Assembly (NCBI GenBank): GCA_016840095.1
Contig: JAEOSZ010000078.1
Span: forward strand, 1-25,061
Direction of reading: 5' to 3'
DNA: 25,061 nt
DNA from: Candidatus Heimdallarchaeota archaeon
Lineage (GTDB): Archaea; Asgardarchaeota; Heimdallarchaeia; Heimdallarchaeales; Heimdallarchaeaceae
Below the pieces are notes generated by a model. The model was not told where the DNA came from. It saw only the letters and a program-made list of their open reading frames with translations, and searched no databases. Made by a program: the position numbers and the translations under genes. The stretch's first letter is position 1. The number at the start of each line of letters is the position of its first letter. This document shows, piece after piece, positions 1 through 25,061 of this stretch.

Positions 1-8
1 AGTGTAAG

Positions 9-23
9 AAAAAACTTTTAAAA
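9..23 (+). promoter_or_regulatory. BRE/TATA promoter of tRNA-Ile
   Basis: AAAAAACTTTTAAAA about 30 nt upstream of the tRNA; same A-run + YTTWWAA pattern as other promoters in the window. Confidence 0.65.
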
Positions 24-49
24 GAAAGAATAAAGGAAAAATGCAGTAA

Positions 50-127
50 GGGGCACTAGCTCAGCTTGGTTAGAGCGCACGGCTGATAACCGTGAGGTCG
101 GCAGTTCGAATCTGCCGTGCCCCACCA
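50..127 (+). tRNA. tRNA-Ile(GAU), intronless, CCA encoded
   Basis: Acceptor GGGGCAC/GTGCCCC; D arm GCTC/GAGC; anticodon arm CACGG-CTGATAA-CCGTG (GAT at 85-87); T arm GGCAG-TTCGAAT-CTGCC; A73 + CCA. Confidence 0.97.
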
Positions 128-194
128 TCTAACTCTTATCAATCAAAATTATAATAAATGTTCTTCTGTTCCTTTCAAATGATAAGGTGATATT

Positions 195-569
195 TTGAAT
201 TCTGCTGATATAGATGGTGTCAATAAAACTTTGCAGATATACTTTGAAGGTAATAAAGAACTTAATTCCCAGAAGATTCTATCTGTTTGGGATGAAAATC
301 TCAAGATAATCTCTACTGAAAAAACACAAGGTCCTCCTGCTTGGATTGAAATGGAGGAATATTACCGTAAGGAAGTTGATGATGATATGTCCAAATGGGG
401 AATAGAGTTTGATGTTAAAACTATGGATGTTTTTAGAAACTGCGCATCAGTTAGGGTTGATGTAAAATATAGGGTTGATACTAGAACTTTCAAAGAAACC
501 CAATTTCTTCATTTACTTAAGAGGGGAGCTGATTGGATAATATACAGTAAGATTTTTACATTTTACTAG
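195..569 (+). CDS. NTF2/SnoaL-like fold protein (putative lumazine-binding-2 type)
   Basis: 124 aa; TTG start after AAGGTGA SD; N-terminal YFEG and C-terminal FLHLLKRGADWIIYSKIF match the family pattern. Confidence 0.65.
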   Translation: MNSADIDGVNKTLQIYFEGNKELNSQKILSVWDENLKIISTEKTQGPPAWIEMEEYYRKEVDDDMSKWGIEFDVKTMDVFRNCASVRVDVKYRVDTRTFKETQFLHLLKRGADWIIYSKIFTFY

Positions 570-598
570 TCTTTCTCTTATTTCTTTTCTTCCAAAAA

Positions 599-808
599 TT
601 ACTTCTTTTTGCTTTCATTTGGATTATAGGAGAACTCTTCGGAGTTTTTCAATATCTTAATAAGCTTGTATATTCCATCTATCTCTTTTACACTTGCTCT
701 AGGTTTCTCTGTAATGATATCTTCTAAAATGAGAACTGTTAGGTTATCATCTTTTCTTTCCGATAGTTTAGGAATAGAATTTATTAGCTCTTCAATATCT
801 TTTTCCAT
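599..808 (-). CDS. small hypothetical protein (69 aa)
   Basis: ATG with AAGTGA SD-like element upstream; fills an intergenic gap; typical K/E-rich composition; no recognisable family. Confidence 0.5.
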   Translation of the reverse strand: MEKDIEELINSIPKLSERKDDNLTVLILEDIITEKPRASVKEIDGIYKLIKILKNSEEFSYNPNESKKK

Positions 809-939
809 CTAGAATCACTTTGATATTTGTTAATTCCAATACCTAATTTCATCTTTTGATGGAATGTATTACGTGGGTATTCATAACTAAAATGGTGTAA
901 ACAATTAAAATTTTAAATGCACTTTGCTTCTTCTATATA

Positions 940-1359
940 ATGAATTCTTCTGAAGATCAAGATGATTCCATCTCTGCTGGAGCAGAACTTCTACTTAAAG
1001 GTTGGAAAATGCTCAATAAAGCCTGTCCTGTTTGTGTAGAACCACTCTATGAAAATGATGGTAAAGTTGTATGTGTAAAATGCAAAAAAGAATATATTCT
1101 GGTAGATTCAAAATCTGAATTCCCCCACACTAAAACTTCAGCAGTTAAGGATTCTGCAAATAGTATTCCTACAAAGGATTATAGTTCATTTGATTTCAGC
1201 TCTCTACCTCCAACTTTAGCTGATACAGCAAAAATAATACTTGTAAAGATTACAAATTTAAGTGCTAAACTAGAACAAGCATCAGATCCTAAGGAAATTG
1301 CAGAAATTTCCTCCTCTATTAAGTCTCTAGTTGATTCTCTTCGTTCTCTGGCTTCTTAG
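940..1359 (+). CDS. Autoantigen-p27 / UPF0148 family Zn-ribbon protein (SSSCA1/ZNRD2-like)
   Basis: GAELLLKGWKMLNKACPVC...VVCVKC signature plus C-terminal helical region; TTTTAAAT at 911-918 suggests a leaderless transcript. Confidence 0.85.
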   Translation: MNSSEDQDDSISAGAELLLKGWKMLNKACPVCVEPLYENDGKVVCVKCKKEYILVDSKSEFPHTKTSAVKDSANSIPTKDYSSFDFSSLPPTLADTAKIILVKITNLSAKLEQASDPKEIAEISSSIKSLVDSLRSLAS

Positions 1360-3799
1360 GGTCTTTTTTTACCTTTTCTCTTTTTAAGAATTCAAGTTCA
1401 TCTTTCATTCCCTTGATTTCTTCTCCAGTCTCAATTTCGTTATAATTTGTATAAATAAATTCAATTATATCAGAAGCTATTTTCTCCCCAATACCTTGAA
1501 CTTCAAAGAAATCTTCTAGCTTTGCGTTCATAATTTCTTTAATGGAACCAAAATGCTTCAGTATTCTACTTGAAATTTTATAGTCAACATGTGGCAATGA
1601 TGCAATCGATTCTTCTAATTGTGATTTGAGACCCATGCCTTTTCTTTTACCTATTGAGATACTTCGTTTTCTTTCTTCTTGTTCTCTTCTTGCAAGAGCA
1701 TATAGGATTTCAGCTGTTTCTTTTTGGTTTTGTGTATGAATAATTGGCAATCTGAAGTCAGCAGCTAATGATGTTAAAGCACCTGCCAATGCATGTGGAT
1801 GAAGTGATGAACTGAACAAATTAAATTCTCCTTCCAAAATCATCAGAGGTTTTGTACAACTTGCAACTAACACTTTAGCTTGAGAGAATAATCTTTTATC
1901 TAGAATTGATTTAATGAAATCATCGCCAGTCTTTCTTTCAACTACGATTTGGTCTGAACAGATATAATCTCCAATTTCAAGTCTTTCAAATCCGAGTTCA
2001 ACATCTTTGTTCATCAACTCCTTGATAACAACAGAGTTTTGTTCTCTACTATCACAAATAACTTTGATTTTTCCTTCTTCCTTTTCGAATTCAATAGTTT
2101 TAGCTTCTTTCTCAAGTTTTTCAATATCTTCTAGTCTTTCTTCTACTTGATTTTGGGTTTTAGCAGATACTTTTTCTGCTTCTTGGAGAAAATCCATAAT
2201 GCCTTTCTGTTTGTCTTTAGCAGCTACTACCTTTTCTTTTGCAGGTCTTTCAAGCTTCTTTACAAGTTTTTTCATTTTTTGAGCCTGTCTCTTGGAAGCC
2301 CACATATAGGCTTCATCTCTAGTTCCCTCCGCAATAAGCATTATTACTTTTCCTTCTTTTCTTCTTCCAGTTCTCCCTTTCCTTTGAATCAGTCTTATAG
2401 CACTTGGAACAGCATCATAGAAAATGACAAGCTCACACTCACCAATATCCAGTCCTTCTTCTGCAACACTAGTTGAAACTAATGCATTGTAGGTTCCATC
2501 TCGAAAGGCTTGCATAATCTCAATTTGTTCTTTTTGAGAAAGTCCCTTCTCTCCTTTTGCTGAAGATTGTCCTACAAACCAGTGAGCTTCTACAGAGTCT
2601 ATTTTATTTAACTCTTCACTGATCATCTTAGAAGCTACTCTGAAATGAGCAAAAACAAGTATTCTGTTATTGGGATTCTTTGCTAATTCCTCAGATACAA
2701 TCTCCTTTAATCTCTCTAATTTAGGGTGAATGATTTTTTGCTCTTGAAGAACTTGAACGGATTCTACAACTCTTCTCATCTCATCAGAGAACATTAATTC
2801 TTTTAGTGCTCTACTTCCTTTTCCAAATTTGATATCATTAATTTGACCTTCCAAGTATTTACTTAACGAAGGTATTCCTTGAGTTTCGATTAATTCAATT
2901 GCATGAGATAATCTAATAGAATTTCCAACAAGAGACATAGCTCTGAAAAAATCTGTTCTATCTTCTTGATCAGAATTGCTAAAAATCTCATTCACTCTTG
3001 CTCGCAGCTGTAATAGCTCTCTCCTAGGATTATTTTTTGGTGATGCTGATTTAATTATTTTAAGCTCCTTCAACCCCTCTAACATGATTTTAAAGAGATC
3101 ACCAAGAGTATCAATTATCGTTTTAAATTCATTTGACAATGGGATTATTTCCCAATTTTCTTCTATTTCATGTATATACTGTCTTACATCATCTGAACTT
3201 TCATCACGCATTTCAACATTTGTGATTCCAAGATTTGATTGAACTAAATCAATTCTTTCAATTTTTGAACCAGGACTAGCTGTTATCCCTAATAACAATG
3301 GATTAGTTGCCTTCTTGAGGTATTGTTCAGCAATGAAAACATAGCTATGATCTCCTACAGCTTTATGTGCTTCATCTAAGCACAAAAACACAACTTCTTC
3401 AAGTTTTATTCTTCTTTGGATTATATCGTTTTGAATTGTTTGTGGAGTTGTAATGAATACTTGACCATTACTCCAAATATCTTTCCTTTTTTTTGGATCA
3501 ATTTGACCTGAAACTTGAACTATCTTGTCTTGATCGATATTTAGTGAATTTCTAGTTGTTCGTTCATGCTGATCAAGCAGAGGTTTAGTAGGGGCACAAA
3601 AAACAATTTTTCCTTCAGGAAATTTTTCTAGTCTATGAGCTGTTATCATAAGATATAACACGGTTTTACCTAAACCTGTCGGTAAGATAACCAGTGAATT
3701 CTGTTTTATACAAGATGCAAAGAGTGTTTGTTGGTACAATCTAGCTTCTATAGAATTCGGTTTGATTAATGGATGGTTTAGGTATTCAGTTTTGTTCAT
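1319..3799 (-). CDS. hef: Hef (FANCM/Mph1-like DEAH helicase + ERCC4 nuclease + HhH)
   Basis: LPTGLGKT, DEAH, TASPG, QRKGRTGR; ERCC4 GDY...VERKT..D; C-terminal VQGIGEKIA. Start is ATG 3799 or GTG 3817. Confidence 0.95.
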   Translation of the reverse strand: MNKTEYLNHPLIKPNSIEARLYQQTLFASCIKQNSLVILPTGLGKTVLYLMITAHRLEKFPEGKIVFCAPTKPLLDQHERTTRNSLNIDQDKIVQVSGQIDPKKRKDIWSNGQVFITTPQTIQNDIIQRRIKLEEVVFLCLDEAHKAVGDHSYVFIAEQYLKKATNPLLLGITASPGSKIERIDLVQSNLGITNVEMRDESSDDVRQYIHEIEENWEIIPLSNEFKTIIDTLGDLFKIMLEGLKELKIIKSASPKNNPRRELLQLRARVNEIFSNSDQEDRTDFFRAMSLVGNSIRLSHAIELIETQGIPSLSKYLEGQINDIKFGKGSRALKELMFSDEMRRVVESVQVLQEQKIIHPKLERLKEIVSEELAKNPNNRILVFAHFRVASKMISEELNKIDSVEAHWFVGQSSAKGEKGLSQKEQIEIMQAFRDGTYNALVSTSVAEEGLDIGECELVIFYDAVPSAIRLIQRKGRTGRRKEGKVIMLIAEGTRDEAYMWASKRQAQKMKKLVKKLERPAKEKVVAAKDKQKGIMDFLQEAEKVSAKTQNQVEERLEDIEKLEKEAKTIEFEKEEGKIKVICDSREQNSVVIKELMNKDVELGFERLEIGDYICSDQIVVERKTGDDFIKSILDKRLFSQAKVLVASCTKPLMILEGEFNLFSSSLHPHALAGALTSLAADFRLPIIHTQNQKETAEILYALARREQEERKRSISIGKRKGMGLKSQLEESIASLPHVDYKISSRILKHFGSIKEIMNAKLEDFFEVQGIGEKIASDIIEFIYTNYNEIETGEEIKGMKDELEFLKREKVKKDPKKPENEENQLET

Positions 3800-3913
3800 T
3801 ATTGACCACGACAGCACTTAGCAGTAAATGATTAATATTTGGATATATAAACAATAGTTCTTTTTTGATTTTCCTCTAAGGACTTCTTTTATCGTTCAAG
3901 TTAAAAATAGTTA

Positions 3914-3928
3914 ACGAAGTTTTTAAAA
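3914..3928 (+). promoter_or_regulatory. BRE/TATA promoter of valS
   Basis: ACGAAGTTTTTAAAA in the divergent hef/valS spacer. Confidence 0.5.
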
Positions 3929-4031
3929 TGGTTCTTACAATCTTTCAAACGTTAAGGCTTTGAAAGATATGGGTGTGTAATCACTCAATTTTTAAAGCAA
4001 TGAAAAACAGCAATATTAAAGGGTGACAACT

Positions 4032-6500
4032 GTGAGTGATTTCGTCCCTAAACTAACAGAAAAAACATATGATCCTCAGAAGCAAGATTTGATGATTTTC
4101 AAAAAATGGCAAGATGAAAGATTATTTGCTTTTAACAAATCATCAGGAAAAACCATCTTTACAATTGATACTCCTCCACCTTATGCAAATGCTCCTTGGC
4201 ATATGGGGGGTGCTATACACTATAGCCAAATAGATATGATTGCGAGATACAAACGTATGGCTGGTTTTGAAATCCTGTTTCCTATGTGTCTAGATCGAAA
4301 TGGTCTACCTATAGAAGTACAAACTGAAAAGAAGTTCAAAATTTCTATGCATGATGTTCCAAGAGAGGACTTTCTAAATAAATGCAAACAAATCTTAGAT
4401 GAGGTAGGTGACATGATTCTTGATGTTTGTAGATTACTAGGCTTTAGTAATAACTCTCTGGAATGGGCTGAAATCTACAAAACAGATGAAGTACAGTATA
4501 GAACACTGACACAAGCCACTTTCATAAAATTGTTCAAAGAAGGGCAAATCTATGAAGATGATCGTCCTAATAATTATTGTACTAGATGTAAAACCACAAT
4601 AGCTGATAATGAGATTGATTATAAATCTGGTTCTCACATTCTTTATGATATTAGATTTACAGTTAAAGAAACTGGTGAAGATCTTATTATATCCACATCT
4701 AGGCCTGAGTTGATTCCCGCCATTGGAGTAGTAATTTACAATCCAAAGGACGAACGTTATCAGCATTTGAAAGGAAAAACTGCAATTACACCTGCATTTG
4801 GAGATGAGATACCAATACTTCCACACCATTACGCAAAAATGGAGTTTGGTACAGGAATAATGATGGTTTGTGCTTACGGTGATTCTGGTGATGTACAAAT
4901 CTTCAGAGAACTAAAGCTTAATCCAAAAACCATAATTGATACAGATGGTAAAATAACTGATAAAGTTCCTGAATTTGCTGGTTTAAAAGTAAAGGAAGCT
5001 AAAAAGCAAATTGCCGAAAAACTTGAACAAGGAGGACACATTGTCGAAAAGGCTGATGCCCCTCACAATTTCCCTATTTGTTCTAGATGTAAGACCTCAG
5101 TAGAGTTTTTAGCTATGCCCGAATATTATTTGAAACAAATAGATTATCTCCCAAAACTTCACGAATATGCACAAAGTATGCAATTCTTCCCACCGTTTAT
5201 GAGACAAGTGTGGGTAGATTGGCTGAATACTGTATCAATTGATTGGCCAATAAGTCGAAGACGCTACTACGGAACTGAAGTTCCAGTATGGTATTGCAAA
5301 GGTTGTAAACACCCTAACTTACCAGAACCGGGAAATTACTACCAACCTTGGAAAGATGATCCCCCATTTGATTCCTGTCAAAATTGCGGGAATAATGAAG
5401 GTTTTGAGGGTGATTTAAGAACATTCGACACATGGATGGATTCTTCACTTAGTGAAATATATACAATCATGCACCCTCACAACAAAAAGGATCAATCTTT
5501 GTTCGAAGAACTCATTAGTAGACCGTATATTTGTGATGTGCGACCTTCTGCAAAAGATATCGTACGAACTTGGTTACATTATACAATGCTAAGAGGATTA
5601 CAACTATATGATAAACCAGCTTTTAAATATGCATGGATATCTGGTTTTGTAGTTGATAAAAACGGGGAAAAGTTCTCTAAAAGTGCAGGATCCGCAATTA
5701 AACCCGAAGATATGATTGAAAAGTACGGTGGAGATGCAGTAAGGTTTTATGGAGCAGCTGAAGCTAGTCATGGTTCAGATATACGATTCAACCAACAGAG
5801 GCTTCAAGGAGTTTCGAAATTTATAAATAAACTTTATAATATTGCCAAATTCCTTAGTCGATTTCCGATTATAGAAGATGAGTCTGAAATTTCTCTTCAG
5901 CCTGCTGATGAGTGGATACTTTCTGAATTAGCTAAAGTAGTAGAAGAAGCTAGAATTGGATATGAAATTTTTGATTTTCAAATTCCAGCAAAGACTCTCA
6001 GAAATTTTGCTTGGGAAACATTCGCTTCACATTATGTTGAAATGGTAAAAGGTAGAGCATACAATAGAACTGATTCCTATAAAGAGAAGGAACAGAAAGC
6101 TGCTTGGTATACTTTGCATAAAGTAATGAAAGAATTAACAAAAGCATTTGCTCCGATAATTCCTTTTGTAACAGATTTAATATATAGGGGAATTTATAGT
6201 TCAAGTGTTCATTTACAAGCATTTCCAAAGCCTAATGAAATAATTAAGAAGCCAAAGTTCACAGGTTTAACATCACTATTACTAGAAATTAATTCTGCAA
6301 TATGGAAATATAAGAAGGATAGGAAACTACCTTTGAATACTCCAATTAAGAAAGCATATCTTCCTGAAGAACTATTTCCCTTGATGAGTGATCTTCAATC
6401 AATGCATGGAATTGAAAACACAGTAAAAAATATAGAGGGTATAAAGGAAGGAGAGATAATTAATCTCAATGAAGAAACTTCTATAAACCTGAAATTATAA
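4032..6500 (+). CDS. valS: valine--tRNA ligase (archaeal type)
   Basis: DTPPPY; HIGH-equivalent HMGG; SRPEL editing region; DWPISRRRYYG; DTWMDS; KMSKS-equivalent KFSKS. Start moved to GTG 4032 after GGGTGA SD (track gives 4023). Confidence 0.93.
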   Translation: MSDFVPKLTEKTYDPQKQDLMIFKKWQDERLFAFNKSSGKTIFTIDTPPPYANAPWHMGGAIHYSQIDMIARYKRMAGFEILFPMCLDRNGLPIEVQTEKKFKISMHDVPREDFLNKCKQILDEVGDMILDVCRLLGFSNNSLEWAEIYKTDEVQYRTLTQATFIKLFKEGQIYEDDRPNNYCTRCKTTIADNEIDYKSGSHILYDIRFTVKETGEDLIISTSRPELIPAIGVVIYNPKDERYQHLKGKTAITPAFGDEIPILPHHYAKMEFGTGIMMVCAYGDSGDVQIFRELKLNPKTIIDTDGKITDKVPEFAGLKVKEAKKQIAEKLEQGGHIVEKADAPHNFPICSRCKTSVEFLAMPEYYLKQIDYLPKLHEYAQSMQFFPPFMRQVWVDWLNTVSIDWPISRRRYYGTEVPVWYCKGCKHPNLPEPGNYYQPWKDDPPFDSCQNCGNNEGFEGDLRTFDTWMDSSLSEIYTIMHPHNKKDQSLFEELISRPYICDVRPSAKDIVRTWLHYTMLRGLQLYDKPAFKYAWISGFVVDKNGEKFSKSAGSAIKPEDMIEKYGGDAVRFYGAAEASHGSDIRFNQQRLQGVSKFINKLYNIAKFLSRFPIIEDESEISLQPADEWILSELAKVVEEARIGYEIFDFQIPAKTLRNFAWETFASHYVEMVKGRAYNRTDSYKEKEQKAAWYTLHKVMKELTKAFAPIIPFVTDLIYRGIYSSSVHLQAFPKPNEIIKKPKFTGLTSLLLEINSAIWKYKKDRKLPLNTPIKKAYLPEELFPLMSDLQSMHGIENTVKNIEGIKEGEIINLNEETSINLKL

Positions 6501-6524
6501 GTTATATGAATTGGTAACATTCAA

Positions 6525-6830
6525 TTACCAATTAGGTATTTTTTTTCTTACTCTTGTTTCTGGAGTTCCTTTAACCATATGACCCTCAACTTGAATTGTG
6601 GTGTCATCTGAAACCTTAATCTTAAAAACTTGGTTTAATTTTGGAACCCACAGAGATTTTTTCTTTGTTAAAACTCTTAGGAGATTTGATGTTTCTTCTT
6701 CAATAACGCCTTTTACTCCAATTAAATCTTCAGAAGAACTATGTACTATTTCTATTTCTAGACCTACCAATGACGAAGAAAGGATTCTCCAAACCTTAGA
6801 TTTCCGTTTAACGCTATTTTTACTTGACAT
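6525..6830 (-). CDS. rnp1: ribonuclease P protein component 1 (Rpp29/Pop4)
   Basis: LVGLEIEIVHS...GVKGVIEEETSN...VPK...VEG...PETR; canonical position after uL29; TAATG overlap. Confidence 0.9.
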   Translation of the reverse strand: MSSKNSVKRKSKVWRILSSSLVGLEIEIVHSSSEDLIGVKGVIEEETSNLLRVLTKKKSLWVPKLNQVFKIKVSDDTTIQVEGHMVKGTPETRVRKKIPNW

Positions 6831-7033
6831 TAAATCTCATCTAGTTCGGTCATAATAGTCATAATTCTAGCAATAGCTTTTTTGTATTCTTGAATTTGAC
6901 CTGGATTTTCAATTGATCCACCAGATGATAATTCTGATTGAACTGTAAATAGCTTCTTCTTGTATTCGTCCAGTTTTTTGAGCCTTTGATTTTTGTTAAG
7001 TTTTCTAATTTCACTTGTTCTTATTAGTGCCAT
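6830..7033 (-). CDS. rpl29: 50S ribosomal protein uL29
   Basis: EIRKL...ENPGQIQEYKKAIARIMT; GGAGTGA SD upstream. Confidence 0.95.
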   Translation of the reverse strand: MALIRTSEIRKLNKNQRLKKLDEYKKKLFTVQSELSSGGSIENPGQIQEYKKAIARIMTIMTELDEI

Positions 7034-7047
7034 ATCACTTCACTCCT

Positions 7048-8016
7048 TTATTTCTTCTTGGACTTCTCTTCCTTTGGCTTCTCTTCCTTAGGAGCTTCTT
7101 TCTTAGCTTTTTCTTCCTTAGGAGCTTCTTTCTTAGCTTTTTCTTCCTTAGGAGCTTCTTTTGGTTTTTTAGTTTTATCTTCTTTTTCTGTCTTTGAAGC
7201 TTTTTCTGTTTTCTTAGCTTTAGAAACCTTATCAACTTCTTCCAGTTCTTCGAACTCGTCTTTTGGTTTCTTCTTCTTTTTGTCTTTTTCCTCAGCTATT
7301 TTTTCGAGTTCTTCATCAATATCTGGAAATTCTTCTAGTTCTTCAATAACTTCTTCACTAACTTCTTCAATGATTTCTGGTTCTTCTACACCAGTATCAA
7401 CAATCATAGATGTGGAAGTTGGTTCAGCTTCAATAGCGATATCATCTGGTAAAATCGCATCTCCTCTCATGATTCGAACTTGAACGCCAATTAGTCCACG
7501 TCGAATAAGGGCTGTTGCTTTTCCTATATCAACAAATGTTTCTGCAGGATCTCCTGCTTTTGCTACAAATCCAGCTCTAAAAGTTTCAACTCTAGCTCTT
7601 TGACTTGTAATCTTTCCACTAATCTTAATTTCAACACCTTTTGCTCCAATTGATAATATACGTCTAATGATTCCATGAGCACTTCTACGGAAATGACGAC
7701 CTCTCTCTAAGGAGGATGCTAAACGATATGCCATGATTCGAGAATCAAGTTCTGGATTTTCTACTTCTGTTACTTCAATTTGAGGATTATCCAATTCATA
7801 TTGTTCTCGTAAAGCTTCAGTTATTCTGTGTATATTTCTTCCTCTCCCCCCAATGGCTAATCCTACTCTTCCTACTCGAAGAATTACACGATCTCCTAAA
7901 GGTGTTCTTCTAAGTTCAACTCCCCCATATTCAGCATTTTTCAATTCTTTAGCCAAATACTCATCAATTGCATTTCTTTGATATTTCTTTAATAGATAAT
8001 CTTTTGTTGTAGGCAT
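7048..8016 (-). CDS. rps3: 30S ribosomal protein uS3 with ~125-aa charged C-terminal tail
   Basis: KH domain IGGRGRNI; GAKGVEIKISGK; G.IGVQVRI. Start is ATG 8016 or GTG 8025. Confidence 0.96.
   Translation of the reverse strand: MPTTKDYLLKKYQRNAIDEYLAKELKNAEYGGVELRRTPLGDRVILRVGRVGLAIGGRGRNIHRITEALREQYELDNPQIEVTEVENPELDSRIMAYRLASSLERGRHFRRSAHGIIRRILSIGAKGVEIKISGKITSQRARVETFRAGFVAKAGDPAETFVDIGKATALIRRGLIGVQVRIMRGDAILPDDIAIEAEPTSTSMIVDTGVEEPEIIEEVSEEVIEELEEFPDIDEELEKIAEEKDKKKKKPKDEFEELEEVDKVSKAKKTEKASKTEKEDKTKKPKEAPKEEKAKKEAPKEEKAKKEAPKEEKPKEEKSKKK
7082..7161 (-). repeat. 30-bp tandem repeat (~2.7 copies) encoding KEAPKEEKAK in the uS3 tail
   Basis: TCTTCCTTAGGAGCTTCTTTCTTAGCTTTT repeated perfectly on the + strand. 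Confidence 0.95.
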
Positions 8017-8021
8017 AATTC

Positions 8022-8486
8022 TCACATCTCGGCTACTTCAGCTACTAATTCTACATGGACAAATTGTCTCACTTTAGGTGATGAGCTTCCATGAGCTCGA
8101 TAAAATATTGCTTGTTGTCTTGATCCTTGTAGAGTTACAGCATGAGTAATCCTACACCTATCTAATTGTAATTGGTTATTTTCTGCGTTGTTTTCTAAGT
8201 TCTTTACAACTCTAAGAATTTCATTTGCAGCTTTTACAGGATATCTGCCACCTGTCCAACCTACTACAGTACTTTTGTGCCCAACATTTCTTTTGAAACG
8301 CTTGTATGGAACTGCAAGTTTCTTGTCAATTACTGCTTCAAGAAATTCAATAGACTGATGAATTGTCATACCTTTAATTGTGTTACAAATTTCGCGAGCA
8401 GCCTTTCTACTGATTTCTATGTCTCTTGCAGAAGCTTTGGCTGATCTGTCGGGATCTGTTTGAACTGAATATTTGTATTTTGGCAA
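8022..8486 (-). CDS. rpl22: 50S ribosomal protein uL22
   Basis: ISRKAAREICNTIKG, GRYPVKAA, YRAHG; TTG start after AGGAG. Confidence 0.96.
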   Translation of the reverse strand: MPKYKYSVQTDPDRSAKASARDIEISRKAAREICNTIKGMTIHQSIEFLEAVIDKKLAVPYKRFKRNVGHKSTVVGWTGGRYPVKAANEILRVVKNLENNAENNQLQLDRCRITHAVTLQGSRQQAIFYRAHGSSSPKVRQFVHVELVAEVAEM

Positions 8487-8544
8487 TCTAATATCTCCTG
8501 TATATTCTTCTTATTATTGACTACATTAGCGAGTAAGGATACAA

Positions 8545-8558
8545 TTTTTAAGGTTTAT
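8545..8558 (-). promoter_or_regulatory. BRE/TATA promoter of the rpl22-rps3-rpl29-rnp1 unit
   Basis: Minus strand reads ATAAACCTTAAAAA about 60 nt upstream of the rpl22 start. Confidence 0.55.
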
Positions 8559-8716
8559 TAACGGATACAAATTGTATTTACTATTACCCGGCAAGTAAAA
8601 TCGACCATTTAATATTTAAAATGGTTTTCTTTAATGAGCAAATATTTGAAATTAAATAATTCGTAATTTAAGAGGTTTTTAGAGCTTTTTTTTAATATTT
8701 CAAAATACTTAACAAT

Positions 8717-8731
8717 AAAAACTATTAAAAA
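8717..8731 (+). promoter_or_regulatory. BRE/TATA promoter of the rps17 operon
   Basis: AAAAACTATTAAAAA; 14/15 identical to 12776-12790. Confidence 0.7.
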
Positions 8732-8751
8732 GATAGATGTTGGAGGGAAGC

Positions 8752-8893
8752 TGTCGAAAATAGTTTCAAAATAGATGGAAACTAGACAAAGGTATGCGAC
8801 GTCTAACTTCAAAGAAATTTGGAGCCGAGATTGTTCTCCTATGTTTTTGATATACATGGGATAACATGGGTATTAGACGCTTTACCGAGGTGA
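8752..8893 (+). promoter_or_regulatory. candidate structured 5' leader RNA of the rps17 operon
   Basis: Nested stems found by eye (see findings), ending at the GAGGTGA SD. Confidence 0.5.
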
Positions 8894-8901
8894 CTAAAGA
8901 A

Positions 8902-9234
8902 ATGAGTGAAGTAAGGAATATAGGTGTTCCAGGAGTGGAAGCACCTTCCACAGAATGTGAAGATCCACGTTGTCCATTTCATGGAAAACTTCCCGTTAGA
9001 GGAAGGATATTCACAGGAAAAGTGGTTTCTGATAAAATGCGACGAACAGTCGTTATTAGGAGAGATTATCTTCAGTATGTGAAAAAATACAGAAGGTATG
9101 AACGTGCTCATGGAAAGATTTCTGCCCACAACCCTCCTTGTTTGAATGTTAAAGAAGGGGATATGGTTTTAGCAGCAGAATGCCGACCACTCGCAAAAAC
9201 TGTGAGTTTTGTAGTGATACAGAAATTAAACTAA
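8902..9234 (+). CDS. rps17: 30S ribosomal protein uS17
   Basis: CEDPRCPFHG, KYRRYE, AHNPPC, ECRPLAKT; start ATG 8902 after GAGGTGA (track gives 8866). Confidence 0.97.
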   Translation: MSEVRNIGVPGVEAPSTECEDPRCPFHGKLPVRGRIFTGKVVSDKMRRTVVIRRDYLQYVKKYRRYERAHGKISAHNPPCLNVKEGDMVLAAECRPLAKTVSFVVIQKLN

Positions 9235-9243
9235 GGTGATAAA

Positions 9244-9660
9244 ATGGCAAAAAGAAAGACAGTCGGAAGAACTCAAGTTCATATCACTAAAGGATTGATG
9301 GTTGGTTCCAGATTAAGATGCACAGATAATTCTGGTGCAAGAATTGTGCAAATAATTGCAGTAAAACATTACAAAGGAAGATTGAATAGGATTCCAAAAG
9401 CTTCGGTTGCTGATATGGTAATAGTATCAGTGAAGCAAGGAACACCTCAAAGAAGAAAACAAATCTTTTCTGCTGTAGTTGTGAGACAAAAATCACCTTA
9501 TCGTAGAAGATCTGGAGATTGGATACAATTTGAAGAGAATGCTGTGGTTCTTACTAATGAAGTAGGAGATCCCATTGGAAGTGAAATTAGAGGTCCTGTT
9601 GCTAAGGAAGCTGCAGAGAAATGGCCTAGAATTGCTCATCAAGCTTCCATTATTGTATAG
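9244..9660 (+). CDS. rpl14: 50S ribosomal protein uL14
   Basis: CTDNSGAR, AVVVRQK, FEENAVV, IRGPVAKEAA. Confidence 0.97.
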   Translation: MAKRKTVGRTQVHITKGLMVGSRLRCTDNSGARIVQIIAVKHYKGRLNRIPKASVADMVIVSVKQGTPQRRKQIFSAVVVRQKSPYRRRSGDWIQFEENAVVLTNEVGDPIGSEIRGPVAKEAAEKWPRIAHQASIIV

Positions 9661-9669
9661 GTGATTTAA

Positions 9670-10254
9670 ATGAAACAAACAAAATCAAAACAACCCCGAA
9701 AGCAGAGGAAGAGTCATTTTCAAGCAGAATATCACATTCGAAATCGTAAAATGACCGCTCCATTATCTGATGCATTGAGAGAAAGATATGGCATTCGTCG
9801 TCTTCCTATACACGCTAATGATAAAGTAATTGTTTTCCAGAACAGATCACAAGATGAAGAAGTTAAAGGAAAAGTTATCAGAGTTTTACCACAAAGATAT
9901 GCAATTCATATTGAAGGGCACAGTAAAGAAAAAGCAGATGGTACAATTGTAAGTTTTCCAGTCCATCCTAGCAATGTTGTGATAACTTCTCTAAATTTGA
10001 GAGATAAAAAGAGACGAGCTATGATTCAGCGAAGATCTGTAAAAGATATAACAGAAGAAGAATTAGCTGAGGATATCTTTGATGAAGATGAAGAATTAGT
10101 AGAAGAAGTAGAAGATTTGGATATGCTAGATGATGAAGATATCCTCGACGAGGAATTCGAAGATATCGAAATGGATGAACTAGACGTATTAGAAGAATTA
10201 GCTGAAGGAGAAGAAGAAACTCCTGAGACTGAAAAAGAGGAGGAATCAGAATGA
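9670..10254 (+). CDS. rpl24: 50S ribosomal protein uL24 with ~69-aa acidic tail
   Basis: SKQPRKQRK, APLSDALRERYG, HPSNVVIT. Confidence 0.96.
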   Translation: MKQTKSKQPRKQRKSHFQAEYHIRNRKMTAPLSDALRERYGIRRLPIHANDKVIVFQNRSQDEEVKGKVIRVLPQRYAIHIEGHSKEKADGTIVSFPVHPSNVVITSLNLRDKKRRAMIQRRSVKDITEEELAEDIFDEDEELVEEVEDLDMLDDEDILDEEFEDIEMDELDVLEELAEGEEETPETEKEEESE

Positions 10255-10997
10255 CCAAAGGCGGCGGAAAAAGACATCTGAAGAGATATGTAGTATCAAA
10301 ACACGTACCTATCAGTAAGAAAACAGCAAAATACTCTGTTAGACCTTCCCCAGGTCCACATGCAGCTTATGATTGTATTCCTGTAGCAATTCTACTAAGA
10401 GATATGTTCCACTTTGCACGAAATATGAGTGAAGTTAAGCGTATTATCTATGAAAGAAATGTTGTAATTGATGGAAGAATTAAAACAAACAGAAAATATC
10501 CTCTTGGATTTATGGATGTTTTATCTTTACCTAAAATGCAACAACACTACAGGATGATTTACACAGTTAAGAAAGGACTAAGGGCTATCCCGATAGATGA
10601 AAAAGAAACAACTGAAAAGCTTTGCCAAATAAAGGACAAAACTACTATCAAAGATGGTTTAATACAATTGAACTTACATGATGGAAGGAACATAGTACTT
10701 AGTAAAGAAGAAACTGCTAATTCAACTTATTCTACACATGATACCGTAAAAATTTCTCTACCAGAGCAGAAAATTATGGAAAAATTTGAGCTCAAAGTAG
10801 GAAACTATGGTTTTGTTACTAGTGGAAGATGGATGGGTATGCATGGTTCTATTGAAGAAATCAGTGCTCATGGTACCAAGAAAACTAGAACAGTTACACT
10901 TAGTACTCCTGATGGTGAAAGAATAGTTACACTTTACAGATATATTTTTGTTGTAGGAGATAAGTCCCCAAGTGTGACAATTGAAGGTAAGAAGTAG
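10251..10997 (+). CDS. rps4e: 30S ribosomal protein eS4
   Basis: RHLKR, PSPGPH, YPLGFMDV, QLNLHDGRN, YIFVVG. Confidence 0.97.
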   Translation: MTKGGGKRHLKRYVVSKHVPISKKTAKYSVRPSPGPHAAYDCIPVAILLRDMFHFARNMSEVKRIIYERNVVIDGRIKTNRKYPLGFMDVLSLPKMQQHYRMIYTVKKGLRAIPIDEKETTEKLCQIKDKTTIKDGLIQLNLHDGRNIVLSKEETANSTYSTHDTVKISLPEQKIMEKFELKVGNYGFVTSGRWMGMHGSIEEISAHGTKKTRTVTLSTPDGERIVTLYRYIFVVGDKSPSVTIEGKK

Positions 10998-11007
10998 GTG
11001 ATAATCG

Positions 11008-11574
11008 ATGACAGAAGAAGTAATTGAACAAACACAATTTGAACCTAAGTTTGCTGAAGAGTGGAAGAAGAATCCCATGAAGAAACCCATACTTAAAGCT
11101 CTTATCATCAACACATGTGTCGGAGAATCAGGACCAAGATATGAACGTTCAAAGGAAATTCTAAGGCAAATAACAAATCGAGAACCTGTTGATAGACCTG
11201 CAAAAGAATCTATTAGAGGATTTAACATCAGAAAAGGAGAATCAATAGCTTCTGTTGTAACTCTAAGAGGAGAAGAAGCTGGTAATGCCTTGAAACGGTT
11301 TTTGTATGCTTATGATTACGAAATCAAGGCTTCATCATTTGATGGACAAGGTAATTTCGCCTTTGGTATAACTGAACATGTTGATATTGAAGACGCACCT
11401 TTTGATCCTATGTTAGGAACTATTGGTTTTAATGTAGTTGTTAAAATTGAAAGGGCTGGATATAGAATCAAATATCGCCAAAGAAAAAGACAAAGTGTTC
11501 CAAGAAAGCATTTGTTAACTCCTGAAGAATCTATGGAGTTTCTTGTGACAGAATTTGGAATGAAAATAATCTAG
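11008..11574 (+). CDS. rpl5: 50S ribosomal protein uL5
   Basis: NPM, VGESG, FNIRKGE, VTLRG, FDGQGNFAFGITEH. Confidence 0.97.
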   Translation: MTEEVIEQTQFEPKFAEEWKKNPMKKPILKALIINTCVGESGPRYERSKEILRQITNREPVDRPAKESIRGFNIRKGESIASVVTLRGEEAGNALKRFLYAYDYEIKASSFDGQGNFAFGITEHVDIEDAPFDPMLGTIGFNVVVKIERAGYRIKYRQRKRQSVPRKHLLTPEESMEFLVTEFGMKII

Positions 11575-11584
11575 GTGACGGAAA

Positions 11585-11752
11585 ATGCAAGAAAAAAGAG
11601 TAATAAAATATGGTAAAGGCTCAAGGCAATGCAGACGTTGTGGTACTCATCAAGCTGTGATTAGACGAGGAGGACTATATGTTTGTAGACGCTGCATTAG
11701 GGAAATTTACGACAAAATCGGTTTCAAGAAAACTGGTGGCAGAGGAGGATAA
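11585..11752 (+). CDS. rps14: 30S ribosomal protein uS14 (Zn-binding type; absent from the ORF track)
   Basis: Hand translation MQEKRVIKYGKGSRQCRRCGTHQAVIRRGGLYVCRRCIREIYDKIGFKKTGGRGG*; AGGTGA SD; lies between uL5 and uS8. Confidence 0.96.
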   Translation: MQEKRVIKYGKGSRQCRRCGTHQAVIRRGGLYVCRRCIREIYDKIGFKKTGGRGG

Positions 11753-11764
11753 GGAGGTAATACT

Positions 11765-12154
11765 ATGCAAATGGATACACTAGCAGATGCCTTAATAGCA
11801 ATTCTGAATGCGGAAAAAACTGGAAAGAAAACCGTCACTGTTAAACCGGCAAGTAAGATTATAGCAAATGTTTTACGAACAGTTCAAAGAGCTGGCTACC
11901 TAGGAGAACTCGAATACATCGAGAACAACAGAGGTGGTATGTTTGATATCCAGCTTCTAGGACGTATTAACAAGTGTGGAGTTATTAAACCACGTTTTCC
12001 TGTTCAGAAAGATGAGTTTGAAGACGAAGAAAGAAAATATTTACCTGCTCGAGGATTTGGAGTACTTGTAGTTACTACACCAGAAGGTGTTATGACTCAT
12101 GAAGATGCCAAAGAAAAGAACATTGGTGGTCGTTTATTGGCTTACATATATTAG
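11765..12154 (+). CDS. rps8: 30S ribosomal protein uS8
   Basis: DTLADAL, LLGRINKCGVIKPRF, YLPARGFG, GGRLLAYIY. Confidence 0.97.
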   Translation: MQMDTLADALIAILNAEKTGKKTVTVKPASKIIANVLRTVQRAGYLGELEYIENNRGGMFDIQLLGRINKCGVIKPRFPVQKDEFEDEERKYLPARGFGVLVVTTPEGVMTHEDAKEKNIGGRLLAYIY

Positions 12155-12163
12155 GTGATTAAA

Positions 12164-12715
12164 TTGAAACAGCTATATCTTGAAAGAACAATTGATTTAC
12201 CCGAAGATTTGAAAGTAACCGTAAAAGACAGAACAGTAACTGTAGAAGGTCCTAAAGGTACACTATCAAGGAATTTCGAACCTACAGATGTTGAAATCAA
12301 GAAGAAAGGTAAAAAAATTGATATTAAAGCTTATTACATCAATAAAAAACGAAAAGCTGCAACTCTTGCTGTTGTTGGGCACATCAACAACATGATTCAA
12401 GGAGTTTTACAAGGTTACACTTACAAATCAAAAATCATCTTTAGCCACTTTCCTATAACTGTGGAACCAGATAATAAAAAGAAAATTGTGACAATTAAAA
12501 ATCTCTATGGTGGTAGAAAACATATAATTGTTCCAATTGTTGGTTCAGAAACTACTGTGAAAGTAGACAAAGACGATGTCATAATTGAAGGCATTGATAA
12601 ACAAGCAGTAGGACAAACAACAACTAATATGCAAGAGGCTTGTAGGTTAAGAGGTAAAAGGAAGAAAGATCCTGAAACCTTTATGGATGGCGTTTGGTTG
12701 TGGGATAAGCAATAA
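12164..12715 (+). CDS. rpl6: 50S ribosomal protein uL6
   Basis: VEGPKGTL, HINNMIQGV, SHFPI, KDPETFMDGV; TTG start after AGGTGA. Confidence 0.96.
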   Translation: MKQLYLERTIDLPEDLKVTVKDRTVTVEGPKGTLSRNFEPTDVEIKKKGKKIDIKAYYINKKRKAATLAVVGHINNMIQGVLQGYTYKSKIIFSHFPITVEPDNKKKIVTIKNLYGGRKHIIVPIVGSETTVKVDKDDVIIEGIDKQAVGQTTTNMQEACRLRGKRKKDPETFMDGVWLWDKQ

Positions 12716-12760
12716 TTTCATTTCTTCTTTTTTATTTTTATTTTATTTTGTTGTATTTTT
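12716..12760 (+). terminator. oligo-T terminator after rpl6
   Basis: Long T-rich tract directly after the stop codon. Confidence 0.65.
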
Positions 12761-12775
12761 AAATTTCTTAACGAT

Positions 12776-12790
12776 AAAAAGTATTAAAAA
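12776..12790 (+). promoter_or_regulatory. internal BRE/TATA promoter for rpl32e-rpl15
   Basis: AAAAAGTATTAAAAA, near-identical to the rps17 promoter. Confidence 0.7.
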
Positions 12791-12842
12791 CACCAGCAAG
12801 TAGGTAGCATAATTACAAGGTAACATTCTACCGTGAGTGCCT

Positions 12843-13370
12843 ATGACAGTCAATAAAAAGAGATTGTTGGAAAAACGCAAGGAAATCAGTGCCCGTAGAC
12901 CTAAGTTTGTACGTCAAGAAAGTTGGCGATACAAAAGATTAGGTAAAAGCTGGAGAAAGCCTAAGGGTATTGATAACAAAATGAAAGAAAAACGTAAAGG
13001 CGTTCCTGCAATGGCAAGCGTTGGTTATAGAGGACCAAAAGCTGTCAGAGGTCTACATCCTTCGGGTTATCAGGTAGTTCATGTTGCAAATATCTACGAG
13101 CTTGATGCAGTAGATAAAGAGACTGAAGCAGTTATGATTAAACATACTGTTGGGTCTCGTAAACGGCAAACAATTCTTGACACAGCAGCAGATTTGGGTT
13201 TGAAAGTACTTAATCCACCCGCTCGAATTGAAGAGTTTGGTGAGGTACTAGAAGATACCCTGCTTGAGGAAGAATACGAACTATTGGATGAAGATTTCGA
13301 GTTGGATGAAGATTTCGAGTTGGACGAAGACGTTGAATTAGATGAAGAATCGGAGGATGATTCTTCGTAG
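12843..13370 (+). CDS. rpl32e: 50S ribosomal protein eL32 with ~46-aa acidic tail
   Basis: RPKFVRQESWRYKRL, WRKPKGIDNK, RGLHPSG, KVLNP. Confidence 0.96.
   Translation: MTVNKKRLLEKRKEISARRPKFVRQESWRYKRLGKSWRKPKGIDNKMKEKRKGVPAMASVGYRGPKAVRGLHPSGYQVVHVANIYELDAVDKETEAVMIKHTVGSRKRQTILDTAADLGLKVLNPPARIEEFGEVLEDTLLEEEYELLDEDFELDEDFELDEDVELDEESEDDSS
13284..13349 (+). repeat. 18-bp tandem repeat (LDEDFE-type, ~3.7 copies) in the eL32 tail
   Basis: TTGGATGAAGATTTCGAG twice perfectly, then two degenerate copies. Confidence 0.9.
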
Positions 13371-13396
13371 AACAAAACTAACGTGAGGTTAAGTTT

Positions 13397-13861
13397 ATGG
13401 ACGTAAAAACTCAAAGAAAAATAGCTGCTAAAGTATTAAAGGTCGGTGTTAACAGAGTTAAAATCGATCCTGAAAGTCTTCAAGATGTTGCTTTAGCGAT
13501 TACTAGAGAAGATATCAGACGTCATATAGATGACGGTGATATCAGGAAACGAAGGGTTAAAGGAGTTAGTAGAGGAAGAGCTCGAGCAGTTGCGGCTAAG
13601 AAGAAGAAGGGTCAAAGAATAGGTCCTGGGAGTCGTAAAGGACCAAAGTATTCCCGTCTTCCAAGTAAGGATAGATGGATAGCTAAAATTAGAGCTCAAC
13701 GAAAATATCTGAAAACCCTTAGAGATGAAGGATATATTGATACTTTAAATTACAGGAAGTTATATCTCCAAGCTAAAGGTGGCCTTTTCCGTTCTGTACG
13801 CTATCTTAGAAACTATATTGCTGAACATGGTTTAGCAAAGAAACGTCTACCTGAATTATAA
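13397..13861 (+). CDS. rpl19e: 50S ribosomal protein eL19
   Basis: QRKIAAKVLKVG, AITREDIR, GPGSRKG, YLQAKGG. Confidence 0.97.
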   Translation: MDVKTQRKIAAKVLKVGVNRVKIDPESLQDVALAITREDIRRHIDDGDIRKRRVKGVSRGRARAVAAKKKKGQRIGPGSRKGPKYSRLPSKDRWIAKIRAQRKYLKTLRDEGYIDTLNYRKLYLQAKGGLFRSVRYLRNYIAEHGLAKKRLPEL

Positions 13862-13874
13862 TAAGGTGATAGCA

Positions 13875-14516
13875 ATGTCAAGAAGAAGAAAAAAAGGTTT
13901 TAAAAAGAAAAGACGGTTACAGCCAAAACGTCAAAGGTATGGACCACTATACAGAGTTCCATTTAGAAGACGTCGAGAAATGAAAACAGACTATGGACAA
14001 AGAAAAAGACTCCTAAAATCTGGAAAAATTCGATTTGTAGCTAGACCTTCAAACAAACAAGTTTTGGTTCAATTTGTAGAATCAAAAATTGGTGGAGATC
14101 AAACTTTCGTACAAGTAAGATCAAATGAATTGAAGAAACATGGATGGGATGTTTCTACTTCAAATCTACCTGCCGCATATCTAACTGGCTATTTAGCCGG
14201 CAAGAAGGCTTTAAAGTCAAAGATTAAAGAAGCTATCTTGGACGTAGGTACATTTGCTGTTAATCCTGGAACAAGAATGTTTGCTACCCTTAAAGGAGTA
14301 GTTGATGCAGGAGTAGAAATTCCATTTAATGATAAAATGATACCTTCTGAAGAACGAATCAGAGGAGAACACATCAAATCTTATGCCAAATTATTAGCAA
14401 AAGAAGATAAAGAGAAATACAATAAAGTATTTTCTAAATATCTTGAAGTTAATAAGAAACCTGAAAATTTACCCACTCTATTCAATGAGGTAAAAGCTAA
14501 GATTGATACAATTTAA
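13875..14516 (+). CDS. rpl18: 50S ribosomal protein uL18 with basic N-terminal extension
   Basis: [38 protein letters not shown]. Confidence 0.96.
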
Positions 14517-14529
14517 TGAGGTAGAAAAA

Positions 14530-15168
14530 ATGAGTAGAGATATGTATTTAGATTTAGATGATTGGCAACCTCGAACAAGAGTTGGAAGACTTGTAAAAGA
14601 AGGTAGAATATCAAGCATCGATGAAATATTTCAACAAGGATTACCTCTAGTAGAGCCTGAAATTATCGATATGTTGTTTGGTGACACACTTGAGGATGAT
14701 GTTGTTGATATTAGTCTCGTTCAGAGACAAACAGATGCTGGTAGAAAACGTAAATTCCGAGCAACTGTTGTTGTAGGAAATAAAAACGGTTACGTTGGCG
14801 TTGGAGAAGCAAAGCTAAAAGAGATTGGACCTGCTATCAAAAAAGCAATGATCAATGCAAAATTAAACATCAGACCTGTAAGAAGAGGTTGTGGATCTTG
14901 GGAATGTTCTTGTGGAACCCCACACACAGTGCCTTTCAAGGTTTCTGGAAAAGTTGGGTCAACAGAAGTTATTCTCTATCCTGCACCTAGAGGTTTAGGC
15001 TTAGTAGTTGGAAACACAGCTAAAACAGTTCTAGAACTAGCCGGAATTTCAGATGTCTGGAGTAAAACTTTTGGTGAAACTCGTACTACTTCAAATTTTG
15101 CAAAATCAACTTTTGAGGCATTAAAGAACAGTTACTCCATTATGGCTCCATACGATTGGACAAGGTAG
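14530..15168 (+). CDS. rps5: 30S ribosomal protein uS5
   Basis: [35 protein letters not shown]; GAGGT SD before ATG 14530. Confidence 0.97.
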
Positions 15169-15181
15169 GACAGTGATAGAA

Positions 15182-15670
15182 ATGAGTCAAGCAAAAGATA
15201 AACCTGAATTGTTGGCAGTTATCAGATTGAGAGGAACCGTCAATGTTCATTATAAAGTTAAAGAAACTTTGAAGATGTTAAATGTTAGAAGAAGCAATTA
15301 CATGACTCTTGTACCTAACACTTCTTCTTATATGGGTATGCTCAAAAAAGCTAAAGATTACCTAACTTGGGGAGAAGTTAGTCAAGAGGCTTTAGAGTAT
15401 GTTCTTACCAAAAGAGGAGAAATTGCTGGAAGAAACAAGATTTCTAACAAATACTTGAAAGAAAATACTTCATATACAACAATTAAATCACTTTCCAAAG
15501 CATTAATCAATGGAGAAACTAGCTTAAATGAAATTACTGGAGTAAAGAAGTTTTTCAGGCTTCATCCAGCATCAAAAGGATACAAGTCTATGAAACGAGG
15601 TTTCGCTGAAGGTGGAGATCTTGGATATAGAGGAGAAGCAATCAACGAATTAATTGTAAGGATGGCATGA
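15182..15670 (+). CDS. rpl30: 50S ribosomal protein uL30
   Basis: AVIRLRG, KDYLTWGE, FRLHP, LGYRGEAINELIVRM. Confidence 0.96.
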   Translation: MSQAKDKPELLAVIRLRGTVNVHYKVKETLKMLNVRRSNYMTLVPNTSSYMGMLKKAKDYLTWGEVSQEALEYVLTKRGEIAGRNKISNKYLKENTSYTTIKSLSKALINGETSLNEITGVKKFFRLHPASKGYKSMKRGFAEGGDLGYRGEAINELIVRMA

Positions 15671-15675
15671 TAAAA

Positions 15676-16119
15676 ATGACAGTAAGAAGAAGAAAGAAGA
15701 CAAGAAGAGAACGTGGGTACCGAACTCATGGTTGGGGAATCGTTAGAACCCATAGAGGGAGTGGTATGCGCGGTGGAGTTGGAAAAGCTGCTCCTATGTC
15801 ACATCATTGGATTCAAACAGTTAAGGGACTTCGTCCACCTGTTGGAAAAAGAGGTTTTGTTAGACCCCCTGCTGTAACCAAAAAAACAACTCAAATTAAC
15901 ATTTCTCATCTTGAAGCTATGATGCCCTCATTGTTAAATGAAGGTTTAGCACTAAAGAAAGGAGAAAAATTTGAAGTCAAACTGGATGAACTTGGTTATA
16001 CAAAATTACTTGCTCAAGGAAGTATAAGTCTCCCAATAAATATAACTATCAATGAAGCTTCTGAAAAAGCCATTGAAAAAGTCAAAAAAGCTGGTGGAAA
16101 AGTTAAGCTATTAGAATAG
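15676..16119 (+). CDS. rpl15: 50S ribosomal protein uL15
   Basis: RTHGWG, HRGSGMRGGVG, GKRGF, AIEKVKKAGG; start 15676 or 15667. Confidence 0.96.
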   Translation: MTVRRRKKTRRERGYRTHGWGIVRTHRGSGMRGGVGKAAPMSHHWIQTVKGLRPPVGKRGFVRPPAVTKKTTQINISHLEAMMPSLLNEGLALKKGEKFEVKLDELGYTKLLAQGSISLPINITINEASEKAIEKVKKAGGKVKLLE

Positions 16120-16122
16120 AGA

Positions 16123-16154
16123 TTTTTTTCTATTTCTTATTTTTTTATTATTTT
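16123..16154 (+). terminator. oligo-T terminator after rpl15
   Basis: T7 and T7 runs within a T-rich tract immediately after the stop. Confidence 0.65.
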
Positions 16155-16213
16155 GTGAATTCGTATATATCCGAAAACCTTTTGTTTAAGATAATTAATC
16201 TGGGTTGAACAGC

Positions 16214-16837
16214 ATGAAAGTTTTTATTCTGGTTGGTTTGCAGTTAAGCGGAAAATCATCCCATGGGCATAGATTAAGAGAAGAAGAAAAGATACCCATG
16301 GTTGAAACGGGTCATGCAGTTTATCATGAGTTAAAAAGACAAAAACTAGAGGTAAATCATAAGAATACCTCGAAAGTGATAATTGAGCTTCTTTCAAGAG
16401 ATCCTATAGCTTTTACTCAAGCCATTCTAGAGTTTGAGAAAGAAAAGTATGAAAACTCTTCAATACTGATTCTAAATGGAGTTAAATCACCTGCAGAAAT
16501 AAAATACGCGAAAGAAATGTTTGGTAAGGACAATGTATATGTTTTAGGTTTTCATGCAGGGCAAATAACTAGATTTAATAGAGTCACCAATCCCGATCGT
16601 TTTGCAGTTTCAGGAAGATATCTTGAAAAAACACAAGAAGATCAAGATTTAGCAAAGTGGGAGAATTTCAAAAGCAGAGATATCCGTGAAATAGGTTTAG
16701 GAATAGGAAATGCCATAGCCACAGCCAATAGCATTATAGTTACAGAAGATAACGATTGGCCATTTTATTCTTTTGAAGTTTCATACGAAAACTTCAAACA
16801 ATATATTCTTACAAAGTCTGATTCATACGAAAACTGA
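16214..16837 (+). CDS. UPF0200 / dephospho-CoA-kinase-like P-loop protein
   Basis: Walker A GLQLSGKS; NGVKSPAE; TRFNR; FKSRDIREIGLGIGNAIATAN resembles the archaeal UPF0200 C-terminal motif. Confidence 0.7.
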   Translation: MKVFILVGLQLSGKSSHGHRLREEEKIPMVETGHAVYHELKRQKLEVNHKNTSKVIIELLSRDPIAFTQAILEFEKEKYENSSILILNGVKSPAEIKYAKEMFGKDNVYVLGFHAGQITRFNRVTNPDRFAVSGRYLEKTQEDQDLAKWENFKSRDIREIGLGIGNAIATANSIIVTEDNDWPFYSFEVSYENFKQYILTKSDSYEN

Positions 16838-16845
16838 AAAAAGTA

Positions 16846-17856
16846 TTACTTTGATTTAGAACTTGGATATGTGCCTATTGGCATAAGAACTCTTTTTACA
16901 CTTGCAAAAATACCATGATCAGAATTTTGAACACTTTCAGGTGTTAGTTGAATTTCTCCGAGAGCTACTAATTCGTGTTTAAGTGTAAAAATACCTGCCA
17001 ATTCTCCCTTAATGAATTTTTCAGAGTATTTCGATACACCTGGTATTGCTAGAGGTGCACCATGACATAGTGAGTCTACTGTACTATCTTTAACAAATAT
17101 CTTTGGTAGATGTTTAACTCCATATTCCATTGGCAAAATGATATTTCTCAAAGGAATTTCGTCTTTTTCTTCAAGATACCACATGTATGCGTCAAAAAGA
17201 TCTTGTAGTGTTGAAAGATAATCTTCTTCTGTGAATGGTCCTGATCTTATCCTTCGTAATTCCTTCATATGAGCTCCACAGGAAAGGCTTTGGCCAATAT
17301 CATGAGTATACTTCCTGATATAGGTTCCTGCTTGACAACTTACTCTAAACAAAACCTCCCTTTCTTTAATCTGGATAATTTCATTTTCATATATCTTTCT
17401 GGTTCTTAAAACTCGTTTAACACTAGATCTTAGAGGTGGTCGTTGATAAATTTCCCCGAGATATTCCTTCATTATATCTCTTATTTTTTCCTCTTCAACA
17501 TCTTTATGCAACATCATATTACATACATACTCTTTTCCTGCAAGAAGCAGCGTATCTAAGATTCTAGTTGCTTTGCTTAGTGCAATAGGTAAAACACCTG
17601 TAACTTGAGGATCCAGAGTACCTGAATGACCTGCACGAGGGAGATCTAGTATTTTCTTAACATAACTGACAACTTCATGGCTTGTAGGTTTAGGTGGTTT
17701 ATCTAAATTGATTATTCCATATTGAAGTAATTCTTCAATTGATCTAGCAATTGGATCTTTACCCCATCTAAAGTCTGTTGTATCACTTGACATTTCTATA
17801 AATTTATCTGATTCATTGTCTAAAACAATCTTAAGGGGGGAAAAAATTATCGTCAT
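16846..17856 (-). CDS. cbf5: H/ACA RNA-guided pseudouridine synthase Cbf5 (TruB family, PUA domain)
   Basis: LDKPPKPTSHEV, GHSGTLDPQVTG, YQRPP, CQAGTYIRK, CHGAPL. Confidence 0.97.
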   Translation of the reverse strand: MTIIFSPLKIVLDNESDKFIEMSSDTTDFRWGKDPIARSIEELLQYGIINLDKPPKPTSHEVVSYVKKILDLPRAGHSGTLDPQVTGVLPIALSKATRILDTLLLAGKEYVCNMMLHKDVEEEKIRDIMKEYLGEIYQRPPLRSSVKRVLRTRKIYENEIIQIKEREVLFRVSCQAGTYIRKYTHDIGQSLSCGAHMKELRRIRSGPFTEEDYLSTLQDLFDAYMWYLEEKDEIPLRNIILPMEYGVKHLPKIFVKDSTVDSLCHGAPLAIPGVSKYSEKFIKGELAGIFTLKHELVALGEIQLTPESVQNSDHGIFASVKRVLMPIGTYPSSKSK

Positions 17857-17908
17857 GTTACATCAGCTATTGAAAAAATGGAGATATAAAGGTTGAGGAA
17901 AAATAGGA

Positions 17909-18184
17909 TTAAGGAATAATAACTTCTTCCATAAATTTCTTCAATTTTGCAGTTTCAATGGCTGCAGCTACTTCTTCATCTGTTGCATCTCTTTTGATGG
18001 AAACAACTTTATCTGTTGGTTCTAAATGTCTTATATTACATTTACGTCGACGAACTGAAGTTACTGATTTTGGACCAGTAAGGAGAACATAATTTGGGTT
18101 AATAACATCTACTATGATTCCTTTTCTTCCTGCTTCTCTTCCATTTGTCTTAACAATAACTCTTCCAATTTGAATTGCTGTCAT
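17909..18184 (-). CDS. rpl14e: 50S ribosomal protein eL14
   Basis: IGRVIVKTNGREAG, VRRRKCNIRHLEPT. Confidence 0.96.
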   Translation of the reverse strand: MTAIQIGRVIVKTNGREAGRKGIIVDVINPNYVLLTGPKSVTSVRRRKCNIRHLEPTDKVVSIKRDATDEEVAAAIETAKLKKFMEEVIIP

Positions 18185-18190
18185 TATTTA

Positions 18191-18727
18191 TCACCTTTTA
18201 TTTTTTTTATTGTATGCTGTCAGAATTATTTCAACACATTCTGTGACATTGAATCTATCTGAATTAATAATCAGATCATATATAGTTAGGTCAGTTATAT
18301 CGATTTTATACAGTTTTTGATATCTGCCTTTTTCAGATTCTTCTCTTGTTTTGGTTTCTTTGATAATAATTTCGATCTGTTTGTTCTCTCTTTGAGATAT
18401 TCTTTGAACTCTCACATCAAACGGAGCTGTGATATATACAAGCATATCTGCTACATTTTTGAGCATCCATCCTCCAAGTTGTGCATCTATAACAATGTTA
18501 TCTCGGGTTTTACCCAACTCCAATGTTTTATTATCAATATATCTATCGATCTCTTCTTTGAGTTCAGCTTGTTTGCTGAATTCTTCAAGATTCATATCTT
18601 GTTTTTCTGCCATGTCTCTGAATAGTTCACCAGCTGATATGTATTCATATCCTAAAATCTCAGCAACATTTCTAGCTGCAGTGCTTTTACCTGAGCCATG
18701 AGGACCTGAAACTGCAATAATTGGCAA
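18191..18727 (-). CDS. cmk: cytidylate kinase (archaeal type)
   Basis: SGPHGSGKST, SAGELFRDMA, IDRYID, YDLIINS; canonical position between eL34 and eL14. Confidence 0.92.
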   Translation of the reverse strand: MPIIAVSGPHGSGKSTAARNVAEILGYEYISAGELFRDMAEKQDMNLEEFSKQAELKEEIDRYIDNKTLELGKTRDNIVIDAQLGGWMLKNVADMLVYITAPFDVRVQRISQRENKQIEIIIKETKTREESEKGRYQKLYKIDITDLTIYDLIINSDRFNVTECVEIILTAYNKKNKR

Positions 18728-18744
18728 TTTCCCACATCCTCGAA

Positions 18745-19002
18745 TCAACTACGAACTTCAGCCTTAATTGCACTCTTCAAACAATTAGAGCACAAATGTC
18801 CTGCATGTTGTCTTGTTGGTAATCGCTCAGATTTAGACATTTTCTTTACTCTGTTTCGACTGCCAAAAGCTACACCATGTAGAATAGCTCTACAATTAGA
18901 GCAATGTGGCTTTTTAGTTCTTTTTTCAATTCTTCTTAGTTTAGTTTCAGATGGTGTTCTTCTCTTTCTTGTTTTTGCGACACGTAATGAAGGTCTAACC
19001 AT
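18745..19002 (-). CDS. rpl34e: 50S ribosomal protein eL34
   Basis: RRTPS, CSNC, SKSERLPTR, GHLCSNC. Confidence 0.93.
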   Translation of the reverse strand: MVRPSLRVAKTRKRRTPSETKLRRIEKRTKKPHCSNCRAILHGVAFGSRNRVKKMSKSERLPTRQHAGHLCSNCLKSAIKAEVRS

Positions 19003-19023
19003 TTTAAATCATCTTCCTAATAT

Positions 19024-19719
19024 TTATTTCTTGGTTGTAGTTCTTTTCTTGGCTAATTGTTCTTTAGCAGTTGAAACTGGTGTTTTAATCTGTTTTTCCT
19101 TAACTGTTGTTGCTTTTGACTTAGCAGCTCCCGATGGAGTCACTCCAAAAATTCTTGAAATTATTGAACCAAATGCAAAGGCAGTAATGAAATACCAGGT
19201 TGAGAAGGGAACCTTAGAGAAGATATGATTACCATATGATTCAGATCCAAACCAAGGATTACTTCCTATAAATGGAAAACCACCCAAATTAAATGGTAAC
19301 CAAGCATAGTAATGTGATACTGGATTTGTTTCAGAAACAGGACCACTTGGGAAAGCACCTCGGAGAATTGCGAAGATCAGTAAGAATGGAATTGTTGTAA
19401 AGAGCATTGGCTTCATTCTTTTAAACATCATAGAGGATTGCATTTTCTTGATTCTTTCTTCGTCCCTTTTTACGCTTAACCATAATTTCTTATCTGCAGT
19501 TTGCATGGCTTTCTTTCTTCTTTGGTTCCACTCATTGACTTTTTGCATACTGTCTTTTAATGCATCAACATCTGAAACCAATCGGGTTATTGTTGTCGAT
19601 ATAATAGCTAGTAAAACGGAGACTACAGCAATAACCCAAGCTGAGGTGGGTCTTTGGTTAAGTCCCTTTTCTATCATCCAGTTAGTTAATCCTTTAAACC
19701 AATTATCCCAGAAGGCCAT
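19024..19719 (-). CDS. DUF106 / EMC3-TMCO1-Get1 (Oxa1 superfamily) membrane protein
   Basis: TM1, coiled coil, MKPMLFTTIP, TM2, WYF TM3; canonical position before eL34. Confidence 0.9.
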   Translation of the reverse strand: MAFWDNWFKGLTNWMIEKGLNQRPTSAWVIAVVSVLLAIISTTITRLVSDVDALKDSMQKVNEWNQRRKKAMQTADKKLWLSVKRDEERIKKMQSSMMFKRMKPMLFTTIPFLLIFAILRGAFPSGPVSETNPVSHYYAWLPFNLGGFPFIGSNPWFGSESYGNHIFSKVPFSTWYFITAFAFGSIISRIFGVTPSGAAKSKATTVKEKQIKTPVSTAKEQLAKKRTTTKK

Positions 19720-19764
19720 AATTAAAACCACATTCTGTACTTAATAACATCAAAAATTATTTTC

Positions 19765-19779
19765 TTTTTAAAAGCTTTT
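19765..19779 (-). promoter_or_regulatory. BRE/TATA promoter for DUF106-rpl34e-cmk-rpl14e
   Basis: Minus strand AAAAGCTTTTAAAAA about 45 nt upstream of the start. Confidence 0.6.
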
Positions 19780-19817
19780 GTAACTGGAGTATACTAAAAA
19801 GGATGATTTTGTGAAAA

Positions 19818-20537
19818 TTACTTGTTTTGCAGTAAAAGAAAGAAATTGTCATCACCACCCTTCCCTCCCAATTCAACAAAATCAATAATTGAATAGTTGG
19901 TTGCATCAATAATCTTCAACAATTCTCTCTTACTGAAAAGATGATAATACCTTTCAGCAATAAGTTCTCGCTTTTCATTGTACCAAGGAAGATAAATATC
20001 TCCGTGTCTCCAGAATCTGTTTTGTTTCTTCTTATTCCGGTATTGAATAAGATCTAAGAACATCTGTTTTCTGGTTCCTTTTTTCCATTTTTTCCAGCAC
20101 GATAGAATTAGAAAACTATCTTTCTTCAAAATTTCAGAAATATTACTGAGTACACGTAATACTTCTTCTTTATCTCTAAAATGATGAATTGTGGCAATAC
20201 ATAGGGTTAGGTCTACTGTATTGTTCTTTAAAGGAATGGAACTTGCATTATTATTTAGAAGAAAAAGTGTGTTGTTGACCAAAGTGATACTAGCTTTCAA
20301 TAGCTCAAATGATATATCGGATGCAATATGCTGCCAGTTTTGTGATTCGAAAAGTGAGAGGTTTCTTGCATTTCCGCTCCCTACATCAAGCAATATCCCT
20401 GTTTTCGGTAATGAAAAGCGTTTTCTTATGGATTCTAAATATTCTTGAAAATCTTTCCAAGGTTTTTTCTTTAAATTGCTATACCTAGGAGAAATTTTCC
20501 TATATGCTTCAATTAATTCAAAATCCATTTCCGACAA
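19818..20537 (-). CDS. class I SAM methyltransferase, Trm9/ALKBH8-like
   Basis: YRKISPRYS...PW, LLDVGSGN, IATIHH, DIYLPW...RYYHLF..EL resemble the Trm9 family. Confidence 0.7.
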   Translation of the reverse strand: MSEMDFELIEAYRKISPRYSNLKKKPWKDFQEYLESIRKRFSLPKTGILLDVGSGNARNLSLFESQNWQHIASDISFELLKASITLVNNTLFLLNNNASSIPLKNNTVDLTLCIATIHHFRDKEEVLRVLSNISEILKKDSFLILSCWKKWKKGTRKQMFLDLIQYRNKKKQNRFWRHGDIYLPWYNEKRELIAERYYHLFSKRELLKIIDATNYSIIDFVELGGKGGDDNFFLLLQNK

Positions 20538-20671
20538 TATGTGAAAACTAAAACACTATACTTTATCAAGTTTCTTTTTCCTTCACTCCAATAAGCCAAA
20601 TGAGAAATTTTATATATTTACTTCTCTTTACTCAAAATGAGGGAATCAATTATCTGACTTTAGGTGGAAAA

Positions 20672-21622
20672 ATGGAAAAACTAAATGTAGGTGTGATTGG
20701 CACTGGTAGTTGGGGTAAGAATCATGCTCGTGTCTTCACTGAAATGGGCAATACAACACTTGCCGGAGTATTTGATCTAGATCAAAAAAAGGCAAATGAA
20801 ATAAGTAAATTATACAATACTAAACTATATTCTAGCATTGATGAAATGCTTAAGGATGAAGAAGTACAAGCAATAACAATAGCATCACCAACTTCAACAC
20901 ATGCAAAAATTGCAATGCAAGCTATAGAAAATGGAAAACATGTACTAATAGAAAAACCAATGACAAGTACTGTTGAAGAGGCAGAACAGATAGTTGATTT
21001 GGAAAAAAGTTCAAACGTTGTAGTATCTGTAGGTTTCATAGAACGATTTAATCCTATAGTTTCCAGGTCAAGAACTTTAATAGAAAACGACGAATTAGGA
21101 GAACTTGTTTTAATCAGCGCAAGAAGACTTGGTCCCTATTGGCCTGACAGATTGAAGGATGTAGATGTGATCCGAGATGTGAGTATTCATGATATAGATG
21201 CTTTTAGATATATTGTTAATAAAGAACCTAAGTCAGTTTATGCGAGAGGAGGTAAGTTAAGGCACACTTATCTGGATTATGCAGAAATTTTGCTAGATTT
21301 CGGAAATGGAGTAACTGGTTTTATTGAATCTAATTATCTAACACCTCACAAGTTGAGAAAACTAATGCTAACATGTGAAAAAGGTATAGTTGAAGCAGAT
21401 TACATGTCTCAAGATTATGTAATTGAGGATGAAGAATGGGTACGAACAAAAAAGCTTCAATGGAAAGAACCTCTAAGTGCTGAGATGAATGCCTTTGCAG
21501 AAGCTTGTTTGGGGAATGCTCCTCCTGTTGTAACTTCATTAGATGGTTTGAAAGCACTGAAAATTGCTTTGGCTTCAATTAAAAGTGTAGAAGCACATCA
21601 AATTATAGATTTGAGTTTTTAA
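20672..21622 (+). CDS. Gfo/Idh/MocA oxidoreductase (UDP-GlcNAc 3-dehydrogenase-like)
   Basis: VGVIGTGSWG, HVLIEKP, VGFIERFNP, DVSIHDID; ATG 20672 after AGGTGG (track gives 20600). Confidence 0.88.
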   Translation: MEKLNVGVIGTGSWGKNHARVFTEMGNTTLAGVFDLDQKKANEISKLYNTKLYSSIDEMLKDEEVQAITIASPTSTHAKIAMQAIENGKHVLIEKPMTSTVEEAEQIVDLEKSSNVVVSVGFIERFNPIVSRSRTLIENDELGELVLISARRLGPYWPDRLKDVDVIRDVSIHDIDAFRYIVNKEPKSVYARGGKLRHTYLDYAEILLDFGNGVTGFIESNYLTPHKLRKLMLTCEKGIVEADYMSQDYVIEDEEWVRTKKLQWKEPLSAEMNAFAEACLGNAPPVVTSLDGLKALKIALASIKSVEAHQIIDLSF

Positions 21623-21663
21623 AATTAGTAAATAAAAGAATAAAAAGGGAAGGAGTTTAGGTT

Positions 21664-23121
21664 CTATTTTAAGCCTAAGAATCCTGCCAATGCTGGAACA
21701 GTTTCACTTACTTGTTCGCTTGCAAATATCTCATAGTATTGTCGGAGAATTCCTGTTGTTAGTAGAATACCCGTTCCAGTACCTAATGCTCCTAAGAAAT
21801 CCGCAAAAGCTGCTAGGACACCTATAAAGAATCCACCTAACCATGCTGCGGTAGGAATATATCTCTGAAGATATCTTTCAACAATCCTTGGATTTCTTCT
21901 AAATCCAGGTATTTGCATATTTGCATCAAGTAACTGTTTCGCTACATTCTTCGAACTCATACCTGCCGTATCTATCCAGATCCGTGAAAATATTCCACAG
22001 AGCGCAATCATCAACACAAGGTAGATTATTGCATTTACTGGATACTGCGCTATTTGCTCAGGACCATACGGCGCCGTAGTATACGACGCCAGACCCGTTA
22101 CAGGAGCGAGTTGCTGATTCCCCGTACCTCCTGATATATCCTCCCACGTACCAAAGAATCTAACTAAGAAATATTTTATTCCTGACGCAGCACCCTTCCA
22201 ATTATTCCACATTAAATTAGAAATGAAATAAATGTTAGCAAATAAAGCACTAACTAGAATTACTGGAATATTTGAGGTATAAAGGAATTTTATTGGATAT
22301 CTAGCTGGCATTTTATATTGACTGTGTTGAACTGGAATTTCAATCTTAATTGAATCAACGTATATTACCACCGCAAATACTACGATCGTAGCCATCAAAC
22401 CAATCAAATCAGGAGTTCTTCCTACTCTGCTGAATGGTACTGCTACAGACGCTTCGTCGTTGAAAATTCCTTGGAATAACGCTAGAATACATCCTCTAAA
22501 GTAAACAAATCCTCCTGAAGGTTCAGGGCTAAGACTAAACATTCCGTCGAATATGTTAAATGATACACTCGCCGCAATAAACAAACTGATACCGCTTCCC
22601 AGGCCGTAACCTTTCTGTATTATTTCATCCATTAAGAGAATGATAAAACCCGCCACCAGTAATTGGACTAATATAAGCATAGATGCCTCAAATCCAATAT
22701 CCTCTCCGTAAGCTCCTCCTAAGATGTAAGCAAGGGCTTCAAAAATGGTCATTAATACAGCTAGAATCTTTTGAGTTCCTGTGTATAATGCTCTTTCTTC
22801 AGGATTCGAGAAATCAACCTTAATGATTTGTGATCCTACGAGCAGCTGCATAATAAGACCTGCTGTAACTATGGGTCCTATCCCCAGTTCAGCTAGACTT
22901 CCCCTTTGAGAAGCTAGAATTGCCCTCATAGCAAAGAATGGATCGGTACCTTCATCTTTAGGTACTCCTACCAGAGGTATATTTAACATCACTAAGTACA
23001 GGGCTAAAATTCCGAAAGTCCAAGCTATCTTCCTTTTGAAAGATAACTTCCTTGCAGGTTTTTTTACCTCAAAGGTAAAACGTTGAAATGGTTTGAATAG
23101 TAGTAGGAATTTTGACGTCAT
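21664..23121 (-). CDS. secY: preprotein translocase SecY/Sec61-alpha
   Basis: ELGIGPIVTAG, GLGSGISLFIA, YPIKFLYTSNIP, IPGFRR, GTGILL; multiple TM segments. Confidence 0.98.
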   Translation of the reverse strand: MTSKFLLLFKPFQRFTFEVKKPARKLSFKRKIAWTFGILALYLVMLNIPLVGVPKDEGTDPFFAMRAILASQRGSLAELGIGPIVTAGLIMQLLVGSQIIKVDFSNPEERALYTGTQKILAVLMTIFEALAYILGGAYGEDIGFEASMLILVQLLVAGFIILLMDEIIQKGYGLGSGISLFIAASVSFNIFDGMFSLSPEPSGGFVYFRGCILALFQGIFNDEASVAVPFSRVGRTPDLIGLMATIVVFAVVIYVDSIKIEIPVQHSQYKMPARYPIKFLYTSNIPVILVSALFANIYFISNLMWNNWKGAASGIKYFLVRFFGTWEDISGGTGNQQLAPVTGLASYTTAPYGPEQIAQYPVNAIIYLVLMIALCGIFSRIWIDTAGMSSKNVAKQLLDANMQIPGFRRNPRIVERYLQRYIPTAAWLGGFFIGVLAAFADFLGALGTGTGILLTTGILRQYYEIFASEQVSETVPALAGFLGLK

Positions 23122-23162
23122 TGAAACCACCGGTTCGATTTCAAACTCAAAGAAGATGTTTC

Positions 23163-23178
23163 ATTTATGAGTTTTTTT
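23163..23178 (-). promoter_or_regulatory. putative BRE/TATA promoter of secY
   Basis: Minus strand AAAAAAACTCATAAAT about 45 nt upstream of the ATG. Confidence 0.45.
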
Positions 23179-23313
23179 ATGTATGTGTGTGAGAAAATGA
23201 TATGAAAATAAGCACATAAGGGGTTATGCTTTGAATATACATTAGTTTCAGCATAAATTATCTTATCTTTGTAAAAATCTACTCGTTGAGTAAAACATCA
23301 ATAAAGAAGAAAA

Positions 23314-23328
23314 AGAAACATTTTAAAA
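23314..23328 (+). promoter_or_regulatory. BRE/TATA promoter of tRNA-Ser
   Basis: AGAAACATTTTAAAA about 40 nt upstream of the tRNA. Confidence 0.6.
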
Positions 23329-23368
23329 CAAAACAAGTGTAGGAAGAACGTAAGCTATTCTTACAATT

Positions 23369-23452
23369 GCCAGGATACTCAAGCGGTATGAGGCTAGATT
23401 GGAAATCTAGTGCCTATTCGGTTCCGGGGTTCAAATCCCCGTCCTGGCTCCA
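23369..23452 (+). tRNA. tRNA-Ser(GGA), CCA encoded, U73 discriminator
   Basis: Acceptor GCCAGGA/TCCTGGC; anticodon arm CTAGA-TTGGAAA-TCTAG; 14-nt variable region; T arm CGGGG-TTCAAAT-CCCCG; T + CCA. Confidence 0.93.
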
Positions 23453-23493
23453 TATCCTATTTTGAATCAACATTACTGGTTTTTGTCTTTGAA

Positions 23494-23510
23494 GCAAATA
23501 CTTAAAAAAA
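23494..23510 (+). promoter_or_regulatory. BRE/TATA promoter of the rps13 operon
   Basis: GCAAATACTTAAAAAAA after T-rich tracts that follow the tRNA. Confidence 0.5.
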
Positions 23511-23532
23511 TCATTTACGCTCTCAAGCTAAA

Positions 23533-23641
23533 GTCATTTGTGCAATTTAGAAAATGTTGGAAAGCACAAGGCGAAGCTCAATGGATAAAATCCTTGTTCT
23601 GAACTTTCAGAAATAAAGAGCACCACAACTTCGGGTTGTGG
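23533..23641 (+). promoter_or_regulatory. candidate structured 5' leader RNA of rps13-rps4
   Basis: Several stems, including CCACAAC-TTCGG-GTTGTGG (see findings). Confidence 0.5.
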
Positions 23642-23669
23642 AATAGAAAAAACACAAAAGAGTGAAAAT

Positions 23670-24113
23670 ATGTCATTTCGCCATTTAGTTAGGATAAAGT
23701 CTACAGATCTTGAAGGAAATATGCCTGTTTCTATGGGTCTTTCAAGAATAACTGGAGTTAATACTCGATTAGCTCAAGCAATTACAAAAATACTGAACAT
23801 TCCTACATCAGAACGTATTGGTTTTCTTACTGATGCTAAAATAAAGGAAATAGAAACTGTTATTGGTGATCCGGTTGCTGCTGGAATACCAGAGTGGTTG
23901 GTTAATCGAAGGAAAGATCGTCAAACAGGTGATAATATACACATCACTGAAGCACAGCTGATCTTGCAGACTAAGCAGGATATTGAAAGATATATCCGAA
24001 TACGAAGTCGTAGAGGAATAAGACATCAATTTAAGCTTAAAGTAAGGGGTCAAAGAACCCGAACTCATGGTAAGAGGGGAACCACCGTTGGTGTTTCCAA
24101 GAGGAGAAGGTAG
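23670..24113 (+). CDS. rps13: 30S ribosomal protein uS13
   Basis: FRHLVRI, IPEWLVNRRKD, RGIRH, LKVRGQRTRT. Confidence 0.97.
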   Translation: MSFRHLVRIKSTDLEGNMPVSMGLSRITGVNTRLAQAITKILNIPTSERIGFLTDAKIKEIETVIGDPVAAGIPEWLVNRRKDRQTGDNIHITEAQLILQTKQDIERYIRIRSRRGIRHQFKLKVRGQRTRTHGKRGTTVGVSKRRR

Positions 24114-24123
24114 GGTGGAATAA

Positions 24124-25061
24124 ATGGGTGGAATACGAAAATACAGAAAGAAAATTCTTACTCCTGGTCATCCTTATGATAAAGATCGTATTGAACGAGA
24201 GTTGCCTTTAGTTGGTGAGTATGGATTACGAAATAAAAAGGAATTGTGGAAAGCTAGAACACTATTATCAAAAGCAAGACAACAAGCTCGTGCTCTTCTA
24301 GCTTTAACACCAGAAGTTAGAGAACAAAGAGCAACTGAATTATTATCTCGATTAACTCGTTTTGGTATGTTGCCAAAGGGTGGAGATCTCGATTCTGTTC
24401 TTGCACTAGATGTTAAAACTGTACTCAATCGCAGATTGCAAACTGTGGTTTATAAAAAAGGATTAGCATCTTCACCTTATCAAGCAAGACAATTCATAAC
24501 ACATAGACACATCGCATTAAACAGAGCAGTTGTTACTTCACCTGGTATGCTTGTTAAAATAGATGAAGAGGAGAATATTGATTATGCTCCACGATCACCT
24601 TTAGTAAAGCCTGATCATCCATCAAGACCACAAGCACCTCCGACTCAAGTTGAAGCACCTCCTGTAAAGAAAGAAGGTCCAAGAGGTAAACCTAAACCTG
24701 CTCCTGAGAAGAAACCTCCAGCAAAACCCAAACCTGAAGTTAAAGAAGAAAAGCCCCCAGTTGAGAAGAAACCTCCAGCAGAACCTAAACCTGAGGTCAA
24801 GAAAGAAAAACCTCCAGTCGAGAAGAAACCTCCAGCAGAACCTAAACCTGAGGTCAAGAAAGAAAAGCCCCCAGTCGAGAAGAAACCTCCAGTTGAGAAG
24901 AAACCAGCTGCTCCTAAAGCTGATATCTCAGAAATTAAAGGTGTTGGAGCCAAAACAGCAATGCTTCTTAAAGAGCATGGTTTTGATACAGTCGATAAGG
25001 TAGCTAAAGCTAAACCTGAAGATTTATCCAAGGTTCCAGGAATTGGTCCTGCTACAGCAGC
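24124..25061 (+). CDS. rps4: 30S ribosomal protein uS4 fused to a Pro/Lys/Glu repeat linker and a tandem HhH domain (3' truncated by the window; absent from the ORF track)
   Basis: Hand translation: TPGHPYDK, EYGLRNKKELWK, LNRRLQTVV, QARQFITHRHI; reading frame open to the window end. Confidence 0.96.
   Translation, partial: MGGIRKYRKKILTPGHPYDKDRIERELPLVGEYGLRNKKELWKARTLLSKARQQARALLALTPEVREQRATELLSRLTRFGMLPKGGDLDSVLALDVKTVLNRRLQTVVYKKGLASSPYQARQFITHRHIALNRAVVTSPGMLVKIDEEENIDYAPRSPLVKPDHPSRPQAPPTQVEAPPVKKEGPRGKPKPAPEKKPPAKPKPEVKEEKPPVEKKPPAEPKPEVKKEKPPVEKKPPAEPKPEVKKEKPPVEKKPPVEKKPAAPKADISEIKGVGAKTAMLLKEHGFDTVDKVAKAKPEDLSKVPGIGPATA
24706..24906 (+). repeat. 57-bp tandem repeat (3 copies plus partial copies) encoding EKKPPAEPKPEVKKEKPPV
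   Basis: GAGAAGAAACCTCCAG starts at 24706, 24763, 24820 and 24877 (period 57); extra GAGAAGAAACC at 24895. Confidence 0.95.

Follow-up and report, generated by a model that had tools for sequence, protein, structure and literature searches.

Why should a universal ribosomal protein carry, at the end of a long flexible tail, a second folded domain of the tandem helix-hairpin-helix, or (HhH)2, type, and is a gene of this layout real? The question is raised by the end of a 25,061-nt stretch of Candidatus Heimdallarchaeota archaeon DNA (hereafter the window), which is the whole of contig C63. A reading frame that opens at ATG 24124 (+ strand) runs there for 312 codons and is open as far as the window end. 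Its first part (24124..24627, +; aa 1-168) is a uS4 core of the archaeal/eukaryote type (Pfam PF00163/PF01479), with the S4 N-terminal domain at residues 16-83 and the S4 domain at 103-148 (E 6.5e-13). The core is followed by a low-complexity linker of Pro, Lys and Glu (24628..24921, +), recognized by composition and structure modelling, and the linker by an (HhH)2 domain (24922..25061, +), of which aa 267-312 lie in the window and 15 more in contig C49. Pfam identified the latter as HHH_5 (residues 268-312; E 5.3e-13, 49.7 bits against a curated cut-off of 27), as the original prediction had expected. In the structure model, likewise, the uS4 core is confidently predicted, the linker is disordered and the C-terminal domain folds on its own; the modelled core matches uS4 of archaeal 30S subunits (for example 9fny_AE, E 1e-14, 49% identity; range 48-51%).

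The gene could be completed beyond the window, whose final 127 nt are identical to the start of reverse-complemented C49. An overlap of 127 nt recurs at most linked contig ends in this assembly, and a 60-mer at the C63 end is absent from all other contigs. The joined gene encodes 327 aa, about 160 more than archaeal uS4, and the stop that is missing from the window proved to be a TAG 15 aa beyond its end, with uS11 (PF00411) beginning 8 nt further. Upstream lies uS13 (23670..24113, +; PF00416), and uS4 is the single match in the genome, a single copy within the uS13-uS4-uS11 operon; archaeal uS4 (S4p) has the same 168-aa core, S4 domains, fold and position between uS13 and uS11. A tRNA-Ser (23369-23452) precedes uS13 and is followed by a structured leader (23530-23672, folding z -3.2). 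Downstream of uS11 (L001, G000:C49) two C2H2 zinc-finger-like ORFs occupy the place where RpoD is expected, so that the usual operon is broken past uS11.

The linker had been described as some 95 residues of Pro, Lys and Glu with 19-aa repeats, and this proved accurate: it has 98 aa (31 P, 27 K and 16 E, about three-quarters of the total; net charge +12) and includes 3.3 non-identical tandem copies of a 57-bp (19-aa) unit (24706..24892, +; repeat analysis). The original prediction had itself named misassembly across this repeat as a danger. Many relatives' assemblies do break within the linker, and two chimeric-looking entries (P0123 and P0183), set aside as probable chimeras, bear the module on unrelated proteins. 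That two genes were joined artificially over the repeat is nevertheless of negligible probability, the chief reason being that the layout recurs in 42 distinct closed homologues; in ten other genomes the gene is intact, on a single contig and ahead of uS11. Independent unitigs from public runs also span both junctions, core to linker at 24174-24792 with zero mismatches and linker to HhH at 24795-24986 and 24837-25061; they stop at the 57-bp repeat, and the repeat number is taken from this assembly alone. The repeat copies differ from one another at 9, 7 and 2 nt, chiefly at third positions, and the 127-nt assembly overlaps are longer than the 57-bp unit. The proposed fusion of uS4 to an (HhH)2 domain on a flexible leash is thus real, as attested by the joined gene, Pfam, unitigs and closed homologues, the independent assemblies disposing of the misassembly.

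The two parts added to uS4 differ in how they vary. The linker is modelled without secondary structure (pLDDT about 50) and predicted to be disordered; its calculated reach is about 35 nm in contour at full stretch and typically about 7 nm. Across the 42 homologues its length ranges from 56 to 191 aa and its net charge lies between -7 and +28, so that the leash is constrained solely to length and flexibility, with the domain itself maintained. Both Gly-hydrophobic-Gly (GhG) motifs of that domain (GVG at 24940-24948 and GIG at 25039-25047) are kept in all 35 uS4 modules compared, and the patterns G-x-G-x-K-T-A-M and P-G-x-G are invariant over 36 modules of uS4 and uL24. At two helix positions of the module that are normally polar, a Met is invariant and a hydrophobic residue conserved; this Met-Leu pair, exposed to judge from the HhH pattern, looks like a protein-binding patch. 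Net charge is near neutral (-4 to +2). In pairwise comparisons with this genome, dN/dS comes to about 0.08-0.3 in the module, against 0.05-0.2 in the core, and the fusion is by this measure under purifying selection.

Models and fold matches agree on a bundle of five helices that contains two HhH motifs, each with its GhG hairpin, which bears out the proposed kinship with RadA, the NusA acidic repeats and eL32. The best fold matches are N-terminal domains of RadA/Rad51 (TM 0.75-0.83, rmsd about 1.4, 36-39% identity), at Foldseek E-values of 0.015 or weaker because the domain is so small. RadA and Rad51 place their module ahead of a RecA-type ATPase, whereas the uS4 arm has none and ends at a stop followed by uS11; separate RadA genes occur in this genome, and the uS4 module has both GhG loops intact. 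NusA AR2 bound to alpha-CTD is likewise a top structural match (Z 8.0, rmsd 1.8, 56 aligned), and a Rad51 N-lobe with a bound histone tail matched as well. NusA AR1/AR2 share the fold, and like the uS4 module they are appended flexibly to an RNA-binding protein, but they are acidic and tandem, whereas the uS4 module is neutral, single-copy and has canonical GhG loops. The alpha-CTD partner of the NusA repeats is bacterial, and to our knowledge has no archaeal counterpart. An ESM Atlas feature search with the module returned generic HHH_5 clusters alone, under 0.9, and a two-copy complex prediction of the module, run without controls, scored 0.00, a value that weighs neither way.

The closest known case, and one with solved structures, is haloarchaeal eL32 (L32e; PDB 1JJ2/1S72 chains and the 9L94 series), likewise a ribosomal protein joined through a linker to an HHH_5-type module; the uS4 module matches its residues 7-66 with E 2e-4 to 5e-4. 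In eL32 the module is N-terminal on a protein of the 50S subunit, whereas the uS4 arm is C-terminal on the 30S, has a Pro/Lys/Glu leash with tandem repeats and occurs in one genus. As a design, the tethering of an (HhH)2 to a ribosomal protein is therefore already known, and it is the uS4 version that is new. Our literature search, which covered few subscription papers, found no paper on uS4-HhH, uL24-HhH or eL33-HhH fusions, in keeping with the earlier supposition that the uS4 fusion was undescribed, and none that gives the eL32 HhH domain a function.

Nor is the uS4 architecture widespread, the other circumstance that might have made it familiar; among the Asgard uS4 examined it is confined to one genus. 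Its nearest named homologues are Heimdallarchaeaceae, including AB_125, and the fusion was seen in 22 of the 25 genomes of this Heimdallarchaeaceae genus: closed in 11 (this genome counted as joined), interrupted by an N gap in two, and in nine represented by the HhH half, which lies at the end of a contig immediately ahead of uS11 or a uS11-like start. In the remaining three, uS4 is cut off by the contig end, and no second half was recovered. Six genomes from four sister genera (the gene is closed in five of the six) have uS4 tails lacking the module, and so do 14 long uS4 in other Asgard; of 239 Asgard uS4 matches, the 150 with the highest scores were considered, and in these a long frame bearing the module was confined to this genus. 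One entry labelled Thorarchaeota (P0029) equals the G003 uS4 in length and has an identical tail, and was not counted as wider spread. On the uS4 core tree three changes of state are required; the uS4 module may have had a single origin followed by losses, and P0044 and P0053, which are without it, look like a nested loss. As the sister genera lack the uS4 module, and at least one nested lineage (these two) does too, it is dispensable outside the clade.

The same module recurs on other ribosomal proteins. In seven genomes of the genus it is carried by uL24, and these copies nest at three places among the uS4 modules in the module tree, with 75-83% identity to the nearest uS4 module and 56-65% between uL24 groups. 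A single origin of the uL24 modules is rejected (AU p 0.002, for a group named when two placements were already visible in an earlier tree), and the module was copied from uS4 to uL24 in three lineages. The only eL33 (L35Ae) candidate of this genome, found by profile search (292 aa; L003:2783-3658 = G000:C128, - strand), consists of an N-terminal HhH, a long basic repeat linker and a divergent L35Ae barrel that falls under the Pfam cut-off; its profile matches in the PDB are exclusively eL33. HhH-eL33, in some cases with two HhH, occurs across the genus, in further families of its order and in two Asgard families at a greater distance, a spread that makes this fusion older than that of uS4; many other Asgard have a plain eL33. 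A profile search found no eL33 in 16 genomes of a same-class family (f5), where it may be lost or too divergent. The HhH-eL33 of G153 is likely bin contamination, as a second, plain eL33 is present in the same genome. Profile searches further disclosed modules on eS25 (two, C-terminal) and eL32 (two to four, N-terminal) in other Asgard, named Thor/Loki by their sources, and on the RNA polymerase subunit Rpo6 (two, C-terminal) in other archaea (entries P0213, P0175, P0139, P0155, P0228 and, for Rpo6, P0181); an HhH-type Rpo6 fusion has been noted in Thorarchaeota (PMC13257274).

The module tree has few columns and leaves the donor of the uS4 module unplaced. The closest paralogue within this genome (57% identical; the eL33 module reaches 41%) is in a 551-aa protein with two HhH modules (L002:3141-4793 = G000:C165, + strand), which is conserved across the genus as a family with one or two C-terminal modules closest to that of uS4, and is a possible donor. 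Its N-terminal domain of about 120 aa has no family match and drew nothing in the ESM Atlas feature search; it also has repeated LxKPSE and LKKRET-like motifs, which we take to resemble, loosely, the WH2/thymosin actin-binding motifs. In several relatives its gene lies about 6 kb from eL33.

What the arm might do is best approached from the features that these modules share. (HhH)2 domains bind the nucleic-acid backbone without sequence preference, and the intact state of both GhG hairpins points to weak, sequence-blind backbone binding in this case. A site-specific job is unlikely for a module found on either subunit and at either terminus, with a leash of drifting length, and its near-neutral charge leads us to expect low affinity. 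We therefore favour, at a probability of roughly 45%, a weak, position-independent hold, blind to sequence, on nucleic acid in double-helical form, with RNA as the probable ligand. uS4 would fold and join the small subunit as normal, its C-terminus leaving the ribosome surface as a disordered leash of about 100 aa that ends in the (HhH)2 domain, and the domain would grip the sugar-phosphate backbone through its two GhG hairpins and the Lys/Thr that follow. Since the duplex abundant near a ribosome is RNA, the likeliest ligands would be surface rRNA helices, of its own or a neighbouring ribosome, or structured mRNA. Given the fusions found, ribosomes of the genus would have an arm on uS4 and another on eL33, and in some genomes a third on uL24, adding weak avidity irrespective of position, for example by keeping ribosomes attached to RNA or to one another. 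We infer, rather than observe, incorporation into the ribosome, nucleic-acid binding, the choice of RNA over DNA and the cellular purpose of the arm; characterized relatives of this HhH subtype bind DNA or proteins.

Those relatives supply the main rival to a nucleic-acid grip, namely a docking arm whose module would bring a particular protein to the ribosome (a factor or chaperone, an adaptor linked to the cytoskeleton, or a further HhH module) in the manner of NusA AR2 or the Rad51 N-lobe. The invariant Met and its hydrophobic companion at usually polar positions, common to both modules of the 551-aa protein, speak for docking, as do the neutral charge and the two structural matches with bound protein. 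We consider it unlikely all the same, for the two GhG loops that bind backbone show full conservation, something the protein-binding NusA repeats are not known to need; the Met-Leu pair is missing from eL33 modules, and no linked partner gene accompanies the fusion. A tolerated passenger, in which a promiscuous module settled on pre-existing low-complexity tails and was kept as a folded, harmless cap, would fit the losses, the lineage's habit of spreading HhH modules onto unrelated proteins, and the long charged tails without HhH present here on uS3 (window 7048-8025), uL24 (9670-10254, +; profile search), eL32 (12837-13370) and uS11 (L001:7070-7819, - strand; about 110 aa of N-terminal Lys/Glu). 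The tails of uL24 and eL32 are acidic, and the eL32 of this genome is accordingly no HhH-eL32. Retention of the uS4 module in 22 of 25 genomes, dN/dS well below 1, invariant surface motifs and repeated gains on ribosomal proteins leave the passenger reading weakened and, to our minds, improbable. Least probable among the functional proposals, and a long shot, is an extra-ribosomal regulator, free uS4 binding its own operon leader or promoter through the arm as in the autoregulation of bacterial S4; the structured leader ahead of uS13 would suit it, but HhH domains do not read sequence, and the uL24 and eL33 copies, in other loci, would be left unexplained.

The original prediction had put forward a flexible arm that binds nucleic acid and, by way of example, a transcription-translation tether at the mRNA entry. 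The arm survives as the best reading, the tether no longer as the lead. In the latter, extended to the nucleoid, the arm would tie the lead ribosome to RNA polymerase, Spt5 or template DNA; (HhH)2 domains are classically DNA-binding, and NusA AR2 binds bacterial RNA polymerase. We know of no alpha-CTD on archaeal RNA polymerase, a lack that tells against the tether, and Spt5, the standard route, is present. The tether gains from the similar modules on Rpo6 in some archaea (P0181; PMC13257274) and from the alternative coupling routes of bacteria (PMC8116511). What makes it rather doubtful is that copies sit on large-subunit uL24 and eL33, far from mRNA entry, as well as on eL32 and eS25, that eS30 occupies the mRNA entry channel of archaeal/eukaryote-type small subunits (PMC11698992), the picture of uS3/uS4 as a helicase being a bacterial one (PMC8116511), and that CARD-FISH of Heimdall cells revealed a gap of 0.18 µm (~180 nm) between DNA and ribosomes (PMC8776820), against the ~35 nm of maximum linker reach. 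The CARD-FISH probe matches exactly in 11 genomes of the genus, all relatives, as this genome has no assembled 16S, and it also matches genera without the uS4 arm. Dormancy of the cells or their fixation may account for the gap, which is compatible with a minority of coupled ribosomes.

Several independent recruitments to ribosomal proteins point to a selected activity of the module. A broader conjecture, improbable as it stands, is that Asgard ribosomes have repeatedly been armed with leashed (HhH)2 grips, old on eL33 and newer on uS4, uL24, eS25 and eL32, and that such multivalent arms might crosslink ribosomes with RNA, with one another or with an adaptor, helping to organize the ribosome-rich zone apart from DNA imaged in Heimdall cells. 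The fusions represent lineage-specific additions, in archaea closely related to eukaryotes, to a ribosomal protein that is universal, and the domain, at about 60 aa, is easy to assay, with haloarchaeal eL32 as a genetic model. Their significance is tempered by the eL32 precedent, by the narrow range of the uS4 fusion and by a functional role that we infer. Because the linker breaks assemblies and the fused eL33 falls under the Pfam cut-off, ribosomal protein inventories of Heimdallarchaeia may be wrong.

Further HhH-like modules occur in this genome outside ribosomal proteins. The HhH profile did not match a 3313-codon ORF on C114. A RadA paralogue with a 467-codon frame and two degenerate N-terminal HhH-like modules lies on C49 (L184, G000:C49 ~98280-99680), with another RadA on C4, and a 226-aa protein (L004:2324-3001 = G000:C126, + strand) combines a helical N-terminal part with a C-terminal HHH_5 module and has matches of similar frame length in many members of the genus.
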